A stretch of 64,000 nucleotides of DNA from Pseudomonas aeruginosa PAO1 (GTDB taxonomy: Bacteria; Pseudomonadota; Gammaproteobacteria; Pseudomonadales; Pseudomonadaceae). The first letter of the stretch is position 1, and the number at the start of each line of letters is the position of its first letter. The DNA lies in NCBI RefSeq assembly GCF_000006765.1, contig NC_002516.2. One strand, written 5' to 3'. The notes under the pieces were generated by a model. It ran no database searches. It worked only from the letters and a program-made list of their open reading frames with translations, and was not told the origin of the DNA. Shown here in pieces: positions 1 through 64,000 of the stretch. The position numbers and the translations under genes were made by a program.

Positions 1-613
1 CCCCACCGCGCTGGTGCTGTCCTGCGAACCGACCTTGCTGATGCGCTGGCTGATCCCGCGGATCGCCGGATTCATGCAGGAACAGCCACGACTGTCGATC
101 CAGCTGGTCGCCGGCGGCGGGCCGTTCGCCTTCGGCCACGGCATCGACCTGGCGATCCGCCGCAACGACTTCCTCTGGCCGCCCGGCAGCCATGCCCACT
201 GGCTGTTCGACGAGCAGGTCGGGCCGGTCTGCCGGGCGAGCGACGTCGAACGGCATTTCCACCTCGATGCAGGACCGCCCGGGCTTCGCGCCGTCGCACC
301 GCGCCTGCACACGGCGACCCGCCCGCAAGCCTGGAACACCTGGACCCGTCTCGCCGGACAGGCGCCGGCGACGACCGAAGGGCAGCGCTTCGAGCACTTC
401 TACCTGAGCCTGCAGGCGGCCGGCGCCGGACTCGGCGTAGCCATCGGCCCCTGGCAACTGGTGCGCGACGATCTGTCCGCCGGCCTGCTGGCGGCGCCGC
501 TGGGATTCCTCGCCGACGGCAGCAGCTATCACCTGCTGACCCCGCGACCGTTGCAGGCCGGAGAGCCTGCCACGCTGCTGCTGGAATGGCTGCGCCGCAG
601 CGCGGCGGCCTGA
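1..613 (+). CDS. LysR-family transcriptional regulator, C-terminal substrate-binding domain (5' end outside window)
   Basis: Frame is open to the window edge. GcvA-like motifs DLAIR, FEHFYLSLQAA, GLGVAIGPWQLVRDDL. Confidence 0.88.
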   Translation, partial: PTALVLSCEPTLLMRWLIPRIAGFMQEQPRLSIQLVAGGGPFAFGHGIDLAIRRNDFLWPPGSHAHWLFDEQVGPVCRASDVERHFHLDAGPPGLRAVAPRLHTATRPQAWNTWTRLAGQAPATTEGQRFEHFYLSLQAAGAGLGVAIGPWQLVRDDLSAGLLAAPLGFLADGSSYHLLTPRPLQAGEPATLLLEWLRRSAAA

Positions 614-623
614 TGCGGCCCGC

Positions 624-1214
624 TCAGGGCCAGGCGCGCAGCGCCCGTTCGACCACCGCCAGCAGGCGCTCGCAAGGCACCCGGTCCTTGGCCTGCACGC
701 TGAGGCCGAACAGCACGGTGGCATAGAAGGTCGCCAACTCCTCCACGTCGGTGTCCGCCGCCAGGTCGCCGTCAGCGATGCCGCGCCGCATGCGCTCACG
801 GAACAGGCGGATCGACTCGCCGCGCTCGGCGCTCAACGCGTCCCGCACCGCCTCGCTTTCCGGGGTTCCGGTCAGCGCCGCGAGCACCACCAGGCAACCG
901 CGCGGGAACTCGTCGGAACAGAAGCGCGCGACGGTCTCGCGGAGCAGCTCGGCCACGCCCTCGCGGGCGCTCGGCGCGCCATCGAGGACATCCCGGCGAT
1001 AGCGGCCGTGCTGGCCGAGATAGTGGGCCAGGGCTTCGCGGAACAGCCCTTCCTTGCTGCCGAAGGCGGCGTACAGGCTGGGCGGCCTGATTTCCATCGC
1101 CTCGGTCAGGGCCGCCAGCGAAGCGCCTTCGTAGCCACGCACCCAGAACACGTCCATGGCTCGCTGCAGGGCTGTGTCCCTGTCGAATGCCCGTGGCCTG
1201 CCTCGCGTTGCCAT
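624..1214 (-). CDS. cifR: TetR-family epoxide-responsive repressor CifR
   Basis: N-terminal TetR HTH (RGRPRAFDR...PPSLYAAFGSKEGLF). 196 aa from ATG 1214, divergent from morB-MFS-cif. Confidence 0.93.
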   Translation of the reverse strand: MATRGRPRAFDRDTALQRAMDVFWVRGYEGASLAALTEAMEIRPPSLYAAFGSKEGLFREALAHYLGQHGRYRRDVLDGAPSAREGVAELLRETVARFCSDEFPRGCLVVLAALTGTPESEAVRDALSAERGESIRLFRERMRRGIADGDLAADTDVEELATFYATVLFGLSVQAKDRVPCERLLAVVERALRAWP

Positions 1215-1228
1215 CCTGACCTCCATTA

Positions 1229-1298
1229 TTTGTATCGATCACTATAAATTTACTTGACGAGCGTTGCCATCGCCATATTATTTAGCGACCGATACAGA
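1229..1298. promoter_or_regulatory. Two candidate CifR operators and the morB operon promoter
   Basis: Imperfect palindrome TTTGTATCGATCACTATAAA (1229-1248). Related site TATTTAGCGACCGATACAGA (1279-1298) matches 15/20 to the reverse complement of site 1. TTGACG-N16-TATTAT at 1254-1281. Confidence 0.65.
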
Positions 1299-1339
1299 TA
1301 TTCAAGCCATCTCCCTGCCGCCTTCGAAAGGAAAAGACC

Positions 1340-2449
1340 ATGTCCAACCTGCTCCTCTCCCCGCTCGCCGTAGGCAACCTGGCCTTGCGCAACCGCATTG
1401 TCATGGCGCCGATGACCCGCTCCCGGGCGCAACAGCCGGGCGACGTGCCGACCGCCCTGAACGCTCTCTACTATGCGCAGCGCGCCGGCGCCGGGCTGAT
1501 CGTCAGCGAGGGCACGCAGATTTCCCACCTCGGCCAGGGCTACGCCTACACCCCCGGTATCTACAGCGAGGCGCAACTGGCCGGCTGGCGCCAGGTCACC
1601 GAGGCGGTGCACGCCGCCGGCGGACTGATCGCCGCGCAGCTCTGGCATGTCGGGCGCATGTCGCATCGCTCGCTGCAGGCCGGCGGCGAGGCGCCGATCG
1701 CGCCCTCGCCGATCCAGGCCAAGGCCCAGGTGTTCATCGCCGATGGCCAGGGCGGCGGATCCATGGCGCCGGCCGACGCGCCGCGGGAAATGACCCTGGA
1801 AGACATCCGCCGGGTCCGCGACGAATTCGTCCGCGCCGCACGCAACGCGCTCGACGCCGGCTTCGACCTGGTCGAGCTGCATGGCGCCAATGGCTACCTG
1901 ATCGACCAGTTCCTCGCCAGCGCCAGCAACCGGCGCAGCGATGCCTATGGCGGTAGCCTGGAGAACCGCGCGCGGTTCCTGCTGGAGATCGTCGACGCGC
2001 TGGTCGCCGCGGTCGGTGCCGAGCGCGTCGGCCTGCGCCTGTCGCCCTGGGGCACGATCAACGACATGCACGACGACGAGCCGGAAGCGATGACCCTTTA
2101 CCTCGCCGAAGCCCTGCAGCGACGCGGCATCGCCTACCTGCACCTGGCCGAGTGGGAATGGAGCGGCGGCCCGGCCTACCCGCAAGGCTTCCGCGAGCGC
2201 CTGCGCGAACGCTTCCGCGCGCCGCTGATCGTCTGCGGCAATTACGACGCCGAGCGCGCCGAAGCGATACTCCAGGCCGGACTGGCCGACGCGGTGGCGA
2301 TCGGCCGGCCGTTCATCGCCAACCCCGACCTGGTCGAGCGGATCCGTCTCGGCGCGCCGCTGGCCGAGGCCAACCAGGCGCGGTTCTACGGTGGCGACGC
2401 TGCCGGCTACACCGATTACCCGACCCTCGGCCAGTCCGCTACGGCCTGA
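1340..2449 (+). CDS. morB: Old yellow enzyme family flavin oxidoreductase (morphinone reductase)
   Basis: RNRIVMAPMTRSRA, ELHGANGYLIDQFL and RTD/RSDxYGGSLENRARF motifs; 369 aa. Confidence 0.93.
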   Translation: MSNLLLSPLAVGNLALRNRIVMAPMTRSRAQQPGDVPTALNALYYAQRAGAGLIVSEGTQISHLGQGYAYTPGIYSEAQLAGWRQVTEAVHAAGGLIAAQLWHVGRMSHRSLQAGGEAPIAPSPIQAKAQVFIADGQGGGSMAPADAPREMTLEDIRRVRDEFVRAARNALDAGFDLVELHGANGYLIDQFLASASNRRSDAYGGSLENRARFLLEIVDALVAAVGAERVGLRLSPWGTINDMHDDEPEAMTLYLAEALQRRGIAYLHLAEWEWSGGPAYPQGFRERLRERFRAPLIVCGNYDAERAEAILQAGLADAVAIGRPFIANPDLVERIRLGAPLAEANQARFYGGDAAGYTDYPTLGQSATA

Positions 2450-2514
2450 TTCCCTTCCCTCCCATGCATCGTTCCCGGGCGCGGCCACGGCTGCGCTCGC
2501 GGAGGAGTCTTGCC

Positions 2515-3693
2515 GTGCTATTGCCGATCCTCCTGCTGGCCGCCGCCGGCTTCACCATCCTGACCACCGAGTTCGTCATCGTCGGCCTGCTCCCGGCACT
2601 TGCCGCAGACCTCCAGGTCAGCGTCGCCCAGGCCGGCCTGCTGGTCAGCCTGTTCGCCTTCAGCGTCGCCGCCTTCGGTCCGTTCCTCACCGCCGCGCTG
2701 GCGGGCGTCGAACGCAAGCGGCTGTTCGTCGCCTGCCTGCTGCTGTTCGCCGCGGCCAATGCGCTGGCCGCCGTGGCCGGCGATATCTGGACGATGGCCG
2801 TGGCGCGCTTCGTCCCGGCCCTGGCGCTCCCGGTGTTCTGGGCCATGGCCAGCGAAACCGCCGCGCACCTGGCCGGCCCCTCGCGCGAAGGGCGCGCCGT
2901 GGCGCTGGTGTTCTTCGGCATCGTCGCCGCCACCGTGCTTGGCATTCCCATCGGCACGCTGATCGCCGACGCCTGGGGTTGGCGCCTGGCATTCGCCGCA
3001 CTCGCCGCGCTGGCCCTGGCCAAGGCGCTGCTGCTGGCCGCCTGGCTGCCGCGCATTCCCGGACGGCCGGGCATCTCGCTGCGCAGCCAGGCGAGCGTGT
3101 TGCGCCAACCGCTGGTGCTCGGCCACCTGTTGCTGTCGCTGCTGGTCTTCACCGGCATGTTCACCCCCTACACCTACCTGGCCGACATCCTCCAGCGCCT
3201 GGCCGGCTTCAGCGGTTCGCTGGTCGGCTGGACGCTGATGGGCTTCGGCGCGGTAGGCCTGCTCGGCAACTGGCTCGGCGGGCGCCTGGTGGATCGCAGC
3301 CCGCTGGGCGCAACCCTGCTGTTCGTCCTGCTGATGGCGCTGGGCATGCTCGCCCTGGTGCCGACCCTCGGCAACGCCTGGCTGCTCGCCGCCACCCTGG
3401 CGACCTGGGGCGTGGCCCAGGCAGCACTGTTCATCGTCGGCCAGGTGCGGGTGATGAAGTCCGCGCCGCGGGCCCCGGCGTTCGCCGCCTCGCTGAACAT
3501 CTCCGCCTGCAACGCCGGGATCGGCATCGGCGCCCTCGCCGGCAGCCGGGTGATCGACGGCAGCGGCCTGGCGCCGCTCGGCGAGGTCGGCGCGCTGGTC
3601 TGCCTGGCGGCGATGGCCGTGGCCCTGCTGCTGATGCTGGCGCCACGCCAAGCTGCCACCGAGCCGTCCCTCGGCGGCCAAATCCCTCACTGA
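2515..3693 (+). CDS. MFS transporter (DHA1/AraJ-like)
   Basis: About 12 hydrophobic segments, TTEFVIVGLLP motif. GTG start with GGAGGA at 2501-2506; 392 aa. Confidence 0.88.
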   Translation: MLLPILLLAAAGFTILTTEFVIVGLLPALAADLQVSVAQAGLLVSLFAFSVAAFGPFLTAALAGVERKRLFVACLLLFAAANALAAVAGDIWTMAVARFVPALALPVFWAMASETAAHLAGPSREGRAVALVFFGIVAATVLGIPIGTLIADAWGWRLAFAALAALALAKALLLAAWLPRIPGRPGISLRSQASVLRQPLVLGHLLLSLLVFTGMFTPYTYLADILQRLAGFSGSLVGWTLMGFGAVGLLGNWLGGRLVDRSPLGATLLFVLLMALGMLALVPTLGNAWLLAATLATWGVAQAALFIVGQVRVMKSAPRAPAFAASLNISACNAGIGIGALAGSRVIDGSGLAPLGEVGALVCLAAMAVALLLMLAPRQAATEPSLGGQIPH

Positions 3694-4674
<981 letters not shown>

Positions 4675-4693
4675 GTCGTCCCGGTCCGGGCGA

Positions 4694-4825
4694 TCAGAAC
4701 TGCTCGCCCGGGCAGAACAGGCAGCGCAGCAGCAGGGTCATGAGCACGACAGCGCCGGAAACCAGCAGGTAAGGCAACGGGGAGAACAGGTCGTCCTGGT
4801 CCTTGCCATCGTGCTCACTACTCAT
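4694..4825 (-). CDS. Putative 43-aa single-pass membrane small protein
   Basis: MSSEHDGKDQDDLFSPLPYLLVSGAVVLMTLLLRCLFCPGEQF with GAGGTG Shine-Dalgarno just upstream of the ATG. Confidence 0.5.
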   Translation of the reverse strand: MSSEHDGKDQDDLFSPLPYLLVSGAVVLMTLLLRCLFCPGEQF

Positions 4826-5282
4826 GCTCTCACCTCGAGAATCGTCATGGCGGAAAAGACGCAGGATATGCACTTGCCGTCCTTGAAAGTGCACGGCGAA
4901 GTGTTCGAAGACTATAGAAACGAAGCGATCGAGTTCAATTACATCTGTGTCAGCTTGCTGTCGGCAAAACGTCAGCGGAAAGACAACGGAATATATTTCC
5001 CGATAATGCTTGGGGGTCAGCCGCGCCCCGCCCCAGGCTCTGCCGGCGTGGCGCGAGTGCCGGGGCGAAGGAAAAACCAACTTACAATGATCCCGACCCG
5101 GAATTATTCCGCCAAGTAGCTTCCGTTTCGGAAAAAAGCGACTCGCAGCACTGTTTCGGTGCAATAACGTCACATTTGAAAGTTTCGATTAAGTTTTCCG
5201 TTATCGATTATCCATAAATACGTTTGATCGCTCTCCGGACGTTTCATAGATTGCACGCCTTGACTCTCTGCGAGGCATTCCC

Positions 5283-5864
5283 GTGACGCATCCAGCGACC
5301 GTCTACAGCCTGTCCACCCGCCTGCTGCACTGGAGCATGGCGTTCTGTTTCATCGGCGCGATCGTGCTGGCCTATTTCGTCATCTGGGTGCTCGGCCACG
5401 ACCACCCGCAGCGCCTGCCGGTACTCAACCTGCACTGGGTGCTGGGCCTGCTGGTCGGCCTGCTGCTGGTCCCTCGGATCGTCTCGCGGCTGCGCGGGCC
5501 GCGCCTGCCAGCGGTCCCCGGGACGCCGCTGGAGCACCGCCTGGCGCACTACGCGCACCTGTCGCTGTATGCCTTGATGCTGGTGATGCCGCTCACCGGC
5601 TACGTCGGCACCCGCCTGCCCACCGACTTCGGCCTGTTCGTGGTACCCAGCTTCAAGGACACCGCGCTGTTCGCCTGGATTTCGCAAACCTTGAACCTGA
5701 GCTGGGAGGCATTCGAGAAGCCCTTCGACGCCGTTCACCGCGTGGTCGGCCTGTGGCTGAGCACCTCGGTGGTGCTGCTCCATGCGCTCGCCGCCGGCTA
5801 CCACCAGTGGGTCCGCCGCGACGGCACCCTGGAGCGCATGCTCGGCCGTCGCCAGCGCCGCTGA
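5283..5864 (+). CDS. Cytochrome b561 family membrane protein
   Basis: RLLHW, NLHWVLG, AHLSLY and LHALAA heme-ligating His in TM segments; GTG start after GAGG. Confidence 0.88.
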   Translation: MTHPATVYSLSTRLLHWSMAFCFIGAIVLAYFVIWVLGHDHPQRLPVLNLHWVLGLLVGLLLVPRIVSRLRGPRLPAVPGTPLEHRLAHYAHLSLYALMLVMPLTGYVGTRLPTDFGLFVVPSFKDTALFAWISQTLNLSWEAFEKPFDAVHRVVGLWLSTSVVLLHALAAGYHQWVRRDGTLERMLGRRQRR

Positions 5865-6019
5865 GCGGGGCCCTTCGTCGGCTCTCGCGGCGGATCGGCG
5901 ACGATCTGCTATAGAGGTAGGGACACGCAGGGAAAACCTCGCCGCCCCGAGGCTCCTCCGTGGCAACCACAGGCGTCGCGCAGGTAGCCGGGTCGGCCTC
6001 CGACAGAGAGGAGCATGCC

Positions 6020-6268
6020 ATGGCCAGCCTGCACTGCCAGCACCGCAGCTACACCATCACCGCCGACGTCGTCGAGCATCCGGGCATTCCCACGCCCTGG
6101 GCCGGCGGCTGCCACATCACCGATCCCGAAGGCCACACCAGCAAGCGCATCGCCCTGCCCGTGCGCTTCGCCTTCCTCGCCGACCTGGAAAACGCCCAGC
6201 GCGCCTCCATCGCCCACGGCAAATGGCTGGTGGACCAGCGCCTGGACCGCGGCAAGGCGCTGTTCTGA
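6020..6268 (+). CDS. Hypothetical protein (82 aa)
   Basis: GAGGAG RBS at 6008-6013, GC3-rich codons, followed by a hairpin. Confidence 0.75.
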   Translation: MASLHCQHRSYTITADVVEHPGIPTPWAGGCHITDPEGHTSKRIALPVRFAFLADLENAQRASIAHGKWLVDQRLDRGKALF

Positions 6269-6278
6269 AGCGCACAAC

Positions 6279-6305
6279 GAAAACGGCCCTCGCAAGGAGG
6301 GCCGT
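6279..6305 (-). terminator. Intrinsic terminator between convergent genes
   Basis: ACGGCCCTC/GAGGGCCGT 9-bp stem; A-tract on the left gives a U-tract on the minus strand. Confidence 0.7.
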
Positions 6306-6323
6306 CGTTCATCGCGGCGCGGC

Positions 6324-7853
6324 TCAGGCGCTGCCGGCTTCAGCGGTTTCGCTGCGCCGTCGCGGCGGCGCGCCATGGCTGTCGTCGCCGGCCAGCGGCA
6401 CTTCGTTGCCCTGGGCGTCGTACAGCTTGCCGTCGAGGAAATAGTCGCCTTCGTGCAGGGCGGCGATGTCCTGGTAGCGCAGGGTCCGCTCGCTGGCGGC
6501 GACGAACACCGACTGCTGGTCGGAGTTGCCGGCGGTGAAGTGGTTGAACGCCAGGTTGAGCAGGATCGCCATGATCGCCGAGGAACTGATGCCGGAATGG
6601 AAGATGGTGGCGAACCAACTGGGGAAGTGATCGTAGAAGGTCGGCGCGGCGATCGGGATCATACCGAAGCCGATCGAAGTGGCGACGATGATCAGGTTCA
6701 TGTTGTTGCGGTAGTCCACCTTCGACAGGGTGCGGATGCCGCTGGCGGCGACCGTGCCGAACAACACGATGCCGGCGCCGCCGAGCACGGCGGTGGGCAC
6801 CGCGGCGATCACCCGGCCCATCACCGGCAGCAGGCCGAGGATCACCAGGAACAACCCACCGGTGGCGACCACGTAGCGGCTCTTGATCCCGGTCACCGCC
6901 ACCAGACCGACGTTCTGGGCGAAGGCGCTCTGGGTGAAGGAGCCGAAGATCGGCGCCAGCATGCTGGAGAACATGTCCGCGCGCAGGCCGTTGCCCAGGC
7001 GCCGCGAGTCGACCTTGGTGTCGATGATCTCGCCTACCGCGAGGATGTCCGCCGAGGTTTCCACCAGGGTCACCATGATCACGATGCACATCGAGATGAT
7101 CGCGGCGACCTGGAAGGTCGGCATGCCGAAGTGGAACGGCGTGGGAAACGCCACCAGCGGGCCTTCGGTGACCTTGGAGAAGTCGGCCATGCCGAGGAAC
7201 ACCGCGATGACGGTGCCGATGACCATCGCCAGGAGGATCGACAGGCGCGAGATCGAGGCGCTGCCGAGCTTGCTCAGCAGCAGCACGATGACCAGGGTGA
7301 TCGCCGCCAGGCCGATGTTGGCCATGCTGCCGAAGTCCGGCGCGTGGCTGTTGCCGCCCATCGCCCAGCGCGCGGCGACCGGCATCAGGGTCAGGCCGAT
7401 GGTGGTGATGACGATGCCGGTCACCAGCGGCGGGAAGAATTTGGTGATGCGCGAGAAGATCGGCGTGATCAGCAACCCGATCAGCGAGGCCGCCATCACC
7501 GCGCCGAGCACTGCGGGAATGCCGCCGCTGCCACCGCTGCCGATGATCGCCACCATGGTCGCCACGCCAGCGAAGGACACCCCCTGGACCAACGGCAACT
7601 GACAGCCGAAGAACGGCACGCCGAGGGTTTGCAACAGGGTCGCCAGGCCGCCGGCGAACAGCGAAGCGGCAATCAGCAGGCCGATGTCGCCGGGCGCGAG
7701 GCCGGCGGCCTGGCCGAGGATCAGGGGGACCGCGACGATACCGCCATACATGGTCAGCACATGTTGCAGGCCGTAGGCCATGTTGGCGCCGACACCGAGG
7801 TTCTCGTCTTCAGGCCGTGGAACGGGTGGGGTTCCGGAGGACGTCGTTTTCAT
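6324..7853 (-). CDS. Nucleobase:cation symporter-2 (xanthine/uracil permease family)
   Basis: QHVLTMYGG and FAQNVGLVAVTG signature; 509 aa, multi-TM. Confidence 0.92.
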   Translation of the reverse strand: MKTTSSGTPPVPRPEDENLGVGANMAYGLQHVLTMYGGIVAVPLILGQAAGLAPGDIGLLIAASLFAGGLATLLQTLGVPFFGCQLPLVQGVSFAGVATMVAIIGSGGSGGIPAVLGAVMAASLIGLLITPIFSRITKFFPPLVTGIVITTIGLTLMPVAARWAMGGNSHAPDFGSMANIGLAAITLVIVLLLSKLGSASISRLSILLAMVIGTVIAVFLGMADFSKVTEGPLVAFPTPFHFGMPTFQVAAIISMCIVIMVTLVETSADILAVGEIIDTKVDSRRLGNGLRADMFSSMLAPIFGSFTQSAFAQNVGLVAVTGIKSRYVVATGGLFLVILGLLPVMGRVIAAVPTAVLGGAGIVLFGTVAASGIRTLSKVDYRNNMNLIIVATSIGFGMIPIAAPTFYDHFPSWFATIFHSGISSSAIMAILLNLAFNHFTAGNSDQQSVFVAASERTLRYQDIAALHEGDYFLDGKLYDAQGNEVPLAGDDSHGAPPRRRSETAEAGSA

Positions 7854-7870
7854 GGTGCGCTGTTCTCGCT

Positions 7871-7931
7871 TTTATTGTTGTGCGCACACTGTAGACAATT
7901 CGATCCGAAAATATCCAGACAAATGTATACA
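7871..7931 (-). promoter_or_regulatory. Candidate Hfq/Crc CA motif and GntR-type operators of the permease
   Basis: Minus strand CAACAATAAA about 18-27 nt before the ATG. TGTATACA palindrome at 7924-7931 and variant TGTAGACA at 7890-7897. Confidence 0.5.
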
Positions 7932-8281
7932 AAATTTCCGACAAATCTGTGACAGCGCTGGTGCCAGCCACTTCCGCTCGCGCGCTTATCCGCGCGCCAG
8001 ACGGTTTCCTTCCTGCTGCACCATCCTCCCAGCCCCGACCAACGGCCATGGGCCCGCGCCGAAGGGCATTAACGATAGAAAGCCGCCCTCCATCCCGCCA
8101 GCGAGCTATCAGCAATTCTTCCACAAAAAGTTGATGAAATTCACATTTCAGGAATTACGCCAGGACAGCCCGGAAAGCGCTCCTAGTCTGGCAGTCAGGC
8201 CGTGCCCGAGGCGGCATTTCGGGCAATAGCGCCATGCCATCAACGGCTTATCGATCATCGCCTCACAAGGAACGGAGTCTC

Positions 8282-9892
8282 ATGAGCAACAAGAACAATC
8301 TCAGATACGCACTCGGCGCCCTCGCCCTCTCGGTTTCCGCCGCATCCCTGGCGGCACCTTCGGAAGCGCAACAGTTCACCGAGTTCTGGACGCCCGGCAA
8401 ACCCAACCCGTCGATCTGCAAATCGCCGTTGCTGGTCAGCACCCCGCTTGGCCTGCCGCGCTGCCTGCAAGCCAGCAACGTGGTCAAGCGCCTGCAGAAG
8501 CTGGAGGACATCGCCAGTCTCAACGACGGCAACCGCGCCGCCGCCACGCCGGGCTACCAGGCCTCCGTCGACTACGTGAAGCAGACCCTGCAGAAAGCCG
8601 GCTACAAGGTCAGCGTGCAGCCCTTCCCGTTCACCGCCTACTACCCGAAAGGCCCGGGTAGCCTGAGCGCCACCGTGCCGCAGCCGGTCACCTACGAATG
8701 GGAGAAGGATTTCACCTACCTGTCGCAGACCGAGGCAGGCGACGTCACCGCCAAGGTGGTCCCGGTGGACCTGTCCCTCGGCGCCGGCAACACCTCCACC
8801 AGCGGTTGCGAGGCGGAAGACTTCGCCAACTTCCCGGCCGGCTCGATCGCGCTGATCCAGCGCGGCACCTGCAACTTCGAGCAGAAGGCCGAGAACGCCG
8901 CGGCCGCCGGCGCCGCCGGGGTGATCATCTTCAACCAGGGCAACACCGACGACCGCAAGGGCCTGGAGAACGTCACCGTGGGCGAGTCCTACGAGGGCGG
9001 CATCCCGGTGATCTTCGCCACCTACGACAACGGCGTGGCCTGGTCGCAGACCCCGGACCTGCAGTTGCACCTGGTGGTCGACGTGGTACGCAAGAAGACC
9101 GAGACCTACAACGTGGTCGCCGAGACCCGTCGCGGCAACCCGAACAACGTGGTGATGGTCGGCGCGCACCTCGACTCGGTGTTCGAAGGCCCCGGTATCA
9201 ACGACAACGGTTCGGGCAGCGCCGCCCAACTGGAGATGGCCGTGCTGCTGGCCAAGGCGCTGCCGGTCAACAAGGTGCGCTTCGCCTGGTGGGGCGCCGA
9301 GGAAGCCGGCCTGGTGGGCTCGACCCACTACGTGCAGAACCTCGCCCCGGAAGAGAAGAAGAAGATCAAGGCCTACCTGAACTTCGACATGATCGGCTCG
9401 CCGAACTTCGGCAACTTCATCTATGACGGCGACGGTTCCGACTTCGGCCTCCAGGGTCCGCCCGGCTCGGCCGCCATCGAGCGCCTGTTCGAAGCCTACT
9501 TCCGCCTGCGCGGCCAGCAATCGGAAGGCACCGAGATCGACTTCCGCTCCGACTACGCCGAGTTCTTCAACAGCGGCATCGCCTTCGGCGGCCTGTTCAC
9601 CGGCGCCGAGGGCCTGAAGACCGAAGAGCAGGCGCAGAAGTACGGCGGCACCGCCGGCAAGGCCTACGACGAGTGCTACCACAGCAAGTGCGACGGCATC
9701 GCCAACATCAACCAGGACGCCCTGGAGATCCACAGCGACGCCATGGCCTTCGTGACCAGTTGGCTGTCGCTGTCGACCAAGGTGGTCGACGATGAGATCG
9801 CCGCCGCCGGCCAGAAAGCACAATCGCGGTCGCTGCAGATGCAGAAGAGCGCCAGCCAGATCGAACGCTGGGGTCACGACTTCATCAAGTAA
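8282..9892 (+). CDS. lap: Secreted M28 aminopeptidase PaAP with PA domain
   Basis: Signal peptide, PA domain (IALIQRGTC), GAHLDSV, GINDNGSG, WGAEEAGLVGS, C-terminal ERWGHDFIK; 536 aa. Confidence 0.95.
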   Translation: MSNKNNLRYALGALALSVSAASLAAPSEAQQFTEFWTPGKPNPSICKSPLLVSTPLGLPRCLQASNVVKRLQKLEDIASLNDGNRAAATPGYQASVDYVKQTLQKAGYKVSVQPFPFTAYYPKGPGSLSATVPQPVTYEWEKDFTYLSQTEAGDVTAKVVPVDLSLGAGNTSTSGCEAEDFANFPAGSIALIQRGTCNFEQKAENAAAAGAAGVIIFNQGNTDDRKGLENVTVGESYEGGIPVIFATYDNGVAWSQTPDLQLHLVVDVVRKKTETYNVVAETRRGNPNNVVMVGAHLDSVFEGPGINDNGSGSAAQLEMAVLLAKALPVNKVRFAWWGAEEAGLVGSTHYVQNLAPEEKKKIKAYLNFDMIGSPNFGNFIYDGDGSDFGLQGPPGSAAIERLFEAYFRLRGQQSEGTEIDFRSDYAEFFNSGIAFGGLFTGAEGLKTEEQAQKYGGTAGKAYDECYHSKCDGIANINQDALEIHSDAMAFVTSWLSLSTKVVDDEIAAAGQKAQSRSLQMQKSASQIERWGHDFIK

Positions 9893-9936
9893 CCGCGACT
9901 ACCCTGCGCCGGGCCGCCGGCGCAGGTTCCCCATCC

Positions 9937-9965
9937 AGGCCCGGCTCATCCACCGGGCCTTTTTT
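9937..9965 (+). terminator. Intrinsic terminator
   Basis: AGGCCCGG/CCGGGCCT stem followed by T-tract. Confidence 0.75.
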
Positions 9966-9978
9966 CATCGGCGCGCGA

Positions 9979-11118
9979 TCACTCCACCGCTTCCAGCAGG
10001 GTCGCCACGCCCTGGCCGCCGGCGATGCACTGGGTGGCGATGGCATAGCGCCCGCCGGTGCGCCGCAGCAACGCAGCGGCCTTGCCGGTGATCCGCGCGC
10101 CGGTGGCGCCCAGCGGATGACCGATGGCCAGGGCGCCGCCATCCAGGTTGATCCTGTCCATGTCCAGCCCCAGTTCGCGGATGCAGGCGATGGATTGGCT
10201 GGCGAAGGCTTCGTTGATCTCCACCAGGTCGATGTCGGCGATGCCCAGCCCGGCCCGTTGCAGAACCTTGCGCGTCGCCTGCACCGGCCCCATGCCCATG
10301 ATCTCCGGCGCACAACCGGCCACCGCCACCGCCTTGATCCGCGCCAGGATCACCAGCCCGTGGCGGCGCGCGAAGTCCTCGCTACAGACCAGCAGCGCGG
10401 CGCTGCCATCGGTGAGCGGCGACGAGGTGGCGGCGGTGACGCTGCCGCCGAACGCCGGCTTCAACTGGGCCAGGCTCTCCAGGTTGGTACCCGGGCGGAT
10501 GCAGCCATCCTCGGCGACCCGGCCGGCGGGGGTGTCGATGGCGACGATCTCCTCGCGCAGCAAGCCGGCCTCGCGCGCGGCGACTGCCTTGGCGTGGGAG
10601 CGTACGGCCATCTCTTCCTGCTCGACGCGGCTGACGGCGTAGCGCTCGGCGACATTCTCGGCGGTCTGCCCCATGCTCATGTATACCGCCGGATAGTCCT
10701 GCAGCAACGCGGGATTGGGCGACAGGTTGAAGCCGCCCATCGGCACCCGCGTCATCGACTCTACCCCGGCGGCGATGAAGGCTTCTCCGGCGCCCAGCAG
10801 GACTTGCCCGGCGGCGTAGTGGACGGCGCTCATGGACGAACCGCAGAAACGGTTGAGGGTCGCACCGCCGAGGCTCTGCGGGAAGCCGGCACGGAAACTG
10901 GCGATGCGCGCGATGTTCATGCCCTGTTCCGCCTCCGGATAGGCGCAGCCCATGACCACGTCCTCCAGCAGCGCAGGGTCGAGATCGAGTTTCTCCACCA
11001 GCCCCTTGAGCACCGCGGCGGCCAGGTCATCCGGGCGGATATCGACCAGCGCGCCTTTCCTGGCGAAGTGGAACGGCGAACGGGCGTAACCGGCGATAAC
11101 GACTGAAATCGGCGACAT
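9979..11118 (-). CDS. Acetyl-CoA acyltransferase (thiolase)
   Basis: NRFCGSS catalytic Cys, NEAFA, GHPLGATG, QCIAGGQG; GGAGA RBS; 379 aa. Confidence 0.93.
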   Translation of the reverse strand: MSPISVVIAGYARSPFHFARKGALVDIRPDDLAAAVLKGLVEKLDLDPALLEDVVMGCAYPEAEQGMNIARIASFRAGFPQSLGGATLNRFCGSSMSAVHYAAGQVLLGAGEAFIAAGVESMTRVPMGGFNLSPNPALLQDYPAVYMSMGQTAENVAERYAVSRVEQEEMAVRSHAKAVAAREAGLLREEIVAIDTPAGRVAEDGCIRPGTNLESLAQLKPAFGGSVTAATSSPLTDGSAALLVCSEDFARRHGLVILARIKAVAVAGCAPEIMGMGPVQATRKVLQRAGLGIADIDLVEINEAFASQSIACIRELGLDMDRINLDGGALAIGHPLGATGARITGKAAALLRRTGGRYAIATQCIAGGQGVATLLEAVE

Positions 11119-11239
11119 GAGGATATCTCCGTGAGATGGATTGGCTGGATCGCAGGAAGATATTACGCGCATAATATTTATTGAATTACAGTCGAAATAC
11201 AATTTGACCGAAAAAGCCGCAGGACTCGCCGAAACGCCC

Positions 11240-11884
11240 TCAGACTTCGTTCAATTCGCTGATATGCCGATACTCGGCCCCCAGTTCCCGGGCCAGGCGC
11301 TCGGCCTTGCCCAGGCGCAACGGGCCGCTTTCGAGGTCGACCAGCAGGCTCGGGCAGGCAGCCTCCGGCAGCGCCGGCCAGTCGCGCAGACGGCCGTCGG
11401 TAAGCACCAGCAGACGCTGATGCTCGGCGGGTTTCTGCCGCTGTCGGCGCGCCAGCCAGCCAGCGGCCTGGTGCAGGGCGTCGAGCAGCGGCGTACCGCC
11501 GCCGGCGCCCAGCTGGCGCAGCCAGTCCTGCAACTCCCGCGAGGCCTTCTGCCCCTGCCAGAGCCATTGCGCCTGCTGCCCGGTGGCATGCAGCACGGCC
11601 AGGCGGATGCGCTGCCGATAAGCCTCCTCGAACAGCGTCGCCAACACTCCCTTGGCCTGGGCCAGGGCGCCGTACCGGCGGGTGCTGGCGGAGGCATCGA
11701 CGATCACCAGCCAGAGTTCGCCCGGGCGCCGGCTGCGCGGCTGGCGAAGCAGGTCGCGGCGCTGTCGGGGACGTCCGCGCAGCAGGGTCGGCAACCATTG
11801 GATGGCGCCCTCCGCACCCTGGCTCAGGGCGCCGCCAAGTCCGCCGCGCAGGGCTCCGGGTCTGCTCCTGGCATCCGCACCCAT
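11240..11884 (-). CDS. vWA-domain chelatase subunit (ChlD/CobT-like C-terminal part), probably also made as a frameshift fusion
   Basis: MIDAS motif VIVDASAS, GAGGGTPL, VLTDGR. The frame stays open upstream past the slippery site at 11911-11917. Confidence 0.85.
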   Translation of the reverse strand: MGADARSRPGALRGGLGGALSQGAEGAIQWLPTLLRGRPRQRRDLLRQPRSRRPGELWLVIVDASASTRRYGALAQAKGVLATLFEEAYRQRIRLAVLHATGQQAQWLWQGQKASRELQDWLRQLGAGGGTPLLDALHQAAGWLARRQRQKPAEHQRLLVLTDGRLRDWPALPEAACPSLLVDLESGPLRLGKAERLARELGAEYRHISELNEV

Positions 11885-11917
11885 GACCGAGCGCGGGCGG
11901 ATGCTCAGGGCTTTTTT
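11871..11917 (-). other. Candidate -1 programmed ribosomal frameshift signal
   Basis: In-phase A_AAA_AAG (11917-11911), 6-nt spacer, GCATCCGC/GCGGATGC stem (11904-11871). Confidence 0.75.
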
Positions 11918-12921
11918 GGCCAGCGCGGCAGCTCGCGGGCGGTCCCCATGGCCACCGGCCGAGCCGGCAATTCGCCCCACTGCCCTTCGCCGTCGCCGGT
12001 GCGCTCCGGGAGCGCGACAGGGGCCGCCGCGGGCGGTGGCGGTGGATTGGCCGCCGATGGTGGCGGGTTCGACTGGCGACGGCGATGCAGCAGGGCGAAA
12101 TGTTCCACCGCATCGATGTCCTCCGCCTCGATCCGCTCGCCGCCGCGCCAGGCCGCATGGGCGCGCGCCGCGCGCAGCCAGACCAGGTCGGCGCGCAGGC
12201 CATCGACAGCCGCCTCGAAGCAGCGTCGAGCGATGCTGTCCAGCGCCGCATCGTCCAAGGGAATCCGCGCCAGCCGCCGGCGCGCCTCGGCGCAACGGCG
12301 GCGCAGGGTGTCCTGCTGGCCTTCCCAGCGTTCGACGAAGGCCTGCGGGTCGGCATCGAAGGCCAGCCGGCGACGGATGATCTCTGCCCGCTCGGCCGGC
12401 GGCGGCTGGGTGTCGAGACGCACGTTGAGGCCGAAACGGTCGAGCAGTTGCGGGCGCAGTTCGCCCTCTTCCGGGTTCATCGTGCCGATCAGCACGAAAC
12501 GCGCCGGATGCCGGTGGGAAATGCCATCGCGCTCGACCAGGTTGACGCCGCTGGCGGCGACGTCGAGCAACAAGTCCACCAGGTGGTCCGGCAGCAGGTT
12601 CACTTCGTCGACGTAGAGCACGCCGCCGTCGGCCTTGGCCAGCACGCCCGGGGAAAACCGCGCGCGACCTTCGCCGAGGGCGGCGTCCAGGTCGAGGCTG
12701 CCGACGATGCGCTCCTCGCTGGCGCCCAGCGGCAGGGTAACGAACTCGCCCGCCGGCAGCAGTTCGGCGACGCCCCGCGCCAGGGTCGACTTGGCCATTC
12801 CGCGCGGCCCCTCGATCAGTACCCCGCCGATCGCCGGATCGACCGCGGCCAGGCACAGCGCCAGCTTCAGTTCGTCGGCGGCGACCACGGCGGACAGGGG
12901 GTAATGCACGGTAGCGCTCAT
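11905..12921 (-). CDS. AAA+ chelatase ATPase subunit (ChlI/CobS-like)
   Basis: Walker [38 protein letters not shown], Pro-rich tail; 338 aa. Confidence 0.92.
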
Positions 12922-13061
12922 GGGGATTCCTGCGGCGGACGGACGGAAATACGGACCGCCAAGTCTATCAGGCCGGCGGCGCCGGTATCGAACCGTGAAA
13001 CAGTCGTTGAACCGGCCGCCTCGCTTGCAGTAAGCTCGGGACTCGTTCACGGGAGAAACCC

Positions 13062-13193
13062 ATGCCGCACACCCGCCATCCGCACCTGCATTCCAGTGCC
13101 TCGCGCCCTGGCTTGTCGTTGCGCGCGCGTGCGCCGCAGGCACCCCGTGCCGCGTATTTCTTCGGGTATTGGTTTAGCCACTCCGGCGCCTGA
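13062..13193 (+). CDS. Putative aromatic amino-acid leader peptide (43 aa)
   Basis: Translated by hand: [52 protein letters not shown] at 13051-13056. Confidence 0.72.
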
Positions 13194-13240
13194 TACCCCA
13201 ACGGCGCCCACGGTATACGGGACGCCTACCCTGCACACGC

Positions 13241-13279
13241 AAACCCCCGGTCGGCTCCCCGACCGGGGGTTTTGTTTTT
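13241..13279 (+). terminator. Attenuator-type intrinsic terminator upstream of DAHP synthase
   Basis: Perfect 14-bp stem AAACCCCCGGTCGG/CCGACCGGGGGTTT, 4-nt loop, followed by TGTTTTT. Confidence 0.85.
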
Positions 13280-13339
13280 CCGGCCCGTTTTTCCGGCCCA
13301 CAAGGCCACAACCACAGACCAACGCACAGGACATCGATC

Positions 13340-13444
13340 ATGACCGCATACCGCTACCGCACTGGCTACCCGCTCAACACCTGGCGATTTAGCGACGGCC
13401 GCCAGCCGCTCGCCAACCCACGACATTGCCGAACACCTCGATAG
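13340..13444 (+). CDS. Second putative leader peptide (34 aa)
   Basis: Translated by hand: MTAYRYRTGYPLNTWRFSDGRQPLANPRHCRTPR. CAGGA RBS upstream. Confidence 0.55.
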   Translation: MTAYRYRTGYPLNTWRFSDGRQPLANPRHCRTPR

Positions 13445-13491
13445 GGCACGACGCGCGCGGGACGCCCGCCGCCAGCCCAGGAAGCCAGACC

Positions 13492-14586
13492 ATGAACTCA
13501 TCCGTATCCGCACTGACCACCCTTTCGCCGAACGTCCAGGCCGTCGCCCTGCCCAGCGCCACCGCCCGTACCGCCCTGGAACGCCTGCCCAGCCCGCTCG
13601 AACTCAAGGCCCGCCAGCCGTTGCCGCTGGAGCTGGCCAGCCAGGTCGCCGCCAGCCGCGACGCCATCCGCGCCATCCTCGACGGCGACGACCCGCGCCT
13701 GCTGGTGGTAGTCGGTCCCTGTTCGATCCACGATCCCCGCTCCGCCCTCGAATACGCCGAACGCCTCGCCGCGCTGAGCGACGAACTCGACGGCCAGTTG
13801 CTCCTGGTGATGCGCGCCTACGTGGAAAAGCCACGCACCACGGTGGGCTGGAAGGGCCTCGCCTACGATCCGCACCTGGATGGCAGCGACGACATGGCCG
13901 CCGGCCTGGCGCTGTCCCGGCAACTGATGCTGGACATGCTGCGCCTCGGCCTGCCGCTGGCCACCGAACTCCTGCAACCGCTGGCCGCCGGCTACTTCGA
14001 CGACCTGCTGAGCTGGGCGGCGATCGGCGCGCGCACCAGCGAATCGCAGATCCACCGCGAGCTGGTCAGCGGCCTCGGCCTGCCGGTGGGCTTCAAGAAC
14101 GGCACCGACGGCGGCGTCGGCATCGCCTGCGACGCGATCCGTTCGGCGGCCCACGGCCACCGCCATTTCGGCCTCGACCCGCACGGTCACCCGGCGCTGA
14201 TCGAGACCCGCGGCAATCCGGACACCCATGTGGTGCTGCGCGGCGGCCGCCACGGTTCGAACTACGGCCCCGAGCAGGTGCAGGCCGTGCGCCAGGCCCT
14301 GGAAAGCCAGGGCATCGCCACGCGGATGATGGTCGATTGCAGTCACGCCAACAGCGGCAAGAACCCGCTGAACCAGCCCGGCGTCCTCGCCAGCGTGCTG
14401 GACCAGCGCCTGGCCGGTGCCAGCGACCTGGTCGGGGTAATGCTGGAAAGCCACCTGTTCGACGGTTGCCAGGCGCTCGGCGGCGAACTGCGCTACGGCG
14501 TCTCGATCACCGACGGCTGCCTCGGCTGGGAAGGCACCGAGCGGATTCTCCGCGACGCCGCCCGGCGGCTCGCCGAGCGGCGCTGA
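13492..14586 (+). CDS. 3-deoxy-7-phosphoheptulonate (DAHP) synthase, type I-alpha
   Basis: VVVGPCSIHD, MRAYVEKPRTTVGWKGL, AIGART, VGFKNGT, MVDCSHANS, SITDGC; AGGAAG RBS; 364 aa. Confidence 0.95.
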   Translation: MNSSVSALTTLSPNVQAVALPSATARTALERLPSPLELKARQPLPLELASQVAASRDAIRAILDGDDPRLLVVVGPCSIHDPRSALEYAERLAALSDELDGQLLLVMRAYVEKPRTTVGWKGLAYDPHLDGSDDMAAGLALSRQLMLDMLRLGLPLATELLQPLAAGYFDDLLSWAAIGARTSESQIHRELVSGLGLPVGFKNGTDGGVGIACDAIRSAAHGHRHFGLDPHGHPALIETRGNPDTHVVLRGGRHGSNYGPEQVQAVRQALESQGIATRMMVDCSHANSGKNPLNQPGVLASVLDQRLAGASDLVGVMLESHLFDGCQALGGELRYGVSITDGCLGWEGTERILRDAARRLAERR

Positions 14587-14614
14587 AAGCGGTGGGAGCG
14601 GCCATGCCGCTCCG

Positions 14615-17600
14615 CTATTCCTCTTCGACGTCCAGCAGCAGGTTCTCCAGGGCCTCGCGATAGGCCCCCGGCTCCTGCCAGAGCCCGCGCCGCTGCGCCT
14701 CCACCAGGCGCTCGGCCATGTCGCGCAAGGCTTGCGGATTGTGCTGGCGGACGAACTCGCGGGTCTCCGCGTCGAGCAGGTAGGCGTCGGCCAGCAGCGC
14801 GTACTGGTGGTCGTCGATCAGCTCGCTGGTGGCATCGAAGGCGCACAGGTAGTCCACCGTCGCCGCCAGTTCGAAGGCGCCCTTGTAGCCGTGGCGCTTC
14901 ATCCCGGCGATCCACTTCGGATTCACCGCCCGCGCCCGCACCACCCGGTTGAGTTCTTCCTTGAGCGTGCGGATGCGCGGGTTGTCCGGCTGGCTGTGGT
15001 CGCCGTGGTAACTGGCCACCGGCGCGCCGCGCAGGGTTTCCACCGCCGCCAGCATGCCGCCCTGGAACTGGTAGTAGTCGTTGGAATCGAGCAGGTCGTG
15101 CTCGCGGTTGTCCTGGTTGTGCAGCACCGCCTGCAGGCGTTCCAGGCGCTGGGCGAAGCGTTCCCGCGCCGGCGTGCCGTCGTCGGCGGCACCGTAGGCG
15201 TAGCCGCCCCAGTTCAGGTAGACCTCGGCAAGGTCGGCGCGGGTCTCCCACAGCCGCTCTTCGATTGCGCCCTGCACGCCGGCGCCGTAGGCACCCGGCT
15301 TGGCGCCGAAGATCCGCCAGCCGGCCTGCCGGCGCGCCTCCGCCGGCGCCGTGCCCTGCGCCTCGAGGCGCTGGCGCTCCAGGCGTACGCGAGCGGCCAG
15401 CGGGTTCAGCTCCTCCGCCTCGTCCAGCTCGGCGACCGCCTGCACCGCCGCATCGAACAGGCGGATCAGGTTGGCGAAGGCGTCGCGGAAGAACCCGGAG
15501 ACCCGCAGCGTCACGTCGACCCGCGGGCGGTCCAGCAGGGAGACCGGGAGGATCTCGAAATCGGCGACGCGCTGGCTGCCGGCCTGCCAGACCGGTCGCA
15601 CGCCGAGCAGGGCCAGGGCCTGGGCGATGTCGTCGCCGCCGGTGCGCATGGTCGCCGTGCCCCACACCGAGAGGCCGAGCTGGCGCAGGTGATCGCCATG
15701 TTCCTGCAGGTGACGCTCGAGCAGCAGGTTGGCCGACTGGAAGCCGATGCGCCAGGCGGTCGGGGTCGGCAGGTTGCGCACGTCCACCGAGAAGAAGTTG
15801 CGTCCGGTGGGCAGCACGTCGAGTCGCCCGCGACTCGGCGCGCCGCTCGGACCGGCCGGTACGAAGCGCCCTTCGAGGGCTGCCAGCAGCCCGTCGATCT
15901 CGGCCCCGCCACAGGCGTCCAGGGTCGGTGCCACCTGTTCGCACAAGCCGCGCAACACCTCGCCGCTGGCACGCCAGGTGGCAGGCGGCGATTCGCCGCC
16001 CAGGCAGCGTTCTATCCAGTGCAACGCCAGCAATTCCAGGCGTTCGCGGGTATCCCCGAGAGTACGCCAGGGCTCCCCGCCCCGCTCTTCCAGGCAGGCA
16101 GGCCGCGCGCCCTGCCAGGCCTCGCCCATGTCGCAGGCCAGCGGATCGAAGCCCAGGCCAAGGTCGTCCGCCAGGCTCTTCAGCAACCCGGCGTTGGCGC
16201 CCTTGCCATCGCCGCGCGGAACCCGCAGCAGCGCCAGCAGGGTATCCAGGCGCAATCGCCCGCTCGGCGACTCGCCGAACACATGCAGGCCGTCGCGGAT
16301 CTGCGACTCCTTCAGGTCGCAGAGATAGGCGTCCAGCTGCGGCAGCCAGCTGTCCGGATCGTCGCTGAGCTGCAAGCCGATCTCGCGGTCGAGACGGTTG
16401 TCGCGCAGGAGGACGAGAATCTCGCCGCGCAACTGTTCGGCGCGGCGCGGGTCGAGCAGCGAGGCATCGTAGAACTCGTCGGCCAGGCGCTCCAGGTCGC
16501 GCAGCGGGCCGTAGCTCTCGGCGCGGGTCAGCGGCGGCATCAGGTGGTCGATGATCACCGCCTGGGTGCGGCGCTTGGCCTGGGCGCCCTCCCCCGGATC
16601 GTTGACGATGAACGGATAGATGTTCGGCAGCGGACCGAGCAACGCGTCCGGCCAGCATTCGGCGGACAGGCCGACTCCCTTGCCCGGCAGCCATTCCAGG
16701 TTACCGTGCTTGCCGACGTGCAGCAGGGCATCGGCGCGGTAGGCGTGGCGCAGCCAGAAGTAGAACGCCAGGTAGCCGTGCGGCGGCACCAGGTCGGGAT
16801 CGTGGTAGACCGCCGCCGGATCGAGCTGATAGCCGCGCGCCGGCTGGATGCCGACGAAGGTCAGGCCATAGCGCAGGCCGGCGACCATCATCCGTCCGTC
16901 GCGGAACATCGGGTCCTGTTGCGGCTCGCCCCAGCGCGCCAGCACCGCCTGGCGATTGCGCTCCGGCAGGCGTGCGAAGCAGGCCAGGTAGTCGTCCAGC
17001 GCCAGGCTCTGGGCGCAGGGCCGTAGGTCGAGATGCTCCAGGTCGTTGCTGACGCCGCCGAGCAACTGGCGGATCAGCTCGGTTCCGCTGGCGGGCAGTC
17101 CGTCGACCGGATAGCCCTGCTGGCGCAGGGCACGAAGGATGTTCAGCGCCGCCGCCGGGGTGTCCAGGCCGACGCCATTGCCGATCCGGCCATCGCGGGT
17201 CGGGTAGTTGGCCAGCACCAGCGCCACCCGTTTTTCCGCGTTTGGCTTGCGCGCCAGCTCGGCCCAGCGCCGCGCCAGTTCGGCGACGAAATCCATGCGC
17301 TCGTCGTCGGCGAGATAGCAGACCACGTCGCTCTCGCTGCGTTCGCTGCGCCAGGCCAGGCCCTTGAAACTGATCGGCCGGGTGACGATGCGCCCGTCCA
17401 GCTCCGGCAGCGCCACGTGCATGGCCAGGTCACGCGGCCCCAGGCCTTGCGGGTTGTCCAGCCAGAGCGGGCGGTTGTCCAGCGAGCAGATCGCCTGCAA
17501 TACCGGCACGTCGCGACGGAACGGACGCAACTCGGGCGCCTCCGGATTGGACTGGGCGAAACCGGTGGTATTGACGATCAGCGCGGCGTCGCTGCGCTCC

Positions 17601-18361
17601 AGCCAGTCTTCCACCTGCGCCAGGCAGGCGCTTTCCTTGAGGCTGGCCAGCGCGATCGGCAACGGGTTGAGCCCCTGCGCCGCGAGGCGTTCGCAGAAGC
17701 GTGCGATGAAGGCGGTGTTGGCTGCCTGCAGGTGGGTGCGATAGAACAGCAACGCGACCACCGGACGCCCGGCCTGCCAGTCGGCACGCCAGTGTTCCAG
17801 GGTCGCCTCGGCATGCCGTGGATGGAACAGTGCCACCCGCGGCAGCGCCTGCGGTTCGCGCCAGGCGTAGTCGCGGCCGAGGCACTGGCTGGCCAGGCAG
17901 CGGTAGAACTGCCCGGCGTTCTCCAGGCCGCCCTGGCGCAAGTATTGCCAGAAGCGCTCGGCCTGCTCCGCCGGCAGGTTGCCAAGGGCGCTCAGCTCCG
18001 GGTCGGGGCGGTCGTCGCCGGGCACCGGGATCAGCAGCGCGCCGCGCTCGGCCAGCGCCACCAGTTGCTCCACGCCGTAGCGCCAGTAGCCGATGCCGCC
18101 GTGCAGCGAAAGCAGGATCACCCGCGCGTGCCGCAGCACTTCCTCGACGTAGAGGTCCACCGAGGCGTGGTTCTGCAACTGCATGGGGTTGGCCAGGCGC
18201 AGGCTCGGGTAGTCGTCCGGCAGCGCACGGGCGGCCTCGGCCAGCAATGCGAGGTGCGAATCGCCGCTGCAGAGGATCACCAGCTCGGCGGGAGTCTGGG
18301 CCAGGTGGGCGATGCCGTCGTCGGGAACGAAGCCGCCGGGTTGGGTGCGCAACAGGTGCAT
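14615..18361 (-). CDS. cobN: Cobaltochelatase subunit CobN
   Basis: HVGKHGNLEWLPGK, IDHLMPP, LPTGRNF, NPKWIAGMKRHGYKGA; 1248 aa. Confidence 0.96.
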   Translation of the reverse strand: MHLLRTQPGGFVPDDGIAHLAQTPAELVILCSGDSHLALLAEAARALPDDYPSLRLANPMQLQNHASVDLYVEEVLRHARVILLSLHGGIGYWRYGVEQLVALAERGALLIPVPGDDRPDPELSALGNLPAEQAERFWQYLRQGGLENAGQFYRCLASQCLGRDYAWREPQALPRVALFHPRHAEATLEHWRADWQAGRPVVALLFYRTHLQAANTAFIARFCERLAAQGLNPLPIALASLKESACLAQVEDWLERSDAALIVNTTGFAQSNPEAPELRPFRRDVPVLQAICSLDNRPLWLDNPQGLGPRDLAMHVALPELDGRIVTRPISFKGLAWRSERSESDVVCYLADDERMDFVAELARRWAELARKPNAEKRVALVLANYPTRDGRIGNGVGLDTPAAALNILRALRQQGYPVDGLPASGTELIRQLLGGVSNDLEHLDLRPCAQSLALDDYLACFARLPERNRQAVLARWGEPQQDPMFRDGRMMVAGLRYGLTFVGIQPARGYQLDPAAVYHDPDLVPPHGYLAFYFWLRHAYRADALLHVGKHGNLEWLPGKGVGLSAECWPDALLGPLPNIYPFIVNDPGEGAQAKRRTQAVIIDHLMPPLTRAESYGPLRDLERLADEFYDASLLDPRRAEQLRGEILVLLRDNRLDREIGLQLSDDPDSWLPQLDAYLCDLKESQIRDGLHVFGESPSGRLRLDTLLALLRVPRGDGKGANAGLLKSLADDLGLGFDPLACDMGEAWQGARPACLEERGGEPWRTLGDTRERLELLALHWIERCLGGESPPATWRASGEVLRGLCEQVAPTLDACGGAEIDGLLAALEGRFVPAGPSGAPSRGRLDVLPTGRNFFSVDVRNLPTPTAWRIGFQSANLLLERHLQEHGDHLRQLGLSVWGTATMRTGGDDIAQALALLGVRPVWQAGSQRVADFEILPVSLLDRPRVDVTLRVSGFFRDAFANLIRLFDAAVQAVAELDEAEELNPLAARVRLERQRLEAQGTAPAEARRQAGWRIFGAKPGAYGAGVQGAIEERLWETRADLAEVYLNWGGYAYGAADDGTPARERFAQRLERLQAVLHNQDNREHDLLDSNDYYQFQGGMLAAVETLRGAPVASYHGDHSQPDNPRIRTLKEELNRVVRARAVNPKWIAGMKRHGYKGAFELAATVDYLCAFDATSELIDDHQYALLADAYLLDAETREFVRQHNPQALRDMAERLVEAQRRGLWQEPGAYREALENLLLDVEEE

Positions 18362-18436
18362 GGACGTTCTACCGGTAGGACGCAAGAAGCTGGGGCCGGC
18401 GAATCGCCATCGCCGGCCCCGGCCGGGGATCACGGA

Positions 18437-19489
18437 TCAGGCAAGCGCTGTGCGCAGCTGGTTGGCAATGGCGGCCTGGTCCAGCTCCTGGCCGATCACC
18501 ACCAGCCGGGTGCTGCGGGCTTCGTCGGCCAGCCACTTGCGGTCGAAATGCCTGTCGAAGCGCTTGCCGACGCCCTGTACCAACAGGCGCATGGGCTTGC
18601 CCGGAATGGCGGCGAAACCCTTGATGCGAAGTATGTCGTGACGCTCCACCAGCTCGCCGAGGGCCTCGAGCAGCGCAGCTTCCTCCACCTCGGGGAGATC
18701 GACGTGGAAGGAGTCGAACTCGTCGTGGTCGTGGTCCTCGTGGCCTTCGTGGTCGTGGTGGGTCGGCCGGCCGTCGATGTGCAGCTCGGCCTCGGCGTTG
18801 AGTCCCAGCAAGACCGGCAGCGGCAGCTCGCCCCGGCTCGCCTCGACGATCTTCACCGCCGCCGGCAGCTCCCCGGCGATCTCCGCGCGGACCCGCGCCA
18901 GGGCCTCGGCGTCGAGCTGGTCGGCCTTGTTCAGGATCACCAGGTCGGCACTGGCCAACTGGTCCTCGAACAGTTCGTGCAGCGGCGATTCATGGTCGAG
19001 GTTGGGGTCCTGGCGGCGTTGCTGGTCCACCTGCTCGGGATGGGCGGCGAAGGTACCGGCCGCCACCGCCGGACTGTCGACCACGGTGATCACCGCGTCG
19101 ACCGTGCAGGCGTTGCGGATTTCCGGCCACTGGAAAGCCTGCACCAGCGGCTTGGGCAGGGCCAGGCCGCTGGTCTCGATGAGGATCTGGTCAAGGTCGC
19201 CGCGGCGCGCCACCAGCTCGCGCATCACCGGGAAGAACTCTTCCTGCACGGTGCAGCACAGGCAACCGTTGGCCAGCTCGAAAACGCGGCCCTGCGCCTC
19301 TTCTTCGCTGCAGCCGATGGAACATTGCTTGAGGATCTCGCCGTCGATGCCGAGTTCGCCGAACTCGTTGACGATCACCGCGATGCGCCGGCCTTCGGCG
19401 TTGTCCAGCATGTGCCGGAGCAAGGTGGTCTTGCCGGCGCCGAGGAAGCCGGTGACGATGGTGACGGGGAGTTTCGCCAGGGTTTTCAT
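18437..19489 (-). CDS. cobW: CobW (COG0523 GTPase metallochaperone)
   Basis: TGFLGAGKTT, VNEFGE, GCLCC, IETSGLA, His-rich HHDHEGHEDHDHD; 350 aa. Confidence 0.95.
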   Translation of the reverse strand: MKTLAKLPVTIVTGFLGAGKTTLLRHMLDNAEGRRIAVIVNEFGELGIDGEILKQCSIGCSEEEAQGRVFELANGCLCCTVQEEFFPVMRELVARRGDLDQILIETSGLALPKPLVQAFQWPEIRNACTVDAVITVVDSPAVAAGTFAAHPEQVDQQRRQDPNLDHESPLHELFEDQLASADLVILNKADQLDAEALARVRAEIAGELPAAVKIVEASRGELPLPVLLGLNAEAELHIDGRPTHHDHEGHEDHDHDEFDSFHVDLPEVEEAALLEALGELVERHDILRIKGFAAIPGKPMRLLVQGVGKRFDRHFDRKWLADEARSTRLVVIGQELDQAAIANQLRTALA

Positions 19490-19621
19490 GGGCAGCCCTT
19501 GTTCAGCTCGGCGGGCATGCGGACGAGTGGCGCGGACGCAGGGGCCGCGCAACGGATTCGCCACCGGATCACCCCGCCCGGTTGTATGGAAGTCTTGTCC
19601 CCGGGCATCGCGCCACGGGAT

Positions 19622-19795
19622 CGACGAGGCAGGTCTCCTGGCTCACGGTCTGGCGTCTCCGCCGGTTCCCCGCCTTCCCGCGTCACGCAGTGGCATTGGG
19701 GAACGATCGCCGTTCACAGTTGCGGGGGCAGCCGCGGCATCGACCGCGTTCCCTCTTAGCCCCGCCGTCGCCGGCGAGGAACCTCGAACCGGCAA
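19622..19795 (-). ncRNA. Cobalamin riboswitch (full-length) upstream of cobW-cobN
   Basis: Minus strand AAGAGGGAACGCGGT, CTGCCCCCGCAACTGT, GCCACTG..GGGAAGG and GAGCCAGGAGACCTGCC conserved B12-element blocks. Confidence 0.92.
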
Positions 19796-19865
19796 GGCTA
19801 CGCAGTGCGCGGGCCAGGGTCAATCGGGCCGGTTGACGCCCGGCGGTCCTTCATGCTGTCCTAGG

Positions 19866-20000
19866 CGGGTTGTCCCAGGTGTCTCGTGCCGGCGCGCACG
19901 AGGTGAAACGGGAAGCCGGTGACGCTCTCCGAGCCAGTCCGGCGCTGCCCCCGCAACGGTAAGCGCATCGCGCGCGAGCCCGGAGACCGGCCTGGAACCT
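19866..20000 (+). ncRNA. Cobalamin riboswitch (compact) upstream of cbtB-cbtA-cobE-cobM
   Basis: AGGTG..GAAACGGGAAGCCGGTG, CGCTGCCCCCGCAACGGTAA, GAGCCCGGAGACCGGCC blocks. Confidence 0.88.
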
Positions 20001-20111
20001 TTCGTTTGATTCACCCGCGGTGGGCGGGCGCAAGCGTGAAGCGGGCCGTCCGGGCCTGTTCCTCGTGCGTACTCCTCTGCCACGCCCATGCCAATCCAGA
20101 GGGAACGCACC

Positions 20112-20294
20112 ATGTCCAGCAGCACCCTGGCGCACGCCAGCTCCACCACCTCCCTGTCGAAGCGACTGAGCCTGGCCATCGGCGCCGGCCTGCTCGGCGC
20201 GCTGCTGGTCTATTTCGCCGGTTTCTCGCACATCGACGCGGTACACAACGCCGCCCACGATACCCGGCACAGCTCCGGCTTCCCCTGCCACTGA
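20112..20294 (+). CDS. cbtB: Cobalt transporter subunit CbtB
   Basis: One TM helix followed by His-rich HNAAHDTRHSSGFPCH; 60 aa. Confidence 0.88.
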   Translation: MSSSTLAHASSTTSLSKRLSLAIGAGLLGALLVYFAGFSHIDAVHNAAHDTRHSSGFPCH

Positions 20295-20311
20295 GTCGCG
20301 AGGGAACCAGA

Positions 20312-21013
20312 ATGATCAAGCGCATCGCCCAGACCGCCGGCTTCGCCGGCCTGCTCGCCGCCCTGCTGCTGACCCTGCTGCAGATTCTCTGGGTCACCCC
20401 GCTGATCCTCGAGGCGGAGACCTACGAGAAGAGCGAGCCGGTCGCGGCCCAGCCCCACGAACACGCCCCCGGCGTCGCCGCCCATGTCCACGACGAGGAG
20501 GCCTGGGAGCCGGAGGACGGCTGGCAGCGTACCCTCTCCACCACCGGCGGCAACCTGGTGGTGGCGGTCGGCTTCGCCCTGATGCTCGCCGGCCTCTTCA
20601 CCCTGCGCGCGCCGGGCCAGACCTGGCAGGGCCTGCTCTGGGGCCTGGCCGGCTACGCGGTGTTCTGCCTGGCGCCGTCGCTGGGCCTGCCGCCGGAGCT
20701 GCCGGGTACCGCCGCGGCCGACCTGGTGCAACGCCAGTACTGGTGGATCGCCACCGCCGCCGCCACCGCGGTGGGCCTGGCCCTGCTGGTGTTCGGCGGC
20801 AACTGGCCGCTGAAGCTGGTCGGCGCCGTCCTGCTGGCGCTGCCGCACCTGTTCGGCGCGCCGCAGCCCGAGGTCCATGCCAGCCTGGCGCCGGAAGCCC
20901 TGGCCCAGCGTTTCGTGGTCGCCTCGCTGGTCAGCAATGCGCTGTTCTGGGCCGCCCTCGGCCTGGCCGCTGCCTGGCTGTTCCGGCGCAACCGGGGCGG
21001 CGTCGACGCCTGA
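20312..21013 (+). CDS. cbtA: Cobalt transporter subunit CbtA
   Basis: TPLILEAETYE, His-rich loop, APSLGLPPELPG, RQYWW; 233 aa. Confidence 0.9.
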   Translation: MIKRIAQTAGFAGLLAALLLTLLQILWVTPLILEAETYEKSEPVAAQPHEHAPGVAAHVHDEEAWEPEDGWQRTLSTTGGNLVVAVGFALMLAGLFTLRAPGQTWQGLLWGLAGYAVFCLAPSLGLPPELPGTAAADLVQRQYWWIATAAATAVGLALLVFGGNWPLKLVGAVLLALPHLFGAPQPEVHASLAPEALAQRFVVASLVSNALFWAALGLAAAWLFRRNRGGVDA

Positions 21014-21084
21014 CCGCCTGCCACCCGCGACCCTTGCCGGTCGCGGGTCCATAGGCCTCTCCTTCCATCTCCTCCGGTGCGCGC

Positions 21085-21513
21085 ATGCCCCTGCCCATCC
21101 CCAGCCTGCTGATCGCCGGCATCGGCTGCCGCCGAGGCTGTAGCGCCGAGCATCTGCGCGCGCTGCTGGAGCGAACGCTGGGCGAACACGGGCGCAGCCT
21201 GGCCGAGCTGGACGCCCTCGCCAGCATCGACGGCAAACGCGACGAACCCGGCCTGCGGCAACTGGCCACGCTGCTCGAACGCCCCGTGCATTTCCTCGCA
21301 CCCGCCGTCCTGCACGACTACGAGCCGCGCCTGCTCAGCCCCTCCGCCGTCGCGCTGCGCGAAACCGGCTGCTCCAGCGTCGCCGAGGCCGCCGCCCTGG
21401 CCCTGGCCGAACGCCTGGGTGGCGGTCGCGCCGATCTGCTCGGCGCGAAACGCAGCGACGATCGGGCGAGCATCGCCCTGGCACGTCTTCTCACCGAACG
21501 AGAACTCCCATGA
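21085..21513 (+). CDS. cobE: CobE / CbiG C-terminal domain protein
   Basis: AGIGCRRG, ASIDGKRDEPGL, SVAEAAALA. Confidence 0.88.
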   Translation: MPLPIPSLLIAGIGCRRGCSAEHLRALLERTLGEHGRSLAELDALASIDGKRDEPGLRQLATLLERPVHFLAPAVLHDYEPRLLSPSAVALRETGCSSVAEAAALALAERLGGGRADLLGAKRSDDRASIALARLLTERELP

Positions 21514-22262
21514 CCGTCTATTTCATCGGCGCCGGTCCCGGCGACCCTGACCTGATCACCGTCAAGGGGCAGCGCCTGATCCGCCAGTGCCCGGTGATCC
21601 TCTACGCCGGCTCGCTGGTTCCGCAAGCGCTGCTCGAGGGGCACCAGGCCGGCCAGGTGGTGAACACCGCCGAGCTGGACCTCGAACAGATCGTCGAGCT
21701 ACTCGCGCAAGCCCATCGCCGCGGCCTCGACGTAGCCCGCGTGCATTCCGGCGATCCCTCCCTGTACGGCGCCATCGGCGAGCAGATCCGCCACCTGCGC
21801 GAACTCGGCATCCCCTATGAGATCGTCCCCGGGGTCACCGCCACCGCCGCCTGCGCCGCCCTGCTCGGCTGCGAGCTGACCCTGCCCGAAGTGTCCCAGA
21901 CGCTGATCCTGACCCGCTACGCCGCACGCACGAAGATGCCGGAAGGCGAGAGCCTGGGCGACCTGGCGCGGCACCGGGCGACCCTGGCGATCCACCTGGG
22001 CGTCGCCCACCTGGCGAAGATCGTCGAGGAACTGCTGCCGCACTACGGCGCCGACTGCCCGGTCGCGGTGATCCACCGGGCCAGTTGGCCCGACCAGGAA
22101 CAGGTTCGCGGCACCCTCGGCGACATCCTGCCCAAGGTCGCCGCCAGGAATTTCCGCCGCACCGCGCTGATCCTGGTCGGCGAGGTGCTGGCCGCCGAAG
22201 GCTTCGCCGACTCTTCGCTGTACCGCGCCGAGCATCGACATCTCTATCGACCCGGCGAATGA
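21510..22262 (+). CDS. cobM: Precorrin-4 C11-methyltransferase
   Basis: VYFIGAGPGDPDLITVKG, ARVHSGDPSLYGA, VPGVT; 250 aa. Confidence 0.95.
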   Translation: MTVYFIGAGPGDPDLITVKGQRLIRQCPVILYAGSLVPQALLEGHQAGQVVNTAELDLEQIVELLAQAHRRGLDVARVHSGDPSLYGAIGEQIRHLRELGIPYEIVPGVTATAACAALLGCELTLPEVSQTLILTRYAARTKMPEGESLGDLARHRATLAIHLGVAHLAKIVEELLPHYGADCPVAVIHRASWPDQEQVRGTLGDILPKVAARNFRRTALILVGEVLAAEGFADSSLYRAEHRHLYRPGE

Positions 22263-22390
22263 ACCGCCGTCCTTAGGTTCGGCGCCGACCACCGGCAGCA
22301 CGCCTAGACTCGTCACAAGGCTTGCGACAGCGGGCCGGCACGGCTAGCGTTCAGCGCTGGCCCCTTTTTTCCTGAAGCCTTCGGACACCC

Positions 22391-23338
22391 ATGAAACGAT
22401 TCCTCCTCGGTCTGGTTCTGCTGCTGGCGGTCGCCGCCGGCGTCCTCTACTTCGTCCCGGCTACCCTCCTCGCCAGCGTACGCACCGTCGAGCGCGGTCT
22501 CGCCGGTCTCAGCGAGCACAGCGTGCAGGTCGACAACCTGGAGATCGCCTACCTGGAAGGTGGCTCGGAGAAGAACCCGACCCTGTTGCTGATCCACGGC
22601 TTCGGCGCCGACAAGGACAACTGGCTGCGCTTCGCCCGGCCGCTGACCGAGCGCTACCATGTGGTCGCCCTCGACCTGCCCGGCTTCGGCGACAGCAGCA
22701 AGCCGCAACAGGCCAGCTACGACGTCGGCACCCAGGCCGAGCGAGTCGCCAATTTCGCCGCCGCCATCGGCGTGCGCCGCCTGCACCTGGCCGGCAACTC
22801 CATGGGCGGGCACATCGCCGCGCTCTACGCGGCGCGCCATCCGGAACAGGTGCTATCGCTGGCGCTGATCGACAACGCCGGGGTGATGCCGGCGCGCAAG
22901 AGCGAACTGTTCGAGGACCTGGAGCGCGGCGAGAATCCCCTGGTGGTGCGCCAGCCGGAAGACTTCCAGAAGCTGCTCGACTTCGTGTTCGTCCAGCAAC
23001 CGCCGCTGCCGGCGCCGCTCAAGCGCTACCTCGGCGAGCGCGCGGTAGCCGCGTCGGCGTTCAACGCGCAGATATTCGAACAACTGCGCCAGCGCTACAT
23101 CCCGCTGGAGCCGGAACTGCCGAAGATCGAGGCACCGACCCTGCTGCTGTGGGGCGACCGCGACCGCGTGCTGGACGTCTCCAGCATCGAGGTGATGCGT
23201 CCGCTGCTGAAGCGGCCCAGCGTGGTGATCATGGAAAACTGCGGACACGTGCCGATGGTCGAACGCCCGGAGGAAACCGCGCAGCACTACCAGGCCTTCC
23301 TCGACGGCGTACGGAACGCCCAGGTGGCCGGTCGCTGA
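22391..23338 (+). CDS. plaF: Membrane-anchored alpha/beta hydrolase, phospholipase A1 PlaF
   Basis: N-terminal TM helix, HGFG, GNSMGG lipase box, CGHVPM; 315 aa. Confidence 0.9.
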   Translation: MKRFLLGLVLLLAVAAGVLYFVPATLLASVRTVERGLAGLSEHSVQVDNLEIAYLEGGSEKNPTLLLIHGFGADKDNWLRFARPLTERYHVVALDLPGFGDSSKPQQASYDVGTQAERVANFAAAIGVRRLHLAGNSMGGHIAALYAARHPEQVLSLALIDNAGVMPARKSELFEDLERGENPLVVRQPEDFQKLLDFVFVQQPPLPAPLKRYLGERAVAASAFNAQIFEQLRQRYIPLEPELPKIEAPTLLLWGDRDRVLDVSSIEVMRPLLKRPSVVIMENCGHVPMVERPEETAQHYQAFLDGVRNAQVAGR

Positions 23339-23343
23339 AAACG

Positions 23344-23369
23344 CGAACCGGCGCCTGGGCGCCGGTTCG
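23344..23369. terminator. Hairpin between convergent plaF and fabV
   Basis: 12-bp stem CGAACCGGCGCC/GGCGCCGGTTCG; no U-tract. Confidence 0.5.
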
Positions 23370-23410
23370 GGGGAGCGGGAGCCGTCGCGAGGACGGCTCG
23401 GATCCAGGCC

Positions 23411-24607
23411 TCAGGCCTGGATCAGGTTGGCGATCTGCACGTCCGGGTTGACGTCCTGCTCGTAGTCGACCCCAGCGACCTCGAAACCGAACAGGTTGAG
23501 GAACTCGCTCTTGTAGCCGGCGAAGTCGGTCAATTCGTAAAGGTTCTCGTTGGTTACCTTGTCCCACAGCTCCTCGACACGGGACTGCACTTCCGGCTGC
23601 AGTTCCTTGTAGTCGGCACGCAGGCGGCCTTCCTCGTCGAGGCGCGGCTCGGCGCCGTACAGGCTCTCCCGGTACAGGCCGTCGACCTGCTCGATGCAAC
23701 CTTCGTGGGTACCCTGCTCCTTCATCACCTTGAACAGCAGCGACAGGTACAGCGGCATCATCGGGATCGCCGAGCTGGCCTGGGTCACCACCGCCTTGAG
23801 CACCGAGACGCGCGCGTCGCCGCCCAGCGGGGCGAGCTTGTCGCGGATACCGAGGACCTTCTGGTCGAGATCCTTCTTGGCTGCGCCGATGGAACCGTTC
23901 CAGTAGATGTCGTGGGTGATCTTCTCGCCCAGGTAGGTGAACGCGGTGGTCTTCGCGCCGTCGGCCAGCACGTCGGCCTCCAGCAGCGCGTCGATCCACA
24001 TCTGCCAGTCCTCGCCGCCCATCACCGCAACGGTATCGGCGACCTCCTGGTCGCTGGCCGCCTCCAGGACCACGTCCTTGATCACTTCCTTGTCGGTGTC
24101 CAGGCCACGGAAGCTGACCGACTTGCCGATCGGCTTGAGGGTCGAGGAGAACACTTCGCCGCTCTTCGGATGGGTACGGCGCGGCGCGGCCAGGCTGTAG
24201 ACCACCAGGTCGACCTTGCCGAGATCGCGCTTGATGGTCTCGATGGTCAGCCGCTTCACCTCGTCGGAGAAAGCGTCGCCATTGATGCTGCGGGCATACA
24301 GGCCTTTCTCGTGGGCGAACTTCTCGAAGGCCGCCGAGTTGTACCAGCCGGCGGTGCCCGGCTTGCTCTCGCTGCCCGGACGCTCGAAGAACACCCCGAG
24401 GGTATCGGCGCCGGAACCGAACGCGGCGGTGATGCGGGCAGCCAGGCCATAGCCGGTGGAGGAACCGATGACCAGGACCTTCTTCGGTCCGTTGACGACG
24501 GGGCCCTTGGCCTCGACGTAGTCGATCTGTTGCTTGACGTTGGCCTCGCAGCCTGCCGGATGGGTAGTGACGCAGATGAAGCCACGCACGCGCGGTTTGA
24601 TGATCAT
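23411..24607 (-). CDS. fabV: Enoyl-ACP reductase FabV
   Basis: [29 protein letters not shown]; 398 aa. Confidence 0.96.
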
Positions 24608-24744
24608 GAAAACCTCGGTTGCTAGATGCCGGAAAAGCACATTCAGGAGCTAGAGACGTCGCGCATTGTAAATGAGACACCTCCGCTTGGGCGGACCGAA
24701 GGCAGGAATCGTGACCAAAGGGTCACGCGTCGCAGCCCGGACAT

Positions 24745-24770
24745 AAAAAAACCCGCTCCGGGGAGCGGGT
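24745..24770 (-). terminator. Intrinsic terminator of etfBA
   Basis: ACCCGCTCC/GGAGCGGGT stem with A6 on the left, giving a U-tract on the minus strand. Confidence 0.8.
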
Positions 24771-24791
24771 CTTGTCGGCTTGGAATCGGGC

Positions 24792-25721
24792 TCAGACGGC
24801 CTTTTCCAGCTCCGGTACGGCGTCGAACAGGTCGGCGACCAGGCCGTAGTCGGCGACCTGGAAGATCGGAGCCTCTTCGTCCTTGTTGATCGCGACGATC
24901 ACCTTCGAGTCCTTCATGCCCGCCAGGTGCTGGATGGCACCGGAGATGCCCACCGCGATGTACAGCTGCGGGGCGACGATCTTGCCGGTCTGGCCGACCT
25001 GCATGTCGTTCGGCACGAAACCGGCGTCGACCGCGGCGCGGGAAGCGCCGACTGCGGCACCCAGCTTGTCGGCCAGGGCGTAGAGGATCTTGAAGTTGTC
25101 GCCGTTCTGCATGCCGCGGCCGCCGGAGACCACGATCTTGGCAGCGGTCAGTTCCGGACGGTCGGACTTGGCCAGCTCTTCGCCGACGAAGGCGGACTTG
25201 CCGGCATCGGCCGGGCCGGAAACCTGCTCGACGGCAGCCGAACCGCCTTCGGCGGCGACGGCGTCGAAGCCGGTGGTACGCACGGTGATCACCTTGACCG
25301 CAGCCGAGGACTGCACGGTAGCGATGGCGTTACCGGCGTAGATCGGACGCTTGAAGGTGTCGGGGCTGACCACTTCGACGATCTCGGAGATCTGGTCGAC
25401 GTCCAGCAGCGCGGCGACGCGCGGCAGGAAGTTCTTGCCGTTGGTGGTAGCCGGGGCCAGCACGTGGCTGTAGTTCTTGCCCAGCTCGGCGATCAGCGGT
25501 GCGACGTTTTCCGGCAGTTGATGGGCGTAGGCGGCGTTGTCGGCGACCAGCACCTTGGAGACGCCCTCGACCTTGGCGGCGGCTTCGGCCACGGCGGCAA
25601 CGTTCTGTCCGGCGACCAGCACGTGGATGTCGCCGCCAATGGCCTTGGCAGCGGCAACGGTGTTCAGGGTGGCAGCCGCCAGGGCCGCGTTGTTGTGCTC
25701 AGCGATAACCAGGATAGCCAT
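24792..25721 (-). CDS. etfA: Electron transfer flavoprotein alpha subunit
   Basis: [31 protein letters not shown]. Confidence 0.97.
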
Positions 25722-26470
25722 TAGATTACCTTCGCCTCGTTCTTCAGTTTCTCTACCAGTTCAGCCACGGACTTGACCTTGATGCCAGCGGAGCGTGCAG
25801 CCGGCGCCTCGACCTTCAGGGTCTTCACGGTGGAAGCGGTGGAAACGCCCAGGGCGTCCGGGGTCACCACGTCCAGCGGCTTCTTCTTGGCTTTCATGAT
25901 GTTCGGCAGCGACGCGTAGCGCGGCTCGTTCAGGCGCAGGTCGGTGGTGACGATGGCCGGCAGGTTCAGCGCGACGGTCTGCAGACCGCCATCGATCTCG
26001 CGGGTCACGTTGACCTTGTCGCCAGCGACCTCGACCTTGGAGGCGAAGGTGCCCTGGGCGTAGCCGGTCAGCGCGGCGAGCATCTGGCCGGTCTGGTTGT
26101 TGTCGCTGTCGATGGCCTGCTTGCCGAGGATCACCAGCTGCGGCTGCTCCTTGTCGACCACGGCCTTGAGCAGCTTGGCCACGGCCAGGGAGTTCAGCTC
26201 GTCGTTGCTCTCCACCAGGATCGCACGGTCAGCGCCCAGCGCCAGCGCGGTGCGCAGTTGCTCCTGGGCGGCGGTCGGGCCGACGGAGACAGCGACGATC
26301 TCGGTAGCCACGCCCTTCTCTTTCAGGCGCACGGCTTCTTCCACGGCGATTTCGCAGAAGGGGTTCATGGACATCTTGACGTTGGCGAGGTCGACGCCGG
26401 AGTTGTCCGCCTTGACGCGGACCTTGACGTTGTAGTCGACCACTCGTTTGACTGCTACAAGAACCTTCAT
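25721..26470 (-). CDS. etfB: Electron transfer flavoprotein beta subunit
   Basis: [48 protein letters not shown]; 249 aa. Confidence 0.97.
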
Positions 26471-26671
26471 GGATTCCTCGTTATTCTCCGGTGAATAAGG
26501 ATGTCGCCAGACAGGCCTGGCCGGTGATGCTCGCCGGCCGGAAACCGACACTCTGCTAGACAGCGACCGCAAAACCGCCCGTATCTTGACCGGATCACCC
26601 TTTTCGGTCAATACGGCAAAAGGGTGGTTTCCCCCCCTCGAATGCCGATTCTATCAGGCTTCCAAAGAATT

Positions 26672-26716
26672 CAAACAAACGTTTGTATTGGACCTGCCCA
26701 TGCAGCTATATATAAT
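26672..26716 (+). promoter_or_regulatory. PsrA-type operator next to the sigma70 promoter of ETF-QO
   Basis: CAAAC-AAAC-GTTTG (26672-26685) directly upstream of TTGGAC-N17-TATAAT (26688-26716). Confidence 0.75.
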
Positions 26717-26790
26717 GCGCCCGCTCTGATCAGGGAAAGATCTCAGCCACCAATAAACAGATACCGTGAGCCTTGAGTAGGAGATCGATA

Positions 26791-28446
26791 GTGGAACGCG
26801 AATACATGGAATTCGACGTCGTCATCGTCGGCGCCGGCCCCGCCGGTCTGTCCGCCGCATGCCGACTGAAGCAGAAGGCCGCCGAAGCCGGTCAAGAGAT
26901 CAGCGTCTGCGTGGTCGAGAAGGGTTCCGAAGTGGGCGCCCACATCCTCTCCGGCGCGGTGTTCGAGCCGCGCGCGCTGAACGAGCTGTTCCCCGACTGG
27001 AAGGAACTCGGCGCGCCGCTCAATACCCCGGTGACCGGCGACGACATCTACGTCCTGAAGAGCGCCGAGAGCGCTACCAAGGTGCCCAACTTCTTCGTGC
27101 CCAAGACCATGCACAACGAGGGCAACTATATCATCTCCCTGGGCAACCTCTGCCGCTGGCTGGCCCAGCAGGCCGAAGGACTGGGCGTGGAGATCTATCC
27201 GGGCTTCGCCGCCCAGGAAGCGCTGATCGACGAGAACGGCGTGGTCCGCGGCATCGTCACCGGCGACCTCGGCGTCGACCGCGAAGGCAACCCGAAAGAA
27301 GGCTACTACACCCCCGGCATGGAGCTGCGGGCCAAGTACACCCTGTTCGCCGAAGGCTGCCGCGGGCACATCGGCAAGCAACTGATCAAGAAATACAACC
27401 TGGACAGCGAGGCCGATGCCCAGCACTACGGTATCGGCATCAAGGAAATCTGGGACATCGACCCGTCCAAGCACAAGCCCGGCCTGGTGGTCCATACCGC
27501 CGGCTGGCCGCTGAACGACGAAAATACCGGCGGCTCGTTCCTCTACCACCTGGAGAACAACCAGGTGTTCGTCGGCCTGATCATCGACCTGTCCTACAGC
27601 AACCCGCACCTGTCGCCGTTCGACGAGTTCCAGCGCTACAAGCACCACCCGGTGGTCAAGCAGTACCTGGAAGGCGGCAAGCGCGTGGCCTACGGCGCCC
27701 GGGCCATCTGCAAGGGCGGCCTGAATTCGCTGCCGAAGATGGTCTTCCCCGGCGGCGCGCTGATCGGTTGCGACCTCGGCACCCTGAACTTCGCCAAGAT
27801 CAAGGGCAGCCACACCGCGATGAAGTCCGGCATGCTCGCCGCCGACGCGATCGCCGAGGCCCTGGCCGCCGGCCGCGAAGGCGGCGACGAGCTGTCCAGC
27901 TACGTCGATGCGTTCAAGGCCAGCTGGTTGTACGACGAACTGTTCCGCAGCCGCAACTTCGGCGCGGCCATCCACAAGTTCGGCGCTATCGGCGGCGGCG
28001 CGTTCAACTTCATCGACCAGAACATCTTCGGCGGCAAGATCCCCGTCACCCTGCATGACGACAAGCCGGACTACGCCTGCCTGAAAAAGGCCAGCGAAGC
28101 GCCGAAGATCGACTACCCGAAGCCGGACGGCAAGCTCAGCTTCGACAAGCTGTCCTCGGTGTTCCTCTCCAATACCAACCACGAGGAAGACCAGCCGATC
28201 CACCTCAAGCTGGCCGATGCGAGCATTCCGATCGAGAAGAACCTGCCGCTCTACGACGAGCCGGCCCAGCGCTACTGCCCGGCAGGCGTGTACGAAGTGG
28301 TGGCCAACGACGACGGCAGCAAGCGCTTCCAGATCAACGCGCAGAACTGCGTGCACTGCAAGACCTGCGACATCAAGGACCCGGCGCAGAACATCACCTG
28401 GGTGGCGCCGGAAGGTACCGGCGGGCCGAACTACCCCAACATGTAA
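26791..28446 (+). CDS. Electron transfer flavoprotein-ubiquinone oxidoreductase
   Basis: DVVIVGAGPAGL FAD motif, C-terminal CPAGVY and NCVHCKTCDIKD 4Fe-4S; GTG start with AGGAG; 551 aa. Confidence 0.96.
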   Translation: MEREYMEFDVVIVGAGPAGLSAACRLKQKAAEAGQEISVCVVEKGSEVGAHILSGAVFEPRALNELFPDWKELGAPLNTPVTGDDIYVLKSAESATKVPNFFVPKTMHNEGNYIISLGNLCRWLAQQAEGLGVEIYPGFAAQEALIDENGVVRGIVTGDLGVDREGNPKEGYYTPGMELRAKYTLFAEGCRGHIGKQLIKKYNLDSEADAQHYGIGIKEIWDIDPSKHKPGLVVHTAGWPLNDENTGGSFLYHLENNQVFVGLIIDLSYSNPHLSPFDEFQRYKHHPVVKQYLEGGKRVAYGARAICKGGLNSLPKMVFPGGALIGCDLGTLNFAKIKGSHTAMKSGMLAADAIAEALAAGREGGDELSSYVDAFKASWLYDELFRSRNFGAAIHKFGAIGGGAFNFIDQNIFGGKIPVTLHDDKPDYACLKKASEAPKIDYPKPDGKLSFDKLSSVFLSNTNHEEDQPIHLKLADASIPIEKNLPLYDEPAQRYCPAGVYEVVANDDGSKRFQINAQNCVHCKTCDIKDPAQNITWVAPEGTGGPNYPNM

Positions 28447-28454
28447 GGCAAACG

Positions 28455-28481
28455 AAAAAGGCTCCCTCGGGAGCCTTTTTT
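28455..28481. terminator. Bidirectional intrinsic terminator
   Basis: AAAAAGGCTCCC-TC-GGGAGCCTTTTT. Confidence 0.85.
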
Positions 28482-28494
28482 CATGCTGCGCCTG

Positions 28495-29064
28495 TCAGTC
28501 CGGCTGCGGGCCGAGGGGAAAGAACTCGCCGTGGCTCCAGACGCCGAGCCATTCGATGCCGTCGATCCGGCGCGGCACCGCCAGCTCGACCAGCTGGTAG
28601 AACACGTTGCGATGCACCAGCGCCTCGAGGTTGTCGCGCACCCGCAGGTAGGGCGTGGGTTCCTGGCTGCGGGGGTCGATCTCGACGCGCAGCGGATGCC
28701 CGGCGTCCGCCTCGACCTCGTCCTCGACGTTGGTGGCGAAGCGCAGTACCTGCGCCCCGCCCTCGCCCTGCACCTGCAGGGTCACCGCGACGAAGGGCGC
28801 ATCGTCGACGCGGATACCGACCTTTTCCACCGGAGTCACCAGGAAATAGTCGTCGCCGTCGCGGCGAATGATGCTGGAGAACAGCTTCACCATCGGCTTG
28901 CGTCCGATCGGCGTGCCCAGGTAGAACCAGGTGCCGTCGCGGGCGATGCGCATGTCGATGTCGCCGCAGAACGGCGGATTCCACAGGTGCACGGGCGGCA
29001 GGCCCTTCTTTTCGCCCCTGGGGATCTGCGCCAGCAGGTCGTTGGCCTTGCCGGTATCACTCAT
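28495..29064 (-). CDS. DUF1285 family protein
   Basis: PPVHLWNPPFCGDIDMRIARDGTWFY, LVTPVEKVGI, VDDAPF. Confidence 0.88.
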   Translation of the reverse strand: MSDTGKANDLLAQIPRGEKKGLPPVHLWNPPFCGDIDMRIARDGTWFYLGTPIGRKPMVKLFSSIIRRDGDDYFLVTPVEKVGIRVDDAPFVAVTLQVQGEGGAQVLRFATNVEDEVEADAGHPLRVEIDPRSQEPTPYLRVRDNLEALVHRNVFYQLVELAVPRRIDGIEWLGVWSHGEFFPLGPQPD

Positions 29065-29689
29065 AGCCTGTTCCTCGACTGTTCAGGCCCAGCAATTCCT
29101 GGGCGTATTGCTCCAGCGGGGGACGCAGCAGGTCTTCCGGGGTGGCGTCGTAGAACGTCAGGAAACCGCCGCGGCTGCGGATGGTCGCGCTGTCCACCAG
29201 GAAACGGGTGCTGGTCTCGATCAGCATGACCTGGATGACACTGCGATCGCGCCCGACCCGGCCGAGTTCCTCTTCGTCTTCCCACTCCTCCCAGTTGCCG
29301 ATCCTGTTGTCGCCCCGGGCGAAACGGCAGTACAGCAGGTAGTGAGCGCCGGCGGCACGCGCCTCGCGCATCGCGTCGTCCAGGCCGAGCGGCGCCTTGG
29401 CGCGGCGCACCAGCGGGAAATACTCGACGAAACCTTCGAAGGCCTGCTCGGCCACCACGTTCGGCCGCGCGTACCGGTAGCCCGGCGGCACGAACGGGCC
29501 CTGGCCGATGTAGATGAAGGAGTCGGCCTGGATCCGCCGGTTGTTGCTGCGCTGGCTGGCGCTGTGATCGAGCACCCCGGCGTCGCGCAGGTAGTAGTCG
29601 GCGCCGTCGGCCAGGTCGCTGGGCTTCATGCAGGCGGACAGGCTGCCCAGGAGGAGCATCGCCAGGGCGATACGGAACAGGTGCAACAT
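29057..29689 (-). CDS. Putative lipoprotein (DUF4823-like)
   Basis: Signal peptide with LSAC lipobox; GGAG RBS; 210 aa. Confidence 0.82.
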   Translation of the reverse strand: MLHLFRIALAMLLLGSLSACMKPSDLADGADYYLRDAGVLDHSASQRSNNRRIQADSFIYIGQGPFVPPGYRYARPNVVAEQAFEGFVEYFPLVRRAKAPLGLDDAMREARAAGAHYLLYCRFARGDNRIGNWEEWEDEEELGRVGRDRSVIQVMLIETSTRFLVDSATIRSRGGFLTFYDATPEDLLRPPLEQYAQELLGLNSRGTGYE

Positions 29690-29753
29690 CGGTCATCTCC
29701 CCTGCCGGCGTCGGAAAACCGGCGAATGACGAGCCGATGCAGCTTCCGCGCCA

Positions 29754-30650
29754 TCAAAGGCCACGCTGCCACTCCTGGCGCAGGGCAGCGTGCTGCGGCT
29801 GCTCGATGGCCTGGCGGACCTCGGCCAGCAGGCGCGCCTTGTCGGCACCCAGTTCGCCCTTGAGCACCAGATAGTTGGAAGCGTGGTCGCTGCGAAATAC
29901 CGTGTCTTCGAGCTCCAAACCCTGCAACAGGCGTTCGACCTCGACGAACAGGGCACGCCGATCCAGCGCCTCGAAATCGGCGAAGCCAGCACGGAAACGC
30001 TGCTCGCCGGTAGGGAAACTCACCACCAGGGTCGACAGGTACTCCGGCTGGGCGGCGTTCATCAGGCGCGCGGAGTTGTCCGCGTGCTGCGCGCTCAGGG
30101 TCATTCCGCCCAGACCGTTGAGGATCATCACCGAACGACTGATCCCCGCCTCGCCAAGCTTTTCCAGCGCATCCAGGGTAGAGGAATAGGTCTCGCCCTT
30201 GTTGACCCGCGCCAGCACTTCGTCGTCGCCGGACTCGGCGCCGACATAGGCCATTCGCAGCCCGGCGTCGGCCAGTTCGCGCAACTCGTCGACCGACTTC
30301 CTGCGCAGGTTGCGCGGCAGGCAGTAGCTGGATACCCGCTCCACCTCCGGCAAGTGCTCGCGAATCGCCTGCAGCACCGCGAGCAGCCGGCGGGTCGGCA
30401 ATACCAGGGCGTCGCCATCGGCGAGAAACACCCGCTTGACGATCAGGCGCTCGCCGCAGCGGCGGATCTCCTCCAGTACCTCGTTCTCGTCGCGGGCGCG
30501 AAATTTCTTTTGCGGCTGGGTATACATCTCGCAAAAGCCGCATTTGTTCCAGGAACAGCCATTGGTCACCGGGAGGATCAGCGAATGCGCCTCGCTCGGG
30601 GGCCGGAACACCGGTTCGATGTAGTGGATGGGGAATTCACGGACACTCAT
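29754..30650 (-). CDS. Radical SAM protein
   Basis: GCSWNKCGFCEMY cysteine triad, FLADGDAL, GAESGDD; 298 aa. Confidence 0.9.
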   Translation of the reverse strand: MSVREFPIHYIEPVFRPPSEAHSLILPVTNGCSWNKCGFCEMYTQPQKKFRARDENEVLEEIRRCGERLIVKRVFLADGDALVLPTRRLLAVLQAIREHLPEVERVSSYCLPRNLRRKSVDELRELADAGLRMAYVGAESGDDEVLARVNKGETYSSTLDALEKLGEAGISRSVMILNGLGGMTLSAQHADNSARLMNAAQPEYLSTLVVSFPTGEQRFRAGFADFEALDRRALFVEVERLLQGLELEDTVFRSDHASNYLVLKGELGADKARLLAEVRQAIEQPQHAALRQEWQRGL

Positions 30651-30799
30651 CGGAGAACTCCTGAACGAACGTGGAGCCACCGGCGGATTCGCCGGAAATG
30701 GGCAGCCGACGTCCCGCCGGCGGATCGATGGGCGACGAGTATATCCCTGCCGGCAAAGAGTGCGCGGGGCGCAGTGACTGCGTCCCGGCACCACAGGTA

Positions 30800-31438
30800 T
30801 CAGGCGCTGGGAGCGTCGCCTTCGCGCTTGCGCTTGTTGCCCATGCGCACGCCGATATCCATCAGGAAGTGGAAGAAACCTTCCTGGTCTTCCAGCACCT
30901 CGCGCCAGAACGGCGAGTGGTACAGCGCCACGGCGCCATGCACCAACGCCCAGGCAGCGCAATAATGGAAGTACGGCGGAACGTTCTCCAGCTTGCCGTC
31001 GGCGATACGCTCCTTGATCAGTTGGGTCAGGCGTTCGAAGTTGGAGGCGCGGATCTTGTGCAGCTCCTCGACCATCTCCGGCACCTGGCTGGTCTTCACC
31101 ACCTTCTCTTCCAGGCGGTCGAACAGGCGGTAGCGCTGCGGATCGCGCATGCGGAACTCGAAGTAGGCACGCGACAGGGCTTCCTTGTCGCGGGCTACGT
31201 CTTCGGAATGGAACAGGGCGGCGAGATCGCGCTCGTAGTCCAGCATCAGGCGCAGGTAGATCTCCGCCTTGGACTTGAAGTGCTTGTAGATCGTGCCTTT
31301 GCCGATGCCGACGGCATCCGCGATCATCTCGACCGTTACGCTGTCTTCCCCCTGTTCGAGGAACAGCTTGAGGGCGGTATCGAGAATCTCCTGTTCACGG
31401 CGACGAAATTCACGAACTTTGCGAGGCTCTTTCTGCAT
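30800..31438 (-). CDS. TetR-family transcriptional regulator
   Basis: TVEMIADAVGIGKGTIYKHF HTH; 212 aa. Confidence 0.92.
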   Translation of the reverse strand: MQKEPRKVREFRRREQEILDTALKLFLEQGEDSVTVEMIADAVGIGKGTIYKHFKSKAEIYLRLMLDYERDLAALFHSEDVARDKEALSRAYFEFRMRDPQRYRLFDRLEEKVVKTSQVPEMVEELHKIRASNFERLTQLIKERIADGKLENVPPYFHYCAAWALVHGAVALYHSPFWREVLEDQEGFFHFLMDIGVRMGNKRKREGDAPSA

Positions 31439-31523
31439 AAAAAGACTGTCAGGTCAAAATGAGTCAAAAATCGAAGCCGCGTATTATGCCTATTCAGCAC
31501 GAAAATGCACGGAACATCCGACG

Positions 31524-32657
31524 ATGAATTGTTACCAGGACGAATTCGACCAGACCAACGGTCTGCGCTACCTCAACCACGCAGCGGTCGCACCCTGGCC
31601 TAGACGCGCCGCCGACGCGGTGAGCGCCTTCGCCCGGGAGAACGTCGCCCACGGCGCCAGCGACTATCCGGAATGGCTGAAGATAGAACATCGCCTGCGC
31701 GAGCGCCTTGCCCGACTGCTCAATGCGCGCGCCGGCAGCGACCTCGCCCTGGTCAAGAACACCTCCGAGGCGCTTTCCTTCGTAGCCTTCGGCCTGGATT
31801 GGCGAGAGGGCGACCAGGTCGTCATCGGCAACGAGGAGTTCCCCTCCAATAGAGTGGTCTGGGAAGCCTTGCGCCCGCGCGGCGTCGAAGTGGTCGAGGT
31901 CGGTCTCGCCGGCGACGATCCCGAGAGCGCCCTGCTCGCCGCCTGCGGCCCGCGCACCCGCCTGCTGTCGATCAGCGCGGTGCAGTACGCCAGCGGCCTG
32001 CGCCTTGACCTGGAGCGCATCGGCGCGGGATGTCGCCGCCGCGGGGTGCTGTTCTGCATCGACGCGATCCAGCAGCTCGGCGCCCTGCCCTTCGACGTAC
32101 AGGCCTACGATTGTGCCTTCGCCATGGCCGATGGGTACAAGTGGATGCTCGGCCCCGAAGGGCTGGGCGTCTTCTATTGCCATCCCGAGCAGCGCGAGCG
32201 CCTGGCGCTGCACGAATATGGCTGGCACATGCTGGAACATGCCCTCGATTACGAGCGTCGCGACTGGCGGCCGGCGCGCAGCGCCCGGCGCTTCGAATGC
32301 GGCAGCCCGAACATGCTCGGCGCGATGGCCCTGGAGGCCAGCCTGGGGCTGTTGGAGGAGGTCGGCATGGAGCGGGTCGGCAGAGACATCGCCGAGCGCG
32401 TCCAGTGGCTACAGGACGGTCTGTCGGGAATTCCCGGGGTACGCCTGCACAGCCCGCGGAACCCGAGCCGACGCGCGGGCATCCTGACCTTCAGCCTGGA
32501 CGGCCAGGACAATCGGACACTCTTCGAAACGCTTCGCCAGGAACGGGTCATTTGCGCCCAGCGTGGCGGAGGTATCCGTTTTTCCCCGCACTTCTACACG
32601 AGTTCGACGGTGATCGACGATACCCTGGCGATCTTGCGCCAGGTCGCAGGCACCTAG
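31524..32657 (+). CDS. Class-V PLP-dependent enzyme (cysteine desulfurase/lyase-like)
   Basis: YLNHAA, KNTSEAL, DAIQ, DGYKWMLGPEG PLP lysine, IRFSPHFY; 377 aa. Confidence 0.9.
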   Translation: MNCYQDEFDQTNGLRYLNHAAVAPWPRRAADAVSAFARENVAHGASDYPEWLKIEHRLRERLARLLNARAGSDLALVKNTSEALSFVAFGLDWREGDQVVIGNEEFPSNRVVWEALRPRGVEVVEVGLAGDDPESALLAACGPRTRLLSISAVQYASGLRLDLERIGAGCRRRGVLFCIDAIQQLGALPFDVQAYDCAFAMADGYKWMLGPEGLGVFYCHPEQRERLALHEYGWHMLEHALDYERRDWRPARSARRFECGSPNMLGAMALEASLGLLEEVGMERVGRDIAERVQWLQDGLSGIPGVRLHSPRNPSRRAGILTFSLDGQDNRTLFETLRQERVICAQRGGGIRFSPHFYTSSTVIDDTLAILRQVAGT

Positions 32658-32744
32658 GTACTCAAGGACCGCAAGGGTATTCCAAATCTGTTTAAAAAAC
32701 CGCCAGCCCTGTCTGGACGCCCCACGAACATGACCAATACTGAA

Positions 32745-32868
32745 AGGTACTGGCGCGCGGTATCTCCCCCCAAGTACCCAGCCAGTGAAGGTACCGAGGA
32801 ATGCGTACCTTTGTTCCACTCCTAATGGTCTTGACCCGGATTCATCCCCCAGAACCCGGGTTTTTTTT
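32745..32868 (+). ncRNA. rgsA: RgsA (P16) small RNA; 5' end approximate
   Basis: Intergenic position between the PLP enzyme and tatD matches recalled PA2958.1. Hairpins ACTGGC/GCCAGT and AAGGTAC/GTACCTT, terminator ACCCGG..CCGGGT plus T8. Confidence 0.75.
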
Positions 32869-32882
32869 ATCCGTGCGCCGGC

Positions 32883-33659
32883 CTAGCGGGCCAACGGAAA
32901 CAGCCGATGGAAATTGGCGGTAGTCTGCTCCGCCAGGGTTTCCAGGCTGACGCCACGCAACGTCGCGAGGAATTCGGCGACATCGCGCACGTATTCCGGC
33001 AGGTTCGGCTTGCCGCGATGGGGAATCGGCGCCAGGTAGGGCGAGTCGGTCTCCACCAACAGCCGGTCGGCCGGTACCTGGCGAGCCACCTCGCGCAGGG
33101 CATCGGCATTGCGGAAGGTGACGATGCCGGACAGGGAAATGTAGAAGCCCAAGTCCAGCGCCGATCGCGCCATTTCCCAGTCCTCGGTGAAGCAATGCAG
33201 CACGCCGGCCTGCGGCAACGCCGCCTCGCGCAGCAGCGCCAGCGTGTCGGCGCGCGCCTCGCGGGTGTGCACGATCACTGGCTTGGCGGTGATCCGCGCG
33301 GCTTCCAGGTGCAGGCGAAACGCCTCCTGTTGCAACTCGGCGGCTTCCGGTTCGTAGTGGTAGTCGAGGCCGGTCTCGCCGATCGCCACCACCCGCGGAT
33401 GCGCCAGTTCGCCCAGCAGCCAGTCCAGCGCTGGCGCGCTTCCGGGCTCCAGGTCCAGCGGGTGTACGCCCACCGAACAGTGCACGTCGGCATAGCGCTC
33501 GGCCAGGGCCTTCACCGCCTGGGCATTGTCGGCGCTGACGCCGATGCAGAGGAATTGACCGACGCCACGCGCTCGCGCGGCATCCAGCGCCGCATCGAGC
33601 GAGCCGCCATGGGCGGCCAGGTCGAGGCGATCGAGGTGGCAGTGGGAATCGACCAGCAT
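32883..33659 (-). CDS. TatD family nuclease
   Basis: DSHCHL, AIGETGLDY, VLHCF, LLVETDSPYLAP. Confidence 0.94.
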   Translation of the reverse strand: MLVDSHCHLDRLDLAAHGGSLDAALDAARARGVGQFLCIGVSADNAQAVKALAERYADVHCSVGVHPLDLEPGSAPALDWLLGELAHPRVVAIGETGLDYHYEPEAAELQQEAFRLHLEAARITAKPVIVHTREARADTLALLREAALPQAGVLHCFTEDWEMARSALDLGFYISLSGIVTFRNADALREVARQVPADRLLVETDSPYLAPIPHRGKPNLPEYVRDVAEFLATLRGVSLETLAEQTTANFHRLFPLAR

Positions 33660-33673
33660 GATCCTGTCTAGCG

Positions 33674-34030
33674 TTACATCGTGTGGGTCGGCCGGTCCGA
33701 CTTCAGCGCCCCGGCCAGGTAGGTTTCGATCTTGTTGCGGGCGGTGTTGTCACCGTCGTTGAACTGCACGCCGATGCCAGCCGCACGGTTGCCCTGGGCG
33801 CCCTTCGGGGTGATCCAGACGACCTTGCCGGCCACCGGGATCTTCTCCGGCTCTTCCATCAGGTTGAGCAGCATGAAGACTTCGTCGCCGAGCTTGTAGT
33901 TCTTGTTGGTGGGAATGAACAGCCCGCCGTTCCTGATGAACGGCATGTAGGCGGCGTACAGCACGGACTTGTCCTTGATGGTCAAGGACAGGATGCCGTT
34001 ACGCGGCCCCAGATTGGGTGGCAAACTCAT
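33674..34030 (-). CDS. pilZ: Type IV pilus biogenesis protein PilZ
   Basis: YAAYMPFIRNGGLFIPT, KVVWITP; 118 aa. Confidence 0.95.
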   Translation of the reverse strand: MSLPPNLGPRNGILSLTIKDKSVLYAAYMPFIRNGGLFIPTNKNYKLGDEVFMLLNLMEEPEKIPVAGKVVWITPKGAQGNRAAGIGVQFNDGDNTARNKIETYLAGALKSDRPTHTM

Positions 34031-34063
34031 GCAGGTTCCTGCCAGTCGAATATCAGCGGGATT

Positions 34064-36753
<2,690 letters not shown>

Positions 36754-36758
36754 CAAAG

Positions 36759-37574
36759 TCAGAAATCCAGGTCGTCGCGAAGTTGGTCTTGCAGTTTACG
36801 GGTCAGCTCGCCGACCGGCCAGACGTGCTCGTCCAATGCCCGGACCGGCCAGATGCCGAACTGGCTGTTGCACAGAAAGACCTCGTCGGCCGTCGCCAGT
36901 TCAGCCATGGAAACATCCCGTATCGCCAGCGGGACGCCGATTCCTTCGGCGCGCTCGAGCAATTCCGCGCGCATCACTCCAGCGACGCCGCAGCGCCGCA
37001 GGTCAGGCGCCACGAGGGTGCCGTCGAGAACCAGCAGCAGGTTGCTGAACACGCCCTCCACTACCCGCTCGTGCACGTCCAGCATGAGCCCTTCGGCATG
37101 CCCGGCGTCGCTCCACTCGGCACGGGCGAGGACCTGCTCCAGGCGATTGAGGTGCTTGAGGCCGGCCAGCAGGGGCTGCTCGGCCAGGCGCGTGCGGCAA
37201 GCGAACAGGCGCACGCCTTGCTGCCAGTGGCGCTCGGGATAGGCCGGACGCGGCGATCCGGAGAGGATTCGCCGCGGCGAGGCCTCGGCAGGCGGCGCGT
37301 AGCCACGCAAACCCTCGCCGCGGGTGACGATCAGCTTGGCGACACCGTCGCCCAGAGCCGCGCAGAACGCCAGCAACTCCTGGCGCAACGCCGCGGTGTC
37401 GAGAGGGATCGCCAGGCGCCGACACCCCTCTTCCAGGCGCGCCAGGTGGCGCTCCAGGAGACGCGGCGTGCCGGCGCGCACCGCCAGGGTCTCGAACAGC
37501 CCGTCGCCATAGGCCAGTCCGCGATCGCGCACGGACAGCTCGGCGGCGGGCCGGCCGTCGACCCAGTCCAGCAT
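36759..37574 (-). CDS. pabC: 4-amino-4-deoxychorismate lyase
   Basis: DRGLAYGDGLFET, LKHLNRLEQV, EGVFSN, GVAGVMR. Confidence 0.94.
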   Translation of the reverse strand: MLDWVDGRPAAELSVRDRGLAYGDGLFETLAVRAGTPRLLERHLARLEEGCRRLAIPLDTAALRQELLAFCAALGDGVAKLIVTRGEGLRGYAPPAEASPRRILSGSPRPAYPERHWQQGVRLFACRTRLAEQPLLAGLKHLNRLEQVLARAEWSDAGHAEGLMLDVHERVVEGVFSNLLLVLDGTLVAPDLRRCGVAGVMRAELLERAEGIGVPLAIRDVSMAELATADEVFLCNSQFGIWPVRALDEHVWPVGELTRKLQDQLRDDLDF

Positions 37575-38818
37575 CAGTCGGCGAACCTGCGGAACACCAG
37601 GGTGCCGTTGGTCCCGCCGAAACCGAACGAGTTCGACAGGGCCACGTCGATCTTGCGCGGCTTGGCTTCATGGGCCACCAGGTCGAGGTCGCAACCTTCG
37701 TCCGGGTTGTCCAGGTTGATGGTCGGCGGGGCGACCTGGTCGCGCAGGGCCAGCACGCTGAAGATCGCCTCCACCGCACCGGCGGCACCTAACAGGTGGC
37801 CGGTCATCGACTTGGTCGAACTCATCGACAGCGCATGGGCATGCTCGCCGAACACGCTCTTCACCGCGGCGATCTCGGCGATGTCGCCGGCCGGGGTGGA
37901 GGTGCCATGGGCGTTGATGTAATCGACCTGACGAGGATCCAGGCCGGCATCGCGCAGCGCGTTCTTCATGCAGCGGGCGGCACCGGCGCCGTCTTCCGGC
38001 GGCGCGGTCATGTGGAAGGCGTCGCCGCTCATGCCGAAGCCAACCAGCTCGGCATAGATCCGCGCGCCGCGGGCACGGGCGTGCTCCAGTTCTTCGAGCA
38101 CCAGGGCGCCGGAACCGTCGGACAGGACGAAGCCGTCGCGATCCCGGTCCCACGGACGGCTGGCACGGGTCGGCTCGTCGTTGCGAGTGGAGAGCGCGCG
38201 AGCCGCGCCGAAACCACCCAGGCCGAGACCGCAGGCAGCCATTTCGGAACCGCCGGCGACCATCACGTCGGCCTCGCCATAGGCGATGTTGCGAGCAGCC
38301 ATGCCAATGCTGTGGGTACCGGTGGTGCAGGCGGTGGTGAGGGCGTAGTTGGGCCCCTGCAGACCCAGGTGGATCGACAGGAAGCCGGAAACCATGTTGA
38401 TGATCGAACCGGGCACGAAGAACGGCGAGATGCGCCGCGGCCCCTGCTCGAACAGGGATCGGCAGTTGTTCTCGATATTGGTCAGGCCGCCGATACCGGA
38501 ACCCATGGATACGCCGATACGCTCACGATTGGCGTCGGTGACCTCCAGGCCGGAATCGCGAACGGCCTGGAAGCTGGCGGCGAGACCGTACTGGATGAAC
38601 AGGTCGAGCTTGCGGGCTTCCTTGGCGGACAGGTATTCCTCGACATTGAAACCCTTGACCGAACCACCGAAGCGGGTGGAATAGGCGGACAGGTCCATAT
38701 GCTCGATCGGGGCGATCCCGCTGCGACCGGCGAGAATACCTTCCCAACTGCTCGGGACATCCAGGCCCAGCGGCGACAGCATGCCCATGCCAGTAATGAC
38801 GACGCGTCTACGCGACAC
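37574..38818 (-). CDS. fabF: 3-oxoacyl-ACP synthase II
   Basis: TACTTG catalytic Cys, [25 protein letters not shown]; GTG start. Confidence 0.96.
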
Positions 38819-38885
38819 TACGACTTCCTCTTTCTCATTTCACGGGGTTGCGCCGACAGACTACCAGAGTAGGTAAGGCGCTAAA

Positions 38886-38922
38886 GAAAAGCCGCACGCC
38901 CTTACAGGCTGTGCGGCTTTTC
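38886..38922 (-). terminator. Intrinsic terminator after acpP
   Basis: GAAAAGCCGCAC/GTGCGGCTTTTC 12-bp stem. Confidence 0.75.
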
Positions 38923-38946
38923 CACGTCGGAAAATCCGACGACTAC

Positions 38947-39183
38947 TTATTGCTGGTGAGCAACGATGTAGTCGATGGCTTCCTGAACGGTGGTGATCTT
39001 TTCAGCTTTCTCGTCAGGGATTTCGGTCTCGAATTCCTCTTCCAGAGCCATCACCAGCTCGACGGTGTCAAGGGAGTCGGCGCCCAGGTCTTCGACGAAG
39101 GAAGCGCTGTTGGTGACTTCTTCTTCCTTCACGCCGAGTTGTTCAGCGACGATCTTCTTAACGCGTTCTTCGATGGTGCTCAT
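38947..39183 (-). CDS. acpP: Acyl carrier protein
   Basis: [14 protein letters not shown] phosphopantetheine site; 78 aa. Confidence 0.98.
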
Positions 39184-39378
39184 ACCTTGTTTTCACTCCT
39201 ATGGAAAATCCGAGCAGCTGGGCTGCGGGTAAGTGTATAGAAAGGGTTTTCTGCTTTTCAAGCTGAACGCCTCACCTTCCCACGGCCACTTCGATAATTC
39301 TATCTAATAACCCGGCTGCAATTCCGCAACGAATTCTAGACAGCGCTTATGACAGACCCGAGAAAGGTAACGTCACAT

Positions 39379-40122
39379 TCAGCTCATGTACATCCCACCA
39401 TTGACCGGCACGGTGGCCCCGGTCACATAGGCTGCGCCGTCCGAAGCGAGGAAGCCGACCACCTTGGCGATCTCTTCCGCCTGCCCCAGGCGACCCAGCG
39501 GAATCTGGCCCAGCAGCGCTTCGCGCTGGGCTTCCGGCAGCTCGCGGGTCATGTCGGTGTCGATGAAGCCCGGCGCCACCGCATTCACGGTAATGGCACG
39601 CGAACCGACTTCCCGGGCCAGCGCACGGGTGAAGCCCTCCAGGCCGGCCTTCGCCGCGGCATAGTTGGTTTGCCCGGCATTGCCCATGGCGCCGACCACG
39701 GAACCGATGTTGATGATGCGCCCCCAGCGGGCCTTGGTCATACCGCGCAGAACGGCTTTCGACAGACGGTAGAGACTGTTCAGGTTGGTGTTGACCACAT
39801 CGAACCACTCGTCGTCTTTCATGCGCACCAGCAGATTATCGCGGGTGATGCCGGCGTTATTGACCACGATCAGCGGTTGGCCGAGATGCTGCTGGATGTG
39901 CTCCAGGGTCGCGGCTACGGATTCGTCGCTGGAAACGTCCAGGACCAGGCCCGCACCCTCGACGCCATTGGCCTTGAGGGTTTCGGCGATCTTCTCGGCG
40001 CCGGACGCGCTGGTCGCGGTGCCGATGACCACGGCACCCAGGCGCCCCAGTTCCAGCGCAATCGCCTGGCCGATGCCACGGCTGGCGCCGGTTACCAATG
40101 CGACCTTACCTTGCAGACTCAT
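39379..40122 (-). CDS. fabG: 3-oxoacyl-ACP reductase
   Basis: TGASRGIG, NNAGITRDN, YAAAK; 247 aa. Confidence 0.97.
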   Translation of the reverse strand: MSLQGKVALVTGASRGIGQAIALELGRLGAVVIGTATSASGAEKIAETLKANGVEGAGLVLDVSSDESVAATLEHIQQHLGQPLIVVNNAGITRDNLLVRMKDDEWFDVVNTNLNSLYRLSKAVLRGMTKARWGRIINIGSVVGAMGNAGQTNYAAAKAGLEGFTRALAREVGSRAITVNAVAPGFIDTDMTRELPEAQREALLGQIPLGRLGQAEEIAKVVGFLASDGAAYVTGATVPVNGGMYMS

Positions 40123-40144
40123 GGGATTCTCTCCTTTCTCTCTC

Positions 40145-41083
40145 TCAGGCCAGGGCGGCGCGCGTGGCGGCGAACGCCTCGACGCCATCCAGGCCATGGG
40201 TATTGATGCCCTTCGCGCAGCGCCTGTTGAGGCCTGCCAGGACCTTGCCCGGCCCGCACTCGACCAGCTCGGTGACGCCCTTTTCCGCCAGCAGCTGGAT
40301 GCTCTCCACCCAGCGAACCGGGCTGTACAGCTGTGCCAGCAGGTCGCGGCGCAGCGTATCGAGATCAGCCGGCACGGCGGCGCTGACGTTCTGCACCAGC
40401 GAAATCTTCGGCGCCTGCCACTGCAGGCTTTCGACCGAGGCGGCGAACTGCTCGGCGGCCGGACGCATCAGTTCGCAATGCGACGGCACGCTGACTGGCA
40501 ACGCCACCGCGCGCTTGGCGCCGCGTGCCTTGCATGCCTCGATGGCACGCTCAACGGCAGCCGCGGCACCGGCGATCACTACCTGCCCCGGCGCGTTGAA
40601 GTTGACCGCGCTGACCACCTCGCCCTGGGCCGCCTCGGCACAGGCCGCCAATACATCGGCGTCTTCCAGGCCAAGGATCGCGGCCATGCCGCCCTGCCCC
40701 GCCGGAACCGCCTGCTGCATCAGTTGGCCCCTACGCTCGACCAGCTTGACCGCATCGGCGAACGCCAGGCTTTCGGCCGCGACCAGCGCGGAATATTCGC
40801 CCAGGCTGTGCCCGGCGACGAACGCCGGGCGCGCACCGCCCTCGGCCAGCCAGAGGCGCCAGAGCGCGATCGAAACCGTAAGGATGGCCGGCTGGGTCTT
40901 GTCGGTCTGGTTCAGGCGCTCTTCAGGACCATTCTGGACCAGCGCCCAAAGGTCGTAACCGAGCGCCTCGGAGGCCTCGGCGAAGGTATCGCGCACCAGC
41001 GCCTGCTGGGCGCCCAGCTCGGCCAGCATGCCGAGGGATTGCGAACCCTGGCCAGGGAAGACGAATGCGAGGGATGCAGACAT
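40145..41083 (-). CDS. fabD: Malonyl-CoA:ACP transacylase
   Basis: FPGQGSQ, GHSLGEYS, SVPSHC; 312 aa. Confidence 0.97.
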   Translation of the reverse strand: MSASLAFVFPGQGSQSLGMLAELGAQQALVRDTFAEASEALGYDLWALVQNGPEERLNQTDKTQPAILTVSIALWRLWLAEGGARPAFVAGHSLGEYSALVAAESLAFADAVKLVERRGQLMQQAVPAGQGGMAAILGLEDADVLAACAEAAQGEVVSAVNFNAPGQVVIAGAAAAVERAIEACKARGAKRAVALPVSVPSHCELMRPAAEQFAASVESLQWQAPKISLVQNVSAAVPADLDTLRRDLLAQLYSPVRWVESIQLLAEKGVTELVECGPGKVLAGLNRRCAKGINTHGLDGVEAFAATRAALA

Positions 41084-41188
41084 TGAATAGGTCCCTTGTG
41101 GTCTTTTGCTCGTCGGAGATAACGCGCCAGCCGCGACTGGCGCAGGAAACTGAGTGTTGGATGGCTGCCTGGACCGCCCGGTCACACA

Positions 41189-42199
41189 TTAGAGCAGCAG
41201 ATGCTCGAGACGGCCATGCAATCGTTGCGGCAGGTTTTCCCGGACTTCCAGTGCCGCGCGACGCAAGGCGCTCTGGAAACCCTCCTCGGCGGCAGACCCA
41301 TGGCTTTTCACCACTATCCCCTGCAATCCGAGGAAACTGGCGCCGTTATAGCGTGCCGGAGCGATATCGCCGCGCAGCCGGCGCAGCAGCGGCAACGCCA
41401 GCGCACCGACCAGCTTCGCCGCCAGTCCATCGCGGAAGCGCTGTTCGATCCGCGCCGACACCATGGCAGCCAGGCCTTCGCTGGCCTTCAGCAGGATGTT
41501 GCCGACGAAACCGTCGCAGACCACCACGTCGGCCTCGCCGCGATACAGGCCATCGCCCTCTATGTATCCGCTGAAATTCAACCCCTGCGCCTTCTGCAAC
41601 AGACTCGCCGCCAGCTTGACCTGCTGGTTGCCCTTGATCTCCTCGGTCCCCACGTTGAGCAGGGCGACCCGGGGCGAGACGCAGCCCAAGGCCTCTGCCG
41701 CCACCGCGCCCATCACCGCGAACTGATAGAGATGCTCGGCACTGCAATCCACGTTGGCGCCGAGGTCGAGCAGATGACAATGCCCCTTCTCGGTCGGAAC
41801 CGCCGTCACCATCGCAGGGCGGTCGATACCGGGCAGGGTCTTCAGCAGGTGCCGCGACAGCGCCATCAACGCCCCGGTATTGCCGGCGCTGACGCACGCG
41901 TGCGCCCGGCCGTCGCGGACCAGCTCCAGCGCCACGCGCATGGAAGCGTCCGGCTTGCCACGCAAGGCCTGGGAGGGACGTTCGTCTGAACCTATCACTT
42001 CGCTGGCCGCATGCACACGCAGGCGCTGCCGGTCGAGCGACGGATAGCGGGAAAGGAGTTCTTCGAGGAGGGCAGGCTGACCGACGAGGATCAGTTGCGA
42101 AGAGGAATTCTCGGCCAGGAAGGCAATAGAGGCCGGAACAACGCAGTGGGGACCGAAGTCCCCACCCATTGCATCAATCGCGATGATTGGTGCGGACAA
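41189..42199 (-). CDS. plsX: Phosphate acyltransferase PlsX
   Basis: [32 protein letters not shown]; TTG start. Confidence 0.95.
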
Positions 42200-42202
42200 G
42201 GA

Positions 42203-42385
42203 TTACTCGTCGGAGCCCTTGTCTACTACCTTACGGCCGCGATAGAAGCCGTCCGGGGATACGTGGTGGCGCAGGTGGACTTCACCGGTGCTCTTTTCCA
42301 CGGACAGAGCATTGGACTCGAGCGCATCGTGGGAACGACGCATGTCACGAGCGGAACGAGACTTTTTGTTCTGCTGAACAGCCAT
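42203..42385 (-). CDS. rpmF: 50S ribosomal protein L32
   Basis: [22 protein letters not shown]. Confidence 0.97.
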
Positions 42386-42398
42386 GATTGATTAACTC

Positions 42399-42935
42399 CT
42401 AAACGTTTGGGTCACGCTTCAACTGTGCCAGTACGCTGAACGGATTAGGACGCTTGTCCTCGACTTCGCTCGACTCCGGCTCGTCTTCGACGACGAATCC
42501 AGCCGGGTGCTGACATACTTCGGGGTCATGGGCCGGAACGATGGGTAAGGCGAGCAACAGCTCGTCCTCGACCAGCGCCAGCAGGTCCAGGGGTTCCTCC
42601 CCCACTTCCAGCGCATCGTACCCCTTCGGCAGACCGTCGGCGGACTGACCTTCCCGAAGAATGGCGTAGGTATATTCGCCATGCACGGGAATGGCCGCCG
42701 CATCCAGGCAGCGTTGGCATACCATGCTCACCTCGGTATCGAGCTGCATATGCATGACCGCCAGCTTCTGGTGGTCGCGCTCGAAGGAAACCTTCACGCG
42801 CACCTCACCGGCATCGCTGGTCAGTTGCTCGCATACACGCGGCATATCGGCGAGCGCGTACACACCTTCGAGGGTGGCGCCGCGGTCGACCAACTTGCGC
42901 GGATCGATATGAGGTGGAATCGGCCCATTCAACAT
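42399..42935 (-). CDS. yceD: YceD (DUF177) 23S rRNA accumulation protein
   Basis: CQRCL, EDELLLALP, NPFSVL; position directly before rpmF. Confidence 0.92.
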   Translation of the reverse strand: MLNGPIPPHIDPRKLVDRGATLEGVYALADMPRVCEQLTSDAGEVRVKVSFERDHQKLAVMHMQLDTEVSMVCQRCLDAAAIPVHGEYTYAILREGQSADGLPKGYDALEVGEEPLDLLALVEDELLLALPIVPAHDPEVCQHPAGFVVEDEPESSEVEDKRPNPFSVLAQLKRDPNV

Positions 42936-42944
42936 AAGCGCGCC

Positions 42945-42972
42945 ATTATAGGGACGCCCCCGCGCCTGTCAA
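42945..42972 (-). promoter_or_regulatory. Consensus sigma70 promoter of the yceD-rpmF-plsX-fab operon
   Basis: Minus strand TTGACA-N16-TATAAT. Confidence 0.85.
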
Positions 42973-43044
42973 AGGAAATTAGCCATAAACCGCTGTAAGG
43001 ACGAGTCTTTTCGTTAAAATCGGCCGCTCGCCATGGAGAACCTC

Positions 43045-43623
43045 ATGCCCGACCTGATCCTCGCCTCCAGCTCCCCCTACCGACGCGAACTCCTGACCCG
43101 CCTGCGCCTTCCCTTCGAAAGCGCCAGCCCCGATATCGACGAAAGCCATCGCGCCGGGGAAAGTGCCGAGGAACTGGTGCGCCGCCTTTCCGCCAGCAAG
43201 GCCGAAGCGCTGGCCGGACGCTATCCGCAACACCTGGTGATCGGCTCCGACCAGGTCGCCGTACTCGACGGCAACATCCTCGGCAAGCCGCACACCCCCG
43301 AACGCGCCATCCAGCAGCTACGGGACGCCAGCGGCAAGAGCGTGACCTTCCTCACCGGACTGGCCCTCCTCAACAGCGCCAGCCGACGCATCCAGGTGGC
43401 ATGCGTGCCGTTCACCGTGCACTTCCGCCACCTCGACGAGAGCCGCATCCGCCGCTACGTCGAAGCGGAACGCCCGCTGGACTGCGCCGGCAGCTTCAAG
43501 GCGGAAGGCCTGGGCGTCAGCCTGTTCCGCTCCACCGAAGGAGAGGACGCCACCAGCCTGGTGGGACTGCCCCTGATCCGCCTGGTCGACATGCTCCTCG
43601 AGGAAGGCGTCGAAATCCCCTGA
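43045..43623 (+). CDS. maf: Maf family nucleotide pyrophosphatase (YceF)
   Basis: LILASSSPYRR, IGSDQV, GKP; GGAGA RBS before ATG 43045. Confidence 0.92.
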   Translation: MPDLILASSSPYRRELLTRLRLPFESASPDIDESHRAGESAEELVRRLSASKAEALAGRYPQHLVIGSDQVAVLDGNILGKPHTPERAIQQLRDASGKSVTFLTGLALLNSASRRIQVACVPFTVHFRHLDESRIRRYVEAERPLDCAGSFKAEGLGVSLFRSTEGEDATSLVGLPLIRLVDMLLEEGVEIP

Positions 43624-43634
43624 GCCGGCATTCC

Positions 43635-43672
43635 ATATAAAGAAGCCCGGCTTCGGCCGGGCTTCTTTATAT
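43635..43672. terminator. Bidirectional terminator between maf and sppA
   Basis: Perfect 17-bp stem with a cUUCGg tetraloop. Confidence 0.85.
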
Positions 43673-43689
43673 AAGGAAGGGAAACACCC

Positions 43690-44670
43690 TCAGCGCAGTA
43701 CCGGCCCCTGCCAGCCCATCCACAGCGCGAGGCGCTCCGCCACACTGGCACCGAACTTCTTGGCGAAGCGATCGAAAGGCGACTCCTGCACGGTGTAGTC
43801 CTCGATCTTCTTCTCCTTCACCACTTCGCGCGCCACATAGCTGGCATTGCCCAGGCCGTCGATCAAACCCAGCTGCAATGCCTGTTCGCCGGACCAGACC
43901 AGACCCGAGAACAGCTCCGGATGCCCCTCGACCTTGAGCCGGTCGCCGCGCCCTTTTTTCACGCTGTCGATGAACTGCTTGTGGGTGGTATCCAGCACCT
44001 GCTGCCAGAACTGGGTCTCCTCGGGCTTTTGCGGCTGGAAAGGATCGAGGAACGACTTGTGCTCGCCGGAGGTATAGACGCGCCGCTCGACACCGAGCTT
44101 CTCCATGGTGCCGACGAAACCGAAGCTGGCCGCCGTCACGCCGATGGAGCCGACCAGGCTGGCCTTGTCGGCGTAGATCTGGTCGGCGGCGCTGGCGATG
44201 TAGTAGGCGCCGGAGGCACCCAGGTCGCTGATCACCGCATAGACCTTGACGTTCGGGTGCTCGCCGCGCAGGCGACGAATCTCGTCATAGATATAGCCGG
44301 ACTGCACCGGACTGCCGCCCGGACTGTTGATCCGCAGGACGATCCCCTTGGTACCCTCATCCTTGAACGCCGCGCGCAGGGCCGTGACGATATTGTCGGC
44401 ACTGGCCGGCTCATCGTCGGCGATCATGCCCTTCACCTCGATCAGTGCCGTGTGGCTACCGCTGCGCGAGGCCGATTTCTCCAGGCTGCCGAACGGACTG
44501 AAGGCCAGCAGCACGACAAAGAGATAGATGAAGGTCAGCGACTTGAAGAATATCCCCCAGCGCCGCGCCCGCCGCTGCTCCTGGACCCCGGCGAGGACCG
44601 CCTTTTCCAGCAGCTTCCAGCTCTTGTCGTCATTCGCCTTCGGCGTTTCCGACTTCCACTCGTCAGACAT
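43690..44670 (-). CDS. sppA: S49 family signal peptide peptidase
   Basis: RINSPGGS, ASGAYY, VGSIGV, HKSFLDPF; 326 aa. Confidence 0.9.
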   Translation of the reverse strand: MSDEWKSETPKANDDKSWKLLEKAVLAGVQEQRRARRWGIFFKSLTFIYLFVVLLAFSPFGSLEKSASRSGSHTALIEVKGMIADDEPASADNIVTALRAAFKDEGTKGIVLRINSPGGSPVQSGYIYDEIRRLRGEHPNVKVYAVISDLGASGAYYIASAADQIYADKASLVGSIGVTAASFGFVGTMEKLGVERRVYTSGEHKSFLDPFQPQKPEETQFWQQVLDTTHKQFIDSVKKGRGDRLKVEGHPELFSGLVWSGEQALQLGLIDGLGNASYVAREVVKEKKIEDYTVQESPFDRFAKKFGASVAERLALWMGWQGPVLR

Positions 44671-45355
44671 GCTCAACCACTCCTGAAACCGCCTCACGTC
44701 GAGCACCGCCCAACCAGGCGCGCAACTCGGTGAAATGCTCAACTTCCAGCCGCGGCGCATAAGGCCGCAACTGCTCCAGCGATTGGGCGCCATAGGCCAC
44801 CGCAACCGAATCCATCCCCGCCCGTCGCGCCATTTCCAGGTCGAACGGCGAATCACCGATCATCAGCGCCCGCCCCGGCTCGACCCGGCAGTGCGCCAGG
44901 ATCTCGTGGAGCATCAACGGGTCCGGCTTGCTGGCCGTTTCGTCGGCGCAGCGGGTGATATCGAAGAAATCGCTCCAGCCATGCCCCGCCAGCACCCGGT
45001 CCAGGCCGCGCCGACTCTTGCCGGTGGCGACCGCCAGGCGGAACCCGGCCTCGCGAAAATGCACCATGGCTTCGGCCACGCCGGGGAACAACCGCGACGG
45101 CTGCGCTTCCTGCGCCAGGTAATGCTCGCTGTAGGCACACCGGAAACGCTCGACCAGAGCAGGATCGCCAACCTCCGGATAGAGCGAAGCGATCGCCTCG
45201 GGCAAGCCGAGGCCGATGATGCCCTTGATCCGGGTATCGCCCCGCTCCGGCAGAGCGGTTTCCCGCGCCGCCGCCTTCATCGAATCGACGATGCGCGCGA
45301 TCGAGTCGACCAGGGTGCCGTCCCAATCGAATACCAGCAACGCGTAGTCAGTCAT
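44663..45355 (-). CDS. HAD-IA family hydrolase (phosphoglycolate phosphatase-like)
   Basis: [24 protein letters not shown]. Confidence 0.92.
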
Positions 45356-46304
45356 TCAAACGCTCCAGCGAACGCTGCCACATCTCGTCCACCGGCGCCT
45401 CCAGCTCCAGCACCTGCCCGTCGGGCAGCGGCACGCGCAACTGCGCGGCATGCAGGAACAGGCGCTTGCCGCCCAGCTCGCGGATCTCGCGGGAGAAATC
45501 CTCGTCGCCATACTTCGGGTCGCCGGCGATGGCATGCCCGGCGTGCTTGGCATGCACGCGGATCTGATGGGTCCGCCCGGTGATCGGGCGTGCTTCCACC
45601 AGGGTGGCGAAATCGCCGAAGCGACGCAGCACCCGGAACTCGGTCAGCGCGTCCTTGCCCTCGACGTTCACCTCTACCATTCGCTCGCCCGAACGCAGGT
45701 TGTTCTTCAGCAGCGGCGCGCGCACGTTCTTCTTGCCAGCCGGCCAGTGGCCACGGACCAGGGCGTGATAGCGCTTGTCGACGATCTTCTCGCCCCGCAG
45801 GGCCTCATGCAGGTGACGCAACATGCTGCGCTTCTTGGCGATCATCAGCAGGCCGGAGGTATCGCGATCGAGACGATGCACCAATTCGATATCCTTGGCA
45901 TCGGGGCGCAACTGGCGAAACACCTCGATGACCCCGGCGCTCACGCCGCTGCCGCCATGCACGGCGATCCCGGCGGGCTTGTTGACCACGATCAGCGCCT
46001 TGTCCTCGTAGACGATTGCCGCCTCCATCCGCTCCAGCAGCCCCTGCGCCAGCGGCGCCGGCTCATCACGCTCGGCCAGGCGCAGCGGCGGCACGCGCAC
46101 CTGGTCTCCGGCCTGGAGCCGATAGTCGGGCTTGATCCGCCCCTTGTTCACGCGCACTTCGCCCTTACGCAGGATGCGATAGATCAGGGTCTTGGGCGCA
46201 CCCTTGAGACGGGCGATAAGGAAATTGTCGATACGTTGACCAGCCAGTTCCGGCGGCACATCGAGCAGCTGGACACCGGTGGTCGGAGAGGCGGGAGTAG
46301 TCAT
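45348..46304 (-). CDS. rluC: 23S rRNA pseudouridine synthase RluC
   Basis: S4 domain, [19 protein letters not shown]; 318 aa. Confidence 0.96.
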
Positions 46305-46332
46305 CCGTACATCATAACAATTTTTCATTCAA

Positions 46333-46361
46333 TTGAAGCACTTAATCATTGCTGCTATAGT
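46333..46361 (+). promoter_or_regulatory. Sigma70 promoter of rne
   Basis: TTGAAG-N17-TATAGT with an extended TG. Confidence 0.7.
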
Positions 46362-46367
46362 CGGGAA

Positions 46368-46880
46368 GCCGCCATAAGCGGCCTGGCCTGCGGATGATTG
46401 CCAACCTGCATTTCCCCCTCGCCTGCAAACACTTTGAACGGACGTCAGGCCGTCCTACAGAGGCGTTTCAGCGGAAATACGAAAATTTCCAACCCGCTAA
46501 CGACTCGAAACCAAAGCCTTGAAACATGAGCCGCGACCACTTCGGTGAGCGCGAGATGCCAACCCGCTCCGGATACTGCGAGCGGCGCCCGATTCTTAAG
46601 GAACATGTGTAGGGTGGAGATGTACGGCTGTTGGACTGCGTAGCTTCTAGCTTGATCCAGACGCATTTTTCGTCCGCCTCCGACAGCCGATTCCTCCTCC
46701 TGACTCAAGTGCTTCTGAAACACAGGAAGCAGGAGACGTAGTCGCGGACCGGCACCCAGTGCCGAGCGCCGCTGGACACGGGAATGGCCCGCCATTCCTG
46801 AATACGCGCCCGAGCACCGACCGTGAGAGTCGTGTGTGCCGATCGCCGTTTCCGGTAGCCCCGGAAACCATTGGTACTAC
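46368..46880 (+). promoter_or_regulatory. Long structured rne 5' UTR (likely contains the Pseudomonas rne-II motif)
   Basis: About 510 nt without a credible ORF between the promoter and the ATG; long rne leaders are established autoregulatory elements. Confidence 0.6.
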
Positions 46881-49800
46881 ATGAAAAGAATGCTGATCAA
46901 CGCGACTCAACCCGAGGAGTTGCGTGTTGCACTGGTCGACGGCCAACGCCTGTTCGACCTCGACATCGAGTCGGGCGCCCGCGAGCAGAAGAAGGCCAAC
47001 ATCTACAAAGGCCGCATCACTCGCGTCGAACCCAGCCTCGAAGCCGCCTTCGTCGACTTCGGCGCCGAACGCCACGGCTTCCTCCCCCTCAAAGAAATCT
47101 CCCGCGAATACTTCAAGAAATCCCCCGAAGGCCGGATCAACATCAAGGAAGTCCTGAGCGAAGGCCAGGAAGTCATCGTCCAGGTCGAGAAGGAAGAGCG
47201 CGGCAACAAGGGCGCCGCCCTGACCACCTTCATCAGCCTGGCCGGCCGTTACCTGGTGCTGATGCCGAACAACCCGCGCGCCGGCGGCATCTCCCGCCGT
47301 ATCGAAGGCGAAGAGCGCAACGAGCTGCGCGAGGCCCTGAACGGCCTCAACGCACCGGCCGACATGGGCCTGATCGTGCGCACCGCCGGCCTCGGCCGCA
47401 GCACCGAGGAACTGCAGTGGGACCTCGACTACCTGCTGCAACTGTGGAGCGCGATCAAGGAAGCGTCCGGCGAACGTGGCGCGCCCTTCCTGATCTACCA
47501 GGAAAGCAACGTCATCATCCGCGCCATCCGCGACTACCTGCGCCAGGACATCGGCGAAGTGCTGATCGACAGCATCGACGCCCAGGAAGAAGCCCTGAAC
47601 TTCATCCGCCAGGTGATGCCGCAGTACGCCAGCAAGGTGAAGCTGTACCAGGACAGCGTTCCGCTGTTCAATCGCTTCCAGATCGAGAGCCAGATCGAGA
47701 CCGCTTTCCAGCGCGAAGTGAAGCTGCCGTCCGGCGGCTCCATCGTCATCGACCCGACCGAGGCCCTGGTTTCCATCGACATCAACTCGGCGCGCGCCAC
47801 CAAGGGCGGCGACATCGAGGAAACCGCCCTGCAGACCAACCTGGAAGCGGCCGAGGAAATCGCCCGCCAGCTGCGCCTGCGTGACATCGGCGGCCTGATC
47901 GTCATCGACTTCATCGACATGACCCCGGCGAAGAACCAGCGCGCCGTGGAAGAGCGTGTCCGCGAAGCCCTCGAGGCCGACCGCGCGCGCGTCCAGGTCG
48001 GTCGCATCTCGCGCTTCGGCCTGCTGGAAATGTCCCGCCAGCGCCTGCGTCCGTCCCTCGGCGAGACCAGCGGCATCGTCTGCCCGCGCTGCAACGGCCA
48101 GGGCATCATCCGCGACGTCGAGTCGCTGTCGCTGGCCATCCTGCGCCTGATCGAGGAAGAAGCCCTGAAGGACCGCACCGCGGAAGTCCGCGCCCGCGTG
48201 CCCTTCCAGGTCGCCGCCTTCCTGCTCAACGAGAAGCGCAACGCCATCACCAAGATCGAACTGCGTACCCGCGCGCGCATCTTCATCCTGCCGGACGATC
48301 ATCTGGAAACCCCGCATTTCGAAGTCCAGCGTCTGCGCGATGACAGCCCCGAACTGGTTGCCGGCCAGACCAGCTACGAAATGGCCACCGTCGAGCACGA
48401 AGAAGCCCAGCCGGTCAGCTCGACCCGCACCCTGGTCCGCCAGGAAGCAGCAGTCAAGACCGTCGCTCCCCAGCAGCCCGCACCGCAACACACCGAAGCA
48501 CCGGTCGAGCCGGCCAAGCCGATGCCCGAGCCGAGCCTGTTCCAGGGCCTGGTGAAGTCCCTGGTCGGCCTGTTCGCAGGCAAGGATCAACCTGCCGCCA
48601 AGCCTGCTGAAACCAGCAAGCCGGCTGCCGAGCGCCAAACCCGCCAGGACGAGCGTCGCAACGGCCGCCAGCAGAACCGCCGCCGCGATGGCCGCGATGG
48701 CAATCGCCGCGACGAAGAGCGCAAACCGCGCGAGGAGCGTGCAGAGCGTCAACCGCGCGAAGAGCGCGCCGAACGCCCGAACCGCGAAGAGCGCAGCGAA
48801 CGTCGCCGCGAAGAGCGCGCCGAGCGCCCGGCTCGCGAGGAGCGCCAGCCGCGCGAAGGCCGTGAAGAGCGCGCCGAGCGGACACCCCGCGAAGAGCGCC
48901 AGCCGCGCGAAGGCCGCGAAGGTCGCGAGGAACGCAGCGAACGCCGCCGCGAAGAGCGCGCCGAACGCCCGGCCCGCGAAGAGCGCCAACCCCGCGAAGG
49001 CCGTGAAGAACGCGCCGAGCGCCCGGCCCGCGAAGAGCGCCAGCCGCGCGAGGATCGCCAGGCTCGCGACGCCGCGGCCCTGGAAGCCGAGGCATTGCCG
49101 AACGACGAGAGCCTGGAGCAGGACGAGCAGGACGATACCGATGGCGAGCGCCCGCGCCGCCGCTCCCGCGGCCAGCGTCGTCGCAGCAACCGCCGCGAAC
49201 GCCAGCGCGAGGTCAGCGGCGAGCTGGAAGGCAGCGAGGCGACCGATAACGCCGCCGCGCCGCTGAACACCGTCGCAGCCGCCGCCGCTGCCGGTATCGC
49301 TGTCGCCAGCGAAGCCGTAGAAGCAAACGTGGAGCAAGCCCCGGCCACTACCAGCGAGGCTGCCAGCGAAACCACGGCAAGCGATGAGACCGACGCGTCG
49401 ACCAGCGAAGCCGTCGAAACCCAGGGCGCGGACAGCGAGGCCAATACCGGCGAAACCGCCGACATCGAAGCGCCGGTGACCGTCAGCGTGGTCCGGGACG
49501 AAGCCGACCAGAGCACCCTGCTGGTCGCGCAAGCCACTGAAGAAGCTCCCTTCGCCAGCGAAAGCGTGGAAAGCCGCGAAGACGCCGAGAGCGCCGTGCA
49601 ACCGGCAACGGAAGCGGCCGAAGAAGTTGCCGCTCCGGTGCCCGTCGAAGTAGCAGCCCCTAGCGAGCCCGCAGCCACCGAGGAGCCGACCCCGGCCATC
49701 GCGGCGGTGCCGGCCAACGCGACTGGCCGTGCCCTCAACGACCCACGGGAAAAACGTCGCCTGCAACGCGAAGCCGAGCGTCTGGCACGCGAAGCCGCAG

Positions 49801-50054
49801 CAGCAGCCGAAGCGGCAGCTCAGGCCGCTCCCGCCGTCGAGGAGATCCCGGCTGTAGCGAGCGAGGAAGCGTCGGCCCAGGAGGAACCTGCTGCACCCCA
49901 GGCTGAAGAAATCACCCAGGCCGACGTTCCGTCCCAGGCGGACGAAGCCCAGGAAGCGGTACAGGCCGAGCCTGAAGCTTCCGGCGAAGGCGCCGCCGAC
50001 ACGGAGCACGCGAAAAAGACCGAGGAAAGCGAAACCTCGCGCCCGCATGCCTGA
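46881..50054 (+). CDS. rne: Ribonuclease E
   Basis: [18 protein letters not shown]1 domain, IDINSA, CPRC Zn-link, disordered CTD; 1057 aa. Confidence 0.98.
48712..49070 (+). repeat. Coding tandem REER/RAERP repeats in the RNase E scaffold
   Basis: Repeated GAAGAGCGC(GCCGAGCGC/CAGCCGCGC) units encoding [17 protein letters not shown] and REERSERRR. Confidence 0.9.
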
Positions 50055-50065
50055 GTGACAGGCTG

Positions 50066-50197
50066 AAAAAAGGGGATGCCATGGCATCCCCTTTTTTTGC
50101 GCGCCATTCCGCGGCACTCCGGCATACCGCCCGTCATGACCAGAGCCGCCGAACACGCACAATGAAAAAGGGATGCCGCCGGCATCCCTTTTTCATT
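50066..50197. terminator. Two near-identical bidirectional terminators between rne and murB
   Basis: Perfect 32-nt palindrome AAAAAAGGGGATGCCATGGCATCCCCTTTTTT and 17-bp stem AATGAAAAAGGGATGCC/GGCATCCCTTTTTCATT. Confidence 0.88.
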
Positions 50198-50211
50198 CTC
50201 CAGCCGCACCC

Positions 50212-51231
50212 TCAGTAGAGATTGGGTTCAGGCTCCAATTCGACGCCGAAACGCCGACGGACGTCCTCCTGGATACGCTCGGCCAATGCCCGGACCTGGG
50301 CACCAGTGGCGCCGCCATGGTTTACCAGGACCAGCGCCTGCTGCGCGTGTACCCCCACCGGGCCATCGCGGAAACCCTTCCAGCCGCCCTTGTCGATGAG
50401 CCAGCCTGCAGCCAGCTTCAGCCGACCGTCCGCCTGCGGATAGCCAACCAGATCCGGGAAGGCCTGACGCAAGCGCTCGGCCTGCGTCGCATCCACCAGC
50501 GGGTTCTTGAAGAAGCTGCCGGCATTGCCCAATACGGCGGGGTCGGGCAGCTTCTCCCGGCGAATGGCGCAGATTACCCGGCTTACGTCCCTGGCCGTCG
50601 GACTGGCGATGCCCTCCTCCTCCAGGCGCTGGCGTACCGGCCCGTAGTCCAGGTGCAGCCTCTCCCGCCGTGTCAGGCGCAGGCGCACGCGGAGGATCAG
50701 CCAGCGATCAGGCTCCTGCTTGAACAGGCTGTCGCGGTAGCCGAAACGGCAGGCCTGGCGATCGAACTCACGCAGGGTTCCATCCTGGCGATCCAGCGCC
50801 GTCAGGCTGTCGAAGACATCCTTCAGCTCCACGCCATAGGCGCCGATGTTCTGCATCGGCGCCGCACCCACGGTGCCGGGAATCAGGCTGAGATTTTCCA
50901 GACCGGCCAGGCCCCGCTCCAGGCTCCATTGTACGAATGGGTCCCAGGCCTCGCCCGCCTCCGCCTCGACCAACACCGAATCCGCGGCATCGGAAACAAT
51001 TCGCCGCCCCTGGCTGGCCATGCGCAAAACCAGCGCCTCGACGTCACGGGTCAGCAGCAGGTTGCTGCCACCACCGATCACCAGCAGCGGCAATCCACGC
51101 TCCCGAGCCAGGGCCAGGGCCTCGCGCACATCAGCCTCGTCCCGGGCGTGGGCCAGCAGGCGGGCGCGCACGTCGATGCCGAAGGTGTTATAGGGCTTCA
51201 GCGAGCAATGCTCTTGCAGTTCCAGGCTCAC
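50212..51231 (-). CDS. murB: UDP-N-acetylenolpyruvoylglucosamine reductase
   Basis: IGGGSNLL, IPGTVGAAPMQNIGAYG, GYRDSLFK, NAGSFFKNP, LEPEP. Confidence 0.97.
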   Translation of the reverse strand: MSLELQEHCSLKPYNTFGIDVRARLLAHARDEADVREALALARERGLPLLVIGGGSNLLLTRDVEALVLRMASQGRRIVSDAADSVLVEAEAGEAWDPFVQWSLERGLAGLENLSLIPGTVGAAPMQNIGAYGVELKDVFDSLTALDRQDGTLREFDRQACRFGYRDSLFKQEPDRWLILRVRLRLTRRERLHLDYGPVRQRLEEEGIASPTARDVSRVICAIRREKLPDPAVLGNAGSFFKNPLVDATQAERLRQAFPDLVGYPQADGRLKLAAGWLIDKGGWKGFRDGPVGVHAQQALVLVNHGGATGAQVRALAERIQEDVRRRFGVELEPEPNLY

Positions 51232-51692
51232 AGTCGCCCCTTGGCTTCGATCAACAGACGGTCGCAGGCATGTTCGATCAGGTCGAGGACCTGCTCGAAG
51301 CCTTCTTCGCCGCCATAGTAGGGATCGGGCACTTCGTCCCGCTCGGATCCGTAGCGACGCAGGAACAGATCCAGTTCGGCGGCACCGCGCCCGGCACGCA
51401 GGGTCTCGAGGTCAGCCAGGTTGGACAGGTCCATGGCCAGGATCAGGTCATGGCGGGAGAAATCCTCGATGCCGACCTGGCGTCCACGCAGTGCCGACAG
51501 GTCGTAGCCACGCCTTTGCGCGGCCAGGCGGGTGCGCTGGTCAGGCGCCTTGCCGACATGCCAGCCGGCGGTACCGGCGGAATCGACATGGATGCGGGAA
51601 GCCAGCCCGGCCTCCTCGACCTTGCGCCGGAACACGCCTTCGGCGGTGGGCGACCGGCAGATGTTGCCCAGGCAGACGAACAGGACGCGCAT
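51228..51692 (-). CDS. ptpA: Low molecular weight protein-tyrosine phosphatase
   Basis: VCLGNICRS P-loop, DPYYG. Confidence 0.94.
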   Translation of the reverse strand: MRVLFVCLGNICRSPTAEGVFRRKVEEAGLASRIHVDSAGTAGWHVGKAPDQRTRLAAQRRGYDLSALRGRQVGIEDFSRHDLILAMDLSNLADLETLRAGRGAAELDLFLRRYGSERDEVPDPYYGGEEGFEQVLDLIEHACDRLLIEAKGRL

Positions 51693-52456
51693 CAGCCCCC
51701 CAACACGCGGCGAACGCGTTCGAGGTCTTCCGGCGTATCCACGCCCGGAAGCATGTTTTCGCGGGCATCGGCCACATGGATTCGCACCCCGTGCCAGAGC
51801 GCGCGCAATTGCTCAAGGCTTTCGGCGTTCTCCAGCCAGCACGGTCCCCAGGCGACGAAATCGGCAAGGAAACCCACGCGATAGGCGTAGATGCCGATGT
51901 GGCGACGATAGGGCACGCCCTCCGGCAGGCTGTCGCGATCGCGGGCGAAGGCGTCGCGAGCCCAGGGCAAGGGCGCACGACTGAAAGTCAGGGCCAGGCC
52001 GTCGATGTCGGTGGCGACCTTGACCACGTTCGGATTGAACAGCGCGGAGACCTCATGGATCGGCTCGGCCAGGGTAGCGATGGCAGCTTCCGGGTGCGCC
52101 GCCAGGTTGGCCGCCACCTGGTCGATGAGCGCCGGGGGGATCAGCGGTTCGTCGCCCTGGACGTTGACCACGATGGCATCGCTGGCCAGGCCGAGCCGGG
52201 AAGCGACTTCCTCCAGGCGATCGGTGCCGGAGTTGTGCTCGGCACGCGTCAGCAGCGCCTCGGCGCCGAACCCCTGGCACGCCGCCAGGATGCGTTCGTC
52301 GTCGGTGGCGACGACCACGCGGCTGGCGGCGCTCTTGCGGGCCTGGTTCCAGACGCGCTGGATCATTGGCTGGCCGGCGATATCCTGCAATGGCTTGCCG
52401 GGCAGGCGAGTGGAGGCGTAGCGGGCGGGAATGACGACAGTGAACGCCTGGGTCAT
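51692..52456 (-). CDS. kdsB: CMP-Kdo synthetase
   Basis: [35 protein letters not shown]; 254 aa. Confidence 0.97.
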
Positions 52457-52641
52457 TACTTGTCCAGCCGCTCGTCCACGTTCAGGGAGCGAGCCTCGCT
52501 CTCCAGCATCACCGGGATGCCGTCGCGGATCGGATAGGCCAGGCCGGCCTGCTTGCTGATCAGTTCGGTCTTGTCTTCGCTGAGCACCAGCGGGCCCTTG
52601 GTCAACGGGCAGGCAAGGATATCGAGGAGTTTCGGGTCCAT
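52456..52641 (-). CDS. Trm112/YcaR family protein
   Basis: [23 protein letters not shown]; 61 aa. Confidence 0.92.
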
Positions 52642-52678
52642 GGCGGAGTCCTTCATACAATGGCGGCACGGCCGCCGG

Positions 52679-53677
52679 TCAGCGCGCCAGGAGATGCTCG
52701 AGTCGGGCGTCGAACCAGGCGACGAATGCTGGGGAAGGCACCGCATCGACCGCCAGGTACCACCAGTCGGCCGCTGCGAAAGCCCGGCATTTAACGGCAT
52801 CCTTCTCGGTCATCAGCAGCGGCAGCGGCGGGCTGAACGCCAGTTCGGCCGCCGTGTAGGTCGCGTGATCCGGGAAGGCATGCGGAATCGCCCGCCAGTG
52901 TAGCGCCTCGAGCGTCCTGAAGAAACGCTGCGGATTGCCGATCCCGGCCAGGGCATGGACCTCCTGGCCCGCGGGAAAATGCTCCAGCGGTCGGCGCTCG
53001 CCGCTCTGCAGGTTGATCAGCGCAGTAGGCTGCAAGCGGAATGCGTAACCGCCGTCAGGATCCTCGTCGGCGCCGTTGTAAAGCAGCGCGTCGACGCTTT
53101 CCAGACGCTCCGCCGGTTCGCGCAACGGACCGGCCGGCAGGCAACGACCATTGCCGAGACCGCGCGCGGCATCGATCAGCACCAGCTCCAGATCGCGTGC
53201 CAGGCGATAGTGCTGCAAGCCATCGTCGCAGAGGACCAGGTCCAACTGCTCTTCGGCGAGCAGCGCCTGCAGGGCGCGCGGACGATCCGGGTCGATCATC
53301 AGCGGCACGCCGCTGCGCCGGACGATCATCAGCGGTTCGTCGCCGGCCTCCGCGGCGTCCTGCTCGGCCCGCACCCGCCACGGCGTGGTGGGCGGCCGGG
53401 CACCATAGCCGCGGCTGATCACGCCAACCCGCAAGCCGCGAGCCCTGCAGTGCTCGATCATCCAGAGGATCATCGGCGTCTTGCCGGTTCCGCCGACGGT
53501 GATGTTGCCTACCACCAGCACCGGCAGCGGTGCCCGGTAGGCGGGCTTGCGCCCGGACAGGAAGTCCGCCCGGCGGCCGTTCGCCACCCGACGATAGAGA
53601 GCCTCCAGCGGACGCAGCAGCGCCAGCGCCGGATGCCCCTGGTACCAGGCGGCGAGCAGTCGCTCGGAGAACGACAT
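52679..53677 (-). CDS. lpxK: Tetraacyldisaccharide 4'-kinase
   Basis: [40 protein letters not shown]. Confidence 0.97.
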
Positions 53678-54117
53678 CAGGGCTTGGCCGCCGTGTTCTC
53701 GACCGTGGTGATGCGCAGGTGGACGAAGCCCAGCTTGCCCGCTGCGTCCATCGCCGTGACCACCGACTGGTGGGTGGACTTGGCATCGGCGCTGATCACC
53801 ACCGGCAGGTTGTTGTCGCCCGCCGATTCACGCTGCATCGCCGCCATCAGGGTGGCCAGGTCGCTCTTGGCCAGCGCCTGCCCGTTCAAGGCGTAGTGCC
53901 CCTCGGCATCCACCGAGAGTTCCAGTTGCTTCTGCTCGGTGCCGGCGGTTTCGCCGCTCTCCGCCGATGGCAGCTCGATGTTGAGCTGCTCGGGGCGGGT
54001 GAAGGTGGTACTGACCACGAAGAACAGCAGCAGGACGAAGATCACGTCGATCAGCGACGCCAGGTTGATGAAGACGTCTTCACGGGCGGCACCCGCCCGT
54101 CTGCGGCGGAATTTCAC
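53677..54117 (-). CDS. exbD: ExbD/TolR family biopolymer transporter
   Basis: [19 protein letters not shown] with conserved Asp; ADAK motif. Confidence 0.9.
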
Positions 54118-54749
54118 GCTTTGCCTTCCTCGACGTAGTCGACTTCACGATCGCCCTGCACCACTTCCACCAGCTTGATGGCCTCCTGCTCCATGGCGAT
54201 CACCAGTTCGTCGACCCGCCGCAGCAGGTAGCGATGGAAGAACACCGCCGGAATCGCCACCAGCAGGCCGGCGGCGGTGGTGATCAATGCCTTGGAGATG
54301 CCCGCGGCGAGCATCGGCGAGTTGGCCATGCCGTTGTCCATGAAGGCGCCGAAGATCTGGATCATGCCGAACACCGTACCCAGCAGGCCCAGCAGCGGCG
54401 CCATCGCGGCGATGGTGCCGAGGGCGTTGAGGTAGCGCTCCAGCTCGTGGATGACACCGGAAGCAGCCTCCTCGATGCACTCCTTCATGATCTCGCGACC
54501 GTGCTTGGAGTTGGCCAGACCGGCGGCGAGGATCTCTCCCAGCGGCGAGTTGGCGCGCAGGTCCTTGAGCTTCTGGGCGCTCAGTTGCTTGCCCTTGATC
54601 TGCTTCCACACCTGGCCGAGCAGCTCGGGCGGCGCGACGCGGCTCTTGCGCAGCGTCCACAGGCGCTCCGCGACGATGGCGGTGGCGGCGATCGAACTCA
54701 GAATGATCGGCAGCATCATCCAGCCGCCGGCTTGAACCAGTTCCCACAC
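54114..54749 (-). CDS. exbB: MotA/TolQ/ExbB proton channel protein
   Basis: APLLGLLGTVFGMI, GISKALITTAAGL; GTG start; 211 aa. Confidence 0.9.
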   Translation of the reverse strand: MWELVQAGGWMMLPIILSSIAATAIVAERLWTLRKSRVAPPELLGQVWKQIKGKQLSAQKLKDLRANSPLGEILAAGLANSKHGREIMKECIEEAASGVIHELERYLNALGTIAAMAPLLGLLGTVFGMIQIFGAFMDNGMANSPMLAAGISKALITTAAGLLVAIPAVFFHRYLLRRVDELVIAMEQEAIKLVEVVQGDREVDYVEEGKA

Positions 54750-54821
54750 AGTGGCATATCCCCGAAAAAAAAGTGGCGCCACTCTAGCACAGCGACCCTT
54801 TTCCGCCGACCGCCACGGTTC

Positions 54822-57047
54822 TCATTTTTCCCGCCAGAAGTGCGCCGAATCACGCTCCCGGCGTGCGCCGCCACGGCTTCCGAGGAGAAACGTCAGGGCA
54901 CCGTCGCGTGCCGTGTCGTGGACCTGCGCGGCGACCCTCGCGTAACGCTCCATCACTTCGCCATGGGGATGGCCGAAGGCGTTGCGCCAACCTCGCGAGA
55001 CCAGCACATGGCGAGGCCGCGTACGCAACACGAAGGCGACTCCGGAGGAACTGCGGCTGCCATGATGCGGCGCCAGCAACCAGTCGACCCGGGGATCGGC
55101 CTGTCGCGCCAGCCAGGCATGCTCGGCCGCACGCGAGATGTCCCCGGTCAGCAGCAGGACTTCGCCATCGGCCTCGACCCTCAGCACACAGGAGCGGTCG
55201 TTGCTGTCGCCGGCCTGCGCCCATGCCCACTGTTCGAAAACCACGCCATCCCAGGACCAGCTCCGCTCGTCGCAGCTGTCCGCGAACAACGGCGAAGGCA
55301 GGCGCGCGGGTTCGCCGCTGACCAGCCAAACCGGCGGGAATCGGGAAGCGACCGTAGGAGCACCGCCTGCATGGTCGTTGTCGGCATGGCTCAGCAACAG
55401 GCCGTCCAGGCGCCGCAGGTCCAGGCTGCGCAGCACCGGCACCACCACCCGCTCGCCCATGTCGAACGCCCCCTGCCGCGCACCGCTGTCATAGAGCAAG
55501 ACATGCTCTCGGGTACGCACCAGCACGGCCAGCCCCTGGCCGACGTCCAGCACCCGCACTTCCGCCCGCCCCCATTCGACAGGCGGCGATGACGGCAACA
55601 ATGCCGGCAGTAGCAACGCGGCACCGAGGGCACGCAACGGCAAGCCAGCCGGCGCCAGCCAGCAGAGCGCGCCGAGCATGCCCAGCGCTACGCTCCAGGC
55701 CGCTGCGGCGGGTGGCTGCCAGGCCTCGGCCAGGCCCGCCAGCAGGCCAAGCGCACGAAACAGCAGGTCCAGCGAAACGCCAGCGGCGCGAAGCAGCCCC
55801 TCGCCCAGCCCGGGCACCCACAGCAGCAGGCTCCCCGCCAGGGCCGGGGGCACTACCAGCAGTTCGATCCAAGGCACCGCCAGCAGGTTGGCCGGCGCTC
55901 CGCTCAGGCTCAACGGCAGGCCCAGCGCCAGCAGCGGCATCGCCAGCCCCAGCGCCATCCCCCACTGCGCCCGCCCCCAGGCCGCCCACCAGCGCCAGCG
56001 CCCAAGGCGCCCGGCGAACAGCCAGAGCAGCAGGGCAACCGCCAGGAACGACAGCCAGAACCCCGCCTGCAGGCTGGCCAGCGGCTCGACCAGCAAGACC
56101 AGCACCAGCGTTGCCAGCAGCGGGGTCAGCAAGCCCAGGTGGCGGAAACGCAGGCGCCAGACCAGCGCCAGGCTGACCATCAGGCAGGCGCGCCGCACCG
56201 GGACCTCGAAACCCGCCATCAACCCGTAGCTCCAGGCACCAAGCAAACCCAGGGCGCAGGCACAGGGCAGCCAGGGCAGGCGCCGCGGCCAGCAGCCCAG
56301 GCGATGCAAGGCCGCCACCAGGCCATAGAGCATCCCCGCCAGCAACGAGATATGCGAACCGGAGATGACCATCAGATGCACGGTGCCGGTGTCCTGGAAC
56401 ATTCGCCACTCGGCCGCGCTCAACCCCGAGCCATCCCCCAGCACCAGCGCCGCCAGGGCGGCGCCGCGCCCCTGTGCGTCGACCGCCAGCAGGCGCTGGC
56501 GCCAGGCATCGCGCCAGGCATCCAGGCCGCTGGCCGGCTGCAGGCGCTGGCCCGCCTTCACCGTGCCCACAGCACCGACCCGCTGCGCCAACAACCAGGC
56601 CTCGTAGTCGAAACCCGCCGCGTTCACCAGGCCGCGGGGGCGTTTCAGGGTCACCGCCAGGCGCCAGCGTTCGCCGCCCATCAGCGGCGGCGCGCCGCGC
56701 CAGCTCAGGCGCAGACGCTCGGGAAGAAGCACGCCCCGCGCAGCGCTGACCTCCTCCAGCCGGAAGCGCGTGACGCCCTCGCCGCTCGCCGGCAGATCGA
56801 CCACACGCCCCTCCAGCCAAAGGGTGCGACCATCCAGCTCGGCGGCCAGGCGTCCGTCCAGGGCGACTTGCGCCGAGCCGCAGGCCCAGGCGAACCCGAG
56901 CAGGAACAACCCCAGCCAGTACAGCCGGCCGAACAGCAGCAACAGTCCGGCGGCGGCCATGCCCAGCAGCCAGCCGACCGACGGCAATTCCGCCAGGAAG
57001 CGCAGGGCCAGCAGCCCCGCGGCGAGGGCTGGCAATCCCAGGCGCAT
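54822..57047 (-). CDS. comEC: DNA internalization competence protein ComEC/Rec2
   Basis: HLMVISGSHI competence domain; metallo-beta-lactamase domain LDVGQG, SHADNDHAGG, NDRSCVL, APHHGS; 741 aa. Confidence 0.93.
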   Translation of the reverse strand: MRLGLPALAAGLLALRFLAELPSVGWLLGMAAAGLLLLFGRLYWLGLFLLGFAWACGSAQVALDGRLAAELDGRTLWLEGRVVDLPASGEGVTRFRLEEVSAARGVLLPERLRLSWRGAPPLMGGERWRLAVTLKRPRGLVNAAGFDYEAWLLAQRVGAVGTVKAGQRLQPASGLDAWRDAWRQRLLAVDAQGRGAALAALVLGDGSGLSAAEWRMFQDTGTVHLMVISGSHISLLAGMLYGLVAALHRLGCWPRRLPWLPCACALGLLGAWSYGLMAGFEVPVRRACLMVSLALVWRLRFRHLGLLTPLLATLVLVLLVEPLASLQAGFWLSFLAVALLLWLFAGRLGRWRWWAAWGRAQWGMALGLAMPLLALGLPLSLSGAPANLLAVPWIELLVVPPALAGSLLLWVPGLGEGLLRAAGVSLDLLFRALGLLAGLAEAWQPPAAAAWSVALGMLGALCWLAPAGLPLRALGAALLLPALLPSSPPVEWGRAEVRVLDVGQGLAVLVRTREHVLLYDSGARQGAFDMGERVVVPVLRSLDLRRLDGLLLSHADNDHAGGAPTVASRFPPVWLVSGEPARLPSPLFADSCDERSWSWDGVVFEQWAWAQAGDSNDRSCVLRVEADGEVLLLTGDISRAAEHAWLARQADPRVDWLLAPHHGSRSSSGVAFVLRTRPRHVLVSRGWRNAFGHPHGEVMERYARVAAQVHDTARDGALTFLLGSRGGARRERDSAHFWREK

Positions 57048-57177
57048 GAACGGTTCCTCCCATCCCCGTGGCGTGCCCTCCGCTCCCCGACATGTCACAT
57101 GGGGTCATACAATGGGCAACGAAATCCTGTCATCTTGCTTGGCATAATACGCAAGCCTATATCCACCGAGAGCCCAC

Positions 57178-57711
57178 ATGCCGCGTCGCCTGTTCAAGCG
57201 CTACATGCCCGATCCGGAAAGCATCCGCTCGCAGAAGTCGCTGCGCTTTCTCGGCAAGTTGACGCACGATCCCAACCTTTGGCATCTCAATCGCCACTCG
57301 GTATCGCGCGCCATGGCCGCCGGGCTGTTCGCCGCCTTCATCCCGATGCCGATGCAGATGCTGCTGGCGGCCGGTCTGGCGGTGTGGATTCGGAGCAATC
57401 TGCCAATCTCCGTCGGATTGGTCTGGCTGACCAATCCGATCACGATGCCCCCGGTCTTCTATTGCACCTACAAGCTGGGCGCCTGGTTGATGCAGGTGCC
57501 GCCGCGCACCCTGCCGGACCATCTCACCTGGGAATGGATCAGCCAGGAGCTGTCCAGCCTCTGGCAGCCCTTCCTGCTCGGTTCGGTGGTGTGCGGCATC
57601 ATCGCCGCCATCCTCGGCTACGCGCTGACGATGCTCTACTGGCGCTGGTGGGTGCAGCGCAGTTGGAGCCGACGCTGCCGGCAACGTCGCGAACGGGTCG
57701 CCGCGAAGTAA
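57178..57711 (+). CDS. DUF2062 family membrane protein
   Basis: DPNLWHLNRHSV, WLTNPITMPP. Confidence 0.9.
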   Translation: MPRRLFKRYMPDPESIRSQKSLRFLGKLTHDPNLWHLNRHSVSRAMAAGLFAAFIPMPMQMLLAAGLAVWIRSNLPISVGLVWLTNPITMPPVFYCTYKLGAWLMQVPPRTLPDHLTWEWISQELSSLWQPFLLGSVVCGIIAAILGYALTMLYWRWWVQRSWSRRCRQRRERVAAK

Positions 57712-57723
57712 TCCGCCGGACAT

Positions 57724-57752
57724 GAAAAAGCCGCCTCGAAGGCGGCTTTTTC
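57724..57752. terminator. Bidirectional terminator
   Basis: GAAAAAGCCGCCT/AGGCGGCTTTTTC. Confidence 0.85.
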
Positions 57753-57798
57753 GTGGGCCTTGTCCGCCCCGTGCTGGGACTGGCGCAGGCCTTCTCGC

Positions 57799-59043
57799 TC
57801 ACTCGTAGCGCAGCGACTCGGCCGGTTGTGTCCGCGCCGCGCGCCAGGATGGGTACAGGGTGGCGAGGAAGCTCATCAGCAATGCAGCGCTGCAGATCAG
57901 CACCACGTCCAGCACCTGCAGATCGGAAGGCAGGTAGTTGATGAAGTACACATCCGAGCTGAAGACCTTGTGTCCGACCAACCGTTCGATGCGGTCGATC
58001 ATCCCGGTGATGTTCAACGCCGCGAACACCCCGAGCACCCCGCCGATGACCGTCCCGATCACGCCGATGACGGTGCCCTGGACCATGAAGATCGCCATGA
58101 TCTGCCGCGGCGTGGCGCCGAGGGTACGAAGAATCGCGATGTCGGTGCGCTTGTCGGCGACCACCATGATCAGGGTGGCGATGATGTTGAAGGCGGCGAC
58201 CGCGATGATCAGCAGCAGGAGCAGGCCGATCATGGTCTTTTCCATCTTCATCGCGTTGAACAGGCTGCCCTGGGTCCTGGTCCAGTCGCTGGACCTGAAG
58301 CCCTGCCCCAACTCCTTGACCACCTTGGCGGCGACCTGCGGCGACTGGTAGAGATCCTTCAGCTCCAGGCGCACGCTCGGCACCTGGCCCGGTTGCAGGC
58401 GCAGCAACTGGCCGGCATCGGCGATGTCGATCAGCGCCAGCGAGTTGTCCAGTTCGGCACCGACCTTGAACAGGGCGACGATGGTGAAGCGCTGCATGCG
58501 CGGAGTGATGCCGCCCGGCGCGCTGGTGGCTTCCGGGACGATCAGGGTCAGCTTGTCGCCGACATTGACATGGAAGCGCCGCGCGGTGATCTCGCCGAGG
58601 ACGATGCCGAACTCGCCAGGCTTGAGGTCGTCCAGGCTGCCCTGGACGATGTGCTCACCGACGATGGAAACCTTGCGCTCCTCCTGCGGGTCGATGCCGT
58701 TGACCAGCACCGGCAGCATATTGCCCTTGTACGACAGCATGCCCTGCAGTTCGGCGAACGGCGCCGCGCCGACCACCTCGCGGTGCCGAAGCGCCGCGTT
58801 GGCGACGGTCTGCCAGTCGTCCAGCGGCTGCGCCGCGCTGATGGTGGCATGCGGCACCATGCCGAGGATCCGCGTGCGCATTTCCTTCTGGAAGCCGTTC
58901 ATCACCGAGAGCACGATGATCATCGCCAGCACGCCCAGCGCCAGGCCGATCATCGAGGTCAGCGAGATGAACGAGATGTAGTGGTTGCGGCGTTTGGCGC
59001 GGGTGTAGCGCAGGCCTATGAAGAACGGTAACGGTCTGAACAT
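57799..59043 (-). CDS. Lipoprotein-releasing ABC transporter permease (LolC/LolE family, distal copy)
   Basis: [27 protein letters not shown]; which copy is lolC and which is lolE was not assigned. Confidence 0.93.
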   Translation of the reverse strand: MFRPLPFFIGLRYTRAKRRNHYISFISLTSMIGLALGVLAMIIVLSVMNGFQKEMRTRILGMVPHATISAAQPLDDWQTVANAALRHREVVGAAPFAELQGMLSYKGNMLPVLVNGIDPQEERKVSIVGEHIVQGSLDDLKPGEFGIVLGEITARRFHVNVGDKLTLIVPEATSAPGGITPRMQRFTIVALFKVGAELDNSLALIDIADAGQLLRLQPGQVPSVRLELKDLYQSPQVAAKVVKELGQGFRSSDWTRTQGSLFNAMKMEKTMIGLLLLLIIAVAAFNIIATLIMVVADKRTDIAILRTLGATPRQIMAIFMVQGTVIGVIGTVIGGVLGVFAALNITGMIDRIERLVGHKVFSSDVYFINYLPSDLQVLDVVLICSAALLMSFLATLYPSWRAARTQPAESLRYE

Positions 59044-59112
59044 GTCGCGGATGCACCGAGTCGATGGGGGATTCGCCGGACGGGAGCGGACGGCGGGCAC
59101 GCCGTCGCCCCG

Positions 59113-59796
59113 CTACGCGGCGATCAGTCGGCCTTCTTCCAGGCGCAGGATGCGATCCATGTGCCCGGCCAGCTGGAGATCGTGGGTTACCACCAGGAAC
59201 GAGGTCTGCAACGAACGGCTCAGTTCCAGCATCAGCTCCTGGATACCCTGGGCGGTATGCTGGTCGAGGTTGCCGGTGGGCTCGTCGAGCAGTACCAGCT
59301 GCGGACGGTTGACCAGCGCGCGGGCGATCGCCACCCGCTGGCGCTCGCCGCCGGACAGCTCGGCCGGCTTGTGCGACAGGCGATGCCCCAGCCCGACCCG
59401 CTCCAGCAGCTCGGCCGCCCGCTGGCGGGCTTCCGCGATCGGCGTGCGGCCGATCAACAGCGGCATGCAGACGTTCTCCAGGGCGGTGAACTCCGGCAAC
59501 AGGTGGTGGAACTGGTAGACGAAGCCCAGCGCGCGGTTGCGCAGCAGCCCGCGGGCCGTCTCGTTCAGCGCCGAGAGTTCCTCGCCGGCGAGCCAGACGC
59601 TGCCGGCGGAGGGCGTGTCCAGGCCGCCGAGCATGTTCAGCAAGGTGCTCTTGCCCGAACCGGAGCTGCCGACGATAGCCACCCGCTCCCCAGGCAGCAG
59701 GTTCAACTCGACGCCGGACAGCACCTGCACCGATTGCGGCCCCTCGTCGTAGCTCTTGCTCAGGTTGCGGCAACTCAGCACCGACTTGTCATTCAT
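59113..59796 (-). CDS. lolD: Lipoprotein-releasing ABC transporter ATPase
   Basis: [34 protein letters not shown]; 227 aa. Confidence 0.95.
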
Positions 59797-61039
59797 AACG
59801 CAAAGCCTCCGCAGGCTGGGTGCGCGCCGCACGCCAGGCTGGATACAAAGTGGCGAAGAAGCTGAGGACCAGGGCCGCGCCGCAGACCAGCACGACATCG
59901 TCGAGCATCAGTTGCGACGGCAGGTAATCGATGAAGTACACGTCGGACGCGAGGAACTGGTGGCCCAGCAGCTTTTCCAGGGCGGAAATCCAGGCGCTGA
60001 CGTTGAGCGCCGCGACCACCCCGAGGACCCCGCCGACCAGCGTGCCGATCACCCCGATCACCGTGCCCTGGACCATGAAGGTAGCCATGATCTGCCCCGG
60101 CGTGGCGCCGAGGGTACGAAGGATGGCGATGTCCGACTTCTTGTCGGTGACCACCATCACCAGGGTGGAAATGATGTTGAACGCGGCGACCGCGACGATC
60201 AGCAGCAGCAACAGGCCGATCATGGTCTTTTCCATGCGGATGGCCTGGTACAGGTTGCCGTGGCTGCGCGTCCAGTCGCGGGCGTAGAAGTCATTGTCGG
60301 TCAGGGTCCGGGCGATCTCCCAGGCCACCCGCGGCGCCTGGAACAGGTCGTCGAGCTTCAGGCGCAGCCCCTGTACCTGGTTGGTCTTCCAGCGCTGCAG
60401 GCGCGCGGCGTCTTCCAGGTGGATCAGCGACAGGCCGCCATCCAGTTCGCCGGCGCCGACGCGGAAGGTGCCGACCACGGTGAAACGCTTCATCCGCGGG
60501 AATACCCCGGCCGGGGTGACCGCCACCTCGGGGAGGATCAGGGTGACCTTGTCGCCGATGCCGACGCCGAGCTTCTGCGCCGCCAGTTGGCCGATGACGA
60601 TGCCGAAGCCGCCGGCCTTGAGTTCCGCCAGCGAGCCCTGCTTGAAGAAATCGGGAATGATCGAGACCTTGGCCTCTTCCAGCGGATCGACCGCATCGAC
60701 CATCACCGTCTGCACCGCGCCATTGGCGCTGAGCATGCCCTGCATCTGGGTGAACGGCGCTACCGCGGTGACATGCTCGTGGGCCTTGACCTTCTCGGCC
60801 AGGGCGCGCCAGTCATCGATGGGCTGGTACGACTCGACGGTGGCCTGCGGCACCATGCCGAGGATGCGGGTACGCATTTCGCGATCGAAGCCGTTCATCA
60901 CCGAGAGCACCACGATCATCACCAGCACGCCCAGTGCCAGGCCGATCATCGAGGTCAGCGAAATGAAGGAGACGAAATGGCTGCGACGTTTGGCCCGCGT
61001 ATAGCGCGTGCCGATGAAAACGGACAGGGGTCTGAACAT
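59789..61039 (-). CDS. Lipoprotein-releasing ABC transporter permease (LolC/LolE family, proximal copy)
   Basis: Same signature motifs as the distal copy; 416 aa. Confidence 0.93.
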
Positions 61040-61141
61040 GTCGCCCTTAGCTGGCAGAAAATGGATGCGTCGGGATGGCGAAGTGGCGAGGCATCGCCGG
61101 CGGCCTTACACTCTGACCATCACTGCCGCCGTGGGTTCGCC

Positions 61142-61741
61142 ATGTCCACTCGTGACGCGGATGACCGCCGCGAATACTACCGTATCGAAGATACCCTCGC
61201 ACTGGAATTTCGCCCTGCCGGGGCCGTCGAAGACGGCCTGGAGAGCGAGCCGGGGGCCACCCTGTTCAGCCTGCTCAGCGACCTCCACCTGATGGATTAC
61301 GAGTCGCAGCACCTTCTGCGCCACATCAGCGAACGCGACCGCACGCTGGCCAACTACCTGAAGGTGATGAACAAGCGCATCGACCTGCTTGGCCAGGTCA
61401 TGGTGCAGAGCCTGCTCAAGGAGATCGGCGAACCGCGCAAGGTCAGCCTGTCCGAGGGGGGAGTCAGCTTCCGCCACGACCGCGCATTGCCGGTCGGCCA
61501 GTTGCTCGTCCTGCGCATGGTCCTGTTGCCGCAGGGGTTCGGCCTCGAACTGCGGGCCCGGGTAATCCACGCCCAGCCACACGACGACGAATTCGAGATC
61601 GGCACCGAGTTCGAAGCGTTGAGCGACGCACAGCGCCAGTTGCTGGCCCGGCATATCCTCCAGAAGCAGGCCCAGCAGCGCCGCCTGGCACGGGCCGGAC
61701 AGGGCCCGCTCGGCGAGCCGGGCCAACCTTCTTCGACCTGA
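61142..61741 (+). CDS. PilZ-domain protein
   Basis: N-terminal RREYYRI; C-terminal SLSEGGVSF and IGTEF PilZ barrel; 199 aa. Confidence 0.85.
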   Translation: MSTRDADDRREYYRIEDTLALEFRPAGAVEDGLESEPGATLFSLLSDLHLMDYESQHLLRHISERDRTLANYLKVMNKRIDLLGQVMVQSLLKEIGEPRKVSLSEGGVSFRHDRALPVGQLLVLRMVLLPQGFGLELRARVIHAQPHDDEFEIGTEFEALSDAQRQLLARHILQKQAQQRRLARAGQGPLGEPGQPSST

Positions 61742-61758
61742 AACCTTCTTCGACCTGA
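61725..61758 (+). repeat. Perfect 17-bp tandem duplication
   Basis: AACCTTCTTCGACCTGA occurs twice head-to-tail. Confidence 0.95.
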
Positions 61759-61767
61759 GATGTGCCG

Positions 61768-62076
61768 ATGCTCCGTTCGCTACTGCTGTGCTCCCTCCTC
61801 CTCGCCCCGCCGCTGTTCGCCGACACCCTGAGCATTCCGCTGGGCGCCCAGGGCGATACCCGGGTCGCCCTGCCCGCGCACGGCGAAAGCCGCGAAGCCG
61901 TGCTGCAACGCTTCGGCCTGGCCGACGAGGAACATCCCGCGGTCGGCCAGCCGCCCATCGTGCGCTGGGATTACCGCGACTTCTCGGTATATTTCGAAAG
62001 CGGCCGGGTGCTCGACAGCGTTCGCCATCATCGGCCGCGGAATCCCGCGCAACCCTCGAACAAGGAGCCACAGTGA
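61768..62076 (+). CDS. Small exported hypothetical protein (about 102 aa)
   Basis: Signal peptide (LLLAPPLFA-D), then VLQRFG..PPIVRWDY..VYFE. The stop overlaps the next GTG start. Confidence 0.8.
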   Translation: MLRSLLLCSLLLAPPLFADTLSIPLGAQGDTRVALPAHGESREAVLQRFGLADEEHPAVGQPPIVRWDYRDFSVYFESGRVLDSVRHHRPRNPAQPSNKEPQ

Positions 62077-62795
62077 CTCTCATCTATGGACATCGCGGCG
62101 CCAAGGGCGAAGCGCCGGAAAACACCCTGGCCAGCTTCCAGCGCTGCCTGGAGCATGGCGTCAACCGTTGCGAACTGGACCTGCACCTGTCCCGCGACGG
62201 CGAACTGATGGTGATCCACGACCCGACCCTGAAGCGCACCACCGGCCGCCGCGGCAAGGTCGCCGAACACGACGCGGCCACCCTGGCCACCTACGACGCG
62301 CGCAAGGGCGGCCCCGGCTGGGTACGGCCGACGCCGATCCCGCGGCTGGAGGAGCTGTTCGAGAAGTGCCCGTTCGAGCACTGGCAGCTGGAAGTGAAGA
62401 GCGCCTCGCGCGAACGCGCGGCGCGGACGGTAACGCGGATCAGGGAGCTGACCGAGCGCTTCGGCAACCGCGACAAGGTCACCGTCACCAGCGGTTCGCG
62501 GACCGTGCTCAAGGCCCTCAACGAACTGACCCCAGAGCTGTCGCGCGGGCTGGTCGCCGAATACGCCTGGCTCGACCCGCTGAAGGTCGCCCAGCACTAT
62601 GGCTGTGCCCTGCTCGCCCTGAACTGGACCCTATGCACCCCGGAACGCCTGCTCAAGGCCCAGCGCCAGGGGCTTCACGTCTCGGTGTGGACGGTCAACG
62701 AACCGGCGCTGATGCGCCGGCTCGCCGACTTCGGCGTGGACAGCCTGATCACAGACTTTCCCGGTTTGGCCAGCGCCACCCTCGGGAATCGCTGA
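62073..62795 (+). CDS. Glycerophosphodiester phosphodiesterase family protein
   Basis: GHRGAKGEAPENT, ELDLHLS, IHDPTLKRT, LEVKS, VWTVN, ITDFP; AAGGAG RBS; 240 aa. Confidence 0.93.
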   Translation: MTLIYGHRGAKGEAPENTLASFQRCLEHGVNRCELDLHLSRDGELMVIHDPTLKRTTGRRGKVAEHDAATLATYDARKGGPGWVRPTPIPRLEELFEKCPFEHWQLEVKSASRERAARTVTRIRELTERFGNRDKVTVTSGSRTVLKALNELTPELSRGLVAEYAWLDPLKVAQHYGCALLALNWTLCTPERLLKAQRQGLHVSVWTVNEPALMRRLADFGVDSLITDFPGLASATLGNR

Positions 62796-62837
62796 GCACA
62801 TCCCCTCCGGCCGGCTCAGGCCGCCGGCCGGAGTCCT

Positions 62838-64000
62838 TCAAAAAAGCCGGTTGAGGCCGTCGAACGCCGCTACCCGATAGGCTTCCGCCATGGTCGGGTA
62901 GTTGAAGGTGGTGTTGACGAAGTACTTCAGGGTATTCAGCTCGCCCGGCTGGTTCATGATCGCCTGGCCGATGTGGACGATTTCCGAAGCCTGGTCGCCG
63001 AAGCAGTGCACGCCGAGGATCTCCAGGGTCTCGCGATGGAACAGGATCTTCAGCATGCCCACCGGCTCGTTGGAAATCTGCGCCCGGGCCATGCCCTTGA
63101 AGAACGCCTTGCCCACTTCGTAGGGAATCTTCGCCGCGGTCAGTTCGCTTTCGTTCTTGCCGATCGAGCTGATCTCCGGAATGGTGTAGATGCCGGTCGG
63201 CACATCGTTGACGAAGCGCCAGCTGTCGCTCTCGACGATGTTGCCGGCGGCCGAGCGGCCCTGGTCGTAGGCAGCGCTGGCCAGGCTCGGCCAGCCGATC
63301 ACGTCGCCAGCGGCGAAGATGTTGCTCACCGAAGTGCGGTAGTTCTCGTCCACCTCGATCTGGCCACGGCTGTTGACCTTGATGCCGACGTTCTCCAGGC
63401 CGAGCTTGTCGGTGTTGCCGGTCCGGCCGTTGCACCAGAGCAGCGCGTCCGCCTTGATCTTCTTGCCCGACTTCAGGTGCAGGATGACACCGTTGTCCAG
63501 CCCCTCGACGCGCTCGTACTCCTCGTTGTGGCGGATCAGCACGTTGTTGTTGCGCAGGTGGTAGCTCAGCGCATCGGAAATCTCGTCATCGAGGAAGCTG
63601 AGCAACTGGTCGCGCGTATCGATCAGGTCCACCAGCACGCCCAGGCCGCTGAAGATCGACGCGTATTCGCAGCCGATCACCCCGGCTCCGTAGATGATCA
63701 GCCGGCGCGGGGTGTGGCTCAGGGACAGGATGGTGTCGCTGTCGTAGACCCGCGGGTGGTTGAAATTGATGTCCGAAGGACGATACGGGCGCGAGCCGGT
63801 GGCGATCACGAACTGGTCGGCGACCAGGCGCTCCACCGCGCCGCTCGGCGTCACCACTTCGACGGTGCGTTCGTCGACGAAGCTGGCGGTGCCGGTGAAC
63901 ATGTCGATGCGATTGCGCGCGTAGTAGCCGGTACGCGAAGCGACCTGCTTGGAGATCACCCGGTCGGCGCTCTTCAGCACGTCGGGGAAGGAGAACCAGC
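62838..64000 (-). CDS. sthA: Soluble pyridine nucleotide transhydrogenase (5' end outside window)
   Basis: [39 protein letters not shown]. Confidence 0.95.

What the first reader, a model, noticed from the sequence alone, without database searches (positions are those of the whole stretch)
11240..12921. -1 programmed frameshift would make two cobalt-chelatase subunits from one gene
The ChlI-like ORF ends CCA AAA AAG CCC TGA, placing the dnaX-type heptamer A_AAA_AAG in the correct phase. Six nt downstream is a GCATCCGC/GCGGATGC hairpin. The -1 frame is open and runs into the vWA domain. Predicted products are a 338-aa AAA+ subunit and a 560-aa AAA+/Pro-linker/vWA ChlD-like fusion, the pair CobN needs. 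I recall frameshifted chlD genes being reported as a class, so this is probably not new, but standard annotation splits it into two genes.
Basis: partly seen in the sequence, partly recalled or inferred. Interest (0 to 1): 0.68.

Follow-up and report, generated by a model that had tools for sequence, protein, structure and literature searches.

The report
Known frameshifted cobalt-chelatase gene (fs-chlD)

Summary
On the minus strand, a 338-aa ChlI-like AAA+ ORF (12921-11905) ends CCA_AAA_AAG_CCC_TGA. The heptamer A_AAA_AAG (11917-11911) is in the shift-prone phase. An 8-bp hairpin starts 6 nt downstream. The -1 frame runs 223 more codons into a vWA domain, giving a 560-aa product.

Comparative evidence supports a programmed -1 frameshift:
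- All 25 same-genus genomes and all 42 named Pseudomonas-group loci keep the in-phase heptamer one codon before the stop.
- This is the most conserved 30-nt stretch of the gene.
- The hairpin shows compensatory changes.
- Third-codon-position variability moves from frame 0 to frame -1 at the site.
- No start codon is conserved ahead of the vWA domain. The ATG at 11884 occurs only in P. aeruginosa.
- The nearest complete genome has cobN but no cobS, cobT or second chlI.
- Its only tRNA-Lys genes carry anticodon UUU, the condition known to favour slippage in E. coli.

This is the published fs-chlD class (Antonov 2013, 2020; Kuznetsov 2022, which names P. aeruginosa). Verdict: real, correctly interpreted, not novel.

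The parts
11905..12921 (-). Zero-frame ORF: ChlI-like AAA+ ATPase plus Pro-rich linker, 338 aa. This is the small chelatase subunit.
   Evidence: Translation. Pfam AAA_5, AAA_lid_2 and Mg_chelatase. TIGR02030 BchI-ChlI E 2e-99. PDB ChlI/BchI E 2e-81.
11911..11917 (-). Slippery heptamer A_AAA_AAG in the phase CCA AAA AAG
   Evidence: Invariant and in phase in 25/25 same-genus genomes and 42/42 named Pseudomonas-group loci.
11905..11907 (-). Zero-frame stop TGA, one codon after the heptamer
   Evidence: The position is conserved while its identity varies (TGA, TAG, TAA) in relatives.
11871..11904 (-). Stimulatory hairpin. Arms at 11897-11904 and 11871-11878, 18-nt loop, 6-nt spacer after the heptamer.
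   Evidence: Local fold -25.4 kcal/mol, z -3.3. On 44 sequences, 84% of cells pair against 32-55% when slid. Seven of 13 pairs show double changes, and one pair reads CG 27 / UA 10 / UG 4.
11240..11911 (-). -1 frame extension: 223 codons plus stop. The vWA domain is at about 11393-11710, with metal-binding motif DASAS. Together with residues 1-337 it gives the 560-aa ChlD-like medium subunit.
   Evidence: Pfam VWA_2. TIGR02442 positions 458-639 and TIGR02031 positions 412-531. BchD vWA 2x31_A E 4.5e-7. The peptide is conserved from the slip site onward. Codon-phase switch.
11882..11884 (-). Lineage-specific ATG in the hairpin loop. It is a possible start for a 214-aa vWA-only protein and has no Shine-Dalgarno sequence.
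   Evidence: Present only in the window and the nearest genome. Absent in 23 other species of the genus.
14615..18433 (-). cobN, the large cobaltochelatase subunit that needs the two smaller subunits
   Evidence: Pfam CobN-Mg_chel, 1323.8 bits.
18437..19801 (-). cobW (18437-19564), preceded by a cobalamin riboswitch (19611-19801), upstream of cobN
   Evidence: Pfam cobW and CobW_C. Rfam RF00174, 109.5 bits.

Best explanation
This is the frameshifted chlD gene (fs-chlD) of Pseudomonas aeruginosa.

Ribosomes that read straight through stop at TGA and release a 338-aa ChlI-like AAA+ ATPase, the small subunit. A fraction of ribosomes pause with tRNA-Lys(UUU) on AAA and AAG in the P and A sites, held up by the hairpin 6 nt downstream. 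They slip back one base onto AAA AAA. They then continue in the -1 frame through about 70 linker residues into a vWA domain, giving a 560-aa ChlD-like medium subunit.

The two products share residues 1-337. Together they form the ATP-driven motor and adaptor that serves CobN in cobalt insertion on the aerobic B12 route.

Shown here: the signal, its conservation, covariation in the hairpin, the change of coding frame at the site, the lack of any other small or medium subunit gene in the nearest complete genome, and the tRNA-Lys repertoire.

Inferred, not shown: that the 560-aa protein is made, at what efficiency, and that both products assemble with CobN.
For: 1. Signal anatomy is as described.
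2. The in-phase heptamer, with a stop one codon later, is kept in 25/25 same-genus genomes at only 76-79% DNA identity and in 42/42 named Pseudomonas-group loci.
3. The slip region is the most conserved 30-nt window of the gene, 27/30 invariant against a 48% mean. It holds the longest invariant run, 14 nt, although it lies in the variable linker.
4. Nucleotide diversity peaks at codon position 3 of frame 0 upstream of the site. Downstream it peaks at position 3 of frame -1, including the stretch before any candidate start.
5. The -1 peptide is conserved from the first codon after the site.
6. No start codon is conserved. In 32 of 42 loci there is no ATG before the metal-binding motif. The commonest candidate is a GTG three codons before that motif. 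Only 8 candidate codons, scattered over 7 loci at differing positions, have an SD-like motif upstream.
7. The hairpin covaries: 84% of cells pair, 7 of 13 pairs carry double changes, and 0 of 500 shuffles reach the observed score. In other families, unrelated sequences also form hairpins starting about 6 nt after their slippery runs.
8. The two halves map collinearly onto single-protein models TIGR02442 and TIGR02031. Natural single-ORF homologues of 542-698 aa exist.
9. The nearest complete genome (99% identical at this locus) has no CobT, no CobS_N and no second ChlI. The next-best AAA+ hits are MoxR-type.
10. All 63 of its tRNA genes were typed. The only tRNA-Lys genes are two with anticodon UUU and none with CUU.
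11. RNA-seq assemblies from three studies each give one contig covering just the two ORFs, about 11194-12938, with A6 unchanged.
12. Literature: reporter assays on three members of this cluster gave 10-63% frameshifting (PMC3711429). P. aeruginosa is listed as an fs-chlD organism (PMC9227772).
Against:
- The three published reporter cassettes had runs of 7-11 A, not A_AAA_AAG. The 2020 paper, which may cover this signal, could not be read.
- No Shine-Dalgarno-like stimulator is visible upstream of the heptamer (sequences).
- Minimum-free-energy z-scores for the hairpin are near zero in longer contexts. RNAalifold's own consensus is weak.
- P. aeruginosa itself has an ATG 21 nt after the stop that could in principle allow reinitiation.
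- Each half, and a fused singleton variant, score below the curated NCBIfam cut-offs.
- The RNA data are contigs, which cannot exclude a minority of slipped transcripts.
Confidence: 0.85

Rival explanations
1. Two separate genes. The vWA protein starts on its own at ATG 11884, by reinitiation after the TGA 21 nt upstream or by direct initiation. It works as a free vWA partner of the AAA+ protein, as in MoxR-vWA pairs.
For: The ATG at 11884-11882 is in frame with the vWA ORF and lies close to the ORF1 stop. Gene callers mostly report ORF1 as a separate 338-aa protein, in a cluster of 914 members. MoxR-type AAA+ proteins with separate vWA partners are an established architecture.
Against: The ATG occurs only in P. 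aeruginosa and is absent in 23 of 23 other species of the genus. In 32 of 42 named relatives there is no ATG before the metal-binding motif, and two of them have only a GTG three codons before it. The 16 nt upstream of the ATG hold no Shine-Dalgarno sequence. The ATG sits inside the hairpin loop. This model does not explain the invariant heptamer, the covarying hairpin, or the coding signal in the -1 frame upstream of any start.
Confidence: 0.07
2. Transcriptional slippage. RNA polymerase adds one A in the A6 run, and the edited mRNA encodes the same 560-aa fusion with no ribosomal frameshift.
For: An extra A gives exactly the same protein. Relatives in other families carry runs of 9-10 A, long enough for polymerase slippage. 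The published efficiencies rose with run length.
Against: Six A's is shorter than the runs usually needed, by established knowledge of slippage at 8-9 or more A/T. The G at position 7 is invariant. The downstream hairpin at a 6-nt spacing is conserved and covaries, which suits a ribosomal mechanism. Four RNA-seq assemblies show A6 with no indel, though contigs drop rare variants.
Confidence: 0.05
3. A decayed or mis-sequenced chlD gene, with the frame break being a mutation or assembly error.
For: Rare P. aeruginosa assemblies hold fused ORFs of 548-560 aa, all clusters of 1-3 sequences. They differ by indels in the linker or in the A run.
Against: The same break at the same codon is kept across 67 genomes of many species, with both frames under coding constraint. 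The split form is the norm, with 914 sequences in its cluster. Nothing else in the nearest genome could supply the small subunit.
Confidence: 0.02

Closest known systems
fs-chlD genes: frameshifted chlD of cobalamin producers (Antonov et al. 2013 NAR, PMC3711429; Antonov 2020 Mol Biol Evol; Kuznetsov et al. 2022, PMC9227772)
   Same: The architecture is the same: a ChlI-like AAA+ ORF, a slippery A-rich site just before its stop, and a -1 frame running into the ChlD vWA part. The genome context is the same: cobN present, no separate small subunit gene. The genus is listed in 2013 and the species in 2022.
   Different: Nothing essential differs. The signal here is A_AAA_AAG plus a hairpin, whereas the three cassettes tested in 2013 had runs of 7, 9 and 11 A. 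Whether this exact signal has been assayed could not be checked because the 2020 paper is not held.
Escherichia coli dnaX -1 programmed frameshift (tau/gamma)
   Same: Identical heptamer A_AAA_AAG in the same phase. A stem-loop follows about 6 nt downstream. The organism has only tRNA-Lys(UUU), so AAG is read by wobble. Two products share an N-terminus and enter one AAA+ assembly.
   Different: No upstream Shine-Dalgarno-like stimulator is seen here. In dnaX the shifted product is the shorter one; here it is the longer one.
CobS/CobT of the classical CobNST cobaltochelatase
   Same: Same roles: an AAA+ motor and a vWA adaptor serving CobN.
   Different: CobS and CobT are two separate genes of different sequence families. 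Neither CobS_N nor CobT is found in the nearest genome. CobT has no ChlI-like AAA+ domain identical to its partner's.
BchI/BchD (ChlI/ChlD) of magnesium chelatase
   Same: The closest sequence relatives. The N part matches ChlI/BchI at E 2e-81, and the C part matches the BchD vWA domain.
   Different: Those are two genes, and D has its own, diverged AAA+-like domain. Here both products carry the same AAA+ module with a Walker A box (GPRGMAKS). The partner is CobN, not BchH/ChlH.

Membership tests
fs-chlD (frameshifted chlD) | ChlI-like AAA+ ORF that stops before a vWA/ChlD C-terminal part lying in another frame | tested here: met
fs-chlD (frameshifted chlD) | In-phase slippery site just upstream of the ORF1 stop, conserved in orthologues | tested here: met
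   25/25 and 42/42 loci.
fs-chlD (frameshifted chlD) | Downstream RNA structure as stimulator | tested here: met
   Covariation and local fold. Weak by RNAalifold.
fs-chlD (frameshifted chlD) | Genome has cobN but no separate small (chlI/cobS) or medium (cobT) subunit gene | tested here: met
   Tested in the nearest complete genome G001, not in the window's own assembly, which is not held. cobN is in the window.
fs-chlD (frameshifted chlD) | Frameshift product actually made | not testable with these tools
   Only literature reporters for other members, at 10-63%.
dnaX-type -1 PRF signal | X_XXY_YYZ heptamer in phase, with the A-site Lys codon read by tRNA-Lys(UUU) only | tested here: met
   All 63 tRNAs typed: two Lys-UUU, no Lys-CUU.
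dnaX-type -1 PRF signal | Upstream Shine-Dalgarno-like stimulator about 10 nt before the heptamer | tested here: not met
   No GGAG- or AGGA-like element is visible in the upstream flank shown for window or orthologue sequences. Read by eye, not scanned.
NCBIfam TIGR02442 putative cobaltochelatase / TIGR02031 BchD-ChlD (equivalogs) | Whole-protein score above the curated cut-off | tested here: not met
   N part 401.7 and C part 75.1 bits against cut-off 779.45. For TIGR02031, 238.7 and 62.5 bits against 499.55. A fused variant scored 454.7. The matches are collinear but sub-threshold, so this is a diverged subfamily.
CobS/CobT | Match to the CobS_N or CobT Pfam families | tested here: not met
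   No such match in the gene or in the nearest genome.

The most novel reading that the evidence does not exclude
In P. aeruginosa alone, the hairpin loop has acquired an AUG (11884). The locus might therefore yield a third product, a 214-aa vWA-only protein made by termination-reinitiation, alongside the 338-aa and 560-aa forms. Alternatively, the AUG and hairpin together might tune the ratio of subunits in a species-specific way.
Probability: 0.08. Interest if true: 0.4.

Novelty: already known. Interest (0 to 1): 0.15.

Why it matters
The mechanism supplies two subunits of an essential B12-pathway enzyme from one gene, in a ratio set by the frameshift. Standard gene calling splits the gene into an 'ATPase' and a 'hypothetical vWA protein', which misleads pathway reconstruction. 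All of this is already in the literature for this gene class and this species. The value of the finding is correct annotation of this locus, not discovery. The covariation, tRNA-Lys and start-codon analyses done here add supporting detail, but they may duplicate the 2020 paper, which could not be read.

Tried and rejected
No earlier notes were used.
- Antonov 2020 is not held. The supplements of the 2013 paper held no hit for 'chelatase' or 'aeruginosa'.
- Papers found for PA2941/PA2942 say nothing about the frameshift.
- Hairpin folding energy in contexts of 61-111 nt is no better than shuffles, so it was not used as evidence. RNAalifold's own consensus recovered only four core pairs at about zero energy.
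- The promoter scan found nothing upstream of the gene. A 'terminator-like' hit on the plus strand at 11889-11906 is just the mirror image of the A run and hairpin, and no plus-strand gene ends there.
- All sequencing runs offered were contigs, not raw reads. They could not measure A6 against A7 transcripts or transcript ends.
- The fused 548-560-aa proteins from a few P. aeruginosa assemblies were considered as evidence for a natural in-frame form. They were rejected as clusters of 1-3 sequences carrying indels.
- The two weak AAA+ paralogues in the nearest genome were checked and are MoxR-type, not ChlI.
- No structure or complex prediction was run, because no claim depends on one.
- One unpublished genome (G182, locus L097) was among the 301 sampled. 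It counts only in the 22-of-301 tally, and no other claim rests on it.

Full report
**What is in the sequence.**
The feature lies on the minus strand.
- An ORF starts at ATG 12921 and ends at TGA 11907-11905. It encodes 338 aa ending ...RWPKKP.
- Its last codons are CCA AAA AAG CCC TGA. The heptamer A_AAA_AAG (11917-11911) therefore sits in the X_XXY_YYZ phase.
- Six nucleotides after the heptamer, GCATCCGC (11904-11897) can pair with GCGGATGC (11878-11871) across an 18-nt loop.
- The -1 frame is open from the site to a stop at 11240.
- A ribosome slipping back one base on AAA AAG would read ...WPKK then ALSIRPR... for 223 more codons. The fusion is 560 aa.

**What the two parts are.**
- ORF1 carries AAA+ domains of the ChlI type (Pfam AAA_5, AAA_lid_2, Mg_chelatase). 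It matches solved ChlI/BchI structures at E 2e-81.
- The -1 part carries a vWA domain. Its only match among solved structures is the vWA domain of BchD, 2x31_A, at E 4.5e-7.
- Against NCBIfam the two parts fall collinearly on single-protein models. On TIGR02442 'putative cobaltochelatase', the N part covers positions up to 317 and the C part covers 458-639. On TIGR02031 BchD-ChlD the ranges are 1-293 and 412-531. All scores are below the curated cut-offs, so this is a diverged branch of the family.
- Neighbours fit the role. cobN lies at 14615-18433, preceded by cobW and a cobalamin riboswitch. On the other strand a second riboswitch precedes cbtA and a corrin methylase.
- The closest named protein-database matches (99% identity) are from Pseudomonas aeruginosa.

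**Is the signal more than chance?**
- The bare heptamer is not rare: 10 copies in the window against 1.5 expected. Several of the others sit in terminator-like contexts. Only this copy is in the shift-prone phase at the end of a long ORF with a long open -1 frame.
- Hairpin energy is significant only in a tight 46-nt window (-25.4 kcal/mol, z -3.3). It is not significant in longer GC-rich contexts.

The decisive evidence is comparative.
- In 25 of 25 genomes of the same genus, at 76-79% DNA identity, the string TGG-CCA-AAA-AAG-xxx-stop is kept (one genome reads TCA for CCA), followed by the hairpin arms.
- In 42 of 42 named Pseudomonas and Ectopseudomonas loci the in-phase heptamer sits one codon before the stop. 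The stop itself varies among TGA, TAG and TAA.
- Across 22 species, the 30-nt window around the site is the most conserved of the whole gene: 27 of 30 columns invariant against a 48% mean. It holds the longest invariant run, 14 nt, although it lies in the poorly conserved linker.

**The hairpin is supported by covariation.**
On an alignment of 44 distinct sequences:
- 84% of cells form standard pairs, against 32-55% when the 3' arm is slid by 1-3 columns.
- Seven of 13 pairs show changes on both sides.
- One pair reads C-G in 27 sequences, U-A in 10 and U-G in 4.
- No shuffle out of 500 reached the observed covariation score.

In the fluorescens-type sequences the stem extends to 13 bp. Homologues from other families have unrelated sequences that also fold into hairpins starting about 6 nt after their slippery runs. 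RNAalifold's own consensus on the same alignment was weak, and a few sequences with shorter loops are misaligned. I therefore weight the named-structure count more than the de novo prediction.

**The reading frame changes at the site.**
- Upstream, nucleotide diversity is highest at the third position of frame 0.
- From 41 to 160 nt downstream, before any plausible start codon, it is highest at the third position of frame -1 (0.23 against 0.12 and 0.15).
- The -1 peptide is conserved from its first residue.
- No start codon is conserved ahead of the vWA domain. The ATG at 11884 is found only in the window and the nearest genome, and 23 other species of the genus lack it.
- Among 42 named relatives, 32 have no ATG before the metal-binding DxSxS motif. 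The commonest candidate is a GTG three codons before that motif. Two species have nothing else. Only 8 candidate codons, scattered over 7 loci at differing positions, have an SD-like motif upstream.

The vWA domain therefore cannot generally be expressed on its own.

**Why the cell needs it, and why the site is slippery.**
- The window's own assembly is not held. The nearest complete genome is 99% identical at this locus by DNA, and its ORF1 protein is 100% identical. It has no match to CobT or CobS_N and no second ChlI.
- The next-best AAA+ hits in that genome are MoxR-type AAA_3 proteins. CobN therefore has no other source of small and medium subunits.
- All 63 tRNA genes of that genome were typed. 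Lysine is served by two genes with anticodon UUU and none with CUU.
- By established work on E. coli dnaX, that condition makes A_AAA_AAG highly shift-prone. This link rests on my knowledge and was not tested here.

**Transcripts.**
In RNA-seq assemblies from three separate studies, one contig covers just the two ORFs (11194-12930, 11229-12935, 11218-12938). Its depth differs from that of the flanking contigs, and it has no indel in the A run. This fits one transcription unit carrying A6. Contigs cannot show transcript ends or rare slipped forms.

**Wider distribution.**
In a sample of 301 genomes of the class, 22 carry a homologue. They fall into three kinds:
- split genes with runs of 6-10 A just before the stop and a -1 extension of 210-248 aa containing DxSxS;
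- fused single ORFs of 542-668 aa;
- classical bchI-bchD pairs.

Among the named loci, Burkholderiales use A_AAA_AAA and Ectothiorhodospira uses A_AAA_AAG. Actinobacteria are mostly fused, and one Corynebacterium shows a +1 arrangement. This reproduces the published picture.

**Comparison with the literature.**
- Antonov et al. 2013 (PMC3711429) defined a magnesium-chelatase cluster of 23 frameshifted genes from six genera, including Pseudomonas. They measured 10-63% frameshifting for three cassettes in E. coli.
It is cited but is not held.
- Kuznetsov et al. 2022 (PMC9227772) list Pseudomonas aeruginosa as an example of 'stage 8', where fs-chlD supplies both subunits of the aerobic cobalt chelatase.
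- Two 2026 preprints on CobST suggest that the active motor is a CobS hexamer with a CobT vWA domain in its pore. If the same holds here, the frameshift need not approach 50%. This is inference only.

**Rivals.**
- Independent initiation or reinitiation at ATG 11884 is possible only in P. aeruginosa. It explains none of the conserved features. I give it 0.07.
- Transcriptional slippage would give the same protein. Six A's is a short run, the G is invariant, and the spaced, covarying hairpin points to the ribosome. I give it 0.05. It may well contribute in relatives with 9-10 A.
- A broken gene is excluded by conservation. The few fused ORFs in P. aeruginosa assemblies are clusters of 1-3 sequences with indels.

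**Verdict.**
The finding is already known for this gene class and this species. Interest is low. The only loose thread is the species-specific AUG in the hairpin loop.

Noticed in passing
window 13151-13272 (+): Pseudomonas sRNA P15 (Rfam, 104.7 bits) ends in a strong terminator-like hairpin at 13241-13272. It lies directly upstream of a DAHP synthase gene (13426-14586, +), so it looks like a leader or attenuator for that gene. The gene sits, oddly, between cobN and the chelatase gene on the opposite strand.
   Followed up: no
window 19611-19801 (-) and 19860-20009 (+): Two divergent cobalamin riboswitches lie back to back. One leads into cobW-cobN. The other leads into a CbtA cobalt-transporter gene and a corrin methylase. 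The frameshifted chelatase gene itself has no riboswitch.
   Followed up: partly
window 32663-32859 (+) and 46603-46870 (+): RgsA sRNA and the rne-II 5' UTR element, both well above the Rfam gathering scores.
   Followed up: no
window 11882-11884 (-): An ATG in the hairpin loop is specific to P. aeruginosa. In other Pseudomonas the loop reads ...CCCGGCCCCAGGC... with no start codon.
   Followed up: partly
proteins P0005, P0006, P0010, P0012 (P. aeruginosa assemblies): Rare fused ORFs of 548-560 aa arise from one or two single-base indels in the Pro-rich linker or the A run. All are clusters of 1-3 sequences, against 914 sequences for the split form. They are probably sequencing errors or sporadic mutants.
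   Followed up: partly
L115 (OZ240079.1, titled Leclercia tamurae, 7.1 Mb chromosome): This record carries a Pseudomonas fluorescens-type copy of the gene, 74% identical and with the fluorescens-type hairpin. Its size is also unusual for Leclercia, so it may be mislabelled or mixed.
   Followed up: no
L167 (Corynebacterium xerosis) and L182 (Actinomycetota MAG): L167 has the vWA part in the +1 frame after ...CCC TTT CGC GGC TAG. L182 has a 251-aa -1 extension with no A run near the stop. These may be other kinds of recoding signal in the same gene family.
   Followed up: no
L096 (G065, a genome of about 0.4 Mb): A very small, AT-rich genome keeps a fused 575-aa homologue of this chelatase subunit.
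   Followed up: no
window 62840-62846 (+): Another AAAAAAG where one 340-codon open frame ends four codons later and a different frame stays open to the window's end. This is probably an ordinary gene boundary in GC-rich DNA.
   Followed up: no

Follow-up and report, generated by a model that had tools for sequence, protein, structure and literature searches.

A candidate leader-peptide attenuator upstream of a DAHP synthase gene in Pseudomonas, with the small RNA P15 as its probable termination product

Introduction

In the enterobacterial his, trp and pheA leaders, a promoter is followed by a short open reading frame (ORF) led by a Shine-Dalgarno sequence (SD), with cognate codons on one arm of a 1:2 helix, and by a terminator. 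In Escherichia coli, the repressors TyrR and TrpR act on the enzyme at the entry of the common aromatic pathway. Judged by its description, the closest characterised analogue of the leader presented here is aroR-aroF of Corynebacterium glutamicum. It has a Phe-Tyr-Phe leader peptide 5' of the DAHP synthase operon, at which stalling is reported to raise transcription (Neshat et al. 2014, summarised in PMC11802643); aroR has a single upstream ORF (uORF) and no Trp codon, and Tyr is reported to be without effect.

In Pseudomonas aeruginosa, the trpL1 and trpL2 leaders of trpE and trpGDC are attenuators tested by codon substitution, and they are sensitive to the MiaA modification of tRNAs reading UNN codons (PMC13434334). 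That study mentions neither P15 nor DAHP synthase, and its main text is silent on the expression of PA14_25980, the DAHP synthase gene considered here. In Sinorhizobium meliloti, the terminated attenuator RNA rnTrpL accumulates as a discrete small RNA, and trans functions are reported for both the RNA and the peptide peTrpL (PMC7968998, PMC7298713).

P15 was discovered in 2006 and validated by northern blot (Livny 2006, PMC1524904), as a band of ~180 nt plus further bands, several larger ones being seen with several probes; it was present as a discrete RNA in both exponential and stationary phase (PMC1524904). A later report guessed from synteny that it is a "riboswitch rather than trans-encoded sRNA" (Livny 2008). 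The literature that we found assigns no function to P15 and nowhere calls it an attenuator; among the papers found on PA2943, PA14_25980, RF00627, aroF-1/aroF-2 and Pseudomonas DAHP synthase attenuation, none describes the leader. An earlier note on this DNA, made from the letters alone, was not aware of any characterisation of the leader; the papers found bear this out for the attenuator role but not for the transcript, already known as P15 or RF00627.

Here we analysed a stretch of 64,000 nucleotides of the P. aeruginosa PAO1 genome (contig NC_002516.2; hereafter the window, whose positions are used throughout), together with related loci from other genomes. Reading the sequence comparatively, we propose that positions 13043-13491 probably form a ~450-nt leader of the DAHP synthase gene, the first half of which would be a his/trp-type leader-peptide attenuator with P15 as its termination product.

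Results

A leader ORF with clustered aromatic codons

The features of the coding part of the locus are as follows.
13051-13055, + strand: Shine-Dalgarno sequence of uORF1, GGGAG, 6 nt 5' of the ATG.
13062-13193, + strand: uORF1 (leader peptide), an ATG-led ORF of 43 codons read from the sequence, with stop TGA at 13191-13193.
13155-13175, + strand: control codons TAT TTC TTC GGG TAT TGG TTT (Y F F G Y W F), assigned from uniqueness and conservation.
13492-14586, + strand: class I DAHP synthase (3-deoxy-7-phosphoheptulonate synthase), 364 aa, PA2943 / PA14_25980, assigned from NCBIfam and Pfam matches.

The earlier note had named the downstream enzyme a DAHP synthase, in agreement with the profile matches (NCBIfam NF009395, 501 bits with a cut-off of 343; TIGR00034 aroFGH, 431 bits; Pfam PF00793); its MNSS... 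start is conserved. The 43-residue, SD-led uORF that the note described is also present, with aromatic residues confined to positions 32-38. When all six frames of the 64-kb window were scanned, the uORF1 run was the sole case of at least six aromatic codons per seven-codon window, and block shuffles of the window gave a mean of 0.02 such cases.

The note had asked for conservation of YFFGYWF across Pseudomonas. A leader ORF ending in an aromatic run was found at all 20 DAHP synthase orthologue loci fetched; Y and F swap 5' of the helix, and GYWF is retained. Upstream of the uORF1 ATG, an SD of the form GGAG(A) lies at 5-8 nt in 18/18 loci, and the ATG is in frame with the aromatic run in all of them. 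Six distinct uORF1 lengths occur across these 18 loci (41-48 codons), yet the frame is always kept, with 0 in-frame stops versus 15 in the other frames. The peptide N-terminus varies across species, the frame being conserved independently of peptide sequence. The His-rich N-terminus, real in PAO1, is not conserved in other species; we dropped it as a functional feature, and it is probably irrelevant.

Codon choice in the leaders differs from that in the adjacent DAHP synthase genes. Phe and Tyr codons end in U in 83 of 99 cases in the 18 leaders versus 15 of 188 in the enzyme genes: the leaders use TTT 42 times and TTC 11 times (enzyme genes, 1 and 85), and TAT 41 times and TAC 5 times (enzyme genes, 14 and 88). 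Among 15 P. aeruginosa variants there were 0 substitutions within the aromatic run. GC3 of uORF1 is not elevated, as expected if the peptide is selected solely for being translated. All control codons except the GGG Gly codon are UNN codons, like the trpL-type codons read by MiaA-modified tRNAs.

Analogous arrangements were found in other lineages. Five single-uORF leaders (L039, L048, L060, L067 and L071) combine an aromatic uORF and a terminator with a much shorter gap to the enzyme gene, which in L039 starts ~30 nt past the terminator. At the paralogous Pseudomonas DAHP synthase loci L047, L052, L054, L058 and L066, no convincing aromatic leader ORF was found upstream; L052 has a single weak aromatic ORF of 13 aa.

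The leader transcript and P15

The transcript features are the following.
13007-13036, + strand: sigma-70-type promoter of the leader and P15, with -35 TTGAAC at 13007-13012, an 18-nt spacer and -10 TAAGCT at 13031-13036.
13043-13277, + strand: P15 RNA, taken as the terminated leader transcript, ~227-235 nt, from the Rfam match and published ends.
13289, + strand: 5' end given in the literature for the mRNA of DAHP synthase, with a 203-nt 5' UTR; a primary start or a processing site.

The promoter proposed in the note gained support: across 18 loci, the -10 box never varies at T1, A2 and T6 and TTGAA of the -35 box is conserved, and the published P15 start lies 7 nt 3' of the -10 box. A stricter consensus scan left this promoter unflagged. 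The P15 5' end in PA14, corrected by mapping of transcription start sites, converts to ~13043 in the window (Wurtzel 2012), with a length of 227 nt (Wurtzel 2012 Table S6). At the other end, where the note had predicted 3' termini near 13275, a significant published 3'-end peak (3pMap) converts to ~13275-13277.

The Rfam model of Pseudomonas sRNA P15 (RF00627) matches 13151-13269 over model positions 1-119 with 104.7 bits (E = 1e-21), above its gathering score of 70 bits. It begins at the aromatic codons, leaving the first ~108 nt (the SD and most of uORF1) outside. Within 12000-15000 no other Rfam family gave a meaningful match; NsiR1, His_leader and anti-hemB appeared below threshold, on the terminator only. 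The flanking ORFs published for P15 match the locus (1014 bp at 101 nt and 1092 bp at 221 nt; PMC1524904). P15 scores above gathering (71.6-136.4 bits) 180-290 nt 5' of DAHP synthase, on the same strand, at 17/20 orthologue loci; the remaining three, from Halomonadaceae, have the same leader peptide and terminator with a diverged RNA.

Rfam types P15 as "Gene", not "Cis-reg", and its detection as a discrete RNA in both growth phases would also suit an independent sRNA, either trans-acting or dual-function and coding for a small protein as well, whose gene ends at the terminator while a separate promoter at ~13289 serves the enzyme. The transcription start site of PA14_25980 at 2270074 (Wurtzel 2012 Table S3) indeed converts to 13289, just past the terminator, and with such a separate 5' end the expression of DAHP synthase may be independent of read-through. 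We saw no promoter-like hexamers 5' of 13289, however, and the synteny with the enzyme on the same strand is strict in 20/20 orthologue loci from two families. Conservation falls on the SD, the start codon, the open frame and the aromatic codons, which match the products of the pathway, rather than on a single-stranded seed, and the five unrelated lineages with an analogous uORF and terminator (L039, L048, L060, L067, L071) speak against an independent sRNA as well, as does the absence of P15 (0 occurrences) from the main text of the paper on the Hfq interactome. That attenuator RNAs can act in trans, as described for rnTrpL in Sinorhizobium, is compatible with both readings. We consider an independent sRNA unlikely.

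One published observation counts against the attenuator itself: under azithromycin, which stalls ribosomes, the 3'-end counts of P15 and of the enzyme both fell, at very low counts (3pMap), and opposite shifts would fit attenuation.

Terminator, helices and a proposed antiterminator

The RNA structures considered are listed here.
13164-13198, + strand: helix P1 (A:B), 5' arm GGGUAUUGG at 13164-13172 and 3' arm CCUGAUACC(C) at 13190-13198.
13185-13209, + strand: proposed alternative helix B:C, GGCGCC at 13185-13190 with GGCGCC at 13203-13208.
13203-13226, + strand: helix P2 (C:D), GGCGCCC at 13203-13209 with GGGACGCC at 13219-13226.
13241-13279, + strand: intrinsic terminator (E:F), 14-bp stem at 13241-13272, 4-nt loop, U-tract at 13270-13279.

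The perfect GC hairpin with U-tract seen in the note is borne out by the in vivo ends at ~13275-13277. It has 14 pairs, 10 of them G-C, followed by TTTTGTTTTT, and begins 47 nt after the uORF1 stop; its cells are paired in 99% of cases across 18 sequences. The two pairs with compensatory changes in this stem are the only ones counted over P15, the core being too conserved for more. The 5' arm of P1 covers the Gly-Tyr-Trp codons and its 3' arm contains the uORF1 stop codon. P1 is supported by the Rfam consensus structure and RNAalifold, with 98% of cells paired (18 sequences), and it includes the pairing of GGGTATT (13164-13170) with GATACCC (13192-13198) that the note had read as a 1:2 helix. 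P2 is part of the Rfam structure, with 92% of cells paired (18 sequences). RNAalifold also paired the SD with P3 (columns 54-57 with 261-264), which we treated as an artefact, since the alignment does not keep the SD columns in register.

The mutually exclusive antiterminator fold is less clear in Pseudomonas. Constrained folds gave P1, P2 and the terminator without a ribosome, and B:C plus D:E once a ribosome was placed on the Trp codon; the B:C helix forms when the ribosome masks the control codons. In the Pseudomonas-type sequences, 85% of B:C cells and 87% of B:C plus D:E cells are paired, but neither helix shows covariation among the 18 sequences. In a duplex energy test of the stop-to-terminator region against the terminator 5' arm plus loop, with 300 dinucleotide shuffles, complementarity was no better than in shuffles (mean z -0.05 over the 18 sequences; window +0.48), and pairing of the 5' arm at equilibrium did not depend on which of six ribosome positions was modelled. 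The Pseudomonas sequences are at most compatible with an antiterminator.

Convincing mutually exclusive helices were seen only in the Halomonadaceae relatives, in a his-type layout. L017, L018 and L020 have overlapping B:C, C:D, D:E and E:F helices, all Watson-Crick bar one wobble (in D:E of L017), with compensatory differences such as GGCGUGCC:GGCACGCC versus GGGUGCGC:GCGCACCC. Antiterminator complementarity had a negative z in 8/8 non-Pseudomonas lineages (L039, -3.3; L067, -2.1). The Halomonadaceae D:E register (GGGNNGCC:GGCNNCCC) was also sought in Pseudomonas and set aside, giving by eye only 3+3 bp, the loop being without covariation.

A second aromatic ORF before the enzyme

About 215 nt separate the terminator from the DAHP synthase gene and hold a second uORF, which the earlier note did not mention. 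This distance exceeds that in the five single-uORF leaders of other lineages, a point against the attenuator reading.
13340-13444, + strand: uORF2, second aromatic leader ORF, 34 aa, MTAYRYRTGYPLNTWRFSDGRQPLANPRHCRTPR, conserved across two families.
13457-13469, + strand: GC hairpin GCGGG-ACG-CCCGC, 3' of the uORF2 stop and 5' of the enzyme SD, from folds and alignments.
13479-13484, + strand: DAHP synthase SD, AGGAAG, read from the sequence.

All 18 Pseudomonas-type loci have uORF2, as do L018 and L020. It is preceded by an SD of the GAGGA type, contains 3-5 Tyr codons together with W-R-F, and stops 29-50 nt short of the enzyme ATG. Its invariant elements are TGGCGATTTA at 13382-13391 and CGAACA (here CGAACAC) at 13430-13436. 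In the per-sequence folds and alignments, the stems of the GC hairpin are compensated, e.g. CGCGG..CCGCG in L003 and L006. Neither uORF2 nor uORF1 matches a Pfam or NCBIfam leader-peptide family, and no terminator was found after uORF2. When the W-R-F region was paired with the ribosome-binding region of the enzyme, the mean z was -1.19, with p<0.05 in 6/20 loci (for example UGGCGAUUU:AAAUCGCCA in L008); the signal is modest, and the partner site moves between lineages. With its Tyr-rich stretch and Trp-Arg(CGA)-Phe(UUU) codons, uORF2 probably adds a second control layer. This control may be translational, the invariant CUGGCGAUUU being complementary to the ribosome-binding region of the enzyme, which is the least certain step of our proposal.

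uORF2 might even be the main sensor, acting on translation or through Rho-dependent termination in the 203-nt UTR, with uORF1 and its terminator decayed, largely constitutive and setting a basal level. An antiterminator weak in Pseudomonas and perfect in Halomonadaceae would agree with this, as would the 5' end at 13289, the conservation of TGGCGATTTA and CGAACA in both families, and the pairing of W-R-F with the ribosome-binding region. Early 3' termini amount to 2.6-50% of enzyme reads versus a genome-wide median below 3%, at very low read counts (3pMap), which weakens this point in its favour. Yet the pairing is modest with a shifting partner site, no terminator follows uORF2, and the control codons and rare-codon bias of uORF1 are strictly kept in Pseudomonas, which argues for continued selection on sensing there. 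A main role for uORF2 is improbable in our judgement, more so than an independent sRNA.

Discussion

The core idea of an attenuator is strongly supported by the comparative evidence and the published 5' and 3' end maps. The parts of the earlier reading that stand are the leader peptide, the control codons, the 1:2 helix and the terminator; the weak antiterminator in Pseudomonas and the enzyme 5' end at ~13289 weigh against it. In the attenuator that we favour, scarcity of charged Phe-, Tyr- or Trp-tRNA would stall the ribosome on 13155-13175 and mask arm A, arm B (13185-13190) would then pair with C (13203-13208), and D (13219-13226) would be free to pair with the top of the terminator 5' arm (E). 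This D:E pairing would delay the terminator, and RNA polymerase would go on to transcribe uORF2 and the enzyme gene. If charged tRNA is plentiful, or if translation does not take place, P1, P2 and the terminator would form and P15 would be released.

A more elaborate version, which we put forward tentatively, is a two-stage tandem-uORF sensor in Pseudomonadaceae and Halomonadaceae, transcriptional at uORF1 and translational at uORF2. The first stage (uORF1 and terminator) would integrate Phe, Tyr and Trp by means of U-ending codons that are slow by design. At the second stage, the Trp-Arg(CGA)-Phe(UUU) codons of uORF2 would double as an anti-ribosome-binding-site sequence of the enzyme, and a ribosome stalled there would unmask the enzyme start. 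The RNA of the first stage, P15, might also act in trans, as rnTrpL does.

TnaC is an arrest peptide that stalls the ribosome with tryptophan. The 12 C-terminal residues of uORF1 are near-invariant in the 18 Pseudomonas-type loci, the non-aromatic S-H-W-R-A included, G-Y-W-F is kept in Halomonadaceae even without helix P1, and gene callers find the ORF on more than 1000 contigs, annotated merely as "hypothetical protein". It is nonetheless very improbable that uORF1 encodes a microprotein or arrest peptide ((F/Y)3-GYWFSHWRA) sensing free aromatic amino acids rather than tRNA charging, since the free Y/F interchange and rare codons point to a codon sensor and not to a peptide of fixed sequence, the N-terminus is unconstrained, and the peptide has no Pfam or NCBIfam match. 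The residues past the aromatic run, moreover, overlap the loop of P1 and its 3' arm, so that constraints on the RNA account for the conservation of S-H-W-R-A within Pseudomonas, and they diverge in Halomonadaceae (WFRTGV, WFSPGV, WFTRGA).

If the attenuator reading is correct, an Rfam family that since 2006 has stood as an orphan "sRNA gene" would gain a function and move to the cis-regulatory leaders. A single leader peptide, sensing how far each of the three aromatic tRNAs is charged, would then gate the shikimate pathway at its entry in Pseudomonas and its relatives. PA2943 belongs to a set of 30 genes whose expression separates human infections with P. aeruginosa from growth in the laboratory (log2 change 3.2); a switch coupled to translation would suggest a testable cause of this signature, namely host aromatic limitation or ribosome stress. 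Mutants in miaA and other tRNA-modification genes would be predicted to de-repress the DAHP synthase gene, and this, we suggest, could explain why metabolites of the shikimate pathway are reported to be raised in one such mutant. The leader would also be an obvious engineering target in P. putida for deregulated aromatic production.

Comparison with known systems

Rfam leader families gave no match at the locus, His_leader reaching just 19 bits, on the terminator. The Rfam entry P15 is the same RNA, matched over its full length, here read as a cis-acting leader.

The parallel with enterobacterial attenuators that the earlier note had drawn stands for the promoter, the SD-led ORF, the clustered codons, the 1:2 helix and the terminator. 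Like the his leader, the Pseudomonas leader would follow a logic of A:B, C:D and E:F versus B:C and D:E, with the stop codon near arm 2. It departs from the enterobacterial leaders in having a peptide of 43 rather than 14-16 codons, roughly three times their length, in mixing codons for three amino acids, in its proposed control of the entry enzyme of the common pathway, and in the ~215 nt with another uORF that follow the terminator.

Within P. aeruginosa, trpL1 and trpL2 sense Trp only and belong to the Trp branch, whereas the P15 leader has Phe, Tyr and Trp codons and precedes DAHP synthase. The likeness to rnTrpL/peTrpL would lie in the discrete terminated attenuator RNA; the Sinorhizobium system has demonstrated trans roles. 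With aroR-aroF, from an unrelated phylum and of presumably unrelated sequence, the likeness is functional only, by description, and marks an analogue rather than a homologue; compared with aroR, the Pseudomonas leader has codons for all three aromatic amino acids, several hairpins arranged in the his manner, and a uORF2.

A leader ORF and a terminator upstream of a DAHP synthase gene

The DNA upstream of the class I DAHP synthase gene (PA2943; PA14_25980 in strain PA14) contains the following features.

Features of the leader region (window coordinates)
12922, minus strand: start of a chelatase-like gene, the divergent neighbour of the leader region
13051-13055, plus strand: Shine-Dalgarno (SD) sequence GGGAG, upstream of uORF1
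13062-13193, plus strand: uORF1, the leader ORF (43 aa, ORF translation)
13164-13172 with 13190-13198: helix P1; 5' arm GGGUAUUGG over Gly-Tyr-Trp codons, 3' arm including the stop codon
13203-13209 with 13219-13226: helix P2 (Rfam consensus, RNAalifold and pair counts)
13241-13272, plus strand: terminator stem of 14 pairs, with the tail TTTTGTTTTT (terminator scan)
13340-13444, plus strand: uORF2, a second conserved ORF, MTAYRYRTGYPLNTWRFSDGRQPLANPRHCRTPR
13492, plus strand: start of the class I DAHP synthase gene (NCBIfam NF009395, 501 bits; Pfam PF00793)

An earlier note had described an SD-led 43-aa uORF with its aromatic codons confined to one cluster, a hairpin and U-tract after it, and a DAHP synthase downstream, and all of these were found. 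The cluster, YFFGYWF, occupies positions 32-38 of uORF1, which has no aromatic codons elsewhere. No other stretch in any of the six frames of the 64-kb window has at least six aromatic residues in seven codons; the chance expectation is 0.02 such stretches per window (composition-preserving shuffles). Since the terminator sits in a divergent intergenic region, it can end only the short transcript itself, and no other gene. The aromatic uORF and its terminator are a real feature, and an artefact is excluded.

The leader corresponds to the sRNA P15

An Rfam scan identified 13151-13269 (plus strand) as RF00627, "Pseudomonas sRNA P15" (104.7 bits; gathering score 70). Livny et al. 2006 (PMC1524904) predicted P15, without assigning it a function, and verified it on northern blots, where they saw a band of ~180 nt plus others in exponential and stationary phase; the type of P15 in Rfam is still "Gene". 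This locus is an exact match to the published flanking ORFs, one of 1014 bp at a distance of 101 nt and one of 1092 bp at 221 nt. The 5' boundary of the RF00627 model falls exactly at the aromatic codons, so the model lacks two thirds of uORF1, together with its SD and start codon.

Published transcript ends agree with P15 being the terminated leader transcript. In PA14, Wurtzel et al. 2012 assigned P15 a length of 227 nt, at 2270094-2270320 on the minus strand, with its "5' end corrected according to TSS mapping", and put the ATG of PA14_25980 at 2269871. After conversion P15 starts at ~13043, 7 nt past the -10 hexamer TAAGCT (13031-13036) of the promoter proposed in the earlier note; 18 loci keep positions 1 (T), 2 (A) and 6 (T) of this hexamer, as well as TTGAA in the -35 box, in support of that proposal. 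The note had also set 3' ends near 13275 as a test. A 3'-end mapping study from 2021 reported three significant peaks for P15, and the best terminator-peak candidate converts to ~13275-13277, within the U-tract. The other peaks, at ~13232-13234 (just 3' of P2) and ~13122-13124 (inside uORF1), both on the plus strand, may reflect pausing of the polymerase or intermediates of decay. Wurtzel et al. 2012 also listed a separate 5' end for the DAHP synthase, 2270074, which corresponds to 13289 (plus strand; UTR of 203 nt), 10 nt beyond the U-tract of the P15 terminator. No promoter-like hexamers were evident upstream of 13289 by sequence inspection or in the terminator/promoter scan, and this end may have arisen by processing of read-through RNA or may mark a genuine second start.

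Other Rfam matches in the window included RgsA (RF00628), which the 2006 screen listed as P16, at 32663-32859 (plus strand, 186 bits), the rne-II leader (RF01756, RNase E 5' UTR element) at 46603-46870 (plus strand, 262.5 bits), and two back-to-back, divergent cobalamin riboswitches (RF00174) at 19611-19801 (minus strand, 109.5 bits) and 19860-20009 (plus strand, 82.6 bits), a pair that fits a published transcription-unit table, where PA2946 and PA2945 have riboswitch-bearing UTRs.

Conservation of uORF1

A scan with the enzyme as query, taking one genome per species, yielded 20 orthologous loci (62-73% identity) from Pseudomonas, Stutzerimonas, Ectopseudomonas, Halopseudomonas, Salinicola, Chromohalobacter and Halomonas; its output also included more distant DAHP synthases. 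Of the 20 orthologous loci, 17 have a P15 match above the Rfam threshold, in every case on the strand of the enzyme and ending 181-289 nt before the enzyme start. All 17 loci and the window have GGAG(A) and an ATG opening a frame of 41-48 codons, which enters the Rfam match at its 5' end and ends in [YF][YF][YF]-G-Y-W-F-S-x-x-x-x-stop. Conservation of the aromatic cluster across Pseudomonas, set as a check in the earlier note, was borne out, with Tyr and Phe interchanging. The first 30 codons are essentially unrelated from lineage to lineage. There are six different lengths, all in frame, and no stops in the uORF1 frame against 15 in the other two. In P. aeruginosa the peptide has 14 variants with 16 substitutions between them, and YFFGYWF is free of substitutions.

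GC3 is not raised in the leaders (0.68, compared with 0.90 for the enzyme gene), as expected where selection acts on translation alone and not on amino acid sequence. The aromatic positions 5' of P1 swap Tyr and Phe (YFF, FYF, FYY, YYF, YYFF, YFFY), and the leaders favour rare, wobble-read codons, outside the helix too.

Aromatic codon counts in the 18 leaders and in the adjacent enzyme genes
TTT: 42 in leaders, 1 in enzyme genes
TTC: 11 in leaders, 85 in enzyme genes
TAT: 41 in leaders, 14 in enzyme genes
TAC: 5 in leaders, 88 in enzyme genes

Where gene callers pick up these peptides, the only annotation is "hypothetical protein", and the peptides matched no family in Pfam or NCBIfam.

Aromatic leaders in other lineages

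The three orthologous loci below the Rfam threshold, all from Halomonadaceae, retain the leader ORF, with a terminator after each; their aromatic runs are FAFFGYGYWF, FFGFSYWYWF and WQGYGYWF. Ahead of more distant DAHP synthase genes (L039, L048, L060, L067, L071), some 100-300 nt before the enzyme match, there is also an aromatic uORF followed by a terminator, and these leaders look independent. The MAGs concerned are two from Pseudomonadales (aromatic runs GGYWFF and RYYFF), two from other gammaproteobacteria (RYWFF and IFWFGYF) and one from Dehalococcoidia (RFYGYYWLF). The gap from terminator to gene is about 30 nt in one of these distant loci. In L039 a switch with three states is clear: first CUACCUUC:GAAGGUAG, next GCUGCCU:AGGCAGC, finally the terminator. 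Paralogous Pseudomonas DAHP synthase loci had no convincing aromatic leader, the sole listed match being a weak 13-aa ORF (L052).

Helices and the proposed switch

Three elements emerged alike from the Rfam consensus, from RNAalifold and from pair counts: P1 (arms A:B), P2 (C:D) and the terminator (E:F). P1 is the 1:2-type helix over the control codons that had been anticipated. Overall 96.8% of cells were paired, against 35-57% with partners slid, and variation is too low for real covariation.

We folded the alignment or single sequences cut before the terminator's 3' arm, with ribosome-covered bases removed. Folds without a ribosome formed P1 and P2 and left the terminator 5' arm free. A ribosome modelled on the Trp codon gave, in Pseudomonas, B:C (GGCGCC/GGCGCGCC with GGCGCC) and also D:E, the P2 3' arm with GG-U-CGGC at the top of the terminator 5' arm. 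This is the logic of the his operon. A mutually exclusive antiterminator, which the earlier note had suggested looking for, is compatible with these constrained folds, but in the 18 Pseudomonas-type sequences D:E is at chance level against dinucleotide shuffles (mean z -0.05; window +0.48), and neither B:C nor D:E has compensatory changes. Equilibrium pairing probabilities of the 5' arm did not differ among ribosome states.

The three Halomonadaceae loci (L017, L018, L020) have a chain of overlapping, and hence mutually exclusive, helices, Watson-Crick throughout except for one wobble (D:E of L017). Arm B begins 6-7 nt past the last aromatic codon, within the ORF.

Alternative helices in the relatives
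B:C, 6-8 bp: GGCGUGCC:GGCACGCC versus GGGUGCGC:GCGCACCC
C:D, 6 bp: GAGGCA:UGCCUC versus ACCCUG:CAGGGU
D:E, 8 bp, terminator next: GGGUUGCC:GGCAACCC versus GGGCUGCC:GGCAGCUC

Antiterminator z-scores were negative in all eight non-Pseudomonas lineages (L039 -3.3, L067 -2.1). Because of this and the Halomonadaceae helix chain, we regard the leader family, from its sequences, as a genuine attenuator class, and the Pseudomonas member as probably of the same design, with an antiterminator that is weaker or in a different register. The attenuation mechanism first proposed is probably right in outline.

A second aromatic uORF

Aligning the stretch from the terminator to the enzyme's ATG revealed uORF2, absent from the earlier list. 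It is found in the 18 Pseudomonas-type loci (L001-L016, L019 and the window) and in the Halomonadaceae loci L018 and L020. Conserved in it are an SD of the GAGGA type, Tyr codons (3-5), the invariant TGGCGATTTA with codons for Trp, Arg (the rare CGA) and Phe (UUU), and, close to the end of uORF2, an invariant CGAACA. Its stop lies 29-50 nt ahead of the enzyme's ATG, and a GC hairpin with compensated stems stands between this stop and the enzyme's SD; the terminator scan found no intrinsic terminator after uORF2. Eleven loci (L001, L002, L004, L005, L008, L009, L011-L014, L019), of P. fluorescens/putida type plus Chromohalobacter, and not P. aeruginosa, Stutzerimonas or Ectopseudomonas, carry a ~48-nt insertion in uORF2 with two hairpins, CCGYUCGGG and GCCGCCUCCGAUCGG...GGUGGC.

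The invariant CUGGCGAUUU (W-R-F) region of uORF2 has above-chance complementarity to the enzyme's ribosome-binding region (mean z -1.19 against shuffled targets; p<0.05 in 6 of 20 loci), which suggests translational attenuation as a hypothesis. The partner site differs by lineage: in L008 it is AAAUCGCCA, which overlaps the AUG, and in other loci it is for example CGCCAG or GCCAGUC, located between SD and AUG. In the 2021 3'-end study, early termini in the enzyme gene were 2.6-50%, at very low counts, against a genome-wide median of <3%.

Comparison with known systems

PA2943 is among 30 signature genes separating human-infection from in vitro P. aeruginosa transcriptomes, with a log2 change in human infection of 3.2 overall and 3.7 in CF sputum; a translation-coupled switch would offer a testable explanation for this rise.

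In full texts outside subscription journals, we did not find P15 or the PA2943 leader described as a leader-peptide attenuator. MiaA-dependent leader-peptide attenuation was recently demonstrated for P. aeruginosa trpE and trpGDC (PMC13434334), in a paper that mentions neither P15 nor this DAHP synthase. Attenuators have been predicted before the aroF-tyrA genes of Vibrio, and work on E. coli aroF reported an effect of tyrosyl-tRNA. Among characterised systems the nearest analogue is the C. glutamicum aroR leader, with a Phe-Tyr-Phe run upstream of aroF, where stalling gives more transcription (summarised in PMC11802643). Given these analogues and the outcome of the literature search, the P15/PA2943 leader would be a new case of a known attenuation type, and the tandem uORF2 next to uORF1 is possibly a new variant of the attenuator design.

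Follow-up and report, generated by a model that had tools for sequence, protein, structure and literature searches.

A terminator-less second leader ORF, probably a sensor of aromatic amino-acid supply, precedes an AroF-like DAHP synthase gene in Pseudomonadaceae

In the window (the whole stretch of 64,000 nucleotides of Pseudomonas aeruginosa PAO1 contig NC_002516.2 that was analyzed), a first leader ORF (uORF1), an intrinsic terminator belonging to the small RNA P15, a second leader ORF (uORF2) and a DAHP synthase gene follow one another on the + strand (Table 1). The closest of the genomes compared is 100% identical over 12930-13700. DAHP synthase is the entry to aromatic amino-acid biosynthesis and to the precursors of phenazines, quinolones and siderophores in pseudomonads, and to our knowledge the genetic control of this enzyme in Pseudomonas is poorly described. 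The protein encoded here, PA2943, reaches 501 bits against the NCBIfam model NF009395 (cut-off 343) and stays under the AroH and AroG cut-offs. Its top PDB match is the Tyr-sensitive enzyme 6AGM/6AGL with 372 bits, and the Phe-sensitive enzyme scores 340 bits. By sequence, we regard it as an AroF-like enzyme that is closest to the Tyr-sensitive type and that presumably shares this effector specificity.

Table 1. Features of the leader region and DAHP synthase gene, with positions in the window and the evidence for each
Feature	Position	Strand	Evidence
uORF1, first leader ORF, 43 aa	13062..13193	+	ORF list and orthologues in 49 loci
Rfam RF00627 "Pseudomonas sRNA P15"	13151..13269	+	Rfam, 104.7 bits (gathering score 70, E 3e-22)
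Stage 1 intrinsic terminator: 14-bp GC-rich stem (13241-13272), then T-run	13241..13279	+	Terminator scan
Small hairpin GGCC-loop-GGCC, directly 3' of the T-run	13295..13307	+	Fold and conservation
uORF2 Shine-Dalgarno AGGA, 8 nt upstream of ATG	13328..13331	+	Sequence
uORF2, 34 codons and TAG (13442-13444)	13340..13444	+	ORF list and conservation
CUGGCU amid the Tyr codons of uORF2	13362..13367	+	P. aeruginosa MFE fold, in which it pairs with AGCCAG 13483-13488
RNA element C-TGGCGATTTAGC (codons W-R-F-S), candidate anti-RBS	13381..13393	+	Identical in 47/47 distinct sequences
CGAACAC (codons R-T), 12 nt before the uORF2 stop	13430..13436	+	Sequence conservation
GC-rich hairpin from uORF2 stop to DAHP SD (core 13453-13472), without U-run	13444..13478	+	Fold
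DAHP synthase RBS: AGGA 13479-13482, AGCCAG 13483-13488, ATG 13492-13494	13479..13494	+	Sequence
Class I-alpha DAHP synthase, AroF-like	13492..14586	+	NCBIfam and PDB matches

The first stage has the anatomy of an attenuator. uORF1 is preceded by a Shine-Dalgarno (SD) sequence, GGGAGA (13051-13056), encodes an aromatic cluster Y-F-F-G-Y-W-F at 13155-13175 and stops at TGA. Its orthologues in 49 loci are 39-45 aa long, follow a GGAGA SD, end in ..GYFFYGYWFS(H/Q)RRA and always stop at TGA. The P15 match overlaps the 3' end of uORF1 and takes in the terminator stem, and the aromatic codons of uORF1 fall within the first P15 helix. Livny et al. (2006, PMC1524904), who saw a Northern band of ~180 nt, catalogued P15 as an sRNA without interpreting it as a leader or an attenuator. 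They give as its neighbors a gene of 1014 nt on the other strand and, 221 nt downstream, a gene of 1092 nt. Because folding at equilibrium, of truncated transcripts and with masked segments, in simple and quick tests, revealed no ribosome-dependent switch and no antiterminator for this stage, it is the anatomy that leads us to read P15 as the presumed terminated product of an aromatic amino-acid attenuator. uORF2 follows in the same locus, with P15 immediately upstream, and lies outside P15, since the Rfam model ends at 13269; the interval 13340-13444 matches no Rfam family, even at E <= 10.

The initial annotation had described uORF2 as an SD-led ORF of 34 aa with three Tyr, one Trp and one Phe, ending 47 nt before the DAHP synthase start. 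Both the ORF list and the sequence agree with this exactly: the Tyr codons begin at 13349, 13355 and 13367, the Trp codon at 13382 and the Phe codon at 13388, and 47 nt separate the TAG (13442-13444) from the ATG at 13492. An open frame of 34 codons is by itself weak evidence because the DNA is 66% GC, and we looked at related loci. An ATG ORF of 29-50 codons occupies the place of uORF2 in 53/53 of them, across several genera of Pseudomonadaceae. This set combines 30 loci of the same genus, found by DNA similarity, 20 loci from other genera, found with a peptide HMM, and three genomes that the HMM had missed. In all 30 same-genus loci an ATG ORF of 31-34 codons follows the P15 terminator and precedes the DAHP synthase start; the ORFs of the 20 other-genus loci have 29-34 codons and a GAGGA 5-9 nt upstream; and the three missed genomes have a diverged uORF2 behind P15, of 50 codons in two and 31 in one. 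When 30 diverse sequences are aligned, no column of the SD core AGG, the ATG or the TAG stop varies, and the same three features are kept in 53/53 loci.

Length variation respects the frame. The distance from ATG to TGG is 33, 36, 39, 42 or 45 nt, with in-frame indels only; that from TGG to CGAACA is 42, 45 or 48 nt, and from CGAACA to the end it is 15 nt without exception. Tyr makes up 31% of the codons from Met to Trp, against ~2% in neighboring proteins, and among 47 distinct sequences 185 TAY triplets are in frame, while the two remaining frames contain 0 and 3. Every peptide contains 3-5 Tyr together with W and F, and the Tyr positions vary between lineages. That the count is kept while positions shift argues for selection on codon content and not on a folded protein. 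A third-position excess of variation was not found when diversity was compared across codon positions of uORF2; for this reason our case does not invoke purifying selection on the peptide and is built on the frame, the start, the stop and the Tyr-codon content. For a leader ORF we consider the missing excess neutral and keep it as a caveat. At the peptide level, the amino-acid conservation that had been suggested for TWRF and CRTP holds in part: WRFS never varies and R-T-(P/L) ahead of the stop hardly does, the Cys of CRTP is not conserved, and the C-terminal half as a whole is poorly conserved as protein. The stretch from WRFS to the stop ranges from 13 to ~32 residues, the 50-aa variants adding ~16 between WRFS and the C-terminal motif.

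On this comparative sequence evidence uORF2 is more than a chance ORF. We find it decidedly improbable that the region is an untranslated RNA element whose conservation reflects nothing but an RNA structure or binding site, the frame being incidental. Such a view would draw on the two most conserved blocks, whose conservation is at the nucleotide level and whose codons are rare, on the weak protein-level conservation of the C-terminal half with no third-position excess, and on the near-even odds of a 34-codon open frame at such GC content (our own estimate). It is difficult to reconcile with an invariant AGG and ATG at fixed spacing, with a frame that survives at least five length classes in one segment and at least three in another, with TAY codons confined to a single frame, where they make up 31% of codons and turn over in position, or with the fixed position of the stop.

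The distribution of uORF2 is that of a single locus. An HMM built from 18 uORF2 peptides finds one match per genome in 5/5 genomes (E 1e-15 to 1e-19), and the next best matches in these five genomes have E > 0.08; the earlier idea that similar micro-ORFs precede other amino-acid genes in pseudomonads thus finds no support there. With an HMM of 29 peptides, at least 136/301 sampled Pseudomonadaceae genomes, from at least 9/21 genera, give one match each, a lower bound as diverged copies escape the HMM; outside the family, 292 genomes of the order yield two marginal matches only. Wherever the HMM matches, uORF2 stands as a single copy ahead of the same DAHP synthase gene. P15 and uORF2 co-occur in 23/23 loci scanned with Rfam, and the tripartite order of uORF1 with the P15 terminator, uORF2 and the DAHP synthase gene is kept in every locus checked, in keeping with the tandem two-stage leader that had been proposed. 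Judged by sequence matches, uORF2 is a single-locus, family-wide element of Pseudomonadaceae. A search with three uORF2 peptides and uORF1 returned no Pfam or NCBIfam family at E <= 1, bar one meaningless match at 0.14, and elsewhere the peptide is annotated as a hypothetical protein at most. The suspicion of an undescribed leader-peptide family is borne out to the extent that no Pfam or NCBIfam family covers it; this family does not precede several genes and is tied to one DAHP synthase gene. Our searches of open-access text turned up no paper that describes uORF2 or treats P15 as an attenuator.

Within uORF2, two short blocks are conserved beyond what the peptide would demand. The codons TGG CGA TTT AGC (W-R-F-S) are identical in 47/47 distinct sequences, synonymous sites included. 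Near the end of the ORF, CGA is kept in 47/47 and ACA in 46/47, and CGAACAC is found in the 50-aa variants as well. Both blocks span genera whose DAHP synthases share only about 70% identity, and their codons, including CGA and TTT, are rare in high-GC Pseudomonas genomes. Since the W-R-F-S nucleotides are invariant despite being rare codons, the constraint must act at the RNA level, and selection on the peptide alone is insufficient.

This bears on whether uORF2 encodes an arrest peptide, in which WRFS and a C-terminal R-T-x-x would stall the ribosome at UAG with a free aromatic amino acid and melt the hairpin that follows. The invariance of WRFS and near-invariance of R-T, the UAG in every locus and a hairpin 0-3 nt past the stop would all suit such a peptide, which we nevertheless regard as highly improbable. 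The conserved residues are invariant at synonymous sites, and RNA-level selection already explains them. The insertion of ~16 residues in the 50-aa variants, which lengthens the spacing between the motifs, makes an arrest peptide less likely because it is incompatible with a fixed tunnel geometry. Ligand-induced stalling normally induces expression, the wrong sign for a biosynthetic gene; a ribosome modeled at the stop leaves the RBS less accessible; and the strong enrichment in Tyr codons would go unexplained.

Downstream of uORF2 lies a hairpin and no terminator. The scan placed all terminator-like sites within 13139-13283, in the region of the P15 terminator; past uORF2 it detected none, as the initial annotation had stated. 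A hairpin follows the stop in 39/39 distinct tails, with a mean z of -3.3 versus shuffled sequences (-0.8 in P. aeruginosa), and it is without a U-run in 40/40 distinct tails. Predicted at -15 to -23 kcal/mol, it begins 0-3 nt past the stop and leaves 1-6 nt, in most cases 3, before the DAHP SD; its stem sequences differ among divergent lineages.

A U-run-less stable hairpin after the stop in all lineages, with no intrinsic terminator, is also what a Rho-dependent, polarity-type attenuation might use. Here, the translated uORF2 would sense Tyr-, Trp- and Phe-tRNA and the output would be transcriptional: a stalled ribosome would shield C-rich RNA or keep RNA polymerase coupled, while quick termination at UAG would bare the RNA, with the hairpin as a pause, and Rho would stop transcription at or inside the DAHP synthase gene. 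Between -45 and the Trp codon the leader is indeed rich in C (0.35) and poor in G (0.19), and Rho could operate jointly with RBS masking, via polarity. Against this, the C>G skew is unspecific, with values of 1.3-2.4 throughout the region, coding gene included, the next start codon comes only 36-48 nt after the uORF2 stop, and the complementarity of the invariant element to the RBS is left without explanation. We consider Rho-dependent attenuation unlikely as the main output.

That complementarity points to the start of the DAHP synthase gene. GCCAG, the complement of CUGGC within the invariant block, sits between the DAHP SD and ATG in 38/50 loci and in 9 different flanking contexts. In several lineages, complementarity reaches 9-11 bp, in varied registers that sometimes take in the SD or the AUG. 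Partition-function folds predict pairing of CUGGCG with the DAHP RBS at P > 0.65 in 31/50 sequences. Compared with 50 natural RBS-like windows, the duplex of element and RBS ranks in the top 5% for 15/30 distinct pairs and beats all windows for 10/30. When the whole of uORF2 was paired with the RBS, 5/49 reached <= 0.05 against natural RBS-like windows, which is not significant; a signal above these windows appears only in the test focused on the invariant element. In lineages without GCCAG, the predicted partner of the element is either the 3' arm of the hairpin or the 3'-terminal part of uORF2, and RNAalifold likewise proposes CUGGCG:CGCCGG with the 3' arm. On MAFFT alignments RNAalifold otherwise gave few pairs and little covariation, because stems are invariant or misaligned in divergent lineages; for the pairing of element and RBS, covariation cannot serve as support because the element never varies.

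We then placed a modeled ribosome along uORF2 in 30 distinct sequences. The predicted RBS opening energy falls by 1.4-1.9 kcal/mol when the A-site is at -5 to +5 codons around Trp, positions that take in the final Tyr codons as well as Trp and Phe. At other codons it is about unchanged, and it rises by 0.6-0.9 kcal/mol at the uORF2 stop. The mean modeled effect is modest.

P. aeruginosa, with its three Tyr codons in uORF2, is by these models a weak member of its own family. Its leader fold (z -0.94) and its hairpin, no better than shuffles, are unremarkable. Its duplex of element and RBS does not exceed background, and the same holds for roughly 40% of sequences; in these cases, P. aeruginosa included, the predicted partner of the element lies within uORF2 and is not the RBS. 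The CUGGCU:AGCCAG pairing listed in Table 1 is a 6-bp match that is not significant on its own. Masking by a ribosome in P. aeruginosa lowers the predicted RBS opening from 11.9 to 6.8 kcal/mol. The structural model would hold at the level of the family, with variation among lineages.

Taken as a whole, this pattern suggests that uORF2 is probably a second, terminator-less sensor of aromatic amino-acid supply. In the model that we favor, starvation stalling in a translated uORF2 would unmask translation of the AroF-type DAHP synthase, as the second of two leader stages; we assign it a probability of roughly 0.45, and we infer uORF2 translation, stalling and a translational output from comparative and folding data. 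The first stage (uORF1 and the P15 terminator) would decide transcription read-through, and uORF2 would act, terminator-free, on the read-through mRNA. When charged tRNA-Tyr, tRNA-Trp and tRNA-Phe are plentiful, ribosomes would traverse uORF2 and terminate at UAG. After their passage, CUGGCGAUUU in the W-R-F codons would be free to pair with the GCCAG/SD region of the DAHP RBS; in P. aeruginosa, CUGGCU among the Tyr codons may substitute as the pairing segment. Pairing of the RBS, together with the stable hairpin on its 5' side, would keep initiation low. When these tRNAs are poorly charged, a ribosome would stall at Tyr, Trp or Phe codons and cover the pairing segment, and the DAHP start would open. 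This stalling model offers no account of why CGAACAC is invariant or why the stop is always UAG. Among the three modes of action raised at the outset, an effect on translation initiation fits the structure predictions best, Rho loading is weighed above, and a fixed-geometry arrest peptide has become less likely in view of the 50-aa variants.

Expression data came from assembled RNA contigs (Logan) of public runs. One contig, 13057-13732, spans the terminator, uORF2 and the start of the DAHP synthase gene; contigs start at 13057, with no coverage of the divergent intergenic part at 12923-13046. Two runs yield contigs whose first position is 13294 or 13298, and one of these two runs shows no P15 coverage. 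These ends coincide with the GGCC-loop-GGCC hairpin, which is conserved and shows a GGTC/GACC change in one locus (L077), and the hairpin may mark a processed or stabilized 5' end of the uORF2-DAHP mRNA. Such ends could arise if read-through transcripts are processed, or from a second start. The scan that was used for terminators found no sigma-70-like site between the terminator and uORF2, and the spacer between the two is only ~30-45 nt in compact genera; a processed 5' end seems the likelier of the two, and a promoter in this spacer the less favored.

The contig ends near 13294-13298, in suggesting processing within the leader, also lend something to a ribosome-dependent protection of the mRNA, in which GAUUUAG would be an RNase E-like site covered by ribosomes, such that starvation would stabilize the mRNA. 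This AU-rich patch, set in RNA that is otherwise GC-rich, is invariant in nucleotides, at synonymous sites too, and the same UUUAGC follows the Trp codon of uORF1. GA/UUU fits the RNase E preference RN/WUU. Contigs are, however, unbroken at 13385-13392, and the conserved GCCAG of the RBS and the hairpin would go unexplained. We judge mRNA protection improbable as the function of the conserved element.

Several features of uORF2 recall known leader systems. Like the trpL, pheL, hisL and leuL attenuators, it is a short, SD-led ORF in a 5' leader and rich in end-product codons, and as in the trpL/pheL type, the position of the ribosome is presumed to pick between alternative RNA pairings. That type needs a terminator after the leader ORF, whereas uORF2 is without one, the stem and U-run belonging to uORF1 and P15; the exclusivity of terminator and antiterminator is not found here, as uORF2 has no terminator to oppose. 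The regulatory codons of uORF2 are also dispersed (Y-R-Y-Y-R ... W-R-F), in contrast to the run found in classical attenuators, and its likely output is RBS accessibility or Rho, unlike that of classical transcription attenuators. The architecture that we propose is that of ermC, cat and cmlA, where leader RNA pairs with a downstream RBS and a stalled ribosome frees it, again without a terminator. In those genes an antibiotic and a specific nascent peptide cause the stall, whereas the presumed trigger in uORF2 is uncharged tRNA at Tyr, Trp and Phe codons; there is no sequence relationship, and the pairing in uORF2 is predicted, and weak in P. aeruginosa. With TnaC and SpeFL, uORF2 shares a small leader ORF, an invariant Trp-containing motif and a conserved C-terminus by the stop, and its 34 aa are like SpeFL. 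Yet TnaC and SpeFL respond to a free ligand, switching on catabolic or decarboxylase genes via Rho, while the gene behind uORF2 is biosynthetic, and the fixed distance from motif to stall of TnaC, SpeFL and SecM is absent from uORF2, whose motif is conserved as nucleotides with a spacing that varies by 16 residues.

Leader control of Tyr-type DAHP synthase genes by aromatic supply has parallels elsewhere. Neshat et al. reportedly described an aroR-aroF attenuator in Corynebacterium glutamicum in 2014. Putative attenuators lie ahead of aroF>tyrA in Vibrio (PMC1173090), and a putative attenuator lies ahead of aroF in Shewanella (PMC2659441). The kind of control would be as here; compared by description, those are single leaders read as transcription attenuators, whereas Pseudomonadaceae have two tandem ORFs, the second terminator-less.

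We tentatively raise the possibility that two leader peptides act in series on one mRNA, first an aromatic-codon attenuator with an intrinsic terminator, whose terminated product would be P15, and then a Tyr-codon leader that would gate translation initiation by way of the invariant anti-RBS element. Arrangements in series are familiar from riboswitches and T-boxes. We know of no leader-peptide example in which starvation-sensing translational attenuation stands in series with a terminator attenuator, and none was found in the open-access text searched. If true, the two-leader reading would describe a natural two-checkpoint amino-acid sensor, acting on transcription and then on translation.

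If the model holds, Pseudomonadaceae would provide a natural case of starvation-sensing translational attenuation in series with a classical terminator-based attenuator; the orphan "sRNA" P15 would gain a function, and a leader-peptide family absent from Pfam, NCBIfam and Rfam would be added. Mutants in miaA-like tRNA modification, with slower reading of UNN codons, would be expected to derepress the DAHP synthase gene, and in strain engineering of P. putida or P. aeruginosa, overexpression or deregulation of aroF-type genes would then call for the removal of both leaders.

The orphan Pseudomonas sRNA P15 (Rfam RF00627) overlaps the 3' end of uORF1, the first aromatic-rich leader ORF upstream of the DAHP synthase gene. 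This ORF is itself conserved, at 39-45 codons, and its C-terminus reads ..GYFFYGYWFS(H/Q)RRA before a TGA stop, leading into an intrinsic terminator. Because P15 overlaps a conserved reading frame that runs into a terminator, it does not look like a sRNA acting in trans; it resembles instead the leader RNA that an attenuator responding to aromatic amino acids would leave on termination. Simple folding tests found no antiterminator for uORF1/P15.

Contigs assembled from public RNA runs begin at 13057 in two runs, both from one sample, and leave the divergent intergenic region uncovered; the transcription start of the leader therefore lies a short distance upstream of uORF1. By eye, a weak candidate promoter (TTGAAC-N18-TAAGCT) can be recognized in this region. 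Here the gene for DAHP synthase lies with its leader on the plus strand, flanked by two minus-strand genes. Judged from their translations, these two neighbors appear to encode a ChlI/MoxR-like subunit of an AAA+ Mg-chelatase and a CobN-like protein.

Following the T-run of the terminator is a small GGCC-loop-GGCC hairpin that is kept across genera and is changed to GGTC/GACC in the related locus L077. In two runs, RNA contigs start at 13294 and 13298, and in one of them P15 is uncovered. The mRNA carrying uORF2 (the Tyr-rich ORF preceding the DAHP synthase start) and the DAHP synthase gene may thus have a 5' end here that arises by processing and is protected by the hairpin, or else a second transcription start.

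Features of the leader region and of related loci
Feature	Position	Strand	Remark
Minus-strand neighbor genes	11905-12922; 14615-18433	-	
Divergent intergenic region	12923-13057		
Candidate promoter	13007-13036		
uORF1, P15 and intrinsic terminator	13062-13279	+	
Trp-(Arg)-Phe-Ser coding stretch	13170-13178 (uORF1); 13382-13393 (uORF2)	+	
GGCC-loop-GGCC hairpin	13293-13307		directly 3' of the terminator T-run
uORF2 stop codon	13442-13444	+	TAG
50-codon uORF2	L081:1501-1950; L082:1501-1950		genomes G113 and G071; single genus

The stop codon of uORF2 is TAG at every locus seen (53/53), and uORF1 ends in TGA at 49 of 49. Genes in these genomes generally seldom end in TAG; its constancy in uORF2 might reflect some effect specific to RF1, or base pairing that involves the G. 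Two related loci, L081 and L082, encode a longer uORF2, with about 16 additional residues between AWRF(S/T) and the C-terminal CRTPQ; both retain CGAACAC ahead of the TAG, and their ribosome-binding site (CCCAGGAAGCC) resembles that of P. aeruginosa. In one of these two long variants, ACC replaces the AGC of the otherwise invariant TGG CGA TTT AGC.

The two leaders also have coding sequence in common: TGG (CGA) TTT AGC encodes Trp-(Arg)-Phe-Ser in uORF1 and uORF2 alike. The presence of UUUAGC in both suggests either a duplication as the origin of the two leaders or a common function exerted by the RNA.
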